64,000 nt of DNA from a virus. Shown here piece by piece: positions 1-64,000 of this stretch; within the stretch, counting starts at the first letter, position 1, and each line of letters begins with the position of its first letter. The translations under genes were made by a program, and so were the position numbers. The notes beneath the pieces are model-generated. The model was not told the DNA's origin. It made no database searches and saw only the letters and a program-made list of their open reading frames with translations. The stretch spans positions 1 through 64,000 of IMG/VR virus record IMGVR_UViG_3300031823_000004. One strand, 5' to 3'.

Positions 1-4
1 CGGC

Positions 5-586
5 ATGGTCACCGAGGGGGCCCATCTGCCAGCCCTGGCCTACTATCTGCGCTGGACGATGTACCTCAAAACCGATCCGGACCTTGCGGATCTCAAAGCC
101 CGCGGCTATCCGTGGAAAGACGTCAGTGACCGGTATGCCGGGCACGAGGTTGTCGGTTTCCCGACCCGGCTGCCGATCGCCGAACTGATGGGCGATGCCG
201 TCACCCTTGCCGGTGAGGCCTCGATTGAGGACCAGTACAAATGGGTGCGTCTGCTGGAACGGTTCTGGCTGGGCGCACCGGCAGCAGGCAATCAGGTCAG
301 CTATACGCTGAAGTACGATGCGTCGAAAACGTCCTATCTCGACTTCATGGCGGCGGTGCTGGAGTGGCAGCCCAAGGTGCGCTGCTGCGCGGTGATGCCG
401 CAGGACGACTGGCGGGCATCGGAACGGCAATACGGCTACGTCCCGGAACAGCCGATCACGCGCGAGGAGTACGACGCGCTGATAGCGTCGATCGCCCAGC
501 CGGTTGCGCGCGAGGGGTATGACGCGGACGCTTTGGCGTGTGAGTCGGGCGCCTGTCCGGTCGAGCCGGACATAAACCGTCCGTAA
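5..586 (+). CDS. nrdJ: Class II (B12-dependent, monomeric RTPR-type) ribonucleotide reductase, C-terminal part; 5' end lies outside the window
   Basis: NQVSYT motif, YGYVPEQPITREEY and the C-terminal redox pair CESGACP typical of monomeric class II RNR; frame open from the window edge. Confidence 0.85.
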   Translation: MVTEGAHLPALAYYLRWTMYLKTDPDLADLKARGYPWKDVSDRYAGHEVVGFPTRLPIAELMGDAVTLAGEASIEDQYKWVRLLERFWLGAPAAGNQVSYTLKYDASKTSYLDFMAAVLEWQPKVRCCAVMPQDDWRASERQYGYVPEQPITREEYDALIASIAQPVAREGYDADALACESGACPVEPDINRP

Positions 587-596
587 AAAATAGCTG

Positions 597-625
597 TTGA
601 CTGCAACGGCACAACAAGCTATACA
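597..625 (+). promoter_or_regulatory. Sigma70-type promoter of the tRNA-like gene; spacer contains the 14-bp motif GCAACGGCACAACA
   Basis: TTGACT(597-602)-N17-TATACA(620-625), 7 nt before the tRNA 5' end. Confidence 0.75.
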
Positions 626-632
626 CCGCCAT

Positions 633-706
633 GCCTAAGTAGCTCACCGGTAGAGCACCGCTGCGGAACATAGCGGGGGAAGGACGTTCGATTCGTCCCT
701 TGGGCA
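633..706 (+). tRNA. tRNA or tRNA-like RNA, Phe(GAA)-like, with a non-canonical 9-nt anticodon loop
   Basis: Acceptor GCCTAAG/CTTGGGC + A73; D arm GCTC/GAGC; anticodon stem CCGCT/AGCGG with loop GCGGAACAT; T arm GGACG-TTCGATT-CGTCC; followed by CCT rather than CCA. Confidence 0.8.
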
Positions 707-707
707 C

Positions 708-760
708 CTACCCCCTATCGCCGCGGCAAGGTTTGTCCTGTGCGGGGTAGGGGTCTTTTT
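708..760 (+). terminator. Probable intrinsic terminator after the tRNA
   Basis: CTACCCC...GGGGTAG inverted repeat followed by TCTTTTT. Confidence 0.5.
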
Positions 761-802
761 CCTCCCTGCGCCTCTGGGGTTCTATGGGGCCGGATAGAAC
801 GC

Positions 803-2941
803 ATGATCAGTCATGTCGGCCGTCGCGCTGTTGCAGCCAGGACGGTAGTTTCCAAGCCAAACGATCCAACTCCACCGCAAACCGGCTTCGGCCTGTTCAG
901 GGCGGCTGTCTCCGAACAGTGGCTGCGCATGAGCACGCGCGGGCTGTACCGCACCAAGGTGGACACGGACCTGCTGTGGAACACCTATCTGGCCAGCTTC
1001 CCGGCTGGCAGCAACCCGGTCTACCGGACGCGCACGGAGCACGACTGCGGCTGTTGCCGCCGGTTCATCCGGACAGTCGGCAGCGCGGTGACGGTCATCG
1101 ACGGCAAGCTGGTCAGCATCTGGGATACCGACATCGCAGGCGCTTACGGCACTGTCGCGGCTGCTATGTCCGCACTGGTCAAGTCGTATCCGATCGACAA
1201 CCGGCTCCTGCGTACCGAGGCGAAAGTCGGTACCGACAGGAGTTACGAAGGCGACGACGTTGCATCCCTGAAGACGTGGGAGCATTTCTGCGTTCACCTG
1301 CCCAACAGCCTGGTGTGCAACCGCAAGGACATCGGCAAGAAAATGTCGGTTGCACGTGCCCAGCATGACGTGCTCCTGCGTGCTCTGGCGGGCAGCCCAG
1401 CGGTTGGCGATACGCCAGCGTCAGCGCCGATCGGGCTGGATACGCTTGATTCCGTGCTGGAGATCATCGACCAGGGCTCGCTTTATCGCGGCAAAGAGCA
1501 TCGGCCTGCCGTCGACAAGTTCCGCGCCCTGAAGCGGGAGTTCGATCGTCTGCCGCCGGAAGACCGTGATGCTTTCGTGTGGTTCTGGATGGAAGACGTG
1601 CCGGGGTCCGTCACCATGATCCGCAACACGGCGATCGGCACACTGCTGGTCGATCTGGCCGAGGGCGAGGATCTGGAGTCGGCGGTCCGAAAGTTCGAAG
1701 TGTCGGTTATGGCGCCAGCAAACTACAAGCGGCCGACGGCGCTGGTGACCAAGGCGATGGCCGATCGTGCCAGGACGACAGTGCAGGAACTCGGCCTGAC
1801 GTCGGCACTCCAGCGCCGCTACGCCACCCTGGCGGACGTGTCGGTCAACAATGTGCTGTTTGCCGATCGCAGTGCGCGGAAGGCTATGGCTGGCGACGTG
1901 TTCAGCGAGATCGCAACGCCGTCCGCGGTAAAGCCCAAGGCGTTCGACAGGGTTGAAGAGATCGGCGTCGACAAGTTCCTGGCCGATGTCCTGCCGCGCG
2001 CCACGTCGCTGGAAATCCTGGTGGAAAACCGGCTCGCCGGTAATTTCGTCAGCCTGACCGCTCCGGTGGATGCCAAGGCTCCGCTGATGTTCAAATGGGG
2101 CAACGCGTTCTCGTGGTCCTATACGGGCGATCTGGCGGACTCGTCGGTGAAGCAGCGGGTGAAGCGCGCTGGTGGCATAGTCGACGCTGAACTGTGCTGC
2201 CGTCTGGGGTGGTTCAACACTGACGACCTGGACCTGCACATGACGGAGCAGGGCGGTTACGAACTCTACTACGGCACCAAGCACAGCACGTCGCCCAGTG
2301 GCGGCCGTCTGGACGTGGATATGAACATCGGCGGCGAGACGCGCGAGCCGGTCGAGAATATCTTTTACAGTAACGTCAACCGCATGCGGGAGGGTCTGTA
2401 CTCGCTATTCGTGCATTGCTTTACGCAACGCGACTCGAAGGACGTCGGTTTCGAGTGCGAGATCGACTTCAAGGGCAACGTGCGCCGTTTTGTCTATGAC
2501 AAGATGGTGCGCTGGCATGAGAAAATCGTCGTGGCCGACTTTCGCTACACGCGTGCCAACGGGATCGAGTACATCACGTCCCTGCCGTCCACGTCAGCGT
2601 CACGCAAGGTGTGGAACGTCGATACCGAGGCTTTCCACCGGGTCAACGTGGTCATGCTGTCGCCGAACCACTGGGATGGAGAGCGCGGTGTCGGCAACCG
2701 GCACACGTTTTTCATGCTGGCGGACTGCCTGAACGACGGCACGGCCAGGGGGTTCTATAACGAGAACCTGCGGCCGGAACTCGATCAGCACCGCAAGGCG
2801 CTCGAAATGGTCGGCTCCAGGATGCGTACGGAAGAGTCACAGGATCAGTTGTCCGGCCTGGGCTTTTCCGACACGCAGCGCAACCATATCGTCGTTCGCG
2901 TCACCGGTGCGGTGACGAGGACACTGCGGGTTGCGTTCTGA
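803..2941 (+). CDS. Large conserved phage protein of unknown function with a C-terminal YfaP/DUF2135-like segment (start uncertain)
   Basis: LWNTYLASFP..RTEHDCGCCRRFI near the N-terminus; DLDLH...GGRLDVD...VENI motif; long ORF with phage-like codon bias. Confidence 0.7.
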   Translation: MISHVGRRAVAARTVVSKPNDPTPPQTGFGLFRAAVSEQWLRMSTRGLYRTKVDTDLLWNTYLASFPAGSNPVYRTRTEHDCGCCRRFIRTVGSAVTVIDGKLVSIWDTDIAGAYGTVAAAMSALVKSYPIDNRLLRTEAKVGTDRSYEGDDVASLKTWEHFCVHLPNSLVCNRKDIGKKMSVARAQHDVLLRALAGSPAVGDTPASAPIGLDTLDSVLEIIDQGSLYRGKEHRPAVDKFRALKREFDRLPPEDRDAFVWFWMEDVPGSVTMIRNTAIGTLLVDLAEGEDLESAVRKFEVSVMAPANYKRPTALVTKAMADRARTTVQELGLTSALQRRYATLADVSVNNVLFADRSARKAMAGDVFSEIATPSAVKPKAFDRVEEIGVDKFLADVLPRATSLEILVENRLAGNFVSLTAPVDAKAPLMFKWGNAFSWSYTGDLADSSVKQRVKRAGGIVDAELCCRLGWFNTDDLDLHMTEQGGYELYYGTKHSTSPSGGRLDVDMNIGGETREPVENIFYSNVNRMREGLYSLFVHCFTQRDSKDVGFECEIDFKGNVRRFVYDKMVRWHEKIVVADFRYTRANGIEYITSLPSTSASRKVWNVDTEAFHRVNVVMLSPNHWDGERGVGNRHTFFMLADCLNDGTARGFYNENLRPELDQHRKALEMVGSRMRTEESQDQLSGLGFSDTQRNHIVVRVTGAVTRTLRVAF

Positions 2942-3258
2942 TGGCTCGCGTTGGGATACCGGAGGATCTGGAACACGACCCGTCGTACGAGCGGCAGCGG
3001 TTGGTGGCCAGGTATCTTCTCGGGATCGCTCTTAACCGGCTGCCGCGGGAGCGCCCAGCGCGAAGACTGTTTGAACGGGCGCAACCGCCGACGCGTGATG
3101 AACTGATAGCTGTCGCTTTGCGGGAGGGGATTGTCGAGTACACACCCTGGCATCACGCGCCGTGCTGTCCGTCCAACGACTGGTCGCACGCAATGCTTCC
3201 GGAAGGCCCTTGTAACTGCGGTGCTGAATACCGCAAACATCGACTGAAAGATCGATAA
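2941..3258 (+). CDS. Hypothetical protein with C-terminal HxxxC...CxC metal-binding motif
   Basis: TGATG coupling to the upstream gene; HHAPCC...CNCG. Confidence 0.5.
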   Translation: MARVGIPEDLEHDPSYERQRLVARYLLGIALNRLPRERPARRLFERAQPPTRDELIAVALREGIVEYTPWHHAPCCPSNDWSHAMLPEGPCNCGAEYRKHRLKDR

Positions 3259-3277
3259 CCCAGAAAGGAACACCACT

Positions 3278-3670
3278 ATGTCTGAAATGTTCGAAGAGGC
3301 TACCCGTCTGCATCTGCGCTTTCTGACCGCGAGCGGATCGCTGTCTGTCGAAGACCTGTGGGATCTTCCGCTGAAGCGTCCTTCGCATACGGACCTGAAT
3401 ACGGTGGCCCGTACGCTGGACCAGCAACTGAAGCGCGATACGGTCTCGTTTGTTGACGATGACGACAAGATTGACCCGCGTCAGCAACTGGCTTTCGAGA
3501 TCGTGAAGCATGTCATTGCGGTGAAAAAGGCCGAACAGAAGGCAGCTTTGGAAGCCCGCGACAAGGCGGCGATGAAGCAGAAGCTGCGCGCGGTGCTTGC
3601 CCGCAAGCAGGACGAAAAGCTGGAAAGCATGTCCGCCGAGGATATCGAGGCGGCTATCGCTGCGCTGTGA
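3278..3670 (+). CDS. Conserved phage coiled-coil protein, usual partner of the 803-2941 family
   Basis: AAGGA RBS; MFEEATR..LRF...LSVEDLWDLPL signature. Confidence 0.75.
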   Translation: MSEMFEEATRLHLRFLTASGSLSVEDLWDLPLKRPSHTDLNTVARTLDQQLKRDTVSFVDDDDKIDPRQQLAFEIVKHVIAVKKAEQKAALEARDKAAMKQKLRAVLARKQDEKLESMSAEDIEAAIAAL

Positions 3671-4986
3671 CAGCGACAGACTACCGGCACCAGGAGACGG
3701 CGGCGGCGTTCCTTTCGGAGCGCCGTTTTGCCTATCTGGCCGATGAACCGGGCTTGGGCAAAACCCGGTCCGTTGTCCTGGCGGCCGATCGCCTGAAGAT
3801 CCGGCGCATCCTGGTGGCATGTCCAGGCGCTGTCCGGCGTGTCTGGGAAGCCGAGTTTGAACTGTGGCAGTCGATCGACCGGCAGATTGTGGTCGAGGAA
3901 GGCCGCCTGTCCGTGCCGCCGGGACGCTACGTGACGACCGTCGTCTCGCATGCAGCGCTAAGCCATCCGACGTCGATGGCGTACCTCTGTGCTGGCGCAC
4001 CGTATGACCTGCTGGTCGTTGACGAGGCGCACGAGTACCGGCGTTTCGATGCGGCGCGCACCAAGCTGCTGTTTGGCGCAGGCGGCCTCGCCGGGCTGGC
4101 CAGCCGCGTCTGGCTGGTGTCCGGCACGCCGGTGATCAATTCGGCAGGCGATCTCTACCCCCTGGTGTACGGCGCTCTGCGCTCGCCTATCGGGTGGATG
4201 GACTTTTGCTCGCATTACTGCGAGATGCGGCCCGACACCTTTTCCGGCGTCAAGCCGGTCGGCGTGCGCAACACGGCGGAACTCGCCGACGGGCTGCGGC
4301 CGCATCTGCTGCGGCGTACGATCGCCTCGCTTGGGATCAAGCTGCCGCCGCTGACGATCGAGCGCAGTGTCCTGCCGGTGAACCCGGTCGAAGTAGCCCA
4401 GGCGATGGCCGGGCTGGAGGACTGGACACCGCAACGCCTGGTGCTGGCGCTGGCCGATACGGACGAGTTGCGCGATGCGGCGATAGCCCGGGTGCGGCGC
4501 GCTCTGGGCATCGCCAAGGCACCGGCTGCGGCTGCGTATATCGAGTGGCTGCTGCATCTGGGCGAGGGGCCCGTCGTGGCGTTTTTCCAGCACACGGACG
4601 TCAGGAAAGAGGTGTACGCCCGGCTGCACTGGGTCGGCCGGCGCGTGTCCTGGATCGACGGCACAGTAACCAAGATACAGTTGCAGGCGGCGCAGGATTG
4701 GTTCCGCGCCGGACGGCTCGACGTGCTGTTGGTGCAAACCCAGGCTGGCGGCCAGGGGCTGACGCTGACCCGGTCGCACCGCGGAGTGATGATCGAACTG
4801 CCGTGGACGTCAACCGCAGTGGAACAGGCAGTGAAAAGGATCCACCGGATATCCCAGACAGTCGCCTGTGCCGCCGACATATTGCTCGCGAAAGACTGCT
4901 GGCTCGACGACGTGCTGGCGATGGTGGTGGAGCGAAAGCGGCGCGCTGGCGACGAATTGCTGGCACTGCTAACTTCTAATGCCTAG
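3667..4986 (+). CDS. SNF2-family (SF2) helicase
   Basis: LADEPGLGKT (motif I), VVDEAH (II), SGTP (III), GGQGLTLT and QAVKRIHRISQ (V/VI); GTGA overlap with upstream stop. Confidence 0.9.
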   Translation: MTATDYRHQETAAAFLSERRFAYLADEPGLGKTRSVVLAADRLKIRRILVACPGAVRRVWEAEFELWQSIDRQIVVEEGRLSVPPGRYVTTVVSHAALSHPTSMAYLCAGAPYDLLVVDEAHEYRRFDAARTKLLFGAGGLAGLASRVWLVSGTPVINSAGDLYPLVYGALRSPIGWMDFCSHYCEMRPDTFSGVKPVGVRNTAELADGLRPHLLRRTIASLGIKLPPLTIERSVLPVNPVEVAQAMAGLEDWTPQRLVLALADTDELRDAAIARVRRALGIAKAPAAAAYIEWLLHLGEGPVVAFFQHTDVRKEVYARLHWVGRRVSWIDGTVTKIQLQAAQDWFRAGRLDVLLVQTQAGGQGLTLTRSHRGVMIELPWTSTAVEQAVKRIHRISQTVACAADILLAKDCWLDDVLAMVVERKRRAGDELLALLTSNA

Positions 4987-5001
4987 CGACACATTTTCAT
5001 C

Positions 5002-5030
5002 TTGCGCGGCATTGCACCGGGATGTAGCGT
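5002..5030 (+). promoter_or_regulatory. Probable sigma70-type promoter
   Basis: TTGCGC-N17-TAGCGT in the intergenic gap before 5076. Confidence 0.5.
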
Positions 5031-5075
5031 GCCCTCTCCGACCTGATCCAGACACCTGAAAGGACTCGACCGGCT

Positions 5076-5864
5076 ATGAAACTTACTGTGGAAGTCAACC
5101 TTCAGTCCGACGTGAACATGATCGCTGTGCAGGAGTGGCTGAACTGGGGCCGTCGGCTGGACGCGGGGCTTCCGGTGACCATCACCGAAACGACAAGCGT
5201 TGGCGACTTATCGCACACCCAGTCGGTGCATTACGGCCAGTCGCAATCAAATCAGGAAGATACGGGAAACACCGGCGGTGACGAGACCGGTGGCGAGGTG
5301 CATCCGTCCGGCGGCGCCGTGCCGCCCGGGATGACCGCGCCTGGTGCCGATGCCGCTGCTGCTGCTGCTGCTGCTGCCACCAGGCCGAAACGCGGCCGCA
5401 GGCCATCGGCAGCCACCGCGGCGGCACAGGCAGCCGCAACCGGTGGCGGCAACGGTGCGACACCGCCAGCGGCGGCAGCGCCCACCATGCAGGCGTCACC
5501 CCCGCCGCAAGGCTTCGCAGTACCCCCCGGTATGGCCGTGCCGCCCGGCATGGGCCAGCCGCAGCCCCAGCCGCAGGCACAACCGCAGCCGCAGATGCAG
5601 GCGGCGATGCCCAACCCTGGCGCAGCCCAGCCGGACCCGAACGGCGGCATGGCGCTGGAGGACTTCCGGGCCGAGGCGCTGAAGGTCTGGAATACGGCGA
5701 AGAACGTCAACAAGCCGAACGCTTATGCCTTCAACATGGCGCGGCGGGAAGGCACGTGGCCGGACGGTTCGCTGAAGCAGTGGCACACCATGTCGCTCGA
5801 CGAGGTGCCAGCCACGGAGCGGCAAAAGCTGCTGGACTATTGCATGTACGAATTGCAGCGGTGA
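5076..5864 (+). CDS. Hypothetical protein with Ala/Pro/Gln-rich low-complexity linker
   Basis: AAGGA RBS; poly-Ala and PQ repeats between two small globular-looking ends. Confidence 0.7.
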   Translation: MKLTVEVNLQSDVNMIAVQEWLNWGRRLDAGLPVTITETTSVGDLSHTQSVHYGQSQSNQEDTGNTGGDETGGEVHPSGGAVPPGMTAPGADAAAAAAAAATRPKRGRRPSAATAAAQAAATGGGNGATPPAAAAPTMQASPPPQGFAVPPGMAVPPGMGQPQPQPQAQPQPQMQAAMPNPGAAQPDPNGGMALEDFRAEALKVWNTAKNVNKPNAYAFNMARREGTWPDGSLKQWHTMSLDEVPATERQKLLDYCMYELQR

Positions 5865-5968
5865 GCAAGCCTTGCCGCTGGTGGTGGAGGTGGTTTTGCC
5901 GGGCACCCCATAGCCCGGTTTACCACTCCTGGCAGTGCAGCAACTGCAAGCGAATCACTTGTGACTAG
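5861..5968 (+). CDS. 35-aa Cys/Trp-rich peptide (below the ORF track cut-off)
   Basis: GTGA overlap; MSKPCRWWWRWFC...WQCSNCKRITCD fills the gap between genes. Confidence 0.4.
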   Translation: MSKPCRWWWRWFCRAPHSPVYHSWQCSNCKRITCD

Positions 5969-5980
5969 GGGCGATAAAAG

Positions 5981-6256
5981 GTGACCCCTGAAGACCGTAC
6001 ACTGTTCCACGAGTTGCTGCTTGTCGAACGAGACGCCATGAAATCTGTTATCAGGGCATGGCGTTTCGATCGGCGCAGCGACGCGGTTACATTCGTACGG
6101 GACAAGCAGAAACAGCTAGACCGGGTGAACAGCGCGCTGAAACGGCTGGCGCTTGCTGTCGAGTTCGGCGACGAGCGACCGCCGCCAGCTTATAGCAAGC
6201 ATTTTGTGGCTTGGCTTAAGTGCTGCATAGTGGGAAACAGAGGGAAGGAAAGCTGA
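5981..6256 (+). CDS. Hypothetical protein
   Basis: Fills the operon; TGATG coupling to the next gene. Confidence 0.55.
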
Positions 6257-7272
6257 TGACCAAGCCCATCATCTGCATTGATTTTGATGGCGTGATACAC
6301 TCGTACGAAAAAGGATGGCACGACGGCGTCATTTACGGCACGGTCGTTCCCGGCTTTTTCGAATGGATCGAGCGTGCCAGGGATCACTTCAGGCTGATGG
6401 TCTACTCGTCGCGGTCGAAGACAGAGGACGGCGTCATGTCCATGTCCCTCTGGCTGCACCGCCAGCGCAATGCCTGGATCAAGGCGGGCGGCCAGCGCAA
6501 TCCGACTGAACCGCTTGAACTGGAATTTGCGCACGAGAAACCGGCAGCCTTCCTGACGATCGACGACCGCGGCCTCCAGTTCCGCGGCGACTGGTCGGCG
6601 TGGTGGATCGAGCCGGACGTGCTGCTGAAGTTCAAGCCGTGGAACGTCGATGGGCACGAAAGTCGCTGCGATCCGCGGCCGTGGTCGGATCGCGCGCTGG
6701 ACAAGCTGGCCGAATTTCGCGCACTGCTGATCGAAGCGCCAGCGGATGGCGATTTGTCTGTTGCGAATGAGCTATACGTTTTGCATCGCAACGCTGTATC
6801 TCGCGCACACGGACTGTCGGAAGGCTATACGCCGAGGACATTCCGCGAAGCGCTAGCGGATGTCATCAACACGTACAATATGGAAAACGGCAGTAATACG
6901 CCTGATTTCATCCTGGCCACGTACCTTAACCACTGTTTAACCGGGTTCGACGCAACCGTAGCAGCGCGCGACAAATGGTACGAGCAGCACCGCAAAGAGG
7001 ACATCGCATTATCCGTCGACAAGGATCTGCTTGACGCGACGCTGAAGGTGTTCGGCGGCTCCCCGGCTGCACCGCCGACCACGGAGCGGGACGAGCAACT
7101 GCGTAAGGCGTTGTCTGTTGCACTGGGCATGCTGCATCAGCATGAACCGCCTGACAGCCGCGCTGTATCCAGCGAGTTCGTGGCGCTCGCCGCAGTCGAG
7201 TGCGGTATCGACAACGGCGCCTCACGGGCTGTTATCGACGCGGCATTCGACAAGATGAAAGAGCGTAAATGA
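6256..7272 (+). CDS. HAD-superfamily phosphatase/nucleotidase-like domain fused to further small phage domains
   Basis: [12 protein letters not shown] (motif I), YSSR (II), KP...IDDR (III/IV); later [15 protein letters not shown] module. Confidence 0.75.
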
Positions 7273-8675
7273 ACCCGATTCAGCAAAAGGTGTTCGCCGA
7301 CCTGATCGCCACGCTTCCAGTCGACCGGTTCGGCAACCGGGATGCGCTGTTCCGGCCATCGTCGATCGACCGCGTCATCGGTTGTGTGGGCTCGACCGCC
7401 CTGTGCGCCAGGATCCCGAAAGTACCCCAGCGCAGCACGCCGGCACAACTGGAGGGCAGTGCGGCACACAAAATGGCCGAAGAGGCGCTGAAGGGTATCC
7501 GCCAGCCGGTAGAGTACGCGGACCGGCAGATACGACTGAACGACATTGACGGATGGTTCGTCGACGAAGAAATGGTAAATGGTGTTGAGGCCTATGTTGC
7601 CGAAGTGTACGACGGCATGGAGCCAGGTGCGGAATTGTTTGTCGAAGAAAAGCTGTCGCTTGCCCAACTCGATCCGTCCGATCCACTGTTTGGGGAGAAC
7701 CGCGGCACCGGCGATGCGGTTATCCTGAACCGGAAGCGGCGCCGGGTTTCGATCAAGGATCTCAAGTACGGCAAAGGTGTGATGGTGCCGGGCGACGCGC
7801 CGCAGTTGAAAAACTATGCGCTGCTGGCGCTGGTGCGGTTTGGCTTCGACTGGGATGAAGTGGAGACCTGTGTCGTCCAGCCGCGCGCCTTCCGTGAAGC
7901 TGAACGCGTGAAGTCCGTCATATTCCATCCGATGGACCTGATGAACGAGTTCCTGCCGCTCCTGGCAGGCGCCATGCACGCGGCACTCAATCCCAACGCA
8001 CCACTGACACCCAGCGAGAAAAACTGCATGTGGTGCCCGGCAAGAGACCTGTGCCCAGCGGTGCGGGATCAGGCGCTGCATCTGGCTCGCGACGCTTTCG
8101 CGCATGCAGCCACGCATACCGCGTCGTCGCCGCAGGTCGTCACGCCCGCCGTCATGGTCGGCACCGTGGAAAACCCCAATCCGAAAGCCACCGGGAATGC
8201 AGCCGTGCTGCCGTCACCGCTCGCGCTCGACCCGGCCGACATCGCCACCTTGCTCGACCGGTTCGACACTTACGACATGTTCGTCAAGGCAGTGAAAGCC
8301 AGGGCAGCACAGATGCTGCAAGCCGGGATCAATATCCCGGGCTGGACGATGGAGTCGCGCGCCGGTAACCGCCGGTACAAGACGTTCGACACGATCCCGG
8401 ACGTGTTCCAGGCGCTGGGGGCGAAGGCGCCCGACATCCAAAGCCTGCTGCGTGCTCTTGGGGTGCAGACAGCGGAGATGTTCACCGATCCAAAAATCAA
8501 GTCACCGGCGCAGATCGAGAAACTGATCAAGAAAAAGGAATTGCGCGGGCTGATCGAGGAATTGGTCGAGCGTCCGATGGGCGAGCCACAGTTAATGCGT
8601 GCCGATCCAAATTCGACAAGACAACCCTTGCAACCCGCGCTCGGACCGTACAAAATAGGTCAGCCGAACGCATAG
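7269..8675 (+). CDS. DUF2800-type PD-(D/E)XK (Cas4-like) exonuclease
   Basis: PSS...[32 protein letters not shown]...CP; adjacent to DUF2815 SSB and PolA. Confidence 0.85.
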
Positions 8676-8741
8676 TGAGGCATCCGAACATAACCGAACG
8701 TACCTGATACCACAACCGACCACACCCGAAAGAACAGCCAC

Positions 8742-9803
8742 ATGTCGCAGACACAGTCCACTCTCCAAGACCCCTTCCTGCTGTCCGAAGGCGCCAAGAT
8801 ACCCGCACAACAGGGGCCTCTCGTCGTCAACCCGCAGTTCGGCAACATCCGCATGGTCACGCCTGTTGCGCGTGGCTCGTACTGCACGGTGGACACCCCA
8901 CGCGTCATTCCCGGATCGAACGACAAGACGCCACGCTATTCGGTGACGCTGATCCTGAACCCGGCTGCCTGCACCGACCTTTACACCGCCATCTGCATGG
9001 TCGCCGATGCGCGTTGGCCGATCGAACAGCGGCCCGACTACCGCAACCCGCAGCAACTCGTCAACGTGTCCGGCAAGGATCTGCTGTTCTGGCCGAAGGA
9101 GTTCGGCGGCCTGCACTACCCCTTGCGCGACGGTAATGCACTCTATGTGCAGGACATGAAAAAGAACGAGGTGTACCGGGGTGCGTTCACCCTGAACTCG
9201 TCGCTGTCCTCGGTTTCGGCGAAGGGTTCCCCGCAAAAGCCGGTGCTGATCGACGAAAACGGTCAGGCAGCCGATCCGCGGCTGTTCTACTCGGGCTGCT
9301 ATGTGCGTGCGCAGATCACCCTTGGCGCCTTCCCGCGCCAGGGCCAGCAGATCCCGAACCGCGGCATTTCGGTGACCCTGAACTCGTTGCAGTTCATCTC
9401 GCATGGACCGAAGCTGGCCGGTTTCGACGGACTCGGCGCGGCACAGGCAGCGTTTGGTGCGGCCGGACCGGCGGCCAAGTCCGGCTATACACCGGAGCCC
9501 GGCTTTGGGCCCAACACGGCGACTCCTGGCTCCGTTCCGCCCGGCACGCCGTACGGCTTCGCCGCACCTCCGCAGCAGCCCGCCGGCGGTCAGCCAGCTT
9601 ATGCGCCACAGGCGCAGCCGCAGGCACCCCAGCAGCCCGGTTATGCACCACAGCAGCCCGGATATGCGCCGCAGCAGCCTGGATATCCGCAGGGGCAGCC
9701 CGCTTATGTGCCGCAGGGCCAGCCGCAGCAACAGCCGGTCTACCCGCAACAGCAGGGGCAGCCGCAGCAGCCGGGTTATGGCGCCCGCCCTCCGGGGGCC
9801 TGA
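8742..9803 (+). CDS. DUF2815-type (T7 gp2.5-like) ssDNA-binding protein with Q/P/G/Y-rich tail
   Basis: RGSY, YSVTLI, PLRDG, FYSGCYVRA, NRGISVTLNSLQF motifs; synteny. Confidence 0.85.
   Translation: MSQTQSTLQDPFLLSEGAKIPAQQGPLVVNPQFGNIRMVTPVARGSYCTVDTPRVIPGSNDKTPRYSVTLILNPAACTDLYTAICMVADARWPIEQRPDYRNPQQLVNVSGKDLLFWPKEFGGLHYPLRDGNALYVQDMKKNEVYRGAFTLNSSLSSVSAKGSPQKPVLIDENGQAADPRLFYSGCYVRAQITLGAFPRQGQQIPNRGISVTLNSLQFISHGPKLAGFDGLGAAQAAFGAAGPAAKSGYTPEPGFGPNTATPGSVPPGTPYGFAAPPQQPAGGQPAYAPQAQPQAPQQPGYAPQQPGYAPQQPGYPQGQPAYVPQGQPQQQPVYPQQQGQPQQPGYGARPPGA
9630..9686 (+). repeat. 21-bp tandem repeat encoding (QQPGYAP)n
   Basis: cagcagcccggttatgcacca / cagcagcccggatatgcgccg / cagcagcctggatat. Confidence 0.8.
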
Positions 9804-10294
9804 TCTGGGCTGCAACTGGCCACCGGCCAGCTAGACTAGGCGGTTACGACGATGGCACGCTGGATCGACTGACCGATCTGGCGTGCCGTTTTGTCGACCG
9901 GGTCAGGCCTGCGCGCATGATCTCCGGCATGGCACTCGGCTGGGACACGGCTTGGGCTCGCGCCGCCATGCGCATGGGTGTGCCTCTGGTGTGCGCTATT
10001 CCGTTCGAAGGCCAGGAGCGGCAGTGGCCGGAAGCAGCCCAGCAGTGGTACCGCACCGTACTGCAGTTTCACGCTGCCGAGGTGGTTGTCGCCGCATACG
10101 GCGGCTACACGCCGCAGGCGCTGCACGCACGCAACCGGTGGATGATGGACCACTGCGATGCAGTGGCAGCGCTTTGGGACGAACGGCCGGACGGCGGCAC
10201 CGCGTCCTGCCTGCGCTACGCCTATGCGATCGGTAGGCCGGTTGAAAATCTCTGGGACGAATTTCTGTTGACTTGTGTTGTGCCGTTGCGGTAG
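9800..10294 (+). CDS. SLOG-superfamily YspA/DUF1273-like protein; probable CTG start
   Basis: TGHRP..LGGY (upstream of the ATG at 9917), ISGMALGWD, RNRWMMD, GGTASC. Confidence 0.8.
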   Translation: MIWAATGHRPARLGGYDDGTLDRLTDLACRFVDRVRPARMISGMALGWDTAWARAAMRMGVPLVCAIPFEGQERQWPEAAQQWYRTVLQFHAAEVVVAAYGGYTPQALHARNRWMMDHCDAVAALWDERPDGGTASCLRYAYAIGRPVENLWDEFLLTCVVPLR

Positions 10295-10297
10295 GCT
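10268..10297 (+). promoter_or_regulatory. Sigma70-type promoter with reversed 14-bp motif in the spacer
   Basis: TTGACT-N18-TAGGCT; TGTTGTGCCGTTGC at 10276-10289. Confidence 0.65.
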
Positions 10298-10303
10298 TTG
10301 GTT

Positions 10304-10504
10304 ATGCCCGTCGGCGCCTAAGCGCTCCGTCCCGGGTGGAGACGCGACCGGCAGGAGCAGGGACAGGGATAAACCGAGACGGCATGCATGCGCGGCGCAA
10401 CGCTCTCTTTCAGTTTTCGCAACTGGGGAACACGACGCCAGCCGGTGCGATGAGTACTGGGGTTCCGAAAGGGATTGCGGGGTCGATTACATGCCCGAGG
10501 GCAT
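10304..10504 (+). ncRNA. Candidate ~200-nt structured ncRNA or long leader
   Basis: Starts just after a promoter; ends are complementary (ATGCCC-G-TCGG / CCGA-GGGCAT); several internal hairpins incl. GAGA and GAAA tetraloops; no convincing ORF. Confidence 0.5.
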
Positions 10505-10532
10505 CTGTCCCGTTCTGCACAGGAGAGACGAT

Positions 10533-10724
10533 TTGTCGAGCAACGCCCGCAGAGAGGAACGCCGCAGAGAGAACGAAGCGCAATACGAGCGCGAGTGCAG
10601 ACAGAGGCAGCAGGCGAAAACGACGTTCGACGAGAAATTCGGTGCGCTTGAAGCAGCGCTGGAAAGGCTTGGGCTGGATCCGTGGTTGTTGCATGAGTGG
10701 GTTTCAGAGGACCGACCGATATGA
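10533..10724 (+). CDS. Small charged hypothetical protein, TTG start
   Basis: AGGAG 7 nt before TTG; ATGA overlap with the next gene. Confidence 0.6.
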   Translation: MSSNARREERRRENEAQYERECRQRQQAKTTFDEKFGALEAALERLGLDPWLLHEWVSEDRPI

Positions 10725-10915
10725 CTGACTATCCGGCTCACATGTGGCAGACAGCCTGTGCCAGTTATGGGCGTGTTGAATCGCTGGAAAAGTATTACCC
10801 GCAGGCACTCGCCGCTAATCCGCTGCTTCAGCACGCTGTCATGCAGATAAAAATGGCCGAGGCGGCAATCGACAGCATCATGTCGAGCCTGGCTGACGTG
10901 GAGAGATGGCAATGA
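10721..10915 (+). CDS. Small hypothetical protein
   Basis: GAGGA RBS, ATGA overlap. Confidence 0.55.
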   Translation: MTDYPAHMWQTACASYGRVESLEKYYPQALAANPLLQHAVMQIKMAEAAIDSIMSSLADVERWQ

Positions 10916-11094
10916 TAGCTGATACTTTGTCGGATGAAGACATCGAAGCGATTCAGGACATGGCGCGCGAGGCGGCGTTGCACTGCGGCCACAATATCGG
11001 CGCGGCGTCGAATCCGTACCAGCCCGGATCGGAACAGGCGGAAATATACGATTTCGCTTTTAGGAGCGCATACGCACGTGAAAACGGTCGCTGA
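10906..11094 (+). CDS. Small hypothetical protein
   Basis: GGAG RBS; NPY..GS motif common in small phage proteins. Confidence 0.55.
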   Translation: MAMIADTLSDEDIEAIQDMAREAALHCGHNIGAASNPYQPGSEQAEIYDFAFRSAYARENGR

Positions 11095-11230
11095 ACTGGT
11101 GAAACTCGTAATCAGTGTTGCTTCTAAGGCAGCCCTGACAGCGGTAACTGTCGTGGTATTTTTGTACGTCGGGTTATGTACGATTGATACGACATTTGCG
11201 GCTGTTTTCTATCTCTGGCATACAAGATGA
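11078..11230 (+). CDS. Small membrane peptide
   Basis: AGGAG RBS, GTG start, hydrophobic stretch, ATGA overlap. Confidence 0.45.
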   Translation: MKTVAELVKLVISVASKAALTAVTVVVFLYVGLCTIDTTFAAVFYLWHTR

Positions 11231-11784
11231 TACCGCACGATCCTGGCGGCAAAGGGCGTTTGCCGCTACTGCCAGGATACATTGGCAGTGCGCGCTTCGC
11301 CGGGGACAACCACGAACACCGTCTATGGCTGTCTCGTGTTCCTGTTAGCAGGCCAGTTCTCGCATCCGAGTATGCCCTATGGATCGGCGTCAACCCGTCA
11401 ACGGCTGGTGTGGACACAGACGATATGACGGTGCGCAAGGACATGGGATTCAGTAAGCGTCTGGGCTTGCCAGCGTATATAAAAATGAATGTCGCCAGCT
11501 ACCGCGCTACCGACCAAAAGCGATTCAATGATCCGGCTATTGAAGTGAACCACCCCAACAATCACCAGCAAATCTGTCACTTTGCTTCTGCATGTGGCGC
11601 AGTCGTGGTCGCCACAGGCAACCCGCATCCCCGGCTGCGGCCGCTCGCGCTCGACCTGTTTGGTATGCTGTGTGACGCTGGCATAGACATGCTGTGCCTT
11701 GGCCTGACGCGTGAAGGCTGGCCGAAGCACAGCAGCCGGATCGGGTACATTACCGAGTTCGAAAAATACAAACCAATCAGGTGA
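11227..11784 (+). CDS. DUF1643 family protein
   Basis: HRLWLSR, WIGVNPSTA...DDMTVRK, N..SYRATD, LGLTREGWPKH. Confidence 0.85.
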   Translation: MIPHDPGGKGRLPLLPGYIGSARFAGDNHEHRLWLSRVPVSRPVLASEYALWIGVNPSTAGVDTDDMTVRKDMGFSKRLGLPAYIKMNVASYRATDQKRFNDPAIEVNHPNNHQQICHFASACGAVVVATGNPHPRLRPLALDLFGMLCDAGIDMLCLGLTREGWPKHSSRIGYITEFEKYKPIR

Positions 11785-11788
11785 ACGC

Positions 11789-11968
11789 ATGACATGCATC
11801 GTCGCCTATCGTGTACATCGCGGACCGGTTGAATTGATACTGGACGAGTACGGAGAAAATGTGCAGGAGTTCGTTGACCGTGACGACGCGCGGGCGTTTG
11901 TAGACGGCAACCGGCTGTTTCGCTCCGGGCAGGCACTCGTACAAATCATCGAACTGGACGAACTGTAA
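11789..11968 (+). CDS. Small hypothetical protein
   Basis: AGGTG RBS; fills the gap before polA. Confidence 0.45.
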   Translation: MTCIVAYRVHRGPVELILDEYGENVQEFVDRDDARAFVDGNRLFRSGQALVQIIELDEL

Positions 11969-11971
11969 ACC

Positions 11972-14900
11972 ATGCACCCGTTCGGTTTCGACGCGGAGAC
12001 ATCGTCTTTCGTCAACCTGAATCTGGGTGCCGACGCCTACACCCGCGACCCTCGCACCCGCTGCCTGATGTTCGCCCGCAAGCCAATCGGCATGAACACC
12101 GCACCACGGCTATGGCGCGAAGGCGATCCGGTGCCGTACGACATGATCGGCCACATAGCGAACGGCGGCACCTTTTCAGGCTGGAACGTCATCGGCTTCG
12201 ACCGGCTGGTCTACCAGCGCATCATGGTGCCGCAGCACGGCTTTCCGCCGATCTCCGACGACGCCTGGAAAGACAGCATGCACCTCGCTGCGGCGGCGAA
12301 CCTGCCGCGCAGCCTGGACGGCTGCGCCAAGGCGGTGGGCGTCCAGCATAATGTGGACCTGAAGGACACCAACCGCATCCGGCGCATCACCGACGCCAAC
12401 CGGACGCCTCTCCCGGCGCCGGTGGGTGAAATACTCGACTACCCGGAGCGGTTCCAGCATATCCGCACGACGCCGCAGTACACTCTGGTGGACGATCTCC
12501 AGTGGCTTGCCGCGCGCTGCATTCAGGACGTGGAGATGGAGGAGCAGGTTTTGCTCCGGCTGCCGCCGTGGCCCAGCATGGAGCCGTGGGTCAGCATGCC
12601 AGCGATCGACCGGCGCATCAACGACCGTGGGGTGATGATCGACCTGCCCCTGGTGCACGGCTTAGCCCACGCCGCAGCGATCGAGACCGCCAGGCTGGAC
12701 AGCATGATGGACAAGCTGACCGGCGGCGAGGTGGCCAAGACCACCAACATCGAGTCGCTGAAAACGTGGCTGGTCGCCCGGAAGGTGGAACTGCCGCTGA
12801 ACGACGTGAAAGCGGAAGACGAGGGTGACGAGGACGAAGAGGATGACAGCGATCCGAAGCCCAAAGGCGGCCGGGAGTCACCCTGGCGGCTGCGCAAGAG
12901 CGATATCGCCGACCTGCTGGCCCGGACAGACATACCGGAAGAGTGCCGTCTGGCGCTTAGCTGGCGGGCCGAGGCGGCGAAGGCCTCTACCGCCAAGCTG
13001 CGCGCAATGGCGCGGATGGCCGACGATGACTGGCGGCTGCGCGGGATCCTGCTGCTGGGCGGTGCCCAACAAACGATGCGGTTTTCATCGGTAAAAGTCC
13101 AGCTTCACAACACGTTACGTGACGCCTTTGCCAATCTGGACGACATTGCCGACACCAACGGGCTGAACACCAAGGCGGACGCGGAAAAGGTGCATCGTCT
13201 GGCCGAGGTGGCGCTCGCCGCGGCGATCGAAGTCGGACGCACCGGCGACGTCGACCTGATGCGCTCGATGTACGACGTCACGCGCCGGGACGCGCAGGGG
13301 CGGTCCTACCACTCCGGGGTGATTGCCTGGATCGCGCGCATGGTGCGCCGCTGCATCACCGTGCGCGACGGCATGCTGCTGCTGAACGGCGACTGGGCGC
13401 AGGTCGAGGCGCGCATCACCGTCTGGCTGTCGCAGCAGACGGACATGCTCCAGGCCTTCGCCTCGGGCGGCGATGTCTACCGGATCGCGGCCGCCGGGAT
13501 CTTCCGCTGCGGCGTCGAGCAAATCACCAAGCTGATGCGGCAAACCGGCAAGGTCTGTATCGCAGAAGGGTCTCTGGTCCTGACCAACCAAGGCTTAGTG
13601 CCTATAGAAAAAGTTACTACTTGCATGAGGATTTGGGATGGTATAGAGTGGGTAGCCCACAGCGGTGCAGTGTGTAACGGATATGCCGATACAATCGAAT
13701 ATGACGGACTCAGAGCCACTCCGGACCATCTTGTCTGGACGGAAGGGCAACAAACCCCGATGGAGTTTGGAGACGCCGCCTCCGGCAAGATCAGTCTCGC
13801 TAGAACCGAGTATCGTGGGAAAGCGCTACGGCTGGGTGACGATTGTATCCGTAGAAAAAAGAGAGGTAAGTCAAGGGAACTGGTACGTCGCGACACGCTG
13901 CGAAGGATGTGGGAGTACACAGTGGACGTATCTGTTCAATTTGGTAAGCGGTCGGTCGAAAGGTTGTCAGCAGTGTTCTCGACCAAGACGAGTTCCGATA
14001 AAATTGGACCGAGTGCTTACGGATGCGCGTATGCGATGTCAGAATGCTACCCATCCGAATTTCAAGAATTACGGAGGCCGCGGCATACAATTTCTTTTTC
14101 CGTCTGTTTTAGAAGCTGGTTTATGGGTCCAAGAAAATCTTGGACCGAAACCAGACAGAGCGGAGTTGGACAGAAAAAACAACAACGGGCACTACGCTCC
14201 TGGCAATCTACGATGGACTACGCGCAGCCAGAATTTACTGAATACCAGGATAAACAGGTTCGTGACCTACGCCGGGAAACAAGTTCCGCTGCTTCATGCG
14301 GTTCACGTCATTCGAACATTGCGTCCGAAATGCCCGTATGCGGACAACACACTGAAGCGTCTGCTGGATGCGTACGAATCGATAGAGGGGTTGCTGAGCC
14401 GAATAGACAAACCGCCACGTACGGCAAAGCCACGTGGCGTGTATGGGACATTCTCAACGCCGGACCCCGAAATCGTTTCACTGTATCTGGACGTTTAGTG
14501 CACAACTGTACACTGGCACTGGGCTTTGGCGGCGGCCCCAACGCCCTGGTTGCGATGGGCTACAATTACGGGCTGCTGATGAATACCAAAGAGGCGGCGC
14601 CGATCGTGCAGGCCTTCCGCGAGGCGAACGGCGCTACCAAGGCCTATTGGTACGCGACCGACGACTGCGCCGCTATGGCCGTCCAGTACCCCGGACGGGA
14701 GTTCCCGGTCCCTCCCCTTGGGCTGGTGACGTATTTCGTGACGCCGGGGGAAGACTGCCTGTGCTGCCGCCTCCCCAGCGAGCGCCTGCTGCGCTACTGG
14801 GCACCGCGGCTGCGGCAAGAGTACTGGGCGGACGGCAACCCGAAAAGCCGCCTTAGCCTTAGCGGGCTGGCGATCAAGGGCAGGGCGGTGTTCCGCCGGT

Positions 14901-15157
14901 CGCTGTACCATACGATCCTGGTGGAGAACCAGGTGCAGGCTATCGCCGCGGACTTGCTGGTGACCGCACTGGGCAACGCCGACCGGAACGGGATATTGGT
15001 GGACCTGCATGTGCATGACAACCTTGCTGCCGAGACGCGCAAGGATGACATAGGATGGAGCCTGCCGATGTTCCGTGAGTGCATGATGGACATGCCGCGC
15101 TGGACCGCCGGGCTCCCCATCAATGTCGATATTGAAGCCGCAGCGAGGTTCGGGTGA
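11972..15157 (+). CDS. polA: Family A DNA polymerase with 3'-5' exonuclease, interrupted by an intein
   Basis: Exo FDAETSS, WN..FDR, C.QDV; DRRINDRGV; motif A GDWAQVEAR; motif B RQTGKV/CTLALGFGGG; ENQVQAIAAD; motif C HVHDN. Confidence 0.92.
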   Translation: MHPFGFDAETSSFVNLNLGADAYTRDPRTRCLMFARKPIGMNTAPRLWREGDPVPYDMIGHIANGGTFSGWNVIGFDRLVYQRIMVPQHGFPPISDDAWKDSMHLAAAANLPRSLDGCAKAVGVQHNVDLKDTNRIRRITDANRTPLPAPVGEILDYPERFQHIRTTPQYTLVDDLQWLAARCIQDVEMEEQVLLRLPPWPSMEPWVSMPAIDRRINDRGVMIDLPLVHGLAHAAAIETARLDSMMDKLTGGEVAKTTNIESLKTWLVARKVELPLNDVKAEDEGDEDEEDDSDPKPKGGRESPWRLRKSDIADLLARTDIPEECRLALSWRAEAAKASTAKLRAMARMADDDWRLRGILLLGGAQQTMRFSSVKVQLHNTLRDAFANLDDIADTNGLNTKADAEKVHRLAEVALAAAIEVGRTGDVDLMRSMYDVTRRDAQGRSYHSGVIAWIARMVRRCITVRDGMLLLNGDWAQVEARITVWLSQQTDMLQAFASGGDVYRIAAAGIFRCGVEQITKLMRQTGKVCIAEGSLVLTNQGLVPIEKVTTCMRIWDGIEWVAHSGAVCNGYADTIEYDGLRATPDHLVWTEGQQTPMEFGDAASGKISLARTEYRGKALRLGDDCIRRKKRGKSRELVRRDTLRRMWEYTVDVSVQFGKRSVERLSAVFSTKTSSDKIGPSAYGCAYAMSECYPSEFQELRRPRHTISFSVCFRSWFMGPRKSWTETRQSGVGQKKQQRALRSWQSTMDYAQPEFTEYQDKQVRDLRRETSSAASCGSRHSNIASEMPVCGQHTEASAGCVRIDRGVAEPNRQTATYGKATWRVWDILNAGPRNRFTVSGRLVHNCTLALGFGGGPNALVAMGYNYGLLMNTKEAAPIVQAFREANGATKAYWYATDDCAAMAVQYPGREFPVPPLGLVTYFVTPGEDCLCCRLPSERLLRYWAPRLRQEYWADGNPKSRLSLSGLAIKGRAVFRRSLYHTILVENQVQAIAADLLVTALGNADRNGILVDLHVHDNLAAETRKDDIGWSLPMFRECMMDMPRWTAGLPINVDIEAAARFG
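13556..14506 (+). mobile_element. 317-aa intein in polymerase motif B
   Basis: Starts CIAEGSLV, block B ATPDHLV, ends VWDI...VSGRLVHN followed by Cys+1; excision restores motif B; visibly lower GC than flanks. Confidence 0.92.
13683..14498 (+). CDS. HNH-type homing endonuclease overprinted in the +1 frame of the intein (start uncertain)
   Basis: CEGCG..L.SGRSKGCQQC, RC.N......YGGRGI, LDRKNNNGHYAPGNLRWTTRSQN. Confidence 0.85.
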   Translation: MPIQSNMTDSEPLRTILSGRKGNKPRWSLETPPPARSVSLEPSIVGKRYGWVTIVSVEKREVSQGNWYVATRCEGCGSTQWTYLFNLVSGRSKGCQQCSRPRRVPIKLDRVLTDARMRCQNATHPNFKNYGGRGIQFLFPSVLEAGLWVQENLGPKPDRAELDRKNNNGHYAPGNLRWTTRSQNLLNTRINRFVTYAGKQVPLLHAVHVIRTLRPKCPYADNTLKRLLDAYESIEGLLSRIDKPPRTAKPRGVYGTFSTPDPEIVSLYLDV

Positions 15158-15543
15158 TGTACGCCACGCTGAAAGAAAACTTTGTCCAGGTTATCGACCC
15201 GGAAAAGACATACTGGTATCGCTACGAAAACAAGGTGTACGCGCCGCCGGTTGACGAGTTCGACCGGGTGTGCGGCGAAGGGTTGATGAAAGTCATCCTG
15301 TATCGCTGGGAAGTGGTCAAGCACACGCCAAAAGGCGTATGGCTGGAACTATGGGGGCAGAAGCGGTTTGTGCTGAACAGATCGCGCAGGCGGTTCGCCT
15401 GCCCCACCAAGGATGAAGCCCGGGTATCGTTCATCGCGCGGAAGACCCGGCAGGCGGGCATTTACGAAGCCCGCGCCAGGACAGCACGACAGGCTGTCGC
15501 AGTGTTCAGCCCAAGCGCGGAAGAGTTGGAGTTATGCGTATAA
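15157..15543 (+). CDS. Conserved phage hypothetical protein
   Basis: VVKHTPKGVWL...RFACPTKDEARVSFIARK motif; TGATG coupling. Confidence 0.65.
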   Translation: MYATLKENFVQVIDPEKTYWYRYENKVYAPPVDEFDRVCGEGLMKVILYRWEVVKHTPKGVWLELWGQKRFVLNRSRRRFACPTKDEARVSFIARKTRQAGIYEARARTARQAVAVFSPSAEELELCV

Positions 15544-15740
15544 GCGGCGACAACGTAGTGCGGCTGGACGACTTCCGCGGTATGAACCGCCTTGCAGGCA
15601 GCGCATCGCCGAAAGCAAAACTGCAACACGTCTAGGGCCCGTCGCGGGTAGGCCACGGCGAGATGCAGTGTACGTGCTGTCTGATGACGAATAGGGAGGC
15701 ATGGGTGCTTGGTGAATTTTGTCTGGACGTGACCGCGTGA
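15534..15740 (+). pseudogene. Small Cys/His ORF interrupted by an in-frame TAG at 15633
   Basis: MRISGDNVVRLDDFR...QHV*GPSRVGHGEMQCTCC...; the read-through frame ends in a GTGA overlap with the next gene. Confidence 0.35.
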
Positions 15741-16213
15741 GCAGCTTGTTCAACATGGCGCCGATCTCTGAAGCCGTACAGGCAGAACAGGAGATTACGT
15801 ACTCGCTGGTCGATCTGCCGCGGGCGTGGAACGGCCCCAGGCCGTGGTGCCGGACTTGCGAGGCACCGGTCGAGTGGTGGCTGTGGGATCGCTACGCAGA
15901 CGGCTTCTGGGGGTTCGCAGTGCGCTGTCATGGCGCGATGATGGGCGGCCTTGTGCCGGAACAGGCTCCAGGTTTTGCAATACTGGAGACGTTTTGCGAA
16001 ACGGAGCCGCGGCACCCGCTGGGTGCCTGGTGGTGGGTTGACGCGCACGGCAACCCCATACAGGACAGTGTCGCGTTTAACGCTGCGATGAACACCGGGA
16101 CAGGCTACTTCCGGTCTCCGCTTGGGATATGGCTGCGCAGGCACGCCGACGAAGTCGGTATGGTCCCTCTTGCTTTCATGCTGATGCTTTGGATATGGAG
16201 CCTGATGCGATGA
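15737..16213 (+). CDS. Hypothetical protein with CxxC...CH motif and hydrophobic C-terminus
   Basis: PWCRTC...VRCHG; GTGA and ATGA overlaps on both sides. Confidence 0.55.
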   Translation: MSSLFNMAPISEAVQAEQEITYSLVDLPRAWNGPRPWCRTCEAPVEWWLWDRYADGFWGFAVRCHGAMMGGLVPEQAPGFAILETFCETEPRHPLGAWWWVDAHGNPIQDSVAFNAAMNTGTGYFRSPLGIWLRRHADEVGMVPLAFMLMLWIWSLMR

Positions 16214-17067
16214 GAATCCTGGTCCGCCGCCTTGGCGCGCTTGGCGACGTGGTGCTGACGACGCCGGTCATCCGGCGTCTACGCCGCGAGAACCCGGATA
16301 TCGAGATCGGTGTGCAGACTGGCTATCCAGACGTGTTCCGCAACTCGCCGCACCGGCTGACCGTGTTCCAGCCGGGCCCACTGCCTTATCCGTGGACGCC
16401 GCAGGGAGGGCTAGACCATACGATCGAACTCGACCTGGCCTATGAGCGGCGGCCGGACATGCATATCGTCCGGGCCTTCATGCTGGCAGCCTTCGACGAC
16501 GAAGGCGATCCGGCCGATCATCGCCAGGAAATTTTTCCAGGCGGTGTTTCGCCTTTTTTCGGTGACCAGAAGGTGGTTGCCATCCATGCTGCCAAGGCCG
16601 GCTGGCGCAGCCGGACGCTGCCCGAGGCGACATGGATTGCGGTGGTCGAAGGGATCCGCGAGCGCGGAATGTTCCCGCTGATGGTGGGCTCCATGCGCGA
16701 CAGCGCACCGAAGGTGAAGGCGGCGGCTTTCCACCTGCACGACATCATGTCCCAGGTGCGCATCATCGACCGGTGCACCTGCTTCATCGGTTCGGACTCT
16801 GGGCTGATGCACGTGGCGGCCACGACCGACGTGCCGATCGTCTGTGCCTTCACCTCGGCGGCTGCGGAACTGCGCATGCCGCGGCGCTACGGCCGCCTGG
16901 ACTGGCGTTTCGAGGCGGTGACGCCGCCACTGGAGTGCATCGGCTGCCTGGCCCGGGCTCCGGTGCCGACGACATCGGAGCCTGCTTGCGAGCGGGGTGA
17001 CTTCGTCTGTACGACAGCGGTAACTGCGGACATGCTGCTGGCGGCAATGGACCGGCTGCTAGGGTAG
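16210..17067 (+). CDS. Glycosyltransferase family 9 (heptosyltransferase-like)
   Basis: RLGALGDVVLTTPVIRRL, FIGSDSGLMHVAA...VPIV, CIGC...C...C tail. Confidence 0.9.
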   Translation: MRILVRRLGALGDVVLTTPVIRRLRRENPDIEIGVQTGYPDVFRNSPHRLTVFQPGPLPYPWTPQGGLDHTIELDLAYERRPDMHIVRAFMLAAFDDEGDPADHRQEIFPGGVSPFFGDQKVVAIHAAKAGWRSRTLPEATWIAVVEGIRERGMFPLMVGSMRDSAPKVKAAAFHLHDIMSQVRIIDRCTCFIGSDSGLMHVAATTDVPIVCAFTSAAAELRMPRRYGRLDWRFEAVTPPLECIGCLARAPVPTTSEPACERGDFVCTTAVTADMLLAAMDRLLG

Positions 17068-17460
17068 TGGCGAGCCCTTCATTTTCCTTGTTCCGCCGGT
17101 GTGAACAGGAAGTTTTGTCATCGCGCAGGGCATGTGTACGCCCGGTGTGTGATAGCGGCACAGCCACGGGCGGTTTTCGTAATCGTCGCAGCGGCCTTCC
17201 GGTGTCAGGTGTATGCACTGCATCACCCACCAGCCGTTTTCGTCTTTCCGTTCCGGGATGAAGGGGAGCCCGGTGTTGCCCATCCACGGATCGGCGTGCT
17301 TTATCGTCGCAAGTACGACCAGGGCCTCCAGCACTGTCTGCGCATCGCCGAACAGTCCGTTACCGACCGGCAGCCGGATGTCGCGGCAGCACAGGCCTGG
17401 ATCACCGCAATGCGTGCAGAGGGCTTTCTGCACCGGCGACAGTTCGGGAAGATCTGTCAC
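17059..17460 (-). CDS. YkgJ-like CxxCxxCC Zn/Fe-S protein
   Basis: CTHC....CC, CIHL...GRCDDYENRPWLCR. Confidence 0.8.
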   Translation of the reverse strand: MTDLPELSPVQKALCTHCGDPGLCCRDIRLPVGNGLFGDAQTVLEALVVLATIKHADPWMGNTGLPFIPERKDENGWWVMQCIHLTPEGRCDDYENRPWLCRYHTPGVHMPCAMTKLPVHTGGTRKMKGSPLP

Positions 17461-18086
17461 GGCTCGACCTTCCACGCCGGCGGCAGGATCTTCTGCAACA
17501 CCAGGGTAATTTCGTACTGGCCTTGCGGGTGGAGAGACGGCGACAGGTCGTACCGGTACCCGGCATCCTCGTCGCGCAGCACCCGCACCCGGTAGGTGTT
17601 CGGCTCCAGCACCGACTCTACGGTTAGCATGAGCGACCACGGCGTATAGGACCGTTTGTGCTCGCCGGACCATCGTGACGGCGGTACCGTGCAGCGGCGT
17701 TCGTACAGATAGGCGTGCGGCACGAACAGCACGACATGTCCGCCGATCCGGAGCACCCGGAACCACTCGACCAGGCATTCTTCCGGGTTATCGACGTGCT
17801 CCAGTACGTGCGAGGCATGCACCGCGTCGACCGTACCGCTATGGAACGGCAGATGCGTCCCGTCATAGCTGCGCAAGCCGTCCACCGTTTCGATCGTATG
17901 GCCGAACTCGACCCCAACAGCACCGTCAACGATCGGCAGGGCGTCGCCCAGATCGCCGCGGTAGCCGATATCGAGCACCACGGGTCCGTCCAGATAGCGC
18001 CGCCAGAAGCCGGTGGCGCAGCGGGCGGCGTAGCCTTTGCGGCTCTCCCGGCCAACCGGCCGGTTCGGGTCGAAGATTCGGTTCAT
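17457..18086 (-). CDS. Class I SAM-dependent methyltransferase (Methyltransf_11-like)
   Basis: VLDIGY.G, LPF..GTVDAVHASHVLEH, EWFRVLRIGG; AGGAG RBS. Confidence 0.9.
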   Translation of the reverse strand: MNRIFDPNRPVGRESRKGYAARCATGFWRRYLDGPVVLDIGYRGDLGDALPIVDGAVGVEFGHTIETVDGLRSYDGTHLPFHSGTVDAVHASHVLEHVDNPEECLVEWFRVLRIGGHVVLFVPHAYLYERRCTVPPSRWSGEHKRSYTPWSLMLTVESVLEPNTYRVRVLRDEDAGYRYDLSPSLHPQGQYEITLVLQKILPPAWKVEP

Positions 18087-18131
18087 AGGGGCAGGTCTCC
18101 TGTACACCGGAAGCCTACTGCAACTGTATCG

Positions 18132-18160
18132 TTGACACCAGTATTTTAATAATGCATGAT
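18132..18160 (+). promoter_or_regulatory. Sigma70-type promoter upstream of the MarR-like gene
   Basis: TTGACA-N17-CATGAT in an AT-rich divergent gap. Confidence 0.65.
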
Positions 18161-18199
18161 GCTGACGCCCGGGGTCGTCCCGGTCTCTTGGACAAACTA

Positions 18200-18248
18200 G
18201 GCGGGAGGAGAGCCACGATAGGGCCTCCAACGCTCCTCCCGCCCTTTT
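18200..18248 (+). terminator. Terminator or attenuator hairpin in the marR leader
   Basis: GGCGGGAGGAG...CTCCTCCCGCC followed by CTTTT. Confidence 0.55.
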
Positions 18249-18267
18249 CCTGAAGGACACCGTACGC

Positions 18268-18546
18268 GTGCGCAAGCAGGTCGCTAAGCTGGTACAGAGT
18301 GGGTGCGATCTCGGTCTGCGCCAAATCCACGTCGTATTCGAATGCCTGGACAACCCGCGTACGGTCAAGCAGCTATCTGAAAGCGGCAACGGGAAATTCG
18401 ACAAACCGGCAGTGTCCCGGGCGGTGCAGCGGCTGCGCGAATTGGGCTATGTCGAGCGGCGCGAGCACCCCGATGACCGGCGCAGCGTCCTGGTGTCCCT
18501 GACGCCGGCAGGCAGAACCTTCGCCAAGAATATCGCCAAGGAATAG
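18268..18546 (+). CDS. MarR-family winged-helix regulator
   Basis: KPAVSRAVQRL.ELGYVER..HPDDRRSVLVSLTPAG. Confidence 0.88.
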   Translation: MRKQVAKLVQSGCDLGLRQIHVVFECLDNPRTVKQLSESGNGKFDKPAVSRAVQRLRELGYVERREHPDDRRSVLVSLTPAGRTFAKNIAKE

Positions 18547-18547
18547 C

Positions 18548-19039
18548 CTACGGGCCGCCAGCGGCCATTCCGATCCGGGCCAGACGGTACATCCAGCCGC
18601 CACCGTTGTCTGGCCACTCGACATCGTCGACGTACCCCAGCGCACGTTGTTCCAGAACGCGGGCAGTGAGTTCGTTCGTGTCGGTGTCGGCCTGTACAGC
18701 GCCCATCGTCTGGGGGCCGATGATCCCATCGTCATCAACACCTAGCGCGCGCTGAAGCGCTTCCGCGCCGCCGCCGTTAACGATGCCGTCGAATACCGCC
18801 AGGCAGAGTGGCCAGGGCATCTCGTCGCAATGGTTCGGCAACCACATGTTGGTGCGGTACCAGGCTGTTGCTGTCGCCTGCGTGAGGTTCGCCACGTCAA
18901 CATCAGGATGCTGCACCTGCGAAATGCCGAATTTGGTCAAACCGCCGTCCGGGTCCGTGGTCAAATTGTCGCTCTCGGGCCCCTCCAGGTCGAAGATCAG
19001 CAGCATGATCGAGGGGAAGCGATCGACAGTGGTGCTCAT
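18548..19039 (-). CDS. Endolysin, glycoside hydrolase family 108 with PG-binding segment
   Basis: LEG....DPDGGLTKFGI, FDGIVNGG, LQRALGV..DGIIGPQT, GWMYR. Confidence 0.88.
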   Translation of the reverse strand: MSTTVDRFPSIMLLIFDLEGPESDNLTTDPDGGLTKFGISQVQHPDVDVANLTQATATAWYRTNMWLPNHCDEMPWPLCLAVFDGIVNGGGAEALQRALGVDDDGIIGPQTMGAVQADTDTNELTARVLEQRALGYVDDVEWPDNGGGWMYRLARIGMAAGGP

Positions 19040-19236
19040 GAGTCTGATCCTTTGTCGTGGGCTTGATTGAGCCGGTGGTTGTCGAGAATGCGCCGGATCA
19101 GGTCGGCAACTGAAATCCCAAGGGTCCGGGCTTCGACTCGGAGATAGGCGTCCTGCGGCTGGGTCACCAGGAGAGAATAGCGCTTTTTGGTGCTAGTTCG
19201 GTGTGATTTCGCCGCTTCATGTATCCTGGATGACAT
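19036..19236 (-). CDS. Ribbon-helix-helix (CopG-like) DNA-binding protein
   Basis: RYSLLVT...YL..EARTLGISVADLIRRIL. Confidence 0.7.
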   Translation of the reverse strand: MSSRIHEAAKSHRTSTKKRYSLLVTQPQDAYLRVEARTLGISVADLIRRILDNHRLNQAHDKGSDS

Positions 19237-19327
19237 CTGCCTACCACTTCATTGCATCAGCCTTGCGGCAGCCCTATACTATATTCGCGCTCACTAGATG
19301 CAAGCTCCGTGATGGGGAGGGCTTCCG

Positions 19328-20284
19328 GTGTCCGATACATACGCCCACGATCGCCAGCACGACGCTGACATAGCCAGGTTGCTGGTCGAGGTTGCTGAAA
19401 TCCGGTCGCGTATAAACGCGCAGGGCACCTCCAATATCCCGATTCCCGATCCATCCGAGATCACTGCGCGGGCGATTGCCACAGCCAAAGAAGAATTGCG
19501 CGGTGAGTTCGACGACAAGCTGAAAGCGATAGGCGACCTGTCCGCCTATCGCTACGACGAACGGACGCGCGTACTGGAGGCAACCCGGCAATCCATAGCC
19601 CAACAGTACGATTCACTGTCAACCATGACGGATCAGAAACTGCATGCGGTCGACTTGCAGTTTGCGGCTGTCGACATGCGCTTTTCGGAGCGCGATGTAC
19701 GCGTCAAGATGACACAGGAAACAACGATGTCCGCGCTTAGCACAGCGCTGGCGTCTCAAAAGGAACTTGCTACACTGGTGCAGGGGACAACCACCGAAGC
19801 GATTCAGAAAAGTGAAACAGCGTTTACCACGCGTATCAGTGCGCTGGAAACACTGCTGAATGCGACAAAAGACGGTTTCACTGATCGGATGGCCGAATTA
19901 AACAATCGGATGAACCGCACGGAGGGCGGCCAAACGGGAGCGCAGATCGGCACGCACAACATACTCGGTATCATTGGCGGGATAGTTGGAATAATCAGCT
20001 TGCTTCTGTCGATAGCGATTTTCGCGCTCGGCTCCGATCATCTTCCCGCTGGCATTGCGCCGGTTGGCATTGACTCAAAGCGCGTCGATGACCTTACAGC
20101 CCGGCTGAACGCCTTGTCGCAGCGATTGGATTCTATACCGACATCACCAGCGGCAGCAGCACCGACATACGCCTCTCCAACTTACGTTTTACCGCCGCAG
20201 GCTGCACCAACTTACGTGTCACCCTTCGCGTTGCCGCCACAGGCTACACCGGTGCAGCCAACACCAGCACAGCCTAGCAAATAA
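19328..20284 (+). CDS. Coiled-coil membrane protein with one TM helix and Pro/Ala-rich tail; lysis-region protein
   Basis: GGGGAGG RBS; heptad-like helix; ILGIIGGIVGIISLLLSIAIFAL. Confidence 0.7.
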   Translation: MSDTYAHDRQHDADIARLLVEVAEIRSRINAQGTSNIPIPDPSEITARAIATAKEELRGEFDDKLKAIGDLSAYRYDERTRVLEATRQSIAQQYDSLSTMTDQKLHAVDLQFAAVDMRFSERDVRVKMTQETTMSALSTALASQKELATLVQGTTTEAIQKSETAFTTRISALETLLNATKDGFTDRMAELNNRMNRTEGGQTGAQIGTHNILGIIGGIVGIISLLLSIAIFALGSDHLPAGIAPVGIDSKRVDDLTARLNALSQRLDSIPTSPAAAAPTYASPTYVLPPQAAPTYVSPFALPPQATPVQPTPAQPSK

Positions 20285-20297
20285 GGAGTACGCCGTT

Positions 20298-20480
20298 ATG
20301 CAAGAGCGCGCAATCGTCTGGTTCGTCATCGCATGGCTCGCCTGCTGGGATATCGACCTGCTGATCGTCATCGCCCGCGGGCCGCTGCTGATCGACCCGA
20401 TACTGAAATTCATTGTCGTCACGATCGCCCTGGTCATGGTGTTGTGGAGCATGATGCGAAATCACTGGCTTTTCCCTTGA
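20298..20480 (+). CDS. Small two-TM membrane protein (holin candidate)
   Basis: AAGGAG RBS; two hydrophobic segments. Confidence 0.6.
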   Translation: MQERAIVWFVIAWLACWDIDLLIVIARGPLLIDPILKFIVVTIALVMVLWSMMRNHWLFP

Positions 20481-20505
20481 CACTCGCATTCAGAGTGATT
20501 ACTTA
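20477..20505 (+). promoter_or_regulatory. Promoter of the small RNA
   Basis: TTGACA-N17-TACTTA. Confidence 0.6.
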
Positions 20506-20506
20506 T

Positions 20507-20611
20507 GGCATCGCGAAGCCTAGGCAGCTTCGCAACGGAATGCTTGGATAGTTTCCTCCCTGACTAAACACCTTACGCAGCCCCTTCCTCCCTGGGTGGG
20601 GCTGCTTTTTT
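20507..20611 (+). ncRNA. ~105-nt three-hairpin sRNA with two anti-Shine-Dalgarno motifs (cuckoo/alpha-r14/AbcR-like architecture)
   Basis: GCGAAGC/GCTTCGC hairpin; TAGTT-TCCTCCCT-GACTA hairpin; GCAGCCCC/GGGGCTGC terminator + T6; TTCCTCCCTG at 20553 and 20585. Confidence 0.75.
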
Positions 20612-20673
20612 GTGTGCATTGCGCGTCAATCGTGATGCGTCTATGATGGCGTATTGCGGCAAGGGAGACGGCC

Positions 20674-20841
20674 ATGCCATTCGACGCGTGTCCTGACAAC
20701 TGGGACGAAAAGCCTGAACGGACGCCCGAAGAACCCGAAACCGAAGGGTTCTTTTTACAGATTTTCCTGGCAACCTGCGTCATTCTCGCGATGCTGCCGT
20801 TCGCGCTGATGATCGCGTCGCCGCTAAGACTGCTGCCGTGA
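20674..20841 (+). CDS. 55-aa membrane peptide
   Basis: GGGAG RBS; acidic N-terminus plus one TM; GTGA overlap. Confidence 0.5.
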   Translation: MPFDACPDNWDEKPERTPEEPETEGFFLQIFLATCVILAMLPFALMIASPLRLLP

Positions 20842-21548
20842 GCAAGCGCACTGTTCTCGCCGTCAGCGTCCTGGCGCTGATTTACGGCAGCACCGTCGCC
20901 ATGTTCGTCCTGTCGAGACCGGACGTCATGGCGGACACCGCACCGCCACCGGCTGTCGAAGTACCGGTACCCGCTGTCCCGGCTCCAGCGGCACCATCCC
21001 AGCAGCAGATCGACGCGCTGAAACAGGCGTACCAGGCGGCCGTCGCAGCGAAAGCGGCGCAGGCACCGGTTGTCGCCGTGGCTGCGCCGAACAGCACCTT
21101 GCTCGACGTCACCACCGTGCTCCAGCCTGTGCTGGAGATGATCGCGCTGGTGATCGCCGGGCTGATCACACGCTATGTGCCGCGCGCCCTCGATGCGATG
21201 GAAAAGCGCACCGGCATTCAACTGACCGACCAGCAGCGCGCCAAGGTGCTGGGGGCAGTGCAGACTGCGGCGGGCATAGTCGAGACCGATATCGACCGGA
21301 AAGCCATGTCGCTGGCACAGGTCCATGTGGACGACCCGGTCATCCGGGCACAGGCAGCCGCAGTGATTGCGGCTGTACCGCAGGCAGCGGCAGCCCTTGG
21401 CGTAACCGAGGCAGGCGTGGCCAGGATGATCGTCGGCGCAGCGAACACCGGCCCACGCGCCGCTCCAGTACAGCCCCAGCCAGCACAGGCCGCACCAAAC
21501 CCTTTAGCCGGGGCGCCGGGCGGCTCGTTCGTGAACCCGCCACTGTAA
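20838..21548 (+). CDS. Membrane protein with LL-H-holin-like domain
   Basis: Two TM segments, then GIQLTDQQRAKVLGAVQTAAG helical domain. Confidence 0.55.
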   Translation: MSKRTVLAVSVLALIYGSTVAMFVLSRPDVMADTAPPPAVEVPVPAVPAPAAPSQQQIDALKQAYQAAVAAKAAQAPVVAVAAPNSTLLDVTTVLQPVLEMIALVIAGLITRYVPRALDAMEKRTGIQLTDQQRAKVLGAVQTAAGIVETDIDRKAMSLAQVHVDDPVIRAQAAAVIAAVPQAAAALGVTEAGVARMIVGAANTGPRAAPVQPQPAQAAPNPLAGAPGGSFVNPPL

Positions 21549-21562
21549 AGCAGGAGACGCCT

Positions 21563-21937
21563 ATGTCAGATTTGGCCGCAAGTGGAGGCGGTGGCGCTGC
21601 CCCTAGCACAGTCATGGTTTCAGTTGGCGGTGGCGGCGGCAGTGCCGATAGTGGTGGAAGTGTCGGTGGTGGTGGCAGTGGCGGCGGCTGGGGTACTGGT
21701 GTCGTCGGTGGCGGGCCGCTGACTGCTACGCCATCGGCCGTGCCTGTTTCAACCCCAGTCACTCACGCTGACGCGGTGGCGGCGATCTTCACACGCCTGA
21801 ATGCGCTCAGTGAAGCGACGGCGGCCGAGATTGCCAGTATCAAGGCGGATGTCAGCAAGCTGCCGACACTGCTTGACCAGAACCTCGCAGCCGGGTTTGC
21901 GTCACTGCGCAGCAGCCTGACTGCGAAAAGCGGCTGA
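21563..21937 (+). CDS. Gly-rich hypothetical protein
   Basis: AGGAG RBS; Gly-rich N-terminus, amphipathic C-terminal helix. Confidence 0.6.
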   Translation: MSDLAASGGGGAAPSTVMVSVGGGGGSADSGGSVGGGGSGGGWGTGVVGGGPLTATPSAVPVSTPVTHADAVAAIFTRLNALSEATAAEIASIKADVSKLPTLLDQNLAAGFASLRSSLTAKSG

Positions 21938-21965
21938 CCCAGCGTCTCTTGAAAGGATCCCAGAC

Positions 21966-22349
21966 ATGACCATCCCCCTGTCCACAATCATTGCCGACAC
22001 CCAGCTAATCGCGGGTGCGGTGCAGACGGCAACATCCACGCTGTCTCTGTTTCCGGGCATCAATCCGACGATGGTTGCCAACGTGAACACGGCCGTCAGC
22101 GCGTTGCAGGCGACGCTGGCGGCGTTGCAGACCGCGACAACGGCGACCGCGGCGCAGCCGCTGATCCAGCAGGTCGAGGCGGCCATCAACGCGATCGTCG
22201 GCGCCGTCGCGGGGATCCCAGGCCTGCCGCTGGAAGTCACGCTGGCTTTGGACGCGGCTATCATCCTGCTGCCCATTATCGAGGCGGCGGTCAATCAGAT
22301 CGTCACCCCTACGCCAGCGGCAGCGCGCGCATCACTGTCCGTGCTATAA
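21966..22349 (+). CDS. Hydrophobic Ala/Thr-rich helical protein
   Basis: AAGGA RBS; almost no charged residues. Confidence 0.6.
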   Translation: MTIPLSTIIADTQLIAGAVQTATSTLSLFPGINPTMVANVNTAVSALQATLAALQTATTATAAQPLIQQVEAAINAIVGAVAGIPGLPLEVTLALDAAIILLPIIEAAVNQIVTPTPAAARASLSVL

Positions 22350-22386
22350 GCCTCGATAGCCAGCTTACGGCTTAACTGGAGGAACG

Positions 22387-23427
22387 ATGCATAACTATCT
22401 GAAGCGCCACCCGTCGCCCCCGACGTCGTGGACGATCCCGGAACTCTGTGCAGCGTACGACCTGCCGATAAAGCAGGTGAACCACGCCATCATCGCCATC
22501 GTGGAACTTGGCGGCGGCTACCGTCTGTCCGACGTTGCACAGGCCTTCGCCACAATGCATCTGCCGGCGCCGAACATCGTCGATGTCTCGGTCGACGGCA
22601 CCACGAACAATCCTGGCAGGAGCGATGCCGACGGCGAGGTGGCGCTCGATATCCAGATTGCCGGTGCGGTGAATGCGTACATGACCAGCGCGCCTGCCGA
22701 GATCCGCATGTACTGGGCGCGGGATATCGGCGCCGCGGTCGCGAAGGCGGCAGCCGATGGCTGCGACGTTTGCTCGATCTCATGGGGCGCGGACGAAGCG
22801 GAGTGGGGTCTCGCCGCGGCGACAGCGATGGAAACCATCGCCGCGCAGGCCACGGCGATGGGCATGGTGGTGTTCGCCGCGGCAGGCGACAACGACTCCA
22901 GCGACGGCGGGCCCACCCCGGCCAATGTGGATTGTCCGGGCTCCTGTCCGCACGTCATCTGCTGCGGCGGCACCAGCAAGCCCAAGGGTGGCGAGGAAAC
23001 CGTCTGGAACGACAACCCCGGCCAAACCAACGGTGAAGGCACCGGCGGCGGCTTCTCGACCTTGTTCGTCAAGCAGGCGTGGCAGATTGGCATTCCGGCA
23101 GCACCCACCGGGCTCGGCCGCATGGTGCCGGACGTTGCGGCAAACGCCGATCCGCGCACCGGTTATGAGATCGTGCTCGACGGACAGGTGCAGATTTTCG
23201 GCGGCACCTCGGCGGTGGCACCGTTCTGGGCTGGGATGGTTGCAGCCTGCGGCAGCAAGCTGGGGTTCATCACGCCGGACTTCTACAAGAACCCCCGTGC
23301 GTTCGTCGATATCGTCACGGGCAGCAACGGTGCGTACGACGCACAGGTCGGGCCCGACGCATGCACAGGCATGGGCGTGCCGGTCGGCGTTTCCATCGAG
23401 TCGGTCATCGACACCGGAACAGTATGA
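22387..23427 (+). CDS. Peptidase S53 (sedolisin/kumamolisin-like), catalytic domain only
   Basis: IAIVELGGG, EVALD (Glu/Asp), SISWG, AAGD (oxyanion Asp), RMVPDVAANADP, GGTSAVAP (Ser), DACTGMGVP; GGAGG RBS. Confidence 0.92.
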   Translation: MHNYLKRHPSPPTSWTIPELCAAYDLPIKQVNHAIIAIVELGGGYRLSDVAQAFATMHLPAPNIVDVSVDGTTNNPGRSDADGEVALDIQIAGAVNAYMTSAPAEIRMYWARDIGAAVAKAAADGCDVCSISWGADEAEWGLAAATAMETIAAQATAMGMVVFAAAGDNDSSDGGPTPANVDCPGSCPHVICCGGTSKPKGGEETVWNDNPGQTNGEGTGGGFSTLFVKQAWQIGIPAAPTGLGRMVPDVAANADPRTGYEIVLDGQVQIFGGTSAVAPFWAGMVAACGSKLGFITPDFYKNPRAFVDIVTGSNGAYDAQVGPDACTGMGVPVGVSIESVIDTGTV

Positions 23428-24086
23428 CCGCGCCAGTCTATGTCGTAGGGCACAGCCTCGGCGCGTCCGCGGCTGGGCTCTATGCCGTCTCCCGGTGGCA
23501 GCGTAAGCTGCCGGTGGACGGCGTCTATCTGTTCGGCTGCCCGCGACCAGGCAACGCCGCGCTGAAGTCGAAAGCCCCACCATGCCTTTGGCGCAGCATC
23601 CGGAACTACTGCGGCCGATTTCCGGATTATGATTTGGTGACAGCGGTGCCGTTCGATGTCGAGCCAGAACTCGACTACGCGCAGATGGCGCCGTTTGAAG
23701 AAATCAATGAACCGCCCCTTTTGACAGACCCGTGGGGGCCGTTTCGCTTTCACCATTCGACGCTGTATCAGGCCGGGTGCCGCAAGCTGCCGCCTGATCC
23801 AACAAACCCAGCAGCAACGATCGTTGAAGCGATCGACGCGGTGCAGGATCTTTACGACCAGACTGGCGCGTGGGACTGGCGGCATCCGATGGACGGCCAG
23901 TACTGGTCGATGCGTAAGAATGCGGCTGGCGCCCGGCTTATGATCGCTCGCGGCAGCACGACTGGTATTGACTGGATCCATGACCTGGAAACCTGGCAGC
24001 AGTACTTTTACGGTGCGCGTGCGTCTGTGGGCTTCCTGAAAGATGTTCTGCCAGCCGAAGCCGAACTTGACGCTGCACTGGTATAA
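23424..24086 (+). CDS. Class 3 lipase-like alpha/beta hydrolase, circularly permuted
   Basis: GHSLG at aa 9-13, LFGCPRPGN, DLVTAVP, FHHSTLY, then ARGS...DWIHDL...VGF. Confidence 0.85.
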   Translation: MTAPVYVVGHSLGASAAGLYAVSRWQRKLPVDGVYLFGCPRPGNAALKSKAPPCLWRSIRNYCGRFPDYDLVTAVPFDVEPELDYAQMAPFEEINEPPLLTDPWGPFRFHHSTLYQAGCRKLPPDPTNPAATIVEAIDAVQDLYDQTGAWDWRHPMDGQYWSMRKNAAGARLMIARGSTTGIDWIHDLETWQQYFYGARASVGFLKDVLPAEAELDAALV

Positions 24087-24126
24087 GTGCGACAAGCCAC
24101 TCGTCTCCTGGAGGATCTGAAACGCT

Positions 24127-24555
24127 ATGTCGGATCGCCCTGATTTCGGTATTTTCGACCCGCGCATCGGTCAGATCCTGAACATCGTCCAGGGGATGCA
24201 GACCAGCTTAACCGCTCTCTCAACACAGGTGAAAGCCATGAGCACGACCGTCTCCACCGACATTGCCAATCTTTCGGCCAGCGTTGCAACCCTGTCCACC
24301 AACGTCGCCAATCTGGGCACCGCGGTGACCAATGAGACGTCGGTCATCGCCTCGGCGATCACCAGTCTTCAGGGCGTCGTCACCAGCGCCGGTGACACCC
24401 TGACGCCTGCCGACAAGACGACCTTGGAGTCTGCCATCGCAGCACTCGATACGGCAAACACGAACATCACCGCAGCGTCGACGTCGATCACGAATGAAGC
24501 TGGTAGCTTGAGTGCAGCCATGACGCCGCCAGCCGCACCGGCACCGTCGGCCTAA
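24127..24555 (+). CDS. Ser/Thr/Ala-rich coiled-coil protein
   Basis: GGAGG RBS; heptad pattern. Confidence 0.65.
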   Translation: MSDRPDFGIFDPRIGQILNIVQGMQTSLTALSTQVKAMSTTVSTDIANLSASVATLSTNVANLGTAVTNETSVIASAITSLQGVVTSAGDTLTPADKTTLESAIAALDTANTNITAASTSITNEAGSLSAAMTPPAAPAPSA

Positions 24556-24556
24556 A

Positions 24557-24775
24557 ATGACCGGGACAGAATCGCTTTACGTCGTAGAGCGGCGATCTGA
24601 CCCGACACGTACGGCTGGCGGCGGATGGGTGAAAGACAATCAAGGAACATGGTGGCGCGTCGTTGACGCCTTCGGCCCCTGCGGCACAGGCGACATACGC
24701 GCCACCATCGATGAAAACGGCCGGATGCAGCGGCAGTATCTATGCTTGGGCCATAAAACCGCTGTTGTTCCATAG
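24557..24775 (+). CDS. Small hypothetical protein
   Basis: Starts 1 nt after the upstream stop; overlaps the 3' end of the convergent gene. Confidence 0.35.
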   Translation: MTGTESLYVVERRSDPTRTAGGGWVKDNQGTWWRVVDAFGPCGTGDIRATIDENGRMQRQYLCLGHKTAVVP

Positions 24776-25351
24776 TTCAAGCGACCCGGCACCCGGGTTG
24801 CTAAGCGGCAGGTAGCCCGCACCGTAAATCAGCAAGTACGTTGGCGATATGTTCGCCAGGTACGTCGGCGGCGCAAGCGGGTTTGGCGTCACGCCCGGCA
24901 CGATGCCGATAAGCCCGCTTGCACCGCCAGCCCACCACACTGCACCCGGCCACAGACTGCCCGATGATGTCGGCAGGCCTGGATTGGTCGGCGCGACGAT
25001 AAACCCACCGCTGACCTGGAACGGCGGCCCGGGCGACGGCACAATCGACACGGCACCTGGCGGTATCTGGATAAGCAGACCGTTCTCAGTTACCAGGGCG
25101 GCCGACGCGAGCCCAGCGAACAGTGGATTGTGGTTCAGATCACTGATACCGAGGGACGTCAGCGTACCCCACGTCCCGGACACCGGCCCAAAAATGCATA
25201 GCGTGTTGCTAACGAGTGTACCCTCGTTGACCACGTCGAAGCTGATCGGCTGTGAATGGTAGTTCGCAAAGGATGGCGGCGTCGTCACCTCGTTTCCGGT
25301 GACCGCGGTTCCCAGATCGAGATATCCGTTAAGGCTGCCCATGAACCGCAT
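24740..25351 (-). CDS. Virion/tail-fibre-associated protein, partial paralogue of 49456-50319
   Basis: GNEV....Y..Q.ISF...FGPVSGTWGTLTSLGISD resembles FAQATASWGTVVAFGLYD. Confidence 0.6.
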   Translation of the reverse strand: MRFMGSLNGYLDLGTAVTGNEVTTPPSFANYHSQPISFDVVNEGTLVSNTLCIFGPVSGTWGTLTSLGISDLNHNPLFAGLASAALVTENGLLIQIPPGAVSIVPSPGPPFQVSGGFIVAPTNPGLPTSSGSLWPGAVWWAGGASGLIGIVPGVTPNPLAPPTYLANISPTYLLIYGAGYLPLSNPGAGSLELWNNSGFMAQA

Positions 25352-25414
25352 GCTATCGGCACGCGGATCGCCGCCCCATGCCGTCCGCACGAAGGCGCGT
25401 GGTAGCATCACTGC

Positions 25415-27172
25415 ATGGCAATCCCGGCGTGGTCCTGGCCTCCCTCGGGCGCGACTGCGCGCGGCACGACTCTCGTGCCCTTCGGCGCGGGCATGGCTGT
25501 ACCGGACTGGACAAAACCCGTCCTGTGGCCGTTCTCCCTGAACGTGTTCCGCTCTGCAATCGCTATCGGCAGCGGCAGCTACGGCTTCGGCTCCGCAGCC
25601 CCTGATACGTCGGGTGGCGTGTACGCCACCACATGGGACGGTACGGTTCAGCACGTTACGTCCGGCAGCGTCATCACGTCCGGCGTGCTGCCGTCCGGAC
25701 AGGTCTATGTCGGCACCGCCTATGCAGGTGGATCCGGCTTTGCCCTCGCCGCCACCGGCACAGTCTACGGCTCGGGCGGTGCCCTGGTAGGCACGTTCCC
25801 GCTCCCGGCGCGGCCCCTGGTATCGAGCGGCACCACCCTGATGGCGCCCATGCCGTCATCCGGCGTTGGGCTGATGAACGCGAGCAACGGTGCCACCGGC
25901 TTCATCGCGCTGCCCGGAGGCATGACGACGATCTCCTGTATCGCCGCGGCGTCCGGCGACCGGCTGGCGGTGGCCGGGTATTCCGTCGCGCCGTCGCTGT
26001 CCGGGATGGCTGCGGCCGCGCTCGATCCGCAGATCAACACGTCGATGCTCGCGGTCGGATCGGGCCACGCGCTCCTGTGGGGTGCACCAGGACCGTACGC
26101 CGACGCGTGGGCGCAGACCCAGTCGGTCACCGGGCTCGCGAACCTGACGGCCGTGGCCTGGCGCCCGGACGGCACACAGGCGCTGGCGTGCAGCCCAGCG
26201 TCAGGCGCCGTGCAGGTGTTGGCGTACACGGCAGGCGTGGTGTCGCTCGCCCAGACCCTGACGGTGTCCGGGGCGTGCTCCGTGACGGTCGCCGGCGATT
26301 CGACCGATGCCCTGGTGGCGATGTCCGGCCAGTCACAGGCAGTACCGCTGACCTATGCGGGCAGCACGTGGTCGTCGGGCACCGCAATCACAGGCCTGTC
26401 CGGGATCGTCGCGGTTGCGCCGTACGGCGCGTCCGGCGCCGCCGTGGCGATGTCGGGAGCGGTGCAGTACTACAACCTGACACCGCCCGGGGCGTGGGCG
26501 TTCAGCGCGTCCGCCGCGATCGGCTTTGTGCCGACCGTCATGGCGGTCGACCAGTTCAGCCAGGTCTATGTGGCGGGCAGCGGCGCGGTGGCCCTGGTGT
26601 CCGGCGCCGCAGTGGTCGCCAGCGGCACATGGGCAGGTGCCGCGCCGACGTCGATCATCGTGCAGCAGGGGCGCATCATACTGGCGATCCCCAGCGACAA
26701 CCTGCTGCGGATCTTCGGGTACTCGGCGTCCGGCACACTGTCGCAGCAGAACAGCGTCGCCCTGTCGCTGGGCGCCCGTGTCGGACTCGGCCTGTCGTAC
26801 ACCACGCTGTTTGTCATGGGCTCCGGCAGCACGCCGCTGTACGGCTTCTCCGGTTCACCGTACGCGCTGACACAACCTTTGTCCGGCTCGACAGCTTTGT
26901 GGACCGGCTCGGCTTGGGTAACTGGCGGGATGGGTGTTGGGCATATCCCATCGGCGATCGGGCTGGACGCATCCGGTGGAGTCTGGGTGGCGACGATACA
27001 GAACACCCTTTGGCACTTCACGTCCGGCGCGGTGCTGTCGTCGAGCGGGATTGTACAGCAGTTTTCCGGACAAGCGCAAACGTCACCAATATCTCCGTCT
27101 GCTATACTAACAACCACAAGCGGTGTTTTTGTCGCGACGAGCATTCCCGGCGTTATGGTTCAGGTGGCGTAG
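25415..27172 (+). CDS. Virion structural protein, probably beta-propeller; very Ser-Gly rich
   Basis: Blade-like motifs (AVAWRPDGTQAL, MAVDQFSQVYVAG, IGLDASGGVWVAT); heads the baseplate block. Confidence 0.65.
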   Translation: MAIPAWSWPPSGATARGTTLVPFGAGMAVPDWTKPVLWPFSLNVFRSAIAIGSGSYGFGSAAPDTSGGVYATTWDGTVQHVTSGSVITSGVLPSGQVYVGTAYAGGSGFALAATGTVYGSGGALVGTFPLPARPLVSSGTTLMAPMPSSGVGLMNASNGATGFIALPGGMTTISCIAAASGDRLAVAGYSVAPSLSGMAAAALDPQINTSMLAVGSGHALLWGAPGPYADAWAQTQSVTGLANLTAVAWRPDGTQALACSPASGAVQVLAYTAGVVSLAQTLTVSGACSVTVAGDSTDALVAMSGQSQAVPLTYAGSTWSSGTAITGLSGIVAVAPYGASGAAVAMSGAVQYYNLTPPGAWAFSASAAIGFVPTVMAVDQFSQVYVAGSGAVALVSGAAVVASGTWAGAAPTSIIVQQGRIILAIPSDNLLRIFGYSASGTLSQQNSVALSLGARVGLGLSYTTLFVMGSGSTPLYGFSGSPYALTQPLSGSTALWTGSAWVTGGMGVGHIPSAIGLDASGGVWVATIQNTLWHFTSGAVLSSSGIVQQFSGQAQTSPISPSAILTTTSGVFVATSIPGVMVQVA

Positions 27173-27173
27173 C

Positions 27174-27833
27174 ATGGGTCAGATGTTCCGCACACTGCCG
27201 GTCGGTCTTGGGTCCATTCCGGCCTTGTATCAACTGTCAATAAGGAGTCCCGGTCAGGTTTATAGTGAGATATCCACATACACGTTCCCGATCACGCCGT
27301 CGCAGTTGCGCATGGACTACTCGTCGCTTTCGTCGTTCACCGACACACAGGGTCCGGTCATCAGCCGCGGTGTGACGCGGGTGATGGACGTTTACGGTCT
27401 CGCGCCGCCGGTCTACACGCTTGAAGGCACGACGGGATATGACCGTCACATGAGCGATGGGTTTTTGCTGAACGGCGTGCAGTCGATGCAACTGCTTCAG
27501 CAGTTCCTGGCACAGTATGCCGTGCTGAACCAAGGACAGCGCGCAGCAGGCAACCCGCAACTCTACACGCTGGAATTTTATGACTATTACATGAACCAGT
27601 ACTGGGTTGTGGAACCGGTCGGCCCGCAGGTGTTCAGGCAGGCAAACGATCGTCCGACCCTGATCTACTATCGCTTTCGGTGGGCTGCGGTCTACCCCGC
27701 TGGTGTTCCCGTGCTTGGCGAGATAGACGCATTGATGAACCTGATCGCTACACCAGCCCAGCAAGCAGCGATCAATGCTGCTTCGACGCTGGGGGCGCTC
27801 CTCACTGCATACAGTCCTGGAGGCGTGATATGA
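27174..27833 (+). CDS. Baseplate/tube-initiator-like protein
   Basis: YTFPITPSQL...TLEGTTG...LEFYDY...RPTLIYY; position before LysM/wedge gene. Confidence 0.6.
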   Translation: MGQMFRTLPVGLGSIPALYQLSIRSPGQVYSEISTYTFPITPSQLRMDYSSLSSFTDTQGPVISRGVTRVMDVYGLAPPVYTLEGTTGYDRHMSDGFLLNGVQSMQLLQQFLAQYAVLNQGQRAAGNPQLYTLEFYDYYMNQYWVVEPVGPQVFRQANDRPTLIYYRFRWAAVYPAGVPVLGEIDALMNLIATPAQQAAINAASTLGALLTAYSPGGVI

Positions 27834-29266
27834 GCGGCGGTTACGAACAACCGTTTGCAGGCTACCCTGGCCAGGTATTCTCGACCTGCTACCAAGCCGC
27901 CACGTGGCTTGCCAATCTGCTGGCCAGCGGTTCAGCGCCTGCCGCAACCGCGGCGCAAGGCGCCCTGTCGTGTTTCCAGACTTTTATGAACGGCGCCGAT
28001 GCAGTGGCACTGTGGACAACCGCCAATGCACTTGCCCAGGAGACGATCAATCTCGCCGCCGTACAGGCGCTGCCGCTTGACCTGGATCCCGTCACGCAAA
28101 CTTATTTCACGGCGCGCGTGGCCTCGGTAGCAGCAGCGGCCAGCGGACTCCTGGCACTGCCGCCGACAGCCAACCCGTTCAACGCAATCGCGTACCTCGG
28201 CGCCGGGCAGCCTGCTATTGCCGATACCGGCTATCTCGAATGGTGCATGGGGTTCCAGGCCGAGACACCGCCGTCCGGACTTACGAGCGCGACCTTGACC
28301 ACCTACGCCAGCGGCACCGCAACAGCGTGGCTGACGATAACGAATGCAGTTCAGGTCGTGCAGGGCGCTACCCTGACCAACGCCTATGACGCCGCCGCCC
28401 GGCAGTTCCGCGTAGCGTCGACCGTGTCGAGTGGGCTGGCGGCACTGACGGCGTCCGGGTTCGCCCAGACGAACACGCTGGCACTCTGGAACGGCGTTGT
28501 CGCGATGCCGTCCCTACTGCTCGACGCCGCTTCGCTGATGTCAGCGCCAGCCTCGATCGCCAATCAGCAGGCGGCCGTCATCCGGTTCAAGCTGCGCAGC
28601 TTGGCCATCCAGGTCGCCTATTTCCTGCTGTCGCTGCGCGGCCAGGGCACCGGTAACGTGACGACCGCGGCGCTGCGGCAGAATGAGACGCTGATGGACC
28701 TGGCGGCCCGCGCCGCCGGCGGCTATGCGGCGTGGTCCAGCATCGCGTCGCTGAACGACGTGCAGCCGCCCTTCCCGGGTCCGGCGAACCAAGCCCTGGC
28801 GTCGTCCGGCACGCCGCTGTTGCTCCCTGGCAGCGTCGTGCCGCCCGCCGGTGCCACGCCGCCAACCTATGCGGCGAACGTACTCGGGGTGGACTACGAT
28901 TTCGGGCCCATCAATGGACCGCAACCCGCGTGGCTTGGCGATATCCAGCTTATCGCCGGTTACACGAACTATGCCCGGGCGCTGGGACGGCGGCTGCAAA
29001 CCCCGCTCGGCACGCTGATCTATCATCCGGGCTACGGCAGCCGGATCCCGTACGAGATCGGCGCCGTGCAGGGGGTCGATGAGGCCTCCCGACTTGCAGC
29101 GTTCGGCGCTGCGGCATTAGCCGCCGATCCTCGTACGGCTAACGTGCTGTCTGCGGTGGCGACAGCGCAACCGGGGCGATTGGCGACATTCTCGGGCGCC
29201 GTTCTGCCGATCGGTCCGGGCGCTGTTCCTGTCGGCGTAAACCAGGTGATTTCACCCCTGCCATAG
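27830..29266 (+). CDS. Baseplate protein: helical N-terminus + LysM + gp25/W-like wedge domain
   Basis: ETLMDLAAR..G....WSSIASLN (LysM); GDIQLIAG..N...L.RRLQTPLGTLIYHPGYGSRI (gp25-like). Confidence 0.75.
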   Translation: MSGGYEQPFAGYPGQVFSTCYQAATWLANLLASGSAPAATAAQGALSCFQTFMNGADAVALWTTANALAQETINLAAVQALPLDLDPVTQTYFTARVASVAAAASGLLALPPTANPFNAIAYLGAGQPAIADTGYLEWCMGFQAETPPSGLTSATLTTYASGTATAWLTITNAVQVVQGATLTNAYDAAARQFRVASTVSSGLAALTASGFAQTNTLALWNGVVAMPSLLLDAASLMSAPASIANQQAAVIRFKLRSLAIQVAYFLLSLRGQGTGNVTTAALRQNETLMDLAARAAGGYAAWSSIASLNDVQPPFPGPANQALASSGTPLLLPGSVVPPAGATPPTYAANVLGVDYDFGPINGPQPAWLGDIQLIAGYTNYARALGRRLQTPLGTLIYHPGYGSRIPYEIGAVQGVDEASRLAAFGAAALAADPRTANVLSAVATAQPGRLATFSGAVLPIGPGAVPVGVNQVISPLP

Positions 29267-29275
29267 AGACCCCGC

Positions 29276-30484
29276 ATGTCCGGTGCCCTGACCCCAACCG
29301 TCGCCGCCACGCCCACCACGGTCCAGATAACCGCCAACATGATCGCGTTGATGGCGGGCATGACCGGGACGTTGACGGATTACAACGAAGGCTCGCAAGT
29401 ACGCACGCTCAATGAATCGCTTGGGTCCGTGGTCGAGGTGCAGTCCGTCTCCGATCTGGCCCTGGCGTTCCAGGCGCTGGCCTACGGCGCTATGTCGCTG
29501 TTTGGGGTCACACCCTCGATCGCTTTACCGGCAACCGGCACCGTGGTGTTCGCCACGTCCTTCCCGGTCGCCACAGCGCTCCCCACCACGCAGGCAGTAC
29601 CGATCCCAAGCGGCACCCTGGTGCAGACGCCGGGCGGCGTGCAATTCGCCACCACGGCGACGACTACCCTGGCGTCCGGCACAGCCAGTGTGACAGCAGG
29701 CGTCATTGCGACTGTCGCAGGAAGCGCTGGGAACGTACCGGCGTCCGGAATAGCCGGAACACCCCTTACCGGCCTCGGCTACCCGCTGTTCGTCAGCAAT
29801 GGTGTCGCCACGGCGGGCGGCGCCGATCCCGGCACCCAGTCGACCGCGTTGGCCGAGTTCACCGCCCGGCAGGCCTCTCTTGGGCTGTCGTCACCGGTTG
29901 CCGTTGCGAACTCCCCGGTCGGCGTCACGGCCAGCGGCACCGGCGAGATCGTCGCTTTTGCCGCGTGCTATGAGCCGTTTCTGTATGCCGGTAGCGGCGC
30001 GGCGTCCGGCATCGCAGGGTATGTGGTGTACATCGACAACGGCAACGGCAACGCCAGCCCATCGCTGGTCGCAGCGGTCCAGGCGTGGATCAGTGGCAAC
30101 TACATCGCCAATCAGTCCGGTTTCAGGCCGGTCGGTGTGCCGTACCAGGTGCTCGCCGCCGCACCGGTCTACGCTTCGGTTATCGTCTCCGGCACATTGA
30201 TCCCAGGCCTGCTGACGGCAAGCAACCTTACAGCAGCCGTCACCAGCGGCGTCACGAACTACTTCAACACCCTTGGGATATCGGCGCCGATGCCCGGCAC
30301 GTCCGGCATCAACAGCGCTGGCCAGCCACAGATAGCGGGCCGTGTGGCCGATGCTGGGCTCGGCGCATTCAGCAGCCTGTCGGTCAGCCTGTACTATTCG
30401 GGTTCCAGCACACCTGTGCCGGTCGTCAGTGGCGGGATTGGCACGCGTGTCATCCTGTCTTCGCTGTCCGTGACGGTGGGGTAA
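29276..30484 (+). CDS. Baseplate J-like wedge protein
   Basis: TDYNEGSQVRTLNES, ATGTVVF, IPSGTLV, AGSAGNV, GGAD, VYIDNGNG, RPVGV. Confidence 0.9.
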   Translation: MSGALTPTVAATPTTVQITANMIALMAGMTGTLTDYNEGSQVRTLNESLGSVVEVQSVSDLALAFQALAYGAMSLFGVTPSIALPATGTVVFATSFPVATALPTTQAVPIPSGTLVQTPGGVQFATTATTTLASGTASVTAGVIATVAGSAGNVPASGIAGTPLTGLGYPLFVSNGVATAGGADPGTQSTALAEFTARQASLGLSSPVAVANSPVGVTASGTGEIVAFAACYEPFLYAGSGAASGIAGYVVYIDNGNGNASPSLVAAVQAWISGNYIANQSGFRPVGVPYQVLAAAPVYASVIVSGTLIPGLLTASNLTAAVTSGVTNYFNTLGISAPMPGTSGINSAGQPQIAGRVADAGLGAFSSLSVSLYYSGSSTPVPVVSGGIGTRVILSSLSVTVG

Positions 30485-30486
30485 GC

Positions 30487-31110
30487 ATGAATTTCCAGGC
30501 CGTCATCGCGCAACTGACCGACCTTCCGGCGACGTTCCAGCCGCCGGGCAATCCTTACGCGCAGTTCATAAACGCGCTGGCGTCCGCGGAATCGCTGTTC
30601 ACCTCTGGTGCTGATGCCACGATGGCGCAGGCAGTGTCTTTCAGCGGTGCGATAGACGGATGGATCGACGTCTGGGGACTGCTTTTCGAGGTACCGCGCA
30701 ATCAGGGTGAAGGGAACATTCCCTACGCGACCCGCATCGCTGAAACAGTGCTGGCATGGGTCGGTACCCTGCCAGCAATCCAGATGTGGATCGCACTGTT
30801 TGCACCCGGCGGTTCCGTAGTCGAGAACGCTTCCGGGCTCGGCTACGCCATAACTCTACCTGCCACCATGACACTGCCGCAGGTCATCACGTTTCTCGTG
30901 TCGCTTGGCCGGATTCGCCCGGCCGGTGTGCCGTTTTCGGTGCAGCAAACCGGCACTGGACTGTACCTTGGTGCAGAAGCATTCCTTGGCGCTGGTGCGA
31001 CGATCGGCTCTTATCTCGTCAATACCGGCACCGCGCCAACATCGCTGCTGAACGCCACGACATGCAACGCGCAACCCCTAATTCCGGATCTGTTCCTTGT
31101 CGCAGATTAA
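30487..31110 (+). CDS. Baseplate wedge protein (gpI/DUF2313-like)
   Basis: WIDVWG.LF.VPR..GE....YA.RI; RPAGV; follows baseplate J. Confidence 0.75.
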   Translation: MNFQAVIAQLTDLPATFQPPGNPYAQFINALASAESLFTSGADATMAQAVSFSGAIDGWIDVWGLLFEVPRNQGEGNIPYATRIAETVLAWVGTLPAIQMWIALFAPGGSVVENASGLGYAITLPATMTLPQVITFLVSLGRIRPAGVPFSVQQTGTGLYLGAEAFLGAGATIGSYLVNTGTAPTSLLNATTCNAQPLIPDLFLVAD

Positions 31111-34100
31111 CCTCGGACAGCAAGGCTATCTTCTGGCATCCGGTCCTCACGGGACCTGGCCACCCATAACGTCGCCTGGATCGCGGCGCCATCCACCACC
31201 GTATGTGCCGCCACCGCCACCACCGATAACCATTCAGTCGGTCACGCTGTCGAACGCGTCTTTTGTCAGCGGCACAAGCAACGCCACAGTCGGCACCATA
31301 AACGTGGCGATGAATATCGGTTCGTTTACCGGATCACTGTCGCTGTCCGGCACGAACGCGTCAAGTTTCCAGATTGTCGGAAACACACTGGAGACTGTCG
31401 GCAGCCTGTCTGCCGGAACGTACTCGATCGTCATCACCGCCACGCAAGGCAGCGCGGTAAACTCGCCTGTCTCTACATCGCCACTGACCATTACAGGCAG
31501 CGCGGCTGCGCCAGCTTTCTCGTCCATCACGCTGTCAAACAACACGTTCATCGACACCACGGCGAACGCGACCGTCGGCACCATAGCGGTGACGATGACC
31601 AATGGCGCATTCAGCGGAACTCTGGCGGTCGGCGGCACGAATGCAGCCGATTTCCAGATAGTCGGCACAACTCTGGAAACCATCGGCACCCTTGCCGGCG
31701 GAACGTACTCGATCGTCATTACCGGCACGCAGGCCGGTGCGTCGAACTCGCCGTTTTCCACGTCACCGCTGACGATCACCGGTGCTGCGGCGCCGCCACC
31801 ACCGCTGTCGTTCCAGTCCATCACGCTGTCAAACAACACGTTCGTCGACACCGTGAACAACGCGACGGTCGGCACGATCTCTGTGGTGATGAATGGTGGC
31901 ACGTTCAGCGGCACGCTGTCGCTGTCGGGCACGAACGCGTCCAGCTTCCGCATCGTCGGAACCACCCTGCAAACCTTCGGCGTTCTCCCCGCCGGAACGT
32001 ACTCGGTCATCATCACCGGCACGCAATCCGGCGCGTCCAATTCGCCGTTCTCCACCCTGGCCCAGACGATCACCGGCAGCGCGGCCGCGGCCGCGGCTAC
32101 GACGTGGAACCCGTCTGACCAGTCCGGCATGACGCTGTCCAACGGCAACCTGACGGCGACAACGAACAGCGCGGCGCAGGCTGGCGTTCGCTCGACGTCC
32201 GCCATGCCAGGCGTGCCAAGCTATTTCGAAATCACCCTGACAACCTCTGGCTCCAGTGAAGTCGTCGGTATCGCGGACTCCTCGTGGGTGGAGACAGCCG
32301 CTGCCGGGCTGGGCGGCGACAACAATGGCATAGGCCTGCTGGAAACCGGTGCGGTCCATCTGAACAACGTCGCGGTCGGGTCCGCCATGCCAGCCTGGAC
32401 CGCAGCAACGGTGCTGGGCGTCGCTGTCAACCCCACCACGAAAAAGATATTCTTCACCTATAACGGAACCACATGGGATGCCACCGGATCCGGCGACAAC
32501 CCAGCGACGAATACCGGCGGCTATTCGTGGGCCACTGCGGTGTCCGGATCCTATTTCATCGCCTTCGGTGCGCTGGGCTCCTCCGTGACCAGCGGTGTGT
32601 CGGGCAGTCAGAACAGCGGTGCGTCACAGCCCGTCGTAAGCGGCCCGGCGACCGCGACAGTCGGTGTCAGCACCACGCTGGCGATTACCGGGCTGACCCT
32701 TTCCGACACCAATCAGCCGCTGGGCGGCACCTGTGCATTGAATGTGGACTGCACGTCCGGCATCTGCACGCTGAACACAGTGGTCACGGGCGGATCGGCT
32801 ACCGGCAACGGTACCAACTCAATATCGGTATCGGATACCTTCCCCAACTGCCAAACCGACATCGCGTCGCTGACCTATACCGCGTCATCGTCTACCGGCA
32901 CTGATTCTATTTTCGTGCAGTTGTGGGACCAGCTAGGCCTGAACAATTCGATCAATATCGCGGTCACCATAGAAGCAGGCAGCGTCGGCATCAAAGTGCT
33001 GAATGCTGGCGAACAGACGTTTGCCTACACGGTTCCATCCGGCTATACGGCGTGGGATAGCTTCGCCCCAGCACCGCCGACCAATCTGACCGGCGCAGCA
33101 GGCAGCACGTCAGTTGCACTTACCTGGACAGCATCTGCTGTCGGCACTGCACCGCTCACATACACGGTGCAGAACAGGATTACCGGCAGTTCCACTTGGG
33201 CCAACGTCGTAACTGGGCTGACCACAGAATCGTATAACGTCACCGGTCTGACGACCCGCACCTCGTACGATTTCCAGGTGATCGCCGTCAACGCGCTTGG
33301 CAACGCTGTCACGCCTTTTATCACCGTTGCCACGACAGCCGCAGGCAATGTCGTCGGCGACGCAACCGGCACACAGGCTGGCCGCATTGCCGATTTCCTG
33401 GAAACCATCGGCGTCAACGGGTTCTTTAACAATCAGGACGGCGCCATCGGTTACAACGATTATCCCAACACGCCGACCAACGCCCAGATAGCTGCGGGCT
33501 ATGTGACCGGGTTGCAGTACCTCACGGCCAATACCGGCATGGGATTGACCTGCCGCATCTACACAGACGGCACCAGTACGACGACCGAGAACGACCAGGT
33601 CAACATCTGCACCATCATCCAGGCGTCCATGCCGAATGTCAGGTGGACGTCGTGCTGGAGTTGGACCAACGCCGCCACACAGGCTGTCGTCAGCGGGCTC
33701 ATATCCGCAGGCATCCTGGCTTTTGCTGAAGGCGTGAACGAGCCCAATCCCGGCGGCAACACGAACGAGCCGGTTGCCGACTGCCTCACGCAGCAAGCGT
33801 TTGTCTGGAGCACCTGGAACGCAACCCAGCCGGTCGCCGCTCCATCGTGCGTCGATAACGGATCGAACACCTATGCGGCCGACTACTATGGCAGCAACCT
33901 GTCGACAGTGGCGGGTGAATGCACACTATGGAACGGCCACAACTATCCGAACGGCGGCGCACCGTCCAACGACATCTACCGCCGCACCCTGATGATCGGC
34001 TCGAATATCGGCTTCCCTGCCAACGGCGTGGTCACCGAGTTTCATCCGCTGCTGTACAACACCTCGGCGGCACAGTCTGCGGGTGAGACCATCAGCGGCT

Positions 34101-34678
34101 ACTATCTCGCTTGCGCGTGGCTGGCAGGCTATATGTACTACAACGTCAAGGCGCTGATCTGGTTCGACATGTTCGATTACCAGTACAACGCGACGTCACC
34201 GCCTTTTGCCTATCCGGTCGGATTTTTCAATCAGTACAATTCGAGTTCGCCGCGCAACGCGGCGATCGTGGTTCATAATTTCTTCCTGTTCTGCACTGAC
34301 GCGGCCACGACACGCCATACCTTCACGCCGGGCAAACTGAACTACACCCTCAGTGGCCTGCCAGCGAAGTGGACGGGTAGCTTTGGCGGCGTGACCAGTA
34401 CCCAGGCCTCCGGTGGCGGCCAGTCGGCGCTGTTCCAGGGCTCCAACGGAATACTGTATCTGTTCATCTGGAACGAACAAAACGCGCTCGCTCTCGGCAC
34501 CACGACAACCGTCACCGTGACGTTTAATGACGAGGCAATGACCAAGGTGGTAGACTACAGCCTGACCAATCCGGCCGGGACGGCAAACCCGGCGCCTATC
34601 CAGACCCTGACCAACGTGACTACAGTGACGATGCATCTTACCACCGAGGTTCGCGTGCTGGTCATCACCTACCCGTAG
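31097..34678 (+). CDS. Multidomain virion/receptor-binding protein: 3 cadherin-like repeats, SPRY/ConA with Ig insert, FN3, clan GH-A glycoside hydrolase
   Basis: Three ~97-aa SITLSN...TVGTI...FQIVG repeats; TWNPSD..TLSNGNLT; APAPPTNL...LTW...YDFQVIAVN; EGVNEPN and VVTEF catalytic Glu motifs. Confidence 0.8.
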   Translation: MSQINLGQQGYLLASGPHGTWPPITSPGSRRHPPPYVPPPPPPITIQSVTLSNASFVSGTSNATVGTINVAMNIGSFTGSLSLSGTNASSFQIVGNTLETVGSLSAGTYSIVITATQGSAVNSPVSTSPLTITGSAAAPAFSSITLSNNTFIDTTANATVGTIAVTMTNGAFSGTLAVGGTNAADFQIVGTTLETIGTLAGGTYSIVITGTQAGASNSPFSTSPLTITGAAAPPPPLSFQSITLSNNTFVDTVNNATVGTISVVMNGGTFSGTLSLSGTNASSFRIVGTTLQTFGVLPAGTYSVIITGTQSGASNSPFSTLAQTITGSAAAAAATTWNPSDQSGMTLSNGNLTATTNSAAQAGVRSTSAMPGVPSYFEITLTTSGSSEVVGIADSSWVETAAAGLGGDNNGIGLLETGAVHLNNVAVGSAMPAWTAATVLGVAVNPTTKKIFFTYNGTTWDATGSGDNPATNTGGYSWATAVSGSYFIAFGALGSSVTSGVSGSQNSGASQPVVSGPATATVGVSTTLAITGLTLSDTNQPLGGTCALNVDCTSGICTLNTVVTGGSATGNGTNSISVSDTFPNCQTDIASLTYTASSSTGTDSIFVQLWDQLGLNNSINIAVTIEAGSVGIKVLNAGEQTFAYTVPSGYTAWDSFAPAPPTNLTGAAGSTSVALTWTASAVGTAPLTYTVQNRITGSSTWANVVTGLTTESYNVTGLTTRTSYDFQVIAVNALGNAVTPFITVATTAAGNVVGDATGTQAGRIADFLETIGVNGFFNNQDGAIGYNDYPNTPTNAQIAAGYVTGLQYLTANTGMGLTCRIYTDGTSTTTENDQVNICTIIQASMPNVRWTSCWSWTNAATQAVVSGLISAGILAFAEGVNEPNPGGNTNEPVADCLTQQAFVWSTWNATQPVAAPSCVDNGSNTYAADYYGSNLSTVAGECTLWNGHNYPNGGAPSNDIYRRTLMIGSNIGFPANGVVTEFHPLLYNTSAAQSAGETISGYYLACAWLAGYMYYNVKALIWFDMFDYQYNATSPPFAYPVGFFNQYNSSSPRNAAIVVHNFFLFCTDAATTRHTFTPGKLNYTLSGLPAKWTGSFGGVTSTQASGGGQSALFQGSNGILYLFIWNEQNALALGTTTTVTVTFNDEAMTKVVDYSLTNPAGTANPAPIQTLTNVTTVTMHLTTEVRVLVITYP
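31233..32080 (+). repeat. Three ~285-300-bp tandem domain repeats
   Basis: Recurring tccatcacgctgtcaaacaacacgttc and gccggaacgtactcg blocks. Confidence 0.75.
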
Positions 34679-34688
34679 GAGACGTACC

Positions 34689-36311
34689 ATCAAGATCCCC
34701 CTGTTTTCCGATCCGCAGTTCCTGGACGCGAGCGCAGTCGGTGGCCTGAACCCCGCTTTCGGTATCGTGTCGGGAGACTTCGCGTCGGTCGGTATAGCAG
34801 CGTGGGCCGATCCGGGTTTGCTTTCGCCCGAGTCCATGACGGTTTCGTTCTCCGGCATGGTCGCCACGATCGGACTTCCCTCCCCGTGGGGCATCATGTC
34901 GTCCGGCAGCGTTGTCGTGCGCGCCCACGGCACACAGACCAGCCAGGACACCCAGACCTATACCGTCAATTTCGCGCCGCTGGTGCCCGCCAGCGGCAGC
35001 GTCACCGCGTATCTTGCCGCGACGATCACCACGATCCAGCAGACACCGATGCCGGTGCCCGGGCCACCGCCAGGGCATCCGGCCTATAACCCGAACACGG
35101 TGCCGACGGTCGTCTATGCCCAGCAGCTTTACACGACAGCACTTACCGCGGTGACTGGCGGGATCGACAACGTCAATACCTTCGAACTTTTCCGCACGAC
35201 CCTGACGGCAAGCCAGTCCACCTTGTCCGCCTATAATACCGGATACCAGCAGCGCGCTGCGAATCGCCAAGCGCTTCCCTCTCTGTTCCTGGCAAGCGGC
35301 GGCACTCTGACGCCTGCACAGGCGCAGCTTGTTCTGTATCCTACTGCCGCCGGACTGACGCACACACTGCCCCCGGCAAGCGGCGCCAACGGACTGCCGT
35401 TCACCTTTGTCAACCTGACAAACGGCAACGAGACCGTCGCCACAACCAGCACCGATGTTATCTGGGGAATGAGCGGCGGCGCGCCGACAAGCTCTGTCGT
35501 AATTGCGCCTAGTGGATCCGTGACGTTCTGGGCTTTGGGTGCAAGCAACCCGGGATCTTACGCAGCCCTCGCATTCTCCCCGTCCACGCTGCTTACCGCA
35601 AGCAACACGTGGACGGGCGGCACCAACACGTTCAACGGATCGGTAGTTGTCGGCACAAACCTGACGGTTGACGGTAGCGAAACAATAGACGGCAATCTCA
35701 CAGTCGATGGCAGTGTCTTTGTTGCCGGCGCTGGTGGCCTTACGGTGAGCAACAACGCTGCCGTAGACGGTGTCCTGTACTTAGGTTCATCCGGAGCGTT
35801 CTACATCAACCCCAACAGCGGCGGCACTCAGCTAATAGAGTTTGGGTCAGGTAACTATATTCAATATACCGGTGGAACGGGTATCGCTATTGTCTCAGGC
35901 GGCAGTCTGATTCTGTACGACTCTGGTGGTGGTTCCAATTTCACTATGTCCGGGAACCTGTTCACTGCCAACAATGCCGGTTTGCGTGCGGCGTTCGGCG
36001 CGTTTGGATCTGGTGACAGTGCCCGTTGTGTAGTGCTTAACGACTTTGTACTTAGCGGCAATTCCGGCGGCTGGTACGAAAGGCTGCCGAACGGATTGAT
36101 CATTCAGGGGGCCCAGGCGCTGACCCCCGGCACCAACGATTACTCTGTGACCTATCCGATCGCCTTTCCAACTGCGCTCTTGGTTGTCGTTGGCTGTGCG
36201 GTGAATAGCACAGCAGCGTACGGAGCGGTTGCGGCATTCGGAAGCCTGACAGGTTTTGGTGCCCACATGAATACGCCGTGCAACATGGAATACATAGCGA
36301 TAGGGTATTAA
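34689..36311 (+). CDS. Tail fibre with C-terminal gp53-like domain; probable ATC start
   Basis: WYERLPNGLIIQG...VTYPIAFPT...YIAIGY C-terminus; AGGAG 7 nt before an in-frame ATC. Confidence 0.8.
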   Translation: MKIPLFSDPQFLDASAVGGLNPAFGIVSGDFASVGIAAWADPGLLSPESMTVSFSGMVATIGLPSPWGIMSSGSVVVRAHGTQTSQDTQTYTVNFAPLVPASGSVTAYLAATITTIQQTPMPVPGPPPGHPAYNPNTVPTVVYAQQLYTTALTAVTGGIDNVNTFELFRTTLTASQSTLSAYNTGYQQRAANRQALPSLFLASGGTLTPAQAQLVLYPTAAGLTHTLPPASGANGLPFTFVNLTNGNETVATTSTDVIWGMSGGAPTSSVVIAPSGSVTFWALGASNPGSYAALAFSPSTLLTASNTWTGGTNTFNGSVVVGTNLTVDGSETIDGNLTVDGSVFVAGAGGLTVSNNAAVDGVLYLGSSGAFYINPNSGGTQLIEFGSGNYIQYTGGTGIAIVSGGSLILYDSGGGSNFTMSGNLFTANNAGLRAAFGAFGSGDSARCVVLNDFVLSGNSGGWYERLPNGLIIQGAQALTPGTNDYSVTYPIAFPTALLVVVGCAVNSTAAYGAVAAFGSLTGFGAHMNTPCNMEYIAIGY

Positions 36312-36313
36312 CG

Positions 36314-36874
36314 ATGTCTTTGTACGCACAGTTCGATCCTACCGTTCCGTCGCCATCACCCGTCATAACCTGGTACGACACCGATTTCGCCAACTACCCG
36401 AACCTGCCGCCAGAGTCCAATCTGCTGGAGGTTAGCGCCGTCCAGTGGACCGCACACTTGGCCAATCCCGGCGGCTGGGCAGTTTCCAACGGCGAACTGG
36501 TACCATACACAGTGCCACTGACAGCGGCACAGGTGGCGCAGACAGCGTATAGCGTAGCGGTCGCTGTAGGTGTGGCGATCGTCAGTACCGGTACGCCGTC
36601 GCTCAATGGCGCCTACGCTCTCGACCAAGCCAGTCTTGGCCGGATAGCTGCGGAGCAAACCTACATCGCCACAACAGGTAAATTCACCAACGGACAGACG
36701 ACACGGGCATGGCCTGATTTGTCCGGTGCGCCACACGTGTTCCCCAGCACTGCGGAGTTCGTCGCCTTTGCCGAAGCGGTCGCGCAGTACGATGACGCGC
36801 TGCTGACCGCGCTTGCCGCAGGCAACGCCGGAGGGGCGTGGGTTGCACCGGCGCTGCCAGGTCCGATCCCGTAG
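36314..36874 (+). CDS. Tail fibre assembly-type protein (DUF4376-like)
   Basis: YAQFD....SPVITWYDT; STGTPSLNGAYALD; follows the fibre gene. Confidence 0.7.
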   Translation: MSLYAQFDPTVPSPSPVITWYDTDFANYPNLPPESNLLEVSAVQWTAHLANPGGWAVSNGELVPYTVPLTAAQVAQTAYSVAVAVGVAIVSTGTPSLNGAYALDQASLGRIAAEQTYIATTGKFTNGQTTRAWPDLSGAPHVFPSTAEFVAFAEAVAQYDDALLTALAAGNAGGAWVAPALPGPIP

Positions 36875-36875
36875 G

Positions 36876-38561
36876 TTACGGCGAGGGCGTCTGCGGCGTG
36901 ACGAAGCCCTGCCACATCTGCTGCGCCAGTGTCCCGGCCGCCTGAAGGCTGTTGAACACCTGGAGCCCCTGTCCGGTCCCTTCCGGCAAGCCCTGCTGGT
37001 AGATGCTGCTGGCGCCCGGCACATACTGGCGCATCGCGTTGCCGGTGTAGATCGCCTGAAGGAGCCCAGCGGAGCCAGAGTCCGCATAGACCCCGGACGG
37101 CAGCCCACGCGACAGCGTAAGCGTCGTCGACGACTGGCCACCGAAGACGAAATGGTGCGTCACGCCTTCGACGTAAAAGGTCCACAGCAGGCCATCCTTG
37201 AACGGCGCATACTCATAGCGCGTGCCGATGTAGACCGACGGTGCGAGCGGCACCGTCACCTGGCCTCGCGCCATCAGCGCCAGGGGATGCCACCACGAGG
37301 CGAGCGCCGCGGTCAGCGTCGAGACCGATTGCAGCATGCCGGTGCCTGCTGAAGCGGCGATAGTGCCCTGCGGGTCATAGAACCAGCGGGTGGTGCCGTC
37401 GCACGGCCGGTATCCGTAGCGGTGCACCGAGGCCGGATCCGCAGCACCGGCGAAAATGAACGCGAACGGCGTGTTGTTCCCGCCTTCGCTGAATATCGTC
37501 GAGTACGCCGTCGGGTTCAGCTTGTAGAAATTGCGCACTTCATCGGACGAGAACGACACGGTCGATTCATAGAACCCAAAGCCGGACAGCGTCGTCTTGG
37601 GCAGCGCGTTCCAGCGCGACATGTCGAGCGGCGTTGGCGCGGACGTGCTGGGCGACGGCGTGGCCGGGAAATCGAAGCGCGGGACAGGATTGACCCGCGC
37701 CACCATCTGGGGTCCGGACGGCAGCGCGTAGGGGAACTCCTGCATGGAAAAGACGGTGCCGGGTGCAGTCACCCCGCCTCCCGGCAGCCCGTATAACCCG
37801 TTGGGCGCGGTGGTGACGAAAAACTCGTACCAGGGCCACGGGAAGATGTCCATGAATTTGGCCATCCAGGATTCCAGCCCGGTGAACTGTTCGGTAACCG
37901 GGATGACGACGTTGGGGTAGTTTTCCAGGTTTTCCGACACCAGGGTGTTGAACGCCAGCCGCGTATAGCCGCCGCCGTACGGCACAAAGGTGGTGCTCAG
38001 CATGCCGACACCGCTGCTGGCCATCACCTGCCACCATTTGTCGCCGACCACGGCCGGGCCGCGCTGCCCCTGCATGCCCTGCGACATGAACGGCACGATG
38101 CTCGCCGGCAGCAGCCCAAGCTGGTTTTGCAGCCCGGAGTTGATGGTAAGCCCGTACATCGCCAAGCTGTACCAGTTGGCCGTGTTGAAAAACCACGCGA
38201 AGTCCGAACCGACAATCGCCGGCGAGCGCACCGCGGTCGAGCCTTCCGGCGTGGACTGCCAACGCTGGTCTTCCGACGTGTCGGTGGCGACGCCGTCCAT
38301 GACGATCGCCGAATCAGCACCACGCTGCATGCCGATCAGCACATGCGAGCCCGGGGTGATGATCTCGGTCCAGTCCGGTGCCGATTCCGGCCCGTACGGG
38401 CCACCAGGCGCCAACTCGATCGAGAACCGGCCGTCGCCGCCACCCCGCAGGGTTTTCGTCACCGTGATCGAGCGGATCTGGCCGCCGTTGATATAGAACG
38501 GGCCGCCTTCGAATGGGTACACTTCGATCCCTGCGGCGACGGCCGCGATGACATCGGACAT
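36876..38561 (-). CDS. Baseplate hub-like protein
   Basis: SITVTKTL....GRFSIEL, PWYEFF, RYGYRP, FYVEGVTHHF.FG..STTTLTLSRG; downstream of tape measure. Confidence 0.75.
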   Translation of the reverse strand: MSDVIAAVAAGIEVYPFEGGPFYINGGQIRSITVTKTLRGGGDGRFSIELAPGGPYGPESAPDWTEIITPGSHVLIGMQRGADSAIVMDGVATDTSEDQRWQSTPEGSTAVRSPAIVGSDFAWFFNTANWYSLAMYGLTINSGLQNQLGLLPASIVPFMSQGMQGQRGPAVVGDKWWQVMASSGVGMLSTTFVPYGGGYTRLAFNTLVSENLENYPNVVIPVTEQFTGLESWMAKFMDIFPWPWYEFFVTTAPNGLYGLPGGGVTAPGTVFSMQEFPYALPSGPQMVARVNPVPRFDFPATPSPSTSAPTPLDMSRWNALPKTTLSGFGFYESTVSFSSDEVRNFYKLNPTAYSTIFSEGGNNTPFAFIFAGAADPASVHRYGYRPCDGTTRWFYDPQGTIAASAGTGMLQSVSTLTAALASWWHPLALMARGQVTVPLAPSVYIGTRYEYAPFKDGLLWTFYVEGVTHHFVFGGQSSTTLTLSRGLPSGVYADSGSAGLLQAIYTGNAMRQYVPGASSIYQQGLPEGTGQGLQVFNSLQAAGTLAQQMWQGFVTPQTPSP

Positions 38562-38566
38562 TTACC

Positions 38567-38608
38567 TTGCGCTCCACGCATTTACATGCTATATGCAACG
38601 GCACAACA
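38567..38608 (+). promoter_or_regulatory. Promoter plus 14-bp motif for an antisense small gene
   Basis: TTGCGC-N17-TATATG; GCAACGGCACAACA at 38595-38608 abutting the ATG. Confidence 0.65.
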
Positions 38609-38910
38609 TGCTAAAGACGCGTGCCGTGCATTTCCTCATTCTCTTCCTGATCCCCATGCGGGTCGTCAACATAGTCCTCGGTACGATAGCGACCGTGGTC
38701 CTGTTGCTCTTTTTGCTGGACACCGTCCAAAGGGATATCGAAAGAGGGGCGCCAGCGGAGTGCAGAACCTATTCGCAAATCATGGCCGACTACTACAATG
38801 ACACCTTCACAGGCTGTGTGCCGTATGGTCCGCCGATCCCGGGATCCGTGAAAGTCTACGGTTCGAACGGCGTCCATCCGGGACAAGCCCACGACAGGAA
38901 CTACCAGTAA
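38608..38910 (+). CDS. Small membrane protein (moron-like), antisense to the tail operon
   Basis: Long hydrophobic N-terminus, two Cys in the C-terminal part; own promoter. Confidence 0.6.
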   Translation: MLKTRAVHFLILFLIPMRVVNIVLGTIATVVLLLFLLDTVQRDIERGAPAECRTYSQIMADYYNDTFTGCVPYGPPIPGSVKVYGSNGVHPGQAHDRNYQ

Positions 38911-38911
38911 C

Positions 38912-41341
38912 CTATTGCGGCGGAACAACTCTCGACCAGTCGACACCCGACTGTGTTCCTCTGTCGATGATCCTTCTCATGGCCGCGTGCAGCGCGTTGA
39001 AGTCGACCACCGCCGTTTCCAAAGCTGCGTTGAAATGCGGAATGATGCCGCTGATCTCGCCGAACTGTGTCGCCGCTCCCGCCATGCTGGCGGTCATCAC
39101 GGTTGCCTGGAGCGACAGGACGTCTGTTGGGATGTTGCCCGTCATCCCGGCTTGGGCGAGACTGCGGTTGACGCCGGCACCGTACTCCGGCGTCAGGCCG
39201 CCGGTGTAGCGCTGGAGCGCACCTGTCACGTTACCGCCGGATGCGTCCAGGTCGGTCCGCAGGAGCCCGATGCCTTCCTCGATGCTTTGCATACGGTCGC
39301 GCGGCCGCGGCAGTCCGGACGATCCGGCGATCTGCATCGGGTTGTCCACCGCCGGCACCCCATAGGCACCTATTGCGGTGTTCCGGCCGCCGGTCGACTC
39401 CTGCATCATCACTGCGCCGGACAGGAGCGGGTTGACGTTTTTCGCCTCGCTCTGCTCCATGACCTTGTCGATCAGGTCAGGCAGCACGCCCATTCGAGAC
39501 AGCCCAGCGCGGTAATCGGCCCGCTTGGCAGGATCGAAACCGGCCGTGGCTGGGCTTAGCTGACCGTTGGGCGCGGTGTTCAGCCCGGGCTGCATCCCCT
39601 GCGGGTTCATGCGCAACGCCATCGCCGCCTGGGTACCGGTTCCGGTGAGGTTGCCGACGGCGATATCCCGCAATTCCGGCGGAAGCTGACTGATGATCGG
39701 GTTCTGCGACAGCACCTTGTACTGTGCTGCCGGGTTACCGGCCGTGACTACGTCCAGCCACTTCATGGCACCGTACGCGTCACCGGACCTGACGGACTGC
39801 AACAGCATCCGCACGGCTTCCGAGCCTTCCGGTGAGGACTTCAGCTTGGTGAAGGCCTCAGTTCCGACGAGACGGCTTACGTCACCCTCGCTGCGCAGCC
39901 CGGACGCTGCATTCCACGCCAGGACCGATCGTGTCGGATCGCTTCCGACGGTGCTCATGGCCGATGCGAGCCCGGCCTGCGCGTTCACCGCGGCCTCTCC
40001 GGTGCGGCCGCCCGGCAGATTGGAGAACCGCATCATAAAGTCCTGGAGCCCGGTCGTGCCGATGCCCATGCCGCCGGTTTGCACCGCGAGCGACAGTGAT
40101 GCGTCGATCGAGTGCAGGATCGACGTGCGGTCCATGCCGCGCGTGATGGCGTTTTCCAGCGTGTCGGAAAGCTGATTGGAGTAACCCCGGACGCCCGCCT
40201 CGGTCGGCGCGACCATGCCGTACCGTCCGGCTTGGCCGATCGTGCCAGTCACGTCACCGGTGTTCAGGCCGCTCAATCCCGGTAGGAAACGGCTCATGGC
40301 CAGGCCGCGGGACAGGCCTTCGACATCGGTCGCGCTCTGGGGTGCGACGCCAAAACCACGCACCAAATCGAGGCCTTCAGCCGGTCCGATCCCAGCGGCC
40401 GACATCCATTCCGGTGTGTGATAGCCACCCGGGAAAAACCGGCTGCGGATATCCTCGCCGCCAACACCTATCGCGCGGCCGAGGCCGTAGCTCCGGTTCG
40501 TCAGGTCTATGTACGGCTTGGCGCTGCTTAGCGCGCTCTCCTCCAGGCCGCCGAGATGCTGCGGCAGCGTGGCGAGTTCGTACCCGGCCATAGCGGCAAG
40601 CCCGTAGCCGCCGCCTCGCATAAGCAGCCGCGCCGTCGCTCCGACCCCCAGCATGTTGGCCATGCCGAAGTGTCCGTGGCCGCCACCGCCGAAGCCTCCA
40701 CCGCCCCAGCCACCACCCCAACCGCCACCACCCCCGCCCCAGCCGCCGCCACCGCCGCCACCAGGTCCGCCACCCCCACCACCTCCACCGCCGCCACCTC
40801 CACCGCCTCCCCCGCCACCAGGGGGAGGGGGAGGCGGCCCGCCCCAGCCCCAGCCGTTCGGTGGCGGCGGGATGCCGATAGCGCCAGCCAGCGCAGCAGG
40901 CGACAGCCACGATCCGGGAGAGTGCGTCCACGCGGCTGTGTACCCACCGCCGCCACCGCCACGGCCGCCACCGCCGCCGCCGCCAGGGGCTGCTGGAGGC
41001 ATGCCGTGCATGTCGATGTCGCGGATCATGCCACCGAGCGACGACGCCGGTGCACCAGGGATCGGCGTGGTGATCGCACGCAGGAAACCGAACTCCGCGG
41101 ACCCGGCAGGACCGCCACCAGCGCCTGCATTCGGGTTTGTCCAGCCGGTCGACGACGCTGACGTTGCTTCCGCAGCGTGCCGGGCCATCCAGTGGCCAAG
41201 CAGGTTGCCGCCGTCACCACCGGCAGAACCGCCGACCACGCCTGCCTCGATCCCCTGAAGCTGGCTGATCGACATGTGGCCGAGACCCAGCCCGCCGGGC
41301 TGCGCATAGCCTGGATTGCCCTCGATGCGGATCTCAGGCAT
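38912..41341 (-). CDS. Tape measure / tail lysin with C-terminal lytic transglycosylase domain
   Basis: Follows chaperones; AVMMQESTGG, NPMQI, ALQRYTG SLT motifs; poly-Gly region. Confidence 0.8.
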   Translation of the reverse strand: MPEIRIEGNPGYAQPGGLGLGHMSISQLQGIEAGVVGGSAGGDGGNLLGHWMARHAAEATSASSTGWTNPNAGAGGGPAGSAEFGFLRAITTPIPGAPASSLGGMIRDIDMHGMPPAAPGGGGGGGRGGGGGGYTAAWTHSPGSWLSPAALAGAIGIPPPPNGWGWGGPPPPPPGGGGGGGGGGGGGGGGGGPGGGGGGGWGGGGGGWGGGWGGGGFGGGGHGHFGMANMLGVGATARLLMRGGGYGLAAMAGYELATLPQHLGGLEESALSSAKPYIDLTNRSYGLGRAIGVGGEDIRSRFFPGGYHTPEWMSAAGIGPAEGLDLVRGFGVAPQSATDVEGLSRGLAMSRFLPGLSGLNTGDVTGTIGQAGRYGMVAPTEAGVRGYSNQLSDTLENAITRGMDRTSILHSIDASLSLAVQTGGMGIGTTGLQDFMMRFSNLPGGRTGEAAVNAQAGLASAMSTVGSDPTRSVLAWNAASGLRSEGDVSRLVGTEAFTKLKSSPEGSEAVRMLLQSVRSGDAYGAMKWLDVVTAGNPAAQYKVLSQNPIISQLPPELRDIAVGNLTGTGTQAAMALRMNPQGMQPGLNTAPNGQLSPATAGFDPAKRADYRAGLSRMGVLPDLIDKVMEQSEAKNVNPLLSGAVMMQESTGGRNTAIGAYGVPAVDNPMQIAGSSGLPRPRDRMQSIEEGIGLLRTDLDASGGNVTGALQRYTGGLTPEYGAGVNRSLAQAGMTGNIPTDVLSLQATVMTASMAGAATQFGEISGIIPHFNAALETAVVDFNALHAAMRRIIDRGTQSGVDWSRVVPPQ

Positions 41342-41720
41342 TGACCGGCTTCCCGCCCCGGGTAATGCCTGGCTTCATCGTTTGCGCTGCGCCCATCTTC
41401 GCCTTGTACGCGTTCAGGCGTGCCTGGGCTTCGCTCAGTCCTGCCACTTTTAACCGGTCAGCGTTGTCTATGGCGACCGACGCCCACGCAGCCGCTGCCT
41501 CGCTCGCTACGCGCCGCGGGTCCACACCGTTGCGCAGGAAGGTGAACCGTTCGGGCTCGTCTCGCGCGCCCATCTCCAGAATAAAGTCGAGTTCAGCCGG
41601 GGTGTGCTGGGTCAGCGGCTTGCCGAACGGACCGCCTGCTGCATGACTACCCAGGATTCGGCTGGCCACCCACAGCTTGGCTGCCAGCCTGTGGTCCGGC
41701 GGTATTCCGTCTTGTTCGAA
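41334..41720 (-). CDS. Tail assembly chaperone extension (gpT-like), reached by +1 frameshift
   Basis: +1 frame FEQDG...KLWVASRILG...LDFILEM with no RBS/ATG of its own; stop overlaps the tape measure start. Confidence 0.7.
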   Translation of the reverse strand, partial: FEQDGIPPDHRLAAKLWVASRILGSHAAGGPFGKPLTQHTPAELDFILEMGARDEPERFTFLRNGVDPRRVASEAAAAWASVAIDNADRLKVAGLSEAQARLNAYKAKMGAAQTMKPGITRGGKPVNA

Positions 41721-42114
41721 ATCGCAACACCTGCTTGGAGAAACTATCTCCGATATCCCACACCGTCTGTTCGCGATCCGGCGGGAACTTGCTGGAATCA
41801 ACGACCGGTTTGCCGTCTTCCCCTGGTGTGAACGGCCACGTTTGGTTCGACCGTACGAGGTACATCTCCATGATGGCGCAGTTTTGCGCGAAGTCGACGG
41901 TGGCGCGGTCCACGGCGAAGTCGAGTATGCCGCCGGAACCGGGGTACGCCTTTCGCCGGACTTCGGCGGCGCGATAGCCGAGTTCGATCCGATGATAGAT
42001 GCCGGGCTTTCGGAAGATGTATGTCTCGGTTGTAACGCCCGCGTCGCTGCCTTCCCCGTATTTGAGGACGACTTCGAACTCTGGCGAAAGTGGATCGTCG
42101 GTCGTACCGGACAT
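41647..42114 (-). CDS. Tail assembly chaperone (gpG-like)
   Basis: Between tube and tape measure; GAGGAG RBS; in-frame TTT CGA near the end. Confidence 0.75.
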   Translation of the reverse strand: MSGTTDDPLSPEFEVVLKYGEGSDAGVTTETYIFRKPGIYHRIELGYRAAEVRRKAYPGSGGILDFAVDRATVDFAQNCAIMEMYLVRSNQTWPFTPGEDGKPVVDSSKFPPDREQTVWDIGDSFSKQVLRFRTRRNTAGPQAGSQAVGGQPNPG

Positions 42115-42161
42115 GCGCGCTCCTCAAAAGCAATGCGAAGCGCAACCATATCGACACGCAG

Positions 42162-42692
42162 TTAAGCAGTCAAGCCGATCGTCCCGGCCGCCGCACCAGC
42201 CGAGGCTATCGCGGATGCAACGCTGATCGCGTTTTCACCGGTGTTCAGGACACTCACGCCGACGTTGTTCAGCACGTCCATCGCAAGGAACGAGTAGGTG
42301 TCGCGCACCGGCGCATTTGCCGGTATTGACTCGGCGAAATTCTGGCACTTGCAATCGACATAGGTGAACACAACGGTTTGCGTCAGGCCGTCGTACACGT
42401 GGAAATCGAAGACGTTCCCCGCCAGGATGTAGTTCAGATTCTGGCCGCCCTGGAGCAAATTGACCCCCTGCACCGTGAGCGCAAAGGTATCGAGATTGAT
42501 CTGCGGCGAGACGCGAAGCTGCTGGACTTCCTGCGGCAGCGCCGATCCGATGCCGTAAAGCTGTTCGGTGCCGAACGGGAACTGATGGCCTGTCGTCTGG
42601 GCAAAAAAGATGACCTGATCGCCGAGCATCGCGGCGACCTGGTTACCGTTACGGACGTTATTCTTGACGACTTGCGGTGTGAAACCCGGCAT
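42162..42692 (-). CDS. Tail tube protein
   Basis: Directly after sheath; GTEQLYGIGSALPQE motif; 176 aa. Confidence 0.85.
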   Translation of the reverse strand: MPGFTPQVVKNNVRNGNQVAAMLGDQVIFFAQTTGHQFPFGTEQLYGIGSALPQEVQQLRVSPQINLDTFALTVQGVNLLQGGQNLNYILAGNVFDFHVYDGLTQTVVFTYVDCKCQNFAESIPANAPVRDTYSFLAMDVLNNVGVSVLNTGENAISVASAIASAGAAAGTIGLTA

Positions 42693-42702
42693 GTCTCAGT
42701 TC

Positions 42703-44490
42703 CTAGGTCGCAACAATCTGGAAGTTCAACGGCTCGACGGATGCGAAAACCGTGATGTAGGCGTTCTCGTTCACCAGGGTGACCTGCACCGTCACACTGG
42801 CCAGCCGCTGGGTGCCGCTGTAGTTCAGCACCAGGGACTGCGGGTTCCACGATGCCAGCACACCGTTGCTCGACCCGCCGGTGTAGATCAGTGCGTTGTA
42901 CAGCCGGGTGATGGCATTGGTGATGTTCACCTCGGTAACCGGCGAGGCAATTGTGCCGACGTACTTCCGCAGGGTGTTGGTGGTCGAGTACGCCAGCCAG
43001 TACCGGCATGCAACCTGCTGGGACGACGTGTTCTCCACGTTGTCGTCGGCCTGCCAGGTCGTCATGTCGTTGACGATCGTCGGCGGACCGTTCTGCTGCG
43101 CAGTCTGCCAGATCGCCATGACGCCGCCGTTTTGCAGCGTATTCAACTGCGAAACCGACAACTGCGCGCCAGCGTTGGCGCCTTCCACGCCGGTACCGTT
43201 CAACACCTTGTTGGTCAGCGGCAGAGCGACGATGTTGCCGGTCGCGATCGACGCCGCGGCCGCCGCCACGTACAGGCCGCCATAAAGCTGGTTTTGCCCG
43301 GTATTCGTGTTGGTAGCGTAAATGCCCGGATAGGCGTAGACCATCTGGAGGCTGTCGAGATTCGTCGCATTCGTCACGGTAGTTGCGACGGTGTCGCCGA
43401 TCGACGAGCCGGTGAAACCCCGGCGCCACATGCCGTACGGTGGGCTGGACGCAATTTCGCAGTGTGCCGCCATCAGCGCCTGGACAGCCGTCGCGTTGCT
43501 GTCGCAGAACACCGTCCAGGCGGGCACCCCAAGCGCAAGTGTCAGACCCGACGCATAGTCCCCGTTCACCGGCGGTACGCCGGTCGCCCCGGAAAAGAAC
43601 GTCGGCGTGCCGACATTCGGCAGCGCTGCATAGCCCGACACGGCACCCACGCCGGTCGCCGCGGTGACCAACGTCGAAGCGAACTGATTGACCCAGAATG
43701 CCAGGTCGTTCTGTCCGGCCGGTACGTTAACGTAAACTGGTGTAGCGCCCGAAGCGAGAACACCGGAAGAGGCGTCCAGCAGCAGACATGGAAGCTGCCC
43801 GCCGGAAGAGGACAGGCTGATTGCCTCGAAAAAGCCTGTGCCGTTGATCGCCTCGGCCAGGATCGCTGTTGTGGAGTAGGCGCCCGATCCTATGGCAAAG
43901 ACGGCGCCCTCGCCTGCGTTTGGACTCGACAACGTAAAGGTGCCTGATACCGGCAGGCAGTTGTACGAGACGGACGCCGAGGCCGTGCCAAGATAGGCGA
44001 TTTCGAACGGCACGCCGAGATCGTCGCCAATGAACTGCGCACCGGAATAGTTGTCGGTCAGCGTCAGCTTGCGGCCGGTCGTCGAGCCCGACGACACCTG
44101 ATAGGTCAACTGGTTCGACGGCGGCCCGTACAGCACCGAGGTGAGGGTTGCGTACGCCGCACCGCCGGAGGTGGTCAGCAACGCTGCCGACTGCGTGTTG
44201 CGCGAGACGTCGATGAAGGTGATTAGCTGCGTGCCGAACAGCGACGGGCTGGGCGTCTGGATGAACGGAATGAAGTTCGATACCGGCGCACCACGCACCG
44301 CTATCGAAAAGTCCTGCGCGTTGGCGTAGGTCTGCGGAACCTTCGGTTTCGGCCCCCAGCCATAGCCCAGCACCAGCATGGGCGGCGTGGTCGGCGGATT
44401 GTTGCCTGCCGCGGCCGTTACGTCATCAGCGTAATAGGCGCCCGGCAGCCCGATGAACTGGCCGTCGAAGGTGATACCTTGCAAAGGCAT
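42703..44490 (-). CDS. Contractile tail sheath protein
   Basis: FDGQFIGLPGAY N-terminus; PLTNK, LQNGGV, IVNDMTT, LRKYVG C-terminal core. Confidence 0.9.
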   Translation of the reverse strand: MPLQGITFDGQFIGLPGAYYADDVTAAAGNNPPTTPPMLVLGYGWGPKPKVPQTYANAQDFSIAVRGAPVSNFIPFIQTPSPSLFGTQLITFIDVSRNTQSAALLTTSGGAAYATLTSVLYGPPSNQLTYQVSSGSTTGRKLTLTDNYSGAQFIGDDLGVPFEIAYLGTASASVSYNCLPVSGTFTLSSPNAGEGAVFAIGSGAYSTTAILAEAINGTGFFEAISLSSSGGQLPCLLLDASSGVLASGATPVYVNVPAGQNDLAFWVNQFASTLVTAATGVGAVSGYAALPNVGTPTFFSGATGVPPVNGDYASGLTLALGVPAWTVFCDSNATAVQALMAAHCEIASSPPYGMWRRGFTGSSIGDTVATTVTNATNLDSLQMVYAYPGIYATNTNTGQNQLYGGLYVAAAAASIATGNIVALPLTNKVLNGTGVEGANAGAQLSVSQLNTLQNGGVMAIWQTAQQNGPPTIVNDMTTWQADDNVENTSSQQVACRYWLAYSTTNTLRKYVGTIASPVTEVNITNAITRLYNALIYTGGSSNGVLASWNPQSLVLNYSGTQRLASVTVQVTLVNENAYITVFASVEPLNFQIVAT

Positions 44491-44491
44491 T

Positions 44492-44776
44492 TTACGTCAC
44501 CATCCTCGGGTCGGTGGGGTGTGCCGGATCTTCGCGATATTTGTCGATCAGCTTGGCCCATTCCGCTGGCGTGTGCCGCTCGCGTCCATGCCGGATCTTC
44601 AGCAGTTTGAGCCAAATCTCGTCAGGGTGGCCGGGCGTCGCCGTCATCACGACACGGCCCTTGAAGGCGACCTGCTGACCGTTGCGCAGCAGCGGAACAC
44701 GCCGCGGCCGCAACGCTGCGGCATACACGGTGAGAGGGACCGGGAAATCGGTCGTCGGCTGAACCGCATCGCTCAT
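44492..44776 (-). CDS. Small basic hypothetical protein
   Basis: GGAG RBS; stop 1 nt from the sheath start. Confidence 0.6.
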   Translation of the reverse strand: MSDAVQPTTDFPVPLTVYAAALRPRRVPLLRNGQQVAFKGRVVMTATPGHPDEIWLKLLKIRHGRERHTPAEWAKLIDKYREDPAHPTDPRMVT

Positions 44777-44840
44777 GTCGTCAATGGCTCCGGAAGCGAT
44801 TGCGGAAGGCTATCGCCCCGGCAGACACGGTCCTATGGGG

Positions 44841-46775
44841 TCAGCAATCAGTAAACGAGACGAAAACACCGCCTGGCTGCGGCAATGGCGCAGGCTCAGA
44901 CGGCTCACAGGGTACTGGCGGTTCAGCGATCGAAGTCACGAAAACGCCGCCTGGCTGCGACAATGGCGTTGGTGCAGGCGACTCGCACATCACCAGTTCA
45001 AGGGTGAAGCTGACCTGCACGTCCTGGGGGGCTTGCTCGATTTGCAGCGAGCCGCGCCCGGTCACCATGCCGAACGCCCGGCTCGCCAGCGCCACCAGGT
45101 TTGTGATGCCGACCAGGATGCTGCGCGCCGTGCCCGCAGCCGCAGACCGCGCCACGAGCTTCAGGGAGCCCGACGGCTGGGCTTTAGCCGTACCGGTACC
45201 GGTGCTGCGCGCCGTGAGGGCAGCCCCGAATGATCCGGCCGCTCGACTGGTGCCGATGCTTGCACCGCGTCCGGTCAGCGACAGAATGCCGGACGGACGG
45301 CCTTGGGCAGTGCCCGCGCCGGTCTCGCGCGCCTTCAGTGCAGCCGAAAAAGTCCCAGCCGCTCGACTGGTGCTGGTGCTTGCACCGCGTCCAAACAGCT
45401 TAGCTGCAAACGATCCGGCGCTGCGCGCGGTACCCGCACCGGTTTCCCGCGCCGTCAGCGGAACAGCGCCGGACGGCTGATCCTTGGCAGTGCCGAGGCC
45501 TGCGCCACGCGCCTTCAGCGGCACAGTGCCGGTTGGGCTGCTCCGCAAAGTCATAAGGCCGGTTGCCCGGCCGGATAGCGCAGCAGCACCGGTGGCCGTG
45601 CCCCGGGCTGTGCCGAGCCCGATCGAGCGCGCGACCAGGGCGACGAAACCACCGGTGCCGGTGATGCCGCGTATGACGCCTGTGCCCGCAGCCCGTCCGA
45701 CCAGCCCAAGCACACCGACCACGCCACCACGCGCCGTGCCGATGGCGGCGGATCGCGCTTTCAGCGCGGCTGCATAGGATCCCGCACTTATGCGGCCGGT
45801 ACCGGCGCCGGTTTCGCGCGCCGATAGTGCGGCTGCAAAGGCTCCAGCCGCTCGACTGGTGCCGATGCTTGCAGCGCGTCCGAATAACCCGAGTACCCCG
45901 GCTGCACTGCCGCGCGCCGTGCCGACAGCAGCAGATCGGGCCGACAGCGCAGCCGCAAACAGCCCAGCACCACGCACAGTGCCGCTGCCGGTCCCACGCG
46001 CCTTCAGCGGGACAGTGCCGGTCAATGTCAGCCGTCCGGTGCCGACACCGGTGCCACGTGCTGACAGCGCTGTCGTGCCGGTCAGCGCGGCCCGGCTGGT
46101 GCCAGCGCCGAAAGCGCGTGCGACCAGCGCCACCATCGCGGCTCCAGCCGTCACAGTGCCGCGCGCAATACCGGCGCCTGCGGCACGTGCAGCCAGCCCC
46201 ACGGCACCGGCCAGCGTATCTCGACCTGTGCCGGCGCCTGTCCCGCGCGCCGCCAGTGGAACCGTACCGGTCAGTGCATCTCGACCAGTACCAGCACCGG
46301 TTTCACGTGCCTTCAGCGGAACAGTGCCGGTCAGCGCATCGCGACCGGTACCGGTACCCTCGCCGCGTCCGGTCAGCGGGACAGTGCCGGTCAGTGCGTC
46401 GCGACCGGTACCGAAGCCTGCACCACGCGCTGCCAGCGCGGCTGCATACGTTCCTGCGCTAAGGCGCCCGGTGCCAGCACCAGTCTCACGCGCCTTCAGC
46501 GGGACAGTACCGGTCAGCGCATCACGCCCAGTGCCAGCGCCGATCTCACGCGCCGCCAGCGGCACTGTGCCGGTCAGCGCGTCGCGTCCAGTGCCAGCGC
46601 CGGTTTCGCGCGCCAGCAGCGGAACGACGCCTGCTATTGCACCGTGCGCGACACCGAGGCCTGTGCTGCGCGCCGACAGCGCGACAGTCGCCTTTGCCGC
46701 CAACTGCGGCTGGAACGCATGTATCGGCGGTTGAAAAAGCCCAGCCGGTAGTTGAAAGACGACGACTGTCGTCAT
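44841..46775 (-). CDS. Repetitive Ala/Gly/Thr/Arg-rich protein with ~20-aa repeats
   Basis: (L.ARETGAGTGRDALTGTVP)n over most of the length; lies in the neck/tail operon. Confidence 0.75.
   Translation of the reverse strand: MTTVVVFQLPAGLFQPPIHAFQPQLAAKATVALSARSTGLGVAHGAIAGVVPLLARETGAGTGRDALTGTVPLAAREIGAGTGRDALTGTVPLKARETGAGTGRLSAGTYAAALAARGAGFGTGRDALTGTVPLTGRGEGTGTGRDALTGTVPLKARETGAGTGRDALTGTVPLAARGTGAGTGRDTLAGAVGLAARAAGAGIARGTVTAGAAMVALVARAFGAGTSRAALTGTTALSARGTGVGTGRLTLTGTVPLKARGTGSGTVRGAGLFAAALSARSAAVGTARGSAAGVLGLFGRAASIGTSRAAGAFAAALSARETGAGTGRISAGSYAAALKARSAAIGTARGGVVGVLGLVGRAAGTGVIRGITGTGGFVALVARSIGLGTARGTATGAAALSGRATGLMTLRSSPTGTVPLKARGAGLGTAKDQPSGAVPLTARETGAGTARSAGSFAAKLFGRGASTSTSRAAGTFSAALKARETGAGTAQGRPSGILSLTGRGASIGTSRAAGSFGAALTARSTGTGTAKAQPSGSLKLVARSAAAGTARSILVGITNLVALASRAFGMVTGRGSLQIEQAPQDVQVSFTLELVMCESPAPTPLSQPGGVFVTSIAEPPVPCEPSEPAPLPQPGGVFVSFTDC
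45060..46690 (-). repeat. ~60-bp degenerate tandem repeat
   Basis: ccggtcagcgcatcgcgaccggtacc-like units recurring at ~60-nt period, most conserved at 46200-46620. Confidence 0.75.
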
Positions 46776-46779
46776 GGGC

Positions 46780-47274
46780 TTACTTCATTTCGCGGATATG
46801 CATCTCAACGTTGTACGTGCCGGACTGGATGGCGTCGCAGCGAATGCCGAGGATGCCGGATACCGGCACCCAAATTCGGTTGTTCGGCTGGGCATTCCAT
46901 TCGTAACCGGCGAGAATGTTGAAATCCCGCTGCATGGTGATGTCGCCGACGGTGCCTGCGGTTGTCGCAGCGACACCGGTTGCCGACGTGCTCAATGTGC
47001 CGCGGAAGGTGCCAGCACCGCTTGACGAGTTGCCGGTAAAATCGAAGATGTTGGTGCCGACTGCACCGAGGGTAACTGTCGCTCCTGCGGTCAAACGCAC
47101 AACCGACACCGAGTCCATCAGCGAGTTTGTCGATGCGTTCTGGCTGATCTTGAAATAGAGTAGTTCGGCTGTGTTGGTGGACGATGCAGCGTATTGGATG
47201 CCAAGCCGGGCGGTGCCGGCGGTGACCGCGAATGAAGCTGCCCGGATACTCCACGTGCTAAGTTGATCCTGTAT
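46780..47274 (-). CDS. Virion-associated beta-rich protein; probable ATA start
   Basis: AAGGAG 8 nt before ATA; frame open 52 codons upstream of the ATG at 47118 and closed by TAA at the RBS; FNILAGYEW...RIWVP. Confidence 0.65.
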   Translation of the reverse strand: MQDQLSTWSIRAASFAVTAGTARLGIQYAASSTNTAELLYFKISQNASTNSLMDSVSVVRLTAGATVTLGAVGTNIFDFTGNSSSGAGTFRGTLSTSATGVAATTAGTVGDITMQRDFNILAGYEWNAQPNNRIWVPVSGILGIRCDAIQSGTYNVEMHIREMK

Positions 47275-47328
47275 GACACGTACTCCTTACACTTGACCTA
47301 TCATGCAAGATGTGCCATGAATAGGGGC

Positions 47329-47862
47329 ATGAAACGCTGTCCACTTCCGCCAGCAGACTATCTCAAAGCGCGACTGTCGTACAATGCGTCTACCGGAGAG
47401 GTAAGATGGAGGCCTAGACCTTTGACCGGCGATCCTTGGTTGGATTCTTACGTACGACGGTGGAACGCACGCTATAGTGAGCGCGTCGCTGGCTACATGG
47501 CTGGAGATTATCGCCAAGTTGTTATTGATTACCGTAAATACCAAGAACACCGAGTTATATGGAAAATGGTCACAGGAGAAGAACCGCCAATAGAACTTGA
47601 CCATAAGGACAGACGCAAAACACACAATGTAATATCTAATATGCGTCCAGCTACTCATGCTGAAAACGGTCGTAATCATGGGATACGAAAGAACAATACG
47701 TCTGGCGTTAAAGGAGTGTACTACATTCCATCGTCTGGCCGGTGGAGAGCCATGATTATGGTTGACAGAAAATGTATTCATCTCGGTATGTTTGATACAT
47801 GTGAAGAAGCCGCTATGCATAGAAAACAAGCAAGCGAGCGCTACTACGGTTCTTTTGCATAG
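47329..47862 (+). CDS. HNH-AP2 homing endonuclease, free-standing, antisense insertion
   Basis: LSYNASTG, HRVIWKM, LDHKD....N.ISNMR.AT..EN, NTSGVKGV, WRA.I......HLG.F...EEA; AT-richer than flanks. Confidence 0.92.
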   Translation: MKRCPLPPADYLKARLSYNASTGEVRWRPRPLTGDPWLDSYVRRWNARYSERVAGYMAGDYRQVVIDYRKYQEHRVIWKMVTGEEPPIELDHKDRRKTHNVISNMRPATHAENGRNHGIRKNNTSGVKGVYYIPSSGRWRAMIMVDRKCIHLGMFDTCEEAAMHRKQASERYYGSFA

Positions 47863-47873
47863 CCTGCATAGGG

Positions 47874-49442
47874 TCAACTCCAGATTGCTACCTGTTGCGG
47901 CTGTCCGAGCACCGGAACATTCTTATTGTTGCTGGTCAGGATGATCGCACCGTTCCAGCCTATTCCACCAGTGTGCGTTGTTGAATCGCCACCGCCGCCG
48001 CCGCCACCGCCACCAGGCCAGCCACCAGTACCACCGAGACGGGCAGTCGTCACACCACCGGGACCACCGCTGCCACCGCCACCACCGTTCTGGTTATTGG
48101 CGCCTGGATTACCGTTCGACGTGTTCGCGACACCAGCACCGCCAGCACCACCCGAGCCACCATCGCCAGCACCGCCAGCGCCGGAGGCCGACGTTGTCGA
48201 TCCCGTACTGCCTGCAACACCGGCCGCTGTCGGGCCGCCACAGCCACCACCGCCGCCACCCCAGTCACCCGATGCAGCCGCTGAAGATCCACCGCTACCG
48301 CCGGAAAACACTGTCGTTCCCGTACTGGTGGACGCCAAACCCCCAGCACCGCCAGTATGCGTCGATCCGGCTGATCCAGGCTGTGCGAGAACGACAGACG
48401 ATCCGATGATTGTTGCAGTACCGACTGCTCCAGCCGCCCCACCAAGCCCGACGGTTATTGCGAGTGTACCGCCAGCAGTAACCGTCACGGCCCCGGCAGC
48501 ATAAGCACCGCCACCACCGCCACCACCGCCGCTCGCGGCCGCGCCGGTGACCCCGCCAGCCCCGCCACCCCAGGCCTGCCCAACACAGTTGCCGGTCCAG
48601 TTGGCTGGGATATCGACAACCGAGATGCCCGGGCCGCCGGTGTTCTGCGCAAGCACGTAAATCTGGTCAGCGTCCGTGCTGCTGTAGGTGATCTTGATCT
48701 CGGCATAACCGCCATAGCCCGAGTTGGCCGCGCAGCCGCCACCGCCGCCCGGCGTGCCGCCGACGCCACCGGTCGAGTTGAAGGTCTCGCCTTCGCCGCC
48801 ACCACCGCCGCCGCCATAGTCATAGTCGTCGCCGCCATTGCCGCCAGCGTCCGACGGCGAGCCGCCGCCAGCGCCACCACCGCCGCCAGCACCCTTGCCG
48901 CCGACACTACCCGGTGCACCAACACCGCCAGCACCGCCAAGCCCCTGGAAACCGTTGCCACCGGCTGTACCGTTGACGCCGCTGCCACTGGTCGAAACAC
49001 CGGCTGTACCGCCGCCACAGCCGCCACCACCGGAGCCGCCGCCCGCGGTTGCCGCTGCCGTGCCGCCCGGCTGACCGACGCCCTGCGGACCGCCTGCGCC
49101 ACCGCCACCGGCATTGCCGAGCGTGTTGCCGGTGCCGCCAGCACCGCCAGCGTTGATCAGGTTGCCGATCGCTGTTGTGGCTGATGCTCCACCAGGCGCG
49201 ATGACGGTTGATGAACTGCTGAACCATGTGTCGCCGCCAGGATTGCCGATCACACCGAGCGAAAAAGGGATCGGCGTTCCAGCTACGGCCGAGAAACTAT
49301 TGAGTTGGCACCACGTCGCACCAGCACCGCCATTCGTGCCATCGCTAAGCTGTCCAGCACCCCAGCACTGCACCGTCCAATGCGCCGTGGTGCGCGGCGT
49401 GATGCTCCCGACGCCGCCCCCGATGATGTAGATGGTTGTCAC
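47874..49442 (-). CDS. Glycine-rich virion protein with two tandem Gly-rich domains
   Basis: Two VQCWGAG/GQAWGGG...GGGGGG...G.I.I units. Confidence 0.75.
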   Translation of the reverse strand: MTTIYIIGGGVGSITPRTTAHWTVQCWGAGQLSDGTNGGAGATWCQLNSFSAVAGTPIPFSLGVIGNPGGDTWFSSSSTVIAPGGASATTAIGNLINAGGAGGTGNTLGNAGGGGAGGPQGVGQPGGTAAATAGGGSGGGGCGGGTAGVSTSGSGVNGTAGGNGFQGLGGAGGVGAPGSVGGKGAGGGGGAGGGSPSDAGGNGGDDYDYGGGGGGGEGETFNSTGGVGGTPGGGGGCAANSGYGGYAEIKITYSSTDADQIYVLAQNTGGPGISVVDIPANWTGNCVGQAWGGGAGGVTGAAASGGGGGGGGAYAAGAVTVTAGGTLAITVGLGGAAGAVGTATIIGSSVVLAQPGSAGSTHTGGAGGLASTSTGTTVFSGGSGGSSAAASGDWGGGGGGCGGPTAAGVAGSTGSTTSASGAGGAGDGGSGGAGGAGVANTSNGNPGANNQNGGGGGSGGPGGVTTARLGGTGGWPGGGGGGGGGDSTTHTGGIGWNGAIILTSNNKNVPVLGQPQQVAIWS

Positions 49443-49455
49443 AGGGGCTCACGAA

Positions 49456-50319
49456 TCACGCCACTGCCAGCGTCAATGCTCCTGAAGCGAAGCTGGCCGT
49501 CACGTTAATCGGGATCGACTGCTGGGTGACCTGCCGCACCATCGCCGCGCCAGCAACCGACGTGTTCGTGCTGACGTTGAACGTGTCGGATGACAGGCCT
49601 GCAACGGTGAAAGGCGTCTCCGACGTCAGGCTGCTTGGCACGTTGCCGCCAAACCGCGCCGTGAAAGCGACGCTCGCGCCGTTGGCCAGGTTCGGCGTCG
49701 ATCCTGCGGTGATGCCGATCGCCGTAATAACTCCCGGCGAGGCCAGGGTGATCGTACACGGATACCAAGGATCATTGCCGAGCCAATCCCAATCCCACAG
49801 GTTGCCGCTGGTCACCGCGTCGTACAGACCGAACGCCACTACCGTGCCCCAGCTTGCGGTCGCCTGTGCGAAAGCGATGATCGCATTCGTCACCGCCGTT
49901 GCCGGGCCCTGGCTGCTTGCTGCGGAGAACGCCGAGAAGGTGATCGTGTCGCCGGAACCGACAGTGCTGCTTGCGTTGGCGGACATCGTCACGGTCGTGC
50001 CGGTCGTGCTCAAAACAGTCACGGTGCCCAGTGCGGCCGGTGTCGTCGCATCGCGTATGCGCATCCCAGCCACGATCCACGACGGAACCGATGCGAAGTT
50101 CAGTACGGCGCTGCTCGATGACGTGGTGGCGTTGGTGGCCAAGCTGCCAGCGACCTGTACGCGTGCATAGCCGCCAGCGCTGACTTCAACAGCACCGCTA
50201 TCGTTGTCCCCGGGTGCAGTGGTGAACAGCGCGAGCCAGCGTGCATACGTGCTGGGCATCAGCAGGCTGCCTGCGGTCGCGTTCAAAAAATTCTGCGCAT
50301 TGTACCCGGTTATGGCCAT
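49456..50319 (-). CDS. Virion structural / fibre-associated protein
   Basis: LALFTTAP.D...EVSAGGYARV, F..ATASWGTVVAFGLYDAVTSGN, SFASGALTL. Confidence 0.7.
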   Translation of the reverse strand: MAITGYNAQNFLNATAGSLLMPSTYARWLALFTTAPGDNDSGAVEVSAGGYARVQVAGSLATNATTSSSSAVLNFASVPSWIVAGMRIRDATTPAALGTVTVLSTTGTTVTMSANASSTVGSGDTITFSAFSAASSQGPATAVTNAIIAFAQATASWGTVVAFGLYDAVTSGNLWDWDWLGNDPWYPCTITLASPGVITAIGITAGSTPNLANGASVAFTARFGGNVPSSLTSETPFTVAGLSSDTFNVSTNTSVAGAAMVRQVTQQSIPINVTASFASGALTLAVA

Positions 50320-50333
50320 GAAGCGCGGTCCCT

Positions 50334-51218
50334 CTACAACTCCAGTTCCACGCACGTTTCCAGCGTGATATTCACGTCGATCGCAGCGATGGTGCCGTAT
50401 CCGGTGGTAATCGTCACTGGGAAAACCCCCTCCAGTACGAGCATGATCTCTGACCAGTAGAATACCGGCGCCTGTCCGGTCCATTCCTGGCTGCTGTCTC
50501 CGGAAACCGCCTGCCACTCGTGCCGTACGTTCTGGCCCACCACCCCGAACAGCGTCGCCTTCAGCGCGCGGAACGCAATCAGCAGCGTGTCACGATAAAA
50601 GTCGCGCTCGTCGGCGTTCTGGTCCAGCACACTGATCTGCCACACCCGCTTGGCCCAGCCCGGCAGGGTTGCCAGATTGTTGGTGTCCGGCACCAGTACG
50701 TCCTGGCCGATCGCGGTGTCGTTCTGCTGAAACAGCGCCAGGTTGACGACGACAAACGGTGTCGCTGGCCAGCCGCCCGCCGGACCTTTCGTCGTGACCT
50801 GCGCGGGCTCTATCGTCACACCGGGCGGCCTTGGCGCGTTGTCGCAGGCGGCCTGCATCAGGCGAATCAGAAGCTGTGTCATGCCGTCGGGCACGGTGAC
50901 GATCGCCGAGCCCGGCGTCACCGCGGCGGTCACCGTCGTGCCGGTGTTGTCGATCCCGGTCCAGGTGTACGAAACCGCGGGGTTCAGCGGCTGCGAAGAC
51001 GTCGACGGCCCGTCGCCAACGTCGACCCAGAACGGTAGCGGTGCCCCGGCATAGATTGTGGCACTGCTACTGTCCGAACCATTGCGAATAAGAGTGATAC
51101 TGGTCACACCTGATGCAGGTGCGAAATTACCTTGATCGGCGCCGTAGAGTTCTAGTAAAACGCTGCCGCCGATAGGCAGGGGCGCCAGAACGATCGGCGG
51201 GCCAGCGGAGCCGGACAC
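50334..51218 (-). CDS. Neck / tail-terminator-like protein
   Basis: Position; PFVVVNL......IGQD, NADERD motifs. Confidence 0.55.
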   Translation of the reverse strand: MSGSAGPPIVLAPLPIGGSVLLELYGADQGNFAPASGVTSITLIRNGSDSSSATIYAGAPLPFWVDVGDGPSTSSQPLNPAVSYTWTGIDNTGTTVTAAVTPGSAIVTVPDGMTQLLIRLMQAACDNAPRPPGVTIEPAQVTTKGPAGGWPATPFVVVNLALFQQNDTAIGQDVLVPDTNNLATLPGWAKRVWQISVLDQNADERDFYRDTLLIAFRALKATLFGVVGQNVRHEWQAVSGDSSQEWTGQAPVFYWSEIMLVLEGVFPVTITTGYGTIAAIDVNITLETCVELEL

Positions 51219-51222
51219 CGGG

Positions 51223-51765
51223 TCATCCCTCCGCTATCGCGCGCCTGGCGATCGTCGCCAGGGCCATTGCTGGTGCATACGGCATCATCGGCGGGATGAT
51301 CCATGAGTCGGCAGGCGAGTTCGGGCCGAACGACGCGAAGCCGCTGGACGTGTTGGCGCGCAGTTCCGCCCACATGGAGGACTTCAGCGAAGCAGGTCCG
51401 GACCCAACACGCCGCAACCCGGTCGCCCTCAGATGCTCGACCGAACCGACCGGGCGGTGCATCGGGATCGCACGATTGCGGAGCGAGGCGACCGTCTTCA
51501 TGTCGAACGACCGGTGTCCGGTTTCGAGTACTGCTGCCTCCGGCGCAAGCTCCTCGTCGGCCAGGATCGCGATGGTTGCCGGTCCGCGCTGCTCCAGCCG
51601 CAGCGACGAGGCGTACTTGCCGGACGGGTAGATCAGACGCTTGCCGTTCAGCGCCGTGTGCCCGAGCGCGAAGTCGAGCCACATGACAAAAATCTCGACG
51701 CCGATCTGCGTAATCGTCTCGGGCGGCAGGTTCGTCCGGATGATGTAGGAGAAACCGGTTTTCAC
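51223..51765 (-). CDS. Neck/tail-completion protein
   Basis: SGKYASSL, LETG..SFDMK, SPADSWIIP. Confidence 0.6.
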   Translation of the reverse strand: MKTGFSYIIRTNLPPETITQIGVEIFVMWLDFALGHTALNGKRLIYPSGKYASSLRLEQRGPATIAILADEELAPEAAVLETGHRSFDMKTVASLRNRAIPMHRPVGSVEHLRATGLRRVGSGPASLKSSMWAELRANTSSGFASFGPNSPADSWIIPPMMPYAPAMALATIARRAIAEG

Positions 51766-52635
51766 CTAGATGGAGCCGATCAGTGTTGGGGCTGTGGCCA
51801 GCGTGCCCGTCATCTGCGCACTGCCCGCTGCCTGCGGCTCCAGCCCGCGCTGACGGGTCCAGAAATCGAGCGCCTGGAGCCGGAACCGCCGCGGCTCATT
51901 GACCGTGCCGCCGCCCAGTGGGCGGATATGCGGCAGGCCGCCGGCGACGCGGAACGCCACGTACACGGGCGCGGCCAGGAACTCCACCATGTAATTCGTC
52001 CCGGGCGGATAGCCGGTGATCGCCACCGTAGCGCCGGACACCGTATAGCCCGACACGAGATCGACGTTCCCGCTCGACGGATCCCAGACCGTCACCGCCC
52101 CGGACGGCGCTATTGCAAGGTTCTGCTGAAAAGGCAGGTTCTGCTTTATGCCGACCTGCAACACCGCCGTGTAGCGCGTCTGCATATCGACCGGTACAAA
52201 GCGGTCGTCGACAGAGGCGTACGTCCAGCATTGCGTCGGCTGGTTCGGATCGCCGACCGCGAAATTCGGATTGGCGTATGGGATGGTGATCGACGGCTCC
52301 GTACTCTGGAATGTGCCGTACTCCTCGTTGAACCGCGTGCCGGGTTCGTCCGACGTCGGCGCCCGGTGGATGAACTCCAGGTACATCGGCATCGGCGGGC
52401 CGGGCGCGTCCCAGTAGACCCCCACACCGGAGCATTTGGTGCAGGACCGCTGGGGTGACCCTAGCTGCGGCAGCCGCCCGGCCGCTCCACCGCCCGCGTA
52501 AACGCAGGGGCAGGTATGGCTCCTCGCCCACGACACGCGCTGGGCGTTCGCCGCGATCAGCGCGTCGAAGTTCTGCGATGGCATGGAGCGCATCGTTGTC
52601 GGCAGCGCAGGGCAGGGCAGGATCACACCGGGCAT
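51766..52635 (-). CDS. Head-closure/neck protein with CPC...CxxCxG zinc motif
   Basis: TCPC...CTKCSGVG; position after adaptor. Confidence 0.65.
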   Translation of the reverse strand: MPGVILPCPALPTTMRSMPSQNFDALIAANAQRVSWARSHTCPCVYAGGGAAGRLPQLGSPQRSCTKCSGVGVYWDAPGPPMPMYLEFIHRAPTSDEPGTRFNEEYGTFQSTEPSITIPYANPNFAVGDPNQPTQCWTYASVDDRFVPVDMQTRYTAVLQVGIKQNLPFQQNLAIAPSGAVTVWDPSSGNVDLVSGYTVSGATVAITGYPPGTNYMVEFLAAPVYVAFRVAGGLPHIRPLGGGTVNEPRRFRLQALDFWTRQRGLEPQAAGSAQMTGTLATAPTLIGSI

Positions 52636-52641
52636 TGCGGC

Positions 52642-53634
52642 CTACAGGATGTTCATGGCGAAGCCGCCGCACATCTGCTTGGCTCGCCGGGTCAGCCGAT
52701 CCACCACTAACTCCTGCTGGGCGATTGCGCCAGCGAAGGCGCCCTTCGGATCGAATTTCATCTCCTGCATCAGGCCGTCCGCCTGGAGGCGCGTCGAGAC
52801 GGCACCGTAGTTGACGGAAAGCTGCATGATCCCCAGCGCCGTCGTAGCCGTTTTGGCGAGCACAAGCTGCCGCATGAATTTCCAGTTGGCCTGATAGTCC
52901 GCCGCGGTCAGACCAGCGGTGTACTGGAACCACATGCCACCAGGCACGTTCTCCGAAAATCCCAGAAAGGCCAGTTGCAAAGCGAACAGCGGCAGCATTT
53001 GCACGTCTGTCGCCGGCACGAACCGCACCAGGCCGCGTTCCGAATCCTCCACAACCCACGTCTGGGGCATCCGGAAGTACTCGTTCAGCAGCGGATAGAT
53101 GAACGCCATGTTTTTCGTGCCATTGGCGTTCGTGGCATTGATGATGCCGGTCGGATCGACAACATCCACGCCTTTCACCGGCCGCCAGCGCATCCGCTGG
53201 TACAGCCATCCGGCATCACGGGCGCGGTCAAAGAAAAAGTCGTACGCCGCTTCCTGAAAGTCGTAGTCGACCCCAAGCTGCTGGTAGTTGTATTTCGTGA
53301 CCAGCCCTAAAAGCTGTGTCGCCTGCTGCGATTTGGCTGGCGGTGCGGCAATCCACGTCTGGCATAGCTTGATATTGGTGTCGTTCTCGATCTCGTCCTC
53401 GGCATAGCGGATCCATTCGGTGATGGACGGGTCGTCGATCGGAACCGGCGGATTGCCGTACATCTGGATAGGAACCTGAAGATAGGTCCGGAGATCGTTC
53501 GGTTGCAGCCCGGTTTTGGTCGAAGCACCGGAAGAGAAATTGATGATGGTCGGCGCCTGACCGGACACCGCGGTGTTCCAGTTCCACAGTGCCTTGGTAG
53601 GAATCGGAACATAGGTATTCGGGTTGTCCGACAC
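52642..53634 (-). CDS. Head-tail adaptor-like protein
   Basis: IRYAEDEIE..TNI, RWRPV, YTAG, DGLMQ; position after capsid genes. Confidence 0.65.
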   Translation of the reverse strand: MSDNPNTYVPIPTKALWNWNTAVSGQAPTIINFSSGASTKTGLQPNDLRTYLQVPIQMYGNPPVPIDDPSITEWIRYAEDEIENDTNIKLCQTWIAAPPAKSQQATQLLGLVTKYNYQQLGVDYDFQEAAYDFFFDRARDAGWLYQRMRWRPVKGVDVVDPTGIINATNANGTKNMAFIYPLLNEYFRMPQTWVVEDSERGLVRFVPATDVQMLPLFALQLAFLGFSENVPGGMWFQYTAGLTAADYQANWKFMRQLVLAKTATTALGIMQLSVNYGAVSTRLQADGLMQEMKFDPKGAFAGAIAQQELVVDRLTRRAKQMCGGFAMNIL

Positions 53635-53997
53635 TTAGCCCGATCTCCCCTGTGCTTCGCGCAGGCGTTTCCGCCAGCCGGGCGTATGCGGGATCCTCTG
53701 GGCAACCCGTTCGGCGCTCTCCTGCGGCGTCTCCGGCTTGTCGTCGTCATCGTCGTCAGCCGATGCTGTCGCTGGTGCCGCAACTGGTGTTGCAGCCACC
53801 GTGCCGAACGCCTCCAGCAGCGCTTCCGGCTCGCCGCGCAGCGCCGCTACCTGTCCTTCATTCAGGGCGTCCGTCACGTAGTCGCCGTTCGGCACCCAGC
53901 GGAACGGCACACCGACAACCTCACCACCGACAGCGTGGCGGTGCCGCCAGGCAGTCCAGATACGACCATTGCGGCGCAGGCGAGCGGTGAACGTCAT
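53635..53997 (-). CDS. Hypothetical protein
   Basis: Tightly packed in the head operon. Confidence 0.55.
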   Translation of the reverse strand: MTFTARLRRNGRIWTAWRHRHAVGGEVVGVPFRWVPNGDYVTDALNEGQVAALRGEPEALLEAFGTVAATPVAAPATASADDDDDDKPETPQESAERVAQRIPHTPGWRKRLREAQGRSG

Positions 53998-53998
53998 G

Positions 53999-54253
53999 TC
54001 AGTTGTACAGCAGAGTGAAAACCGAGTTCGGTATGATGGTTATCGAACCATCGGCGTCCTGGATTACCCAGTCCGTCGCGTTCGCTTTTTCCGTACCGGA
54101 TCTGGACGGCACATGCAGCGTGCCATCACCCGGCGAGTGAAGCGCCAGGCGCTTCGCCCAGATCGGAAGGGTCGAGGCCGCGGCTGTCAAAAGGCCGCCG
54201 GACCACTGGAAAGCGTCTATCGAGACGCCGCCTTTTTGCGTGTGCGTTGCCAT
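53999..54253 (-). CDS. Small conserved phage protein
   Basis: IDAFQW.G...A...DWVIQ..DG.......F...Y pattern; GGGAG RBS. Confidence 0.65.
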   Translation of the reverse strand: MATHTQKGGVSIDAFQWSGGLLTAAASTLPIWAKRLALHSPGDGTLHVPSRSGTEKANATDWVIQDADGSITIIPNSVFTLLYN

Positions 54254-54299
54254 AGCTTCAGGTTACTCCCTTCCGGACAGGTTGTCATTGCAGGCCGCC

Positions 54300-54337
54300 A
54301 AAACGAAAACGCCCCCGAACTGCTTCGGGGGCGTTTG
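54300..54337 (-). terminator. Intrinsic terminator after the major capsid gene
   Basis: Minus strand AAACGCCCCCGAA-GCAG-TTCGGGGGCGTTTT-CGTTTT. Confidence 0.9.
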
Positions 54338-54354
54338 ACTTGAGTCCCCGGCGA

Positions 54355-61926: not shown

Positions 61927-64000
61927 CTACTCCGCAGCCTCCATAATCGCCGGTACGATCTCCTCGTACGCAGCCTTCCACGCCCCCAGATCGGACCCAA
62001 AACCGAATAGCTCGGCCGCCTTGTCCGGCTGTTCGCTCAGCCAGGGTGCGACCAGCATCGGGTCGATCGGGTCGATACTGACCGGGATCCCCAGCGCGGC
62101 AAGACAGCGCAAGGCCTCGACCGGGGGTGCCGGTCCGGCTGCGCCGATCAGCGAGCGCAGCACGATCCGGTCGATCCCCAGCCGCTTCAGCCCGGCGGCG
62201 ATTTCCTTTGGCCGCCGGATATCCCAGCCGTCCAGGTTCGCCGGTGCCGGTGCGGCCAGCCGCAGCATGAAGCCGTCGAGAACGCCGCAGAACACCGTCT
62301 GGCCGACCCGCATCCGGGCCACGGACTGGCCGCTCGCGCCCGGCATGTCATTGATCGTCAGCACCCGCACCGTGTCCAGGCGAGGCCGCTTTTCATCCCA
62401 TAGCAGCATGTCGCGGTTCAACCCGGAGATCGTGGCGCCGCCCTGCGCCGTCGCAACAGCCAGGCAGGGGTGCCAGTACGGATCGGCGTCCGGCCAGCGC
62501 GCAGCGAAACGCACATTGTCGTCCGCCAACTGCTTCAGCGTGTTGGCCTGGTCGTTCGGATTGGTACGCGAGGTGCCTTCCGGGTGCAGCAGTTCCGCCG
62601 ACATCTCGACGACGTTGCGCAGCCCCAGCTTCCGCAGCTTCATGCAGAAATCGGTATCCCCGTAATTCAGCGGGAAAACCTTGTCGTCGAAGCCGCCAGC
62701 CCGACTGAAGTTTGCACGCGAAACCAGCATGCAGGCACCGGTCACCGCCTGCGCCTCGTGGTTCAGCATAGCCAGCCAGCCGTTACCGGCCTGACCATTC
62801 GGCAGCCCCTTCAACAGGTGCCCGGCGATCCCCTGGTGCACCACAACGCCAACGTGTTGCACGATACCGGCAGGGTGGATCAGCCGCGCACCGACAGCGC
62901 CGACATCCGGCCGAATCGCATGGCCCATCATCGCGTCGAGCCAGTACTCCGTGCCGAACTGCACGTCATCGTTGACAAAGCACAGGTACTCGCCATTAAT
63001 GTGGCGCACCGCCTCATTCATGCAGCCGGACCAGTTGAACTTCCCATCCGGCGCTGCCCAGTGGACAGTGCTCACACGCGGATCGTTCTGTGCAGCACCA
63101 AGTTCCGGCCAATCACGTTCAGGACCGTTCTGCATCACGATGATTTCGAAATTCGGATATCGGGTGTGCTGGCGGATCGTGTTGACGCACGGCTGAATCA
63201 GCCGCCCGGCACCAAGCGTCGGTATGATGATCGACACCAGCGGCGCACAGTTGTCGACATCCCACTTACGCTTTACGGCGAGCGCGCCGGGCAGCATGGG
63301 ATGCGCGCTGACGTCGATCGCGTCTCCGTAGCGGTGTTCGATCGCCATCTGCCGATTGAGCGCCGACATCGCCAACTCTTCCGGGGTCGCCTCGCGAACG
63401 ATAACCAGCGGCTCCGGGATATGCTGAAAGGCTTTTGCGCCATGAGTTTCCGCGACAGCCAACACATGGCTGTACAAACTCGTACGGTTTTGCGGAATAC
63501 CTACTGTATAGCTCATATATCCTACGCGCACTGCGCAGATCGGCGTGACGTAATCACGCGCCAAAAACAGTTCCAGATCGAAGTCCGGTTTGAAATCCGG
63601 ATACACATGACCCTCGGTATTGCGAAATTCATTGTCGCCATACACTACCAGAACATCATCAGGCGCACTGGCACAGGCAGCGCGCAGCGTGGCGAGACCG
63701 TTCACCCTCCAGTCAACGGTGTCGTCGATGAAAACGACCCACTCCGATGTAATGTCCTTCGCGCCGAACACGGCAACAAACAGCGACGCCGCCGCTGCTT
63801 TCTCGTAATCCGGGTCCGGCACGTCGCCCTTCAGCGCCGACCAGGATGCATAGTCGTGCCCAAAACCAGCCATGCCCGGCTGGGGTCCGGCCCAGCGCAT
63901 GCGCAGCATGTCGAGTTCGACGTCAAGCCGCTCCTGCTTCGACAGGTTCTCCACCGGCAGGTTGCCGAGGGCGTTGCCGTAGCCGCGAAGCTGGAGCCGC
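61927..64000 (-). CDS. Glycosyltransferase family 2 with tandem GT-A domains; 5' end outside the window
   Basis: WVVFIDD, YGD...FKPDFD.ELF, PLVSIIIPT, YLCFVNDD, VGAVGARL, AVTGACMLV, GGFD...YGDTDFC; frame open to the window edge. Confidence 0.9.
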   Translation of the reverse strand, partial: RLQLRGYGNALGNLPVENLSKQERLDVELDMLRMRWAGPQPGMAGFGHDYASWSALKGDVPDPDYEKAAAASLFVAVFGAKDITSEWVVFIDDTVDWRVNGLATLRAACASAPDDVLVVYGDNEFRNTEGHVYPDFKPDFDLELFLARDYVTPICAVRVGYMSYTVGIPQNRTSLYSHVLAVAETHGAKAFQHIPEPLVIVREATPEELAMSALNRQMAIEHRYGDAIDVSAHPMLPGALAVKRKWDVDNCAPLVSIIIPTLGAGRLIQPCVNTIRQHTRYPNFEIIVMQNGPERDWPELGAAQNDPRVSTVHWAAPDGKFNWSGCMNEAVRHINGEYLCFVNDDVQFGTEYWLDAMMGHAIRPDVGAVGARLIHPAGIVQHVGVVVHQGIAGHLLKGLPNGQAGNGWLAMLNHEAQAVTGACMLVSRANFSRAGGFDDKVFPLNYGDTDFCMKLRKLGLRNVVEMSAELLHPEGTSRTNPNDQANTLKQLADDNVRFAARWPDADPYWHPCLAVATAQGGATISGLNRDMLLWDEKRPRLDTVRVLTINDMPGASGQSVARMRVGQTVFCGVLDGFMLRLAAPAPANLDGWDIRRPKEIAAGLKRLGIDRIVLRSLIGAAGPAPPVEALRCLAALGIPVSIDPIDPMLVAPWLSEQPDKAAELFGFGSDLGAWKAAYEEIVPAIMEAAE

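Follow-up and report, generated by a model that had tools for sequence, protein, structure and literature searches.

A nuclease-like gene overlapping a family A DNA polymerase intein in the +1 reading frame of a soil phage

In the textbook view, the homing endonucleases of inteins are in-frame domains. The general kind of arrangement in which the endonuclease is encoded in a separate frame inside the intein is already in print, from 1998 (Gorbalenya, 'Non-canonical inteins', as cited by 10.64898/2026.09.14.751524) to preprints of 2025-26. Gosselin, Arsenault and Gogarten (10.1101/2025.01.02.630785) describe actinobacteriophage inteins whose homing endonuclease occupies a separate frame or strand, and they suggest that an intein was invaded by a gene of the free-standing type. 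Phillips, DeSimone and Gogarten (10.64898/2026.09.14.751524) describe an intein of cyanobacterial dnaX in which a LAGLIDADG gene lies out of frame. Fractured genes, in which a free-standing endonuclease gene lies between the intein halves, were reported by Dassa et al. in 2009 (PMC2677866); GIY-YIG and Vsr-like genes were found there, and in the available text the fracturing of genes by HNH genes is suggested only as a possibility. The ShiLan-type insertion (Arsenault et al. 2025, PMC11855218) places a hidden HNH gene, out of frame, within a phage methylase. No report of a nuclease gene lying out of frame in the intein of a family A polymerase was found at the level of titles and the beginnings of abstracts; supplements may list related cases.

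The window, i.e., the whole 64,000-nt stretch of DNA that was analysed, belongs to the 81-kb record of a soil phage, and the likely source run is a soil metagenome. It contains a gene for a family A DNA polymerase (PolA) with an intein inserted in it (Table 1). The Pfam model DNA_pol_A matched the PolA ORF (2.2e-15, aa 455-529), and the match stopped at the intein start. The initial annotation of this DNA had claimed an intein with intact splicing blocks in PolA, and all of the hallmarks were present in the sequence: an N-terminal Cys (TGT at 13556, directly after GKV), the Thr-x-x-His of block B (ATPDH), and a C-terminal His-Asn at 14501-14506 (VHN) followed by the +1 Cys at 14507-14509. The N-terminal splicing part was 51-62% identical to relatives by tblastn, and its extent is that retained by natural mini-inteins. 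No match was obtained between the intein and the intein models of Pfam and NCBIfam, and blastn of the intein against phage records gave one weak partial match only. Hint_2 was found weakly (E 0.05) in one of seven related mini-inteins, and a profile of related mini-inteins gave nine weak matches in the PDB (E 0.07-0.67), all of them split inteins. We infer that the window's intein splices because cultured phages bear such inteins in their polymerase gene (see below). The linker, read in the polymerase frame, is rich in Arg and Lys (0.185), with a GRAVY of -0.9. As annotated, the in-frame middle has no LAGLIDADG or HNH motif, and the in-frame intein matched no endonuclease model.

The insertion was precise and in frame. 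One relative, L118, has no intein, and its polymerase segment matched that of the window with 80% identity; it reads RQTGKV/SILALGFGG at the site where the window reads RQTGKV-[317 aa]-CTLALGFGG. The base composition of the intein was foreign to the gene, with a GC content of 0.512, versus 0.656 and 0.647 for the exteins.

Table 1. Positions of the polymerase gene, the intein parts and the overlapping +1 gene in the window
Feature	Position	Strand	Remarks
Family A DNA polymerase (PolA) gene	11972..15157	+	1061 codons + stop, open straight through the intein
N-extein	11972..13555	+	Ends ...RQTGKV; aligns with intein-less L118 up to ...RQTGKV
Intein, 951 nt / 317 aa	13556..14506	+	Cys1, ATPDH in block B, terminal His-Asn
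N-terminal splicing part, blocks A + B, up to ...ALRLGDD	13556..13843	+	13701 onward also read in frame +1
HNH-like endonuclease gene (putative), frame +1	13701..14498	+	265 codons from conserved ATG, plus TAG
Polymerase-frame linker, 195 codons, stop-free	13844..14428	+	Protein sequence not conserved
Four-Cys zinc-ribbon-like segment of +1 protein	13899..13976	+	C67, C70, C89, C92
Core of +1 protein	14070..14243	+	YGGRGI through ELDRKNNNGHYAPGNLRW to N181
C-terminal splicing part (ATWRVWDILNAGPRNRFTVSGRLVHN)	14429..14506	+	Tail of +1 ORF overlaps
C-extein	14507..15154	+	Begins with +1 nucleophile Cys (CTLALGFGGG...)

The +1 frame is open from a GTG at 13665 to the TAG at 14496-14498 (834 nt), with a second ATG at 13683, and its stop ends 8 nt upstream of the intein end. 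Thus, both frames remain open for more than 800 nt, and the basic observation of the initial annotation was confirmed. That annotation had the ORF begin at 13683; the open frame and its end were borne out but the start was not, since relatives conserve the ATG at 13701. The +1 protein was 40-62% identical to the +1 ORFs of other inteins. An HMM search of both frames, proposed in the annotation as a check, gave nothing from Pfam and NCBIfam in either frame (for the +1 protein, the threshold of the curated HNH model was not reached), whereas three PHROG families named "HNH endonuclease" matched the +1 protein (phrog_374, 1.7e-25; phrog_3377, 3.4e-20; phrog_2081, 2.2e-7). A match to the PHROG named endonuclease VII was weak (3.7e-5), and no LAGLIDADG or Vsr match was found. 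In relatives, the Pfam model HNH_3 (C-terminal part) was detected below threshold in 5/31, with a best E of 0.0033, and the nuclease of L245, a split form described below, scored 15.8 bits against it, below the cut-off of 24.8. Family members were matched in 512 phage records, the best seven lying inside annotated DNA polymerase genes. The free-standing relatives bear the name HNH endonuclease in RefSeq records. No second copy of the nuclease was found in the window's own record, and neither the window's protein nor P0011 was present in the ESM Atlas.

The +1 protein appears to start with a zinc ribbon, followed by an HNH-like core and then a helical tail, as in free-standing phage homing endonucleases; free-standing genes of phages that carry the HNH endonuclease annotation, among them orf78 of Pseudomonas phage D3 and one from a Staphylococcus phage, have the same order of domains. 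The four Cys residues of the ribbon-like segment were invariant in both intein-borne and free-standing relatives. When a nuclease profile was compared with PDB sequences, a weak likeness to the zinc ribbon of ribosomal protein S27e was found (E 1.3) and no nuclease. In the core, where YGGRGI occupies 14070-14087 and ELDRKNNNGHYAPGNLRW begins at 14163, the invariant residues are Y124, R127, G128, I129, D157, R158, Y165, N169 and N181. HNH enzymes have a general-base His after the Asp. The +1 protein family has Asp-Arg in place of this Asp-His pair, the residue after the conserved Asp (D157) being Arg (R158) in 11/11 diverse members and in 31/31 intein-borne members. The description of the ORF as a complete HNH nuclease was too strong in view of the invariant Arg, and the HNH label itself is based on the PHROG families.

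Selection on the two frames was compared in 37 non-redundant relative loci. In the intein middle, the amino acid identity was 0.65 in the +1 frame versus 0.32 in the polymerase frame, with 0.33 in a control frame. Variation at the three codon positions of the polymerase frame was 0.58/0.30/0.23 in the middle and 0.27/0.17/0.62 in the N-terminal part. Along the intein, variation before nt 145 was concentrated at third codon positions in the polymerase frame, and from nt 145 to 255 it was low at all three positions. The C-terminal splicing part of the relatives likewise varied little at any of the three positions. Between the window and L119, pN was 0.272 and pS 0.802 in the +1 frame, and pN/pS were 0.446/0.254 in frame 0. 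The per-frame check proposed in the initial annotation thus found purifying selection on the +1 frame: the constraint in the intein's middle falls on the +1 protein, and the polymerase frame is only kept free of stops.

This avoidance of stops could be followed codon by codon. The number of stops per sequence in the 37 loci was 0 in frame 0, 0 in frame +1 and 9.9 in frame +2. When the +1 codons of the window were shuffled synonymously, 10.6 stops were expected in the polymerase frame, and none of 2000 shuffles left it open. A +1 codon ending in T was never followed by a codon starting with AA, AG or GA in the 37 loci (0/2213, versus 1412/5039 before other codons), and the same held for the window alone (0/51 versus 46/152). 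The double open frame is far beyond chance.

The layout was widely conserved. Among 258 fetched loci, which were drawn from three collections, 216 had a contiguous intein, a nuclease in frame +1 and a polymerase frame free of stops. These loci formed 111 clusters at 90% nucleotide identity, while such inteins are called "a rarity" in the preprint on the dnaX intein (10.64898/2026.09.14.751524). Four GenBank phages also had the nuclease in frame +1 of an annotated polymerase CDS, and related elements were found at several motif B positions and inside SF2 helicases. In the relatives L245 and L259, the polymerase gene was fractured, with a split intein and the same nuclease family as a separate gene between the halves. 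The family also included mini-intein derivatives of 133-168 aa and truncated +1 ORFs of 152-217 codons. In L068, the nuclease match lies downstream of a mini-intein. An in-frame origin via two compensating frameshifts was set aside; 0 of the 258 loci had a contiguous intein with the nuclease in frame 0. The initial annotation had proposed that a free HNH gene entered a mini-intein and that its expression is uncoupled from that of the polymerase, and this interpretation is supported. The domain order shared with free-standing genes and the selection on the +1 frame in the middle of the intein speak for it; as to the direction of the origin, we presume an invasion rather than a frameshifted in-frame domain.

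The locus shares with the known separate-frame endonuclease inteins an ORF nested between the splicing blocks, an open and relaxed host frame, and purifying selection on the endonuclease frame. As in the actinophage inteins (10.1101/2025.01.02.630785), the endonuclease lies between splicing blocks with the host frame open and is kin to free-standing phage genes. The same-strand case in the available text of that preprint is endonuclease VII-like and in 'frame 3', and the polymerase host listed is Pol III alpha; in the window, by contrast, the host is a family A polymerase, and the gene in its frame +1 is of the phrog_374 type and bears the Arg in its core, although an overlap with their set is possible. 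The dnaX intein (10.64898/2026.09.14.751524) is similar in its overlapping frames, its conserved endonuclease frame, its relaxed host frame and its mini-intein relatives, but there the enzyme is of the LAGLIDADG type, its ORF is in +2 and the host gene is bacterial. The ShiLan insertion (PMC11855218) also has an out-of-frame HNH gene within an open host gene, and it raises the same translation question; it is without splicing domains, whereas the window has intein blocks at both ends. In the fractured genes of Dassa et al. (PMC2677866), the 3' end of the endonuclease gene overlaps the start of the C-terminal piece, exactly as in L245 and L259. Unlike those systems, the window has a contiguous intein and a continuous polymerase ORF.

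Among cultured phages, the PolA inteins of Salmonella phage vB_SenS-Ent1 (a Jerseyvirus) and APSE-2 were 33-49% identical to that of the window in the N-terminal splicing part. The Ent1 intein is located at the window's insertion site (GKA/C...HN/CELGLGYEGG), and that of APSE-2 at another site of the polymerase. Both have an alternative-frame ORF of the same nuclease family and avoid stops in the host frame; the Ent1 nuclease is in frame +2, unlike the +1 of the window. RefSeq annotates the Ent1 element as an intein 'encoding splicing domains' only, and in the available part of an APSE genomics preprint the intein is mentioned only for differential loss.

We consider it likely that a composite mobile element, made of an intein and an overprinted +1 nuclease-like gene, invaded PolA, and that the intein splices while the nuclease is made separately and homes. 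The element would be an intein of the class-1 type, with a linker of about 195 codons between its two splicing parts, and the same DNA would also code for the +1 protein. Ribosomes in the polymerase frame would pass through this linker, with the absence of stop codons as the only requirement, and the intein would excise itself to restore motif B of the polymerase. The nuclease-like protein would be a separate product of the same mRNA, made by internal initiation at the ATG at 13701. It may cut or nick intein-less polymerase alleles near the insertion site, and repair would then copy the intein and the nuclease gene jointly (homing).

How the +1 protein would be made, and whether it still is, can be judged in part from the start region. 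An ATG at intein nt 146 (13701 in the window) was present in 32 of the 37 loci, with GAgGT 8 nt upstream, and the other five had longer upstream +1 frames with other ATGs. In L245, the nuclease gene starts at the homologous ATG. This conserved start and the free gene of the split form favor expression apart from the polymerase, as initially annotated, while the window itself has no Shine-Dalgarno-like motif before the ATG at 13701. No RNA runs containing the stretch were listed. Of the two routes named at that time, internal initiation and a +1 ribosomal frameshift, the latter is the less likely. A programmed frameshift would fuse the nuclease to the N-extein and the N-terminal intein part; in its favor, the +1 frame already opens at 13665, ahead of the conserved ATG, and the window has no Shine-Dalgarno motif. 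However, we consider it highly improbable, since in 20 of the 37 relatives the last +1 stop lies just 1-2 codons away from the ATG, the ATG and the upstream GAgGT are conserved, and the split forms have the nuclease as a free gene starting at that ATG. The missing motif, which is AAGAGG at this position in the closest relatives, L119 and L120, could also mean that the +1 gene of the window's phage is a relic, i.e., that it arrived by homing, that the nuclease is no longer made or active, and that the intein persists through splicing. No sigma-70-like promoter was found within the intein by a consensus scan, and decay does occur in the family, as indicated by the truncated ORFs and the mini-inteins. 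Nevertheless, the window's ORF is of full length, none of the 14 residues shared without exception by intein-borne and free-standing relatives has been lost from it, the comparison with L119 gave a pN far below pS in the +1 frame, and a strong Shine-Dalgarno motif may be dispensable in a high-GC host. A relic is therefore unlikely in our view, though it keeps some weight.

The other two alternatives concern the protein and the sequence themselves. Because Arg replaces the expected His in every aligned member and no curated HNH model matched, the +1 protein might be a DNA-binding or helper protein and not a nuclease, with the element spreading otherwise. Yet the Arg-bearing family is abundant as free-standing genes (558 phage records), it sits between split-intein halves, which is exactly the place of homing endonuclease genes, and among close relatives the intein occurs in some and is missing from others, which fits homing; we hold a non-nuclease to be improbable. 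As to an artefact, two compensating indels would have to have pushed an in-frame HNH domain out of frame. Nothing in the window points to this, and an apparent frameshift was seen in 2 of the 258 loci, namely L070 and L196, the latter on a contig of ~1.6x coverage. The search for compensating indels, also proposed initially, found none: a Logan contig of 31,745 nt, an independent assembly of a soil run, covers 13300-14800 without a single difference or gap. Another study contributed a 247-nt contig that was identical over 13970-14216, and one further 189-nt piece was also identical to the window. Since the same +1 layout recurs across the three collections and in the GenBank phages, and stop avoidance in the polymerase frame is not a product of errors, the probability of an artefact is close to nil.

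The family demonstrates at scale that a nuclease gene of the free-standing type can reside in an intein while using a different frame, the frame of the host gene being kept stop-free and no more. Its members can be seen as living intermediates for the acquisition of endonucleases by inteins and for the origin of split inteins. Split inteins are widely used as protein-ligation tools. Gene callers overlook these nuclease genes, as in the Ent1 intein. Cultured phages (Jerseyvirus, APSE and a Gardnerella phage) offer systems for internal initiation and homing, and the invariant Arg at the position of the catalytic His poses a direct question on how the core works. A broader reading, which we put forward tentatively as possible rather than probable when its parts are taken jointly, is that all of these elements belong to a single large superfamily, hitherto undescribed, of mobile modules made up of an intein and a nuclease. 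Under this reading, a His-less HNH-like gene would overlie the intein in either frame +1 or frame +2, the overlap would have survived while the module moved among two or more families of host genes and a large number of insertion sites, and the same module would yield naturally split inteins in fractured polymerase genes. If so, overprinting and gene fracture would be two outcomes of one invasion, and the Arg-for-His core would be a new catalytic variant of the His-Me finger. In a quick tree of the nuclease cores, which serves as a hint only since most forks had low support, the window grouped with L119 and L143, and the APSE-2 nuclease grouped with the free-standing D3 orf78.

The window covers positions 1 to 64,000 of an IMG/VR virus record of 81,340 bases, which is listed as linear with a completeness of about 87%. 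The layout given in the initial annotation was accurate, since the ORF, the ends of the intein and the +1 open frame were all found in the sequence. The Pfam DNA_pol_A match ended at the start of the insert. The intein had Cys1, ATPDH at the block B position and a terminal ...RFTVSGRLVHN, with His-Asn at 14501-14506 followed by Cys at 14507. Its GC content was 0.512, versus 0.656 and 0.647 for the exteins. Candidate start codons of the +1 ORF were located at 13665, 13683 and 13701.

Features of the window and of loci compared with it
Feature	Coordinates	Strand	Description
Family A polymerase ORF	11972-15157	+	1061 codons; Pfam DNA_pol_A matches residues 455-529
Intein insert	13556-14506	+	TGT at 13556 after ...RQTGKV; 951 nt = 317 aa
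Frame +1 ORF	13665-14498	+	GTG at 13665 to TAG at 14496-14498, no stop between
L245	1746-4550		Fractured family A polymerase gene
L259	1719-4567		Fractured family A polymerase gene
vB_SenS-Ent1 PolA intein	L265:2501-3397		Known intein of a cultured Salmonella phage; annotated "encoding splicing domains"; unannotated 247-codon ORF of the same nuclease family in frame +2
APSE-2 polymerase intein	L266:2501-3500		Known intein of a cultured phage; unannotated 216-codon ORF of the same nuclease family in frame +1
Eubacterium plexicaudatum ASF492	L070:2820-3960		One-base frameshift within the N-terminal splicing part, breaking the polymerase frame

Compensating indel errors were checked as a cause of the +1 frame, and none was found. 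A 31,745-nt Logan contig matched the window across 13300-14800 without a single difference or gap; it came from a soil metagenome run that may be the source sample of the window, and so is independent as an assembly rather than as a sample. Over 13970-14216, the window was also matched exactly by a 247-nt contig assembled from another study's freshwater run. The layout was also found in relatives. When the +1 protein was compared by tblastn with 50,697 phage records, matches were obtained in 512 of them. The best seven (40-47% identity, E 4e-52 to 4e-47) fell in genes annotated as DNA polymerase in Gardnerella phage vB_Gva_AB1 and six Streptococcus phages, and in 4/4 of these loci inspected the nuclease match was in the +1 frame of an uninterrupted annotated polymerase CDS.

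Four collection scans, three of them with an upper limit on the loci kept, yielded 258 further loci, including the best 80 of 322 confirmed matches from the metagenome scan and the best 80 of at least 563 from the second viral scan, and all were sorted in one common classification. Among these listed matches, 216/258 loci (111 clusters at 90% nt) had a contiguous intein with the nuclease in +1 and a stop-free polymerase frame. Twelve had the N-terminal part and the nuclease in +1 with no C-terminal part found, owing to a contig end or an early end of the polymerase frame; in 17, the intein halves were parted by stops or were in differing frames. The remainder were mini-inteins without the nuclease core (6), the nuclease only (4), a mini-intein with the nuclease gene downstream (1, L068) and apparent frameshifts (2: L070, and L196 on a contig of about 1.6x coverage). 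No contiguous locus among the 258 listed had a frame-0 nuclease. The layout is far commoner than the "rare" of the literature.

Selection on the two frames was examined in 37 loci (including the annotated phages L001 and L002), obtained at 90% nt identity from 87 with a gap-free 309-aa intein. In the N-terminal part (intein nt 1-144), variation at polymerase-frame positions 1/2/3 was 0.27/0.17/0.62, and amino acid identity in frames 0/+1/+2 was 0.68/0.32/0.30. In the nuclease core (nt 256-720), the corresponding values were 0.58/0.30/0.23 and 0.32/0.65/0.33. Core variation was highest at polymerase-frame position 1, and the wobble position was therefore that of frame +1. Little variation was seen at all three positions over nt 145-255 and 847-927, where the +1 ORF runs over the splicing blocks. 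A Nei-Gojobori comparison of the window with its close relative L119 over 197 codons gave pN 0.272 and pS 0.802 in frame +1 versus pN 0.446 and pS 0.254 in frame 0, ratios that are biased by the overlap so that only the between-frame contrast is meaningful. The per-frame check proposed initially placed the constraint on +1 in the core, and the observation of an intein with an HNH-like gene overprinted in +1 was confirmed.

The core had 0 stops per sequence in frames 0 and +1 and 9.9 in +2. When synonymous +1 codons were shuffled among positions with the same amino acid, a mean of 9.7 polymerase-frame stops was predicted across the 37 loci, and no locus had more than 0.75% of its shuffles open; for the window, 10.6 stops were expected and 0/2000 shuffles were open. 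The mechanism of stop avoidance is visible in the +1 codon choice: T-ending codons never preceded codons starting with AA, AG or GA (0/2213, versus 1412/5039 elsewhere; in the window, 0/51 versus 46/152). The test had the same outcome in L119, Ent1 and APSE-2.

HMM searches of both frames bore out the proposed HNH nuclease in +1 with PHROG families only. The +1 protein matched phrog_374 (1.7e-25, residues 50-207) and phrog_3377 (3.4e-20), both annotated as HNH endonuclease, whereas Pfam and NCBIfam gave no match. Read in the polymerase frame, the intein had a sole match in the three libraries, a PHROG of unknown function (residues 20-71). Aligned intein-borne, split-form and free-standing members, the latter including orf78 of Pseudomonas phage D3 and a gene of a Staphylococcus phage (RefSeq name of both, HNH endonuclease), had in common four Cys in a zinc-ribbon-like unit, R112, YG.RGI and (E/S)xDRxxNxxxYxxxNxRW...N, followed by a helical C-terminal part. 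In APSE-2, this last part gave weak helix-turn-helix matches (best E 0.005, under Pfam cut-offs). A general-base His is expected after the conserved Asp in HNH enzymes; here, an invariant Arg directly followed the invariant Asp. Because of this Arg, and because family members matched Pfam HNH_3 below threshold only, the protein is best named HNH-like, with DNA cleavage as its predicted activity. Since free-standing proteins begin at about the start of the core, the intein-borne ORF has extensions that overwrite the splicing blocks, namely its first ~37 and last ~25-35 residues. The position of the +1 stop depended on lineage: in some, as in the window, it preceded the intein end by 8 nt, in others it did so by 50 nt, and in others it fell 22 to 31 nt inside the C-extein.

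An ATG at intein nt 146, which in the polymerase frame is part of Tyr-Asp/Glu codons and has GAgGT 8 nt upstream, was present in 32/37 loci; in the other five, the +1 frame was open further upstream, with other ATGs there. The window had the ATG (13701) and lacked the GAgGT motif, and its closest relatives, L119 and L120, had AAGAGG at that position. No sigma-70-like promoter was found across 13300-14700. The first reading, an HNH gene in a mini-intein expressed apart from the polymerase, was supported; we infer that the intein would splice and that the +1 product would be translated in the window phage, cleave DNA and promote homing.

The intein-less relative L118, 80% identical to the window over the matched polymerase segment, reads RQTGKV/SILALGFGG with no insert (slash, insertion point). 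The site directly after GKV was common to the window, L119 and L120 (60-62% identical) and the Ent1 intein. In the majority of Firmicute-type loci, the element was four codons downstream (...AELA/CGYGG), and still other sites within or close to motif B were used in other loci. Across polymerases, this one intein family had insertion points 1 to 6 residues past the motif B lysine (GKV/C, AKT/C, AKTS/C, GKVANL/C, KIAELA/C, KNTNFAV/C), a pattern suggestive of repeated small site shifts. SF2 helicases (ResIII plus Helicase_C) also hosted homologous modules at several sites, with the nuclease in +1. In a quick, weakly supported nuclease tree, the window grouped with L119 and L143, and APSE-2 with free-standing D3 orf78, the latter hinting at more than one nuclease capture.

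According to earlier reports, some actinophage inteins carry endonucleases in another frame or strand, namely an endonuclease VII-like one in frame 3 and LAGLIDADG and Vsr-like ones on the antisense strand (bioRxiv 10.1101/2025.01.02.630785); a cyanobacterial dnaX intein has LAGLIDADG in a +2 ORF, with Gorbalenya 1998 credited (bioRxiv 10.64898/2026.09.14.751524); and a methylase insert without splicing holds an out-of-frame HNH gene (PMC11855218). Nuclease family, host gene and frame set the window element apart from this published kind. Among the papers listed by literature searches, none was seen to describe a family A polymerase intein with a phrog_374-type nuclease.

In the fractured genes L245 and L259, the first ORF (N-extein plus N-intein) stopped soon after block B, and the nuclease gene began inside it, in L245 at the homologous ATG. 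A third ORF, which had a separate start (ATG in L245, GTG in L259), overlapped the end of the nuclease gene and bore ...VYDI.NCGPR.RF...LVHN and the C-extein. The fractured genes of Dassa et al. 2009 (PMC2677866) have this layout, but with GIY-YIG and Vsr-like genes only in the text available. Fifteen further loci appeared to have a similar layout, as judged from their reading frames.

The polymerase frame of L012 and L017 stopped within block F (...GVYDIP) and unrelated sequence followed, with the +1 nuclease ORF intact; the C-terminal part of the polymerase gene appears to have been lost or moved elsewhere. The same N-extein was present in L140 and L142, which apparently lacked the C-terminal part too. 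The viral-contig locus L005 shared its first twelve intein residues and flanks with the frameshifted L070, its frame being intact. Mini-inteins of 133-168 aa (L064, L065, L067, L112-L116) retained a ...RAIRLGE stretch overlapping the nuclease core where its conserved residues begin, and ~50 nuclease codons were left in L064 and L112. They seem to have arisen from full elements by deletion and not to be ancestral. The same or nearly the same polymerase-intein proteins occurred in L043, L045-L048, L101-L103 and L111, both on contigs assigned to different genera (Ectobacillus, Soehngenia, Tissierella, a Desulfitobacteriia MAG) and on a number of viral contigs, which could mean that a single element is widely shared or that binning went wrong.

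What the first reader, a model, noticed from the sequence alone, without database searches (positions are those of the whole stretch)
20477..20611. Phage-encoded sRNA with twin anti-Shine-Dalgarno motifs
Seen: a self-contained unit of TTGACA promoter, three hairpins and a T6 terminator. The identical 10-mer TTCCTCCCTG sits at the apex of hairpins 2 and 3 (20553, 20585) and is complementary to AGGGAGGAA. Known: alphaproteobacterial cuckoo/alpha-r14/CcsR and AbcR sRNAs display CCUCC(U)CCC anti-SD loops to repress many mRNAs. Inference: the phage carries a host-style trans-acting sRNA to repress host transcripts or time its own lysis genes; neighbours have GGGGAGG (19328), AGGGAG (20674) and GGAGGAA (22387) RBSs. 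Its terminator also splits the lysis region.
Basis: partly seen in the sequence, partly recalled or inferred. Interest (0 to 1): 0.7.

Follow-up and report, generated by a model that had tools for sequence, protein, structure and literature searches.

The report
Divergent MmgR-type small RNA in phage
A soil phage carries a roughly 100-letter regulatory RNA gene that looks like a diverged copy of a small RNA which alphaproteobacteria use to block ribosome-binding sites, here with the blocking motif present twice, so the phage may be able to switch a host gene set on its own terms.

Summary
The unit is in the sequence as described. TTGACA lies at 20477-82, a strong 5' hairpin at 20513-33, TTCCTCCCTG at 20553 and 20585, and a terminator plus T6 at 20577-20611. 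The 10-mer is expected 0.09 times in the 81-kb record and occurs 3 times.

The closest family is alpha-r8 (Rfam RF00519 suhB/mmgR; MmgR, SisA-D), not cuckoo/alpha-r14 or AbcR. Its published hallmark is a single-stranded UUUCCUCCCU followed by a Rho-independent terminator (PMC12559287). That 10-mer is present exactly at 20552-61.

The Rfam model gives only 21.5 bits against a cut-off of 41, so formal membership is not met. A complete phage genome (L362) carries an RNA that passes at 45.2 bits and shares 22 of 24 core letters with the window.

Canonical alpha-r8 genes are common in phage DNA. They occur in at least 120 IMG/VR contigs, in 5 of 6 complete records sampled, and in two isolated phages.

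The putative promoter ranks 8th of 162,614 sites against the phage's own promoter class.

No expression data, host or syntenic relative was available.

This scan has noted phage-borne MmgR-type RNAs before, on at least 20 other genomes.

Verdict: a probable trans-acting anti-Shine-Dalgarno sRNA, a twin-seed variant of a known kind.

The parts
20477..20482 (+). -35 hexamer TTGACA; its TGA is the stop codon of the upstream 60-aa ORF
   Evidence: The 33-nt site starting here ranks 8th of 162,614 positions against a matrix built from 8 other promoters of this phage.
20500..20505 (+). -10 candidate TACTTA, 17 nt after the -35; predicted start near 20511-20513 (inferred)
   Evidence: It matches 5 of 6 letters of the TACATA -10 of the phage promoters at 77139(-) and 76590(-). 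The generic sigma-70 scan did not call it.
20513..20533 (+). 5' hairpin: 7-bp stem GCGAAGC/GCTTCGC with a 7-nt loop
   Evidence: present in the minimum-energy fold, the centroid and all 12 listed suboptimal folds.
20544..20567 (+). alpha-r8-like core CTTGGATAGTTTCCTCCCTGACTA; seed 1 (UUUCCUCCCU) is 20552-20561
   Evidence: The 10-mer is the family hallmark in PMC12559287. 22 of 24 letters are shared with L362, which scores 45.2 bits on RF00519. UCCCU is at least 0.94 unpaired.
20577..20605 (+). terminator hairpin (8-bp GC stem plus 3 inner pairs) carrying seed 2, TTCCTCCCTG (20585-20594), at its top
   Evidence: A second CCTCC/CTCCC downstream of the core recurs in 14 of 112 distinct viral alpha-r8 downstream sequences.
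20606..20611 (+). T6 tail of the intrinsic terminator; also the end of the upstream 19328-20480 transcription unit
20298..20480 (+). upstream 60-aa ORF with no family match; I read it as a hydrophobic, holin-like membrane protein (my judgement from the DNA, the protein was not printed)
   Evidence: GC3 0.80.
20619..20647 (+). candidate promoter of the downstream genes (TTGCGC, 17 nt, TATGAT), read by eye
   Evidence: Letters. The scan tool did not call it. Inference only.
20674..20841 (+). downstream 55-aa ORF behind AGGGAG; first gene after the unit
758..767 (+). third exact UUUCCUCCCU in the record, 50 nt after a tRNA-Phe-like gene and just after a hairpin plus U5; possibly a second, degenerate module
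   Evidence: The fold is not better than shuffles (z = 0.22) and no RF00519 hit was found there.

Best explanation
The stretch is a gene for a small RNA of about 100 nt (roughly 20511-20611). It is probably transcribed by the host RNA polymerase from its own TTGACA promoter and ended by its own intrinsic terminator.

It is a diverged relative of the alphaproteobacterial alpha-r8 family (MmgR of Sinorhizobium, SisA-D of Caulobacter). It keeps a 5' hairpin, the family's single-stranded seed UUUCCUCCCU, and a Rho-independent terminator with a U tail that would suit Hfq. Unlike the standard form, it repeats the seed (UUCCUCCCUG) at the top of the terminator hairpin.

By analogy with SisA, the seed would pair with purine-rich ribosome-binding regions (AGGGAGGAAA-like) of host mRNAs and block their translation. 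The phage could then impose or exaggerate the host's alpha-r8 response independently of the host's own control.

Shown here:
- the anatomy
- the non-random repeat
- the predicted accessibility of the seeds
- the exact hallmark motif
- a bridging homologue that passes the family threshold
- the wide occurrence of alpha-r8 genes in phage genomes
- the promoter's likeness to this phage's other promoters

Inferred:
- transcription and the RNA's ends
- Hfq dependence
- action in trans, and its targets
- an alphaproteobacterial host
For: (1) Anatomy and statistics: (z = -3.4; 3 copies against 0.089 expected).

(2) PMC12559287 (passages read) defines alpha-r8 RNAs by a Rho-independent terminator plus an internal single-stranded 5'-UUUCCUCCCU-3' downstream of a weak hairpin. 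The window has this 10-mer exactly at 20552-61.

(3) Of the 7 matches that cmscan of 20350-20750 listed at E up to 10, two of the three best-scoring were alphaproteobacterial anti-SD sRNAs: suhB/mmgR (21.5 bits, E 0.031) and ar14 (22.4 bits, E 0.032). The highest bit score went to an unrelated leader, rnk_pseudo (23.4 bits, E 0.082).

(4) A pattern drawn from the window and L358 found 3 IMG/VR stretches. All three have a 5' hairpin, the core and a terminator. L362, from a 57.7-kb record with direct terminal repeats, scores 45.2 bits on RF00519, above the cut-off. It shares 22 of 24 core letters with the window, including the same 1-nt deletion relative to the family consensus.

(5) Whole-record searches of 10 phages sharing neighbouring proteins with this one gave alpha-r8-like sub-threshold units in two of them: 25.5 bits in G161 and 18.7 bits in G165. 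Both have the same hairpin-core-terminator layout.

(6) Canonical alpha-r8 genes are widespread in phage DNA.
- 14 of 15 sampled sources are over the cut-off. These include Bradyrhizobium phage ppBeUSDA76-1 and Microcystis phage Mwe-JY08, both at 62.8 bits and both in mostly unannotated gaps.
- 36 of 42 records are over the cut-off, including 5 of 6 records with direct terminal repeats, with hits well inside the genomes.

(7) A second CCUCC-type motif in or near the terminator recurs in 14 of 112 distinct viral copies, against 1 of 30 bacterial ones.

(8) The promoter ranks 8th of 162,614 sites against a matrix of 8 other promoters of this phage. L361 has TTGACA at the same distance from its 5' hairpin.

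(9) SisA represses TonB-dependent receptor mRNAs through this 10-mer; its pairing with the sponge RNA CrfA is Hfq-mediated (passages).
Against: - No transcript evidence exists. Only two DNA runs of soil metagenomes hold the stretch, one of them probably the source.
- The family's curated threshold is not met: 21.5 against 41 bits, and no hit at E <= 0.001 in the whole record.
- A sequence-only profile of 31 bacterial alpha-r8 copies finds the unit as the top hit in the phage, but at E = 0.36.
- My own covariance model (3 base pairs only) gives 13.7 bits, E = 0.077.
- Scores of 20-27 bits occur several times per alphaproteobacterial genome.
- The family's weak GCCC...GGGC hairpin next to the seed is not kept.
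- The -10 is weak and the generic scan did not call the promoter.
- The terminator is needed in any case to end the upstream operon.
- No syntenic relative could be examined. The 9 loci sharing the 236-aa neighbour have no such unit within 3 kb. The only relative of the peptidase gene is cut 917 nt upstream.
- No phage target stands out.
- The host is unknown. The best isolate match of a replication protein is 28.8% identity to a Rhizobium phage.
- Many provirus-class hits lie near record ends, so some of the 120 may be host flank or sit next to integration sites.
Confidence: 0.62

Rival explanations
1. It is only the 3' untranslated end and intrinsic terminator of the upstream operon (19328-20480). 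The pyrimidine-rich motifs are a decaying relic of a captured alpha-r8 gene, or act only in cis on ribosome-binding sites of the same transcript. There is no separate RNA gene and no trans targets.
For: The terminator ends the upstream + strand genes, and TTGACA overlaps their stop codon. The -10 is weak and the generic scan did not call it. The family threshold is not met. Folded as part of the longer mRNA, seed 1 is mostly paired, with mean unpaired probability 0.29. There are no expression data. Cis-acting anti-SD 3' ends are known in other bacteria (recalled, not checked here).
Against: Both exact copies of the 10-mer are kept although the surrounding family features have drifted, which points to selection on the seed. 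The promoter ranks 8th of 162,614 against the phage's own promoter class. A plain terminator does not need 95 nt of structured leader with a 5' hairpin (z = -3.4). Related phage units have the same stand-alone layout, one with TTGACA at the same distance.
Confidence: 0.2
2. The RNA is made but acts as a decoy rather than a repressor. By displaying two copies of the alpha-r8 seed, it soaks up a host sponge RNA of the CrfA type, or Hfq, and so changes the activity of the host's own alpha-r8 RNAs.
For: In Caulobacter the seed of SisA-D is the site bound by the sponge CrfA (passages). Two seeds on one RNA would double that capacity. No specific mRNA target could be found in the phage.
Against: There is no evidence for any sponge in the unknown host. 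Known family members act as repressors of mRNAs. This cannot be separated from the main explanation by sequence alone.
Confidence: 0.08
3. It is a transcription attenuator or leader for the downstream membrane-protein genes (20674 onward), possibly read through a 20-codon ORF (20505-20567) that ends 10 nt before the terminator.
For: A 20-aa ORF spans the hairpin and seed 1. A terminator lies between a promoter and the next gene. The best-scoring Rfam match, though far below its threshold, was a leader family (rnk_pseudo, 23.4 bits against 55).
Against: The ORF's ATG overlaps the -10 hexamer and has no ribosome-binding site, so it would lie upstream of the predicted start. No alternative anti-terminator pairing appears among the suboptimal folds. 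The downstream gene has its own plausible promoter at 20619-20647 (read by eye). Homologous units elsewhere stand in other contexts.
Confidence: 0.05
4. The repeats work at the DNA level: three direct copies of a 10-bp site for a phage or host DNA-binding protein, two of them 32 bp apart upstream of the 20674 operon and one upstream of the first long gene.
For: All three exact copies lie in non-coding DNA on the same strand, upstream of gene starts. The spacing of 32 bp is about three helical turns.
Against: The motif equals the RNA seed of a known sRNA family and sits in predicted loops of a terminated transcript. The homologous units in other phages carry one copy only. No partial copies mark other promoters.
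Confidence: 0.03

Closest known systems
alpha-r8 sRNA family (Rfam RF00519 suhB/mmgR): MmgR of Sinorhizobium meliloti, SisA-D of Caulobacter crescentus
   Same: It has the exact single-stranded 10-mer UUUCCUCCCU. The flanking letters G before it and GACU after it are also shared, as is CUUGG upstream. It ends in a Rho-independent terminator with a U tail, has a 5' stem-loop, and is about 80-100 nt long.
   Different: It scores 21.5 bits against a cut-off of 41. The weak GCCC...GGGC hairpin beside the seed is lost. The linker to the terminator is 15 nt longer. A second seed sits in the terminator loop. It is encoded by a phage, not next to the host formyl-glutamate amidohydrolase gene.
Phage-borne alpha-r8 copies (e.g. 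Bradyrhizobium phage ppBeUSDA76-1, IMG/VR records with terminal repeats, L362)
   Same: It is carried inside tailed-phage genomes in unannotated gaps, near packaging or lysis genes, and has the same core. A minority of these copies also have a CCUCC-type motif in the terminator.
   Different: Those copies mostly pass the Rfam cut-off at 45-77 bits. The window RNA is the most diverged form seen here, and it repeats the full 10-mer rather than a 5-6-mer.
Cuckoo / alpha-r14 family (RSs0680a-d = CcsR1-4 by recall, NfeR1; Rfam RF02344)
   Same: It has several hairpins presenting a C/U-rich anti-Shine-Dalgarno motif in loops. The family is alphaproteobacterial and is described as Hfq-bound (passages of PMC4615179).
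   Different: The defining loop motif CCUCCUCCC is absent. Only one robust motif-bearing hairpin is present. The score is 22.4 bits against 58.8.
C-rich-loop repressor RNAs of Gram-positives (RNAIII UCCC loops, as cited in PMC4615179)
   Same: The working principle is the same: an exposed UCCC(U) loop pairs with ribosome-binding sites.
   Different: There is no sequence or structural relationship, and the host range differs.
Known phage-encoded sRNAs of enterobacteria (AsxR, AgvB; others only seen in search listings)
   Same: They are phage genes for small RNAs that interfere with host post-transcriptional networks (passage in PMC12559287; listings).
   Different: Those act as sponges or have unrelated sequences. 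None was described in the passages and abstracts I saw as a copy of a conserved host seed-bearing family in Alphaproteobacteria.

Membership tests
alpha-r8 (RF00519 suhB/mmgR) | Internal single-stranded 10-mer 5'-UUUCCUCCCU-3' (PMC12559287) | tested here: met
   Exact at 20552-20561. Unpaired probability is 0.95 for UCCCU, 0.56 for the preceding UCC and 0.13-0.20 for the first two U.
alpha-r8 (RF00519 suhB/mmgR) | Rho-independent terminator 3' of the 10-mer | tested here: met
   An 8-bp GC stem plus U6 at 20577-20611, present in every listed fold.
alpha-r8 (RF00519 suhB/mmgR) | Weak hairpin directly upstream of the 10-mer (GCCC-loop-GGGC in 31 bacterial and 120 viral copies) | tested here: not met
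   Only CUUGG of it is kept. Predicted pairings there are weak and alternative. A strong hairpin lies further 5'.
alpha-r8 (RF00519 suhB/mmgR) | Rfam covariance model at or above the gathering score (41 bits) | tested here: not met
   21.5 bits, no hit at gathering in the window and none at E <= 0.001 in the record. The bridging relative L362 scores 45.2 bits.
alpha-r8 (RF00519 suhB/mmgR) | Sequence homology to family members beyond the seed | tested here: inconclusive
   nhmmer profile of 31 bacterial copies: top hit in the phage, but E = 0.36. Own model: 13.7 bits, E = 0.077. 22 of 24 core letters shared with L362, though L362 was found with a pattern that fixes 19 of them.
alpha-r8 (RF00519 suhB/mmgR) | Hfq-associated (Hfq-mediated pairing reported for SisA-CrfA) trans repression of mRNAs through the 10-mer | not testable with these tools
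   Needs expression in a host; no RNA run holds the stretch.
cuckoo / alpha-r14 (RF02344) | 2 to 4 adjacent hairpins, each with CCUCCUCCC in the loop (PMC4615179) | tested here: not met
   The motif here is UUCCUCCCUG; CCUCCUCCC does not occur in the unit. Hairpin 2 is marginal.
cuckoo / alpha-r14 (RF02344) | Rfam model at or above 58.8 bits | tested here: not met
   22.4 bits; no hit in the whole record, and the tool's own control also found nothing anywhere.
AbcR-type sRNAs | Match to the curated Rfam model | tested here: not met
   No such family among the 7 matches at E up to 10 in 20350-20750.
plain intrinsic terminator | GC-rich hairpin followed by a U run at the end of a transcription unit | tested here: met
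   This feature is shared with the sRNA reading and does not discriminate between them.

The most novel reading that the evidence does not exclude
Phages of Alphaproteobacteria widely carry their own copies of the host's alpha-r8 (MmgR/SisA) seed RNA as an unannotated 'auxiliary regulatory RNA'. This phage has evolved a twin-seed version, under a promoter of the phage's own class, that escapes the host's control (sponge and nutrient-sensing promoter). It would shut down the host alpha-r8 regulon, for example TonB-dependent outer-membrane receptors and carbon-storage genes. That could exclude superinfecting phages or redirect resources during infection.
Probability: 0.3. Interest if true: 0.75.

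Novelty: new variant of a known kind. Interest (0 to 1): 0.55.

Why it matters
Small RNAs encoded by phages are known mainly from enterobacteria. I found no paper describing a phage copy of the alpha-r8/MmgR family. The searches were and 98 of the open library. Lagares et al. 2016, which treats the family's lateral transfer, was not readable here and may bear on this.

If the RNA is active, it gives a simple, testable case of a virus taking over a conserved host post-transcriptional regulon with a captured and then remodelled regulator.

The twin-seed form shows what selection keeps (the seed and the terminator) and what it lets go (the host-type hairpin and control region).

It also shows that curated thresholds miss diverged phage members, so annotation pipelines leave these genes blank. 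Both isolate phage records checked here had no RNA gene annotated at the site; one record's hypothetical CDS overlaps its 3' part.

Tried and rejected
Searches for relatives of the unit that found nothing useful:
- blastn of 18500-22400 against 50,697 phage records: no match.
- Twin-10-mer pattern in IMG/VR: 13 stretches, all coding repeats or unrelated.
A few real-looking multi-hairpin RNAs turned up in Rhodobacteraceae and Cohaesibacter, none reaching any Rfam cut-off.
- Twin pattern in metagenome contigs: 51 stretches, none homologous except a second copy of the Rhodobacteraceae RNA.

Synteny:
- The relative of the 318-aa neighbour (L015) and 9 relatives of the 236-aa neighbour have no such unit within the fetched flanks.
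- The relative of the peptidase is cut 917 nt upstream, and its weak RF00519 hit is not an RNA unit.

Expression: no RNA holder listed. Two DNA runs of soil metagenomes were found, one probably the source. Laying them showed nothing about the RNA.

Targets: duplex scans and exact-complement scans of the 81-kb record gave no ribosome-binding site with more than 8-9 contiguous complementary letters. A 9-of-10 complement at 10550 lies inside a coding frame.

Host: the best isolate match of a replication nuclease was 28.8% identity (Rhizobium phage), which is not informative.

Own covariance model R1: RNAalifold found only 3 base pairs because MAFFT did not align the terminators, so the model was weak.

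Neighbourhood of the bridging units: PHROGs named only a small terminase about 1 kb from L363's unit.

Third motif copy at 758-767: its fold is not better than shuffles, and it has no Rfam hit.

Supplementary files of papers were not opened. Family alignments in the supplements of PMC12559287 and PMC4615179 could bear on the membership rows.

Papers, and how much of each I saw:
- PMC12559287, PMC4615179, PMC7143759 and PMC5913331: passages found by term only.
- PMC12197685 and the other phage-sRNA papers: search listing and abstract start only.
- Lagares et al. 2016: not seen.
Full report
WHAT IS THERE

The window is the first 64 kb of an 81,340-b IMG/VR virus record. The record is linear, 87% complete by CheckV, and comes from a soil metagenome. 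It encodes phage replication proteins: an SNF2 helicase, a DUF2800 nuclease, an Enc34-type SSB and a family A polymerase. It also encodes tail-fibre domains and a GH108 endolysin at 18548-19039 on the minus strand.

The finding lies in a 193-nt non-coding gap. The gap runs from the stop of a 60-aa ORF, which I read as hydrophobic and holin-like (20298-20480), to the ATG of a 55-aa ORF (20674).

- TTGACA at 20477-82
- a 7-bp hairpin at 20513-33
- TTCCTCCCTG at 20553-62 and 20585-94
- an 8-bp GC-rich hairpin at 20577-20605
- T6 at 20606-11

The 104-nt RNA folds at -38.1 kcal/mol, against -27.5 +/- 3.1 for shuffles (z = -3.4; 1 of 200 shuffles as good). The 5' hairpin and the terminator are stable in all 12 listed suboptimal folds. 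The middle 'hairpin 2' is one of two near-equal weak alternatives. UCCCU of both motif copies is at least 0.94 unpaired in the stand-alone RNA.

The 10-mer is expected 0.089 times in the whole record on both strands. It occurs three times, all on the + strand and all outside clear coding sequence (P = 1.1e-4). A second copy within 60 nt has probability 3.5e-5.

WHICH FAMILY

No Rfam family reaches its gathering score anywhere in the window. A permissive scan of 20350-20750 listed seven matches at E up to 10. The three best by bit score are an unrelated leader family (rnk_pseudo, 23.4 bits against 55) and two alphaproteobacterial anti-Shine-Dalgarno sRNAs. These are ar14 (22.4 bits, cut-off 58.8) and suhB/mmgR, RF00519 (21.5 bits, cut-off 41).

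The RF00519 alignment matched GUUUCCUCCCU letter for letter. The Caulobacter paper PMC12559287 (passages read) describes the alpha-r8 family, which includes MmgR and SisA-D. Its members share a Rho-independent terminator and an internal single-stranded 5'-UUUCCUCCCU-3' downstream of a weak hairpin. The paper shows that SisA uses this 10-mer to repress mRNAs for TonB-dependent receptors, and that its pairing with the sponge RNA CrfA is Hfq-mediated.

The window carries this exact 10-mer at 20552-61, and a 9-of-10 copy in the terminator loop.

That motif is absent here.

IS IT A MEMBER OR ONLY A LOOK-ALIKE?

Evidence against membership:
- The curated score is not met.
- A sequence-only profile of 31 bacterial copies finds the unit as the best hit in the phage, but at E = 0.36.
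- My own covariance model was poor, with only 3 base pairs. It gave 13.7 bits, E = 0.077.
- Scores of 20-27 bits occur several times per alphaproteobacterial genome.

In a sample of 151 genomes of the class, 64 have a hit over the cut-off and 90 have a hit at E <= 0.001. Paralogue scores run continuously from 77 down to 27 bits, so the cut-off cuts through real diversity.

Evidence for relationship:
- Whole-record searches of ten phages that share neighbouring proteins with this one gave sub-threshold units in two of them: 25.5 bits in G161 and 18.7 bits in G165. Both have the layout 5' hairpin, UUGGAC-GUUUCC..., terminator.
- A pattern combining the window and G161 found three IMG/VR stretches. 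All three have the same layout.
- One of these, L362, lies at 33,307-33,391 of a 57.7-kb record with direct terminal repeats. It scores 45.2 bits, above the cut-off.
- L362 shares 22 of 24 core letters with the window (CTTGGA.GTTTCCTCCCTGACTA), including the same one-letter deletion relative to the family consensus.
- The pattern itself fixed 19 of those letters, so this count is partly by construction. The surrounding sRNA architecture of all three hits is not.

I therefore read the window RNA as a diverged derivative of the alpha-r8 lineage. I do not file it as a member by the curated test.

PHAGES CARRY THIS FAMILY OFTEN

Nearly all of the printed stretches show the weak hairpin, the seed and a terminator-like hairpin; a few are cut by a contig end or lack a clear one.

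Of 15 sources scanned with Rfam, 14 pass the cut-off at 47-68 bits; ppBdUSDA122-1 (L356) does not. Two of the 14 are isolated phages:
- Bradyrhizobium phage ppBeUSDA76-1: 62.8 bits, mostly in an unannotated gap just before the HNH-terminase genes, with the last 2 nt overlapping the HNH endonuclease CDS.
- Microcystis phage Mwe-JY08: 62.8 bits, after an endolysin cluster, with the 3' part overlapped by an annotated hypothetical CDS on the opposite strand.

I then searched 42 whole virus records: 40 taken from the pattern hits, plus L361 and L362.
- 36 are over the cut-off.
- Of the six records with direct terminal repeats, five are over it, with hits well inside the genomes.
- Caveat: these records were chosen because they hold the core. 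Several provirus-class hits lie within 3 kb of a record end, so some may be host flank.

A second CCUCC-type motif downstream of the core occurs in 14 of 112 distinct viral copies, several of them in the terminator loop. It occurs in 1 of 30 bacterial copies. The twin-seed design is therefore a recurrent minority form, which this phage carries to a full 10-mer repeat.

This scan's notebook holds 23 earlier notes of phage-borne MmgR-type RNAs in at least 20 other genomes. I reached the alpha-r8 reading before seeing them, and I did not test those loci.

IS IT TRANSCRIBED ON ITS OWN?

The generic sigma-70 scan did not call the site, because the -10 (TACTTA) is poor.

The phage has a clear promoter class of its own, clustered at 76.5-80.6 kb and also in front of the tRNA-like gene: TTGACA, 17 nt, then TATATA or TACATA. 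I built a matrix from eight of these promoters, leaving out the site under test. It ranks position 20477 8th of 162,614 positions, above two of the training sites.

L361 has TTGACA at the same distance from its 5' hairpin.

The predicted start (about 20511) puts the strong hairpin at the very 5' end. It leaves the ATG of a 20-codon ORF (20505-20567) upstream of the transcript.

A plausible separate promoter for the downstream genes lies at 20619-20647 (read by eye). An independent gene is therefore likely, but it is not shown. The same terminator would also end the upstream operon, and the RNA could arise as a 3' end of that mRNA. In that longer context seed 1 is mostly paired.

HOW IT MOST LIKELY WORKS

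By analogy with SisA and MmgR, the exposed seeds pair with AGGGAGGAAA-like ribosome-binding regions, helped by Hfq bound at the U tail, and block translation.

No site in the phage's own 81 kb has more than 8-9 contiguous complementary letters at a gene start. The neighbours' ribosome-binding sites pair no better than any Shine-Dalgarno sequence. Host mRNAs are therefore the more likely targets.

A phage copy under a phage-class promoter would impose the alpha-r8 response regardless of the host's nutrient sensing or sponge control. Shutting down TonB-dependent receptors or carbon-storage genes is an attractive consequence, but it is unproven.

Rival readings are given with their odds in the Rival explanations section: a passive terminator or cis-acting 3' end, a decoy for a host sponge, an attenuator, and DNA-level sites.

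LIMITS

- The host is unknown. There are hints only: a homologue of a neighbouring protein is named from a Rhodopila sp. genome, and the best isolate match is a Rhizobium phage at 28.8% identity.
- No RNA data exist.
- No syntenic relative could be read.

VERDICT

This is a real, non-random, well-folded unit. It is probably a trans-acting anti-Shine-Dalgarno sRNA gene derived from the alpha-r8 family, in a twin-seed form that falls below the family's curated threshold. It is a new variant of a known kind. Its interest is moderate, and is raised by the evidence that alpha-r8 RNAs are common, unannotated cargo of alphaproteobacterial phages.

Noticed in passing
window 633-708 and 597-625: ARAGORN calls a tRNA-Phe (GAA) behind its own TTGACT-17-TATACA promoter. 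No Rfam tRNA model reaches its threshold; the best is tRNA-Sec at 16.8 bits. By my reading of the letters, the anticodon loop has G at position 33 and C at position 37, both unusual. It may be a degenerate or tRNA-like element.
   Followed up: partly
window 709-801: Right after that tRNA-like gene come a long hairpin plus U5, then the third exact UUUCCUCCCU (758-767), then a perfect 7-bp hairpin (780-801) without a U tail. This may be a second, degenerate alpha-r8-type module released from the tRNA transcript. An earlier scan note describes an MmgR-type RNA fused to a tRNA in another phage.
   Followed up: partly
G000:C1 76590-80622 (beyond the window's end): This is a cluster of at least six near-identical strong promoters (TTGACA, 17 nt, TATATA/TACATA, followed by GGG) on both strands. 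Some form overlapping inverted pairs (78406+ with 78445-). It is likely the early control region, with operator-like palindromes in the spacers.
   Followed up: partly
L357 (Microcystis phage Mwe-JY08, PP395640.1 about 42319-42402): A phage recorded as infecting a cyanobacterium carries a canonical alphaproteobacterial alpha-r8 RNA at 62.8 bits, partly under a 'hypothetical protein' annotation on the other strand. Either the host assignment or the family's range deserves a look.
   Followed up: no
G200:C1 8231-8622; also G166, G190, G205: Some virus records hold two or three alpha-r8 copies in tandem, with scores of 56.5, 43.2 and 39.1 bits in G200.
   Followed up: no
L099 (Rhodobacteraceae MAG JALSKC010000004.1), about 4150-4300; same RNA in L182: This is a three-hairpin RNA with the window's 10-mer TTCCTCCCTG in each loop and a terminator. 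It is cuckoo-like in design but reaches no Rfam gathering score.
   Followed up: partly
window 20481-20497: A 5-bp inverted repeat (CACTC...GAGTG) fills the spacer of the sRNA promoter. The scan tool listed it as terminator-like, but it could be an operator.
   Followed up: no
window 20838-21548: The 236-aa protein downstream has a conserved ~110-residue membrane-anchored domain. This domain is found in 51 other clusters, mostly soil metagenomes and one Rhodopila genome. No Pfam or PHROG family matches it.
   Followed up: partly
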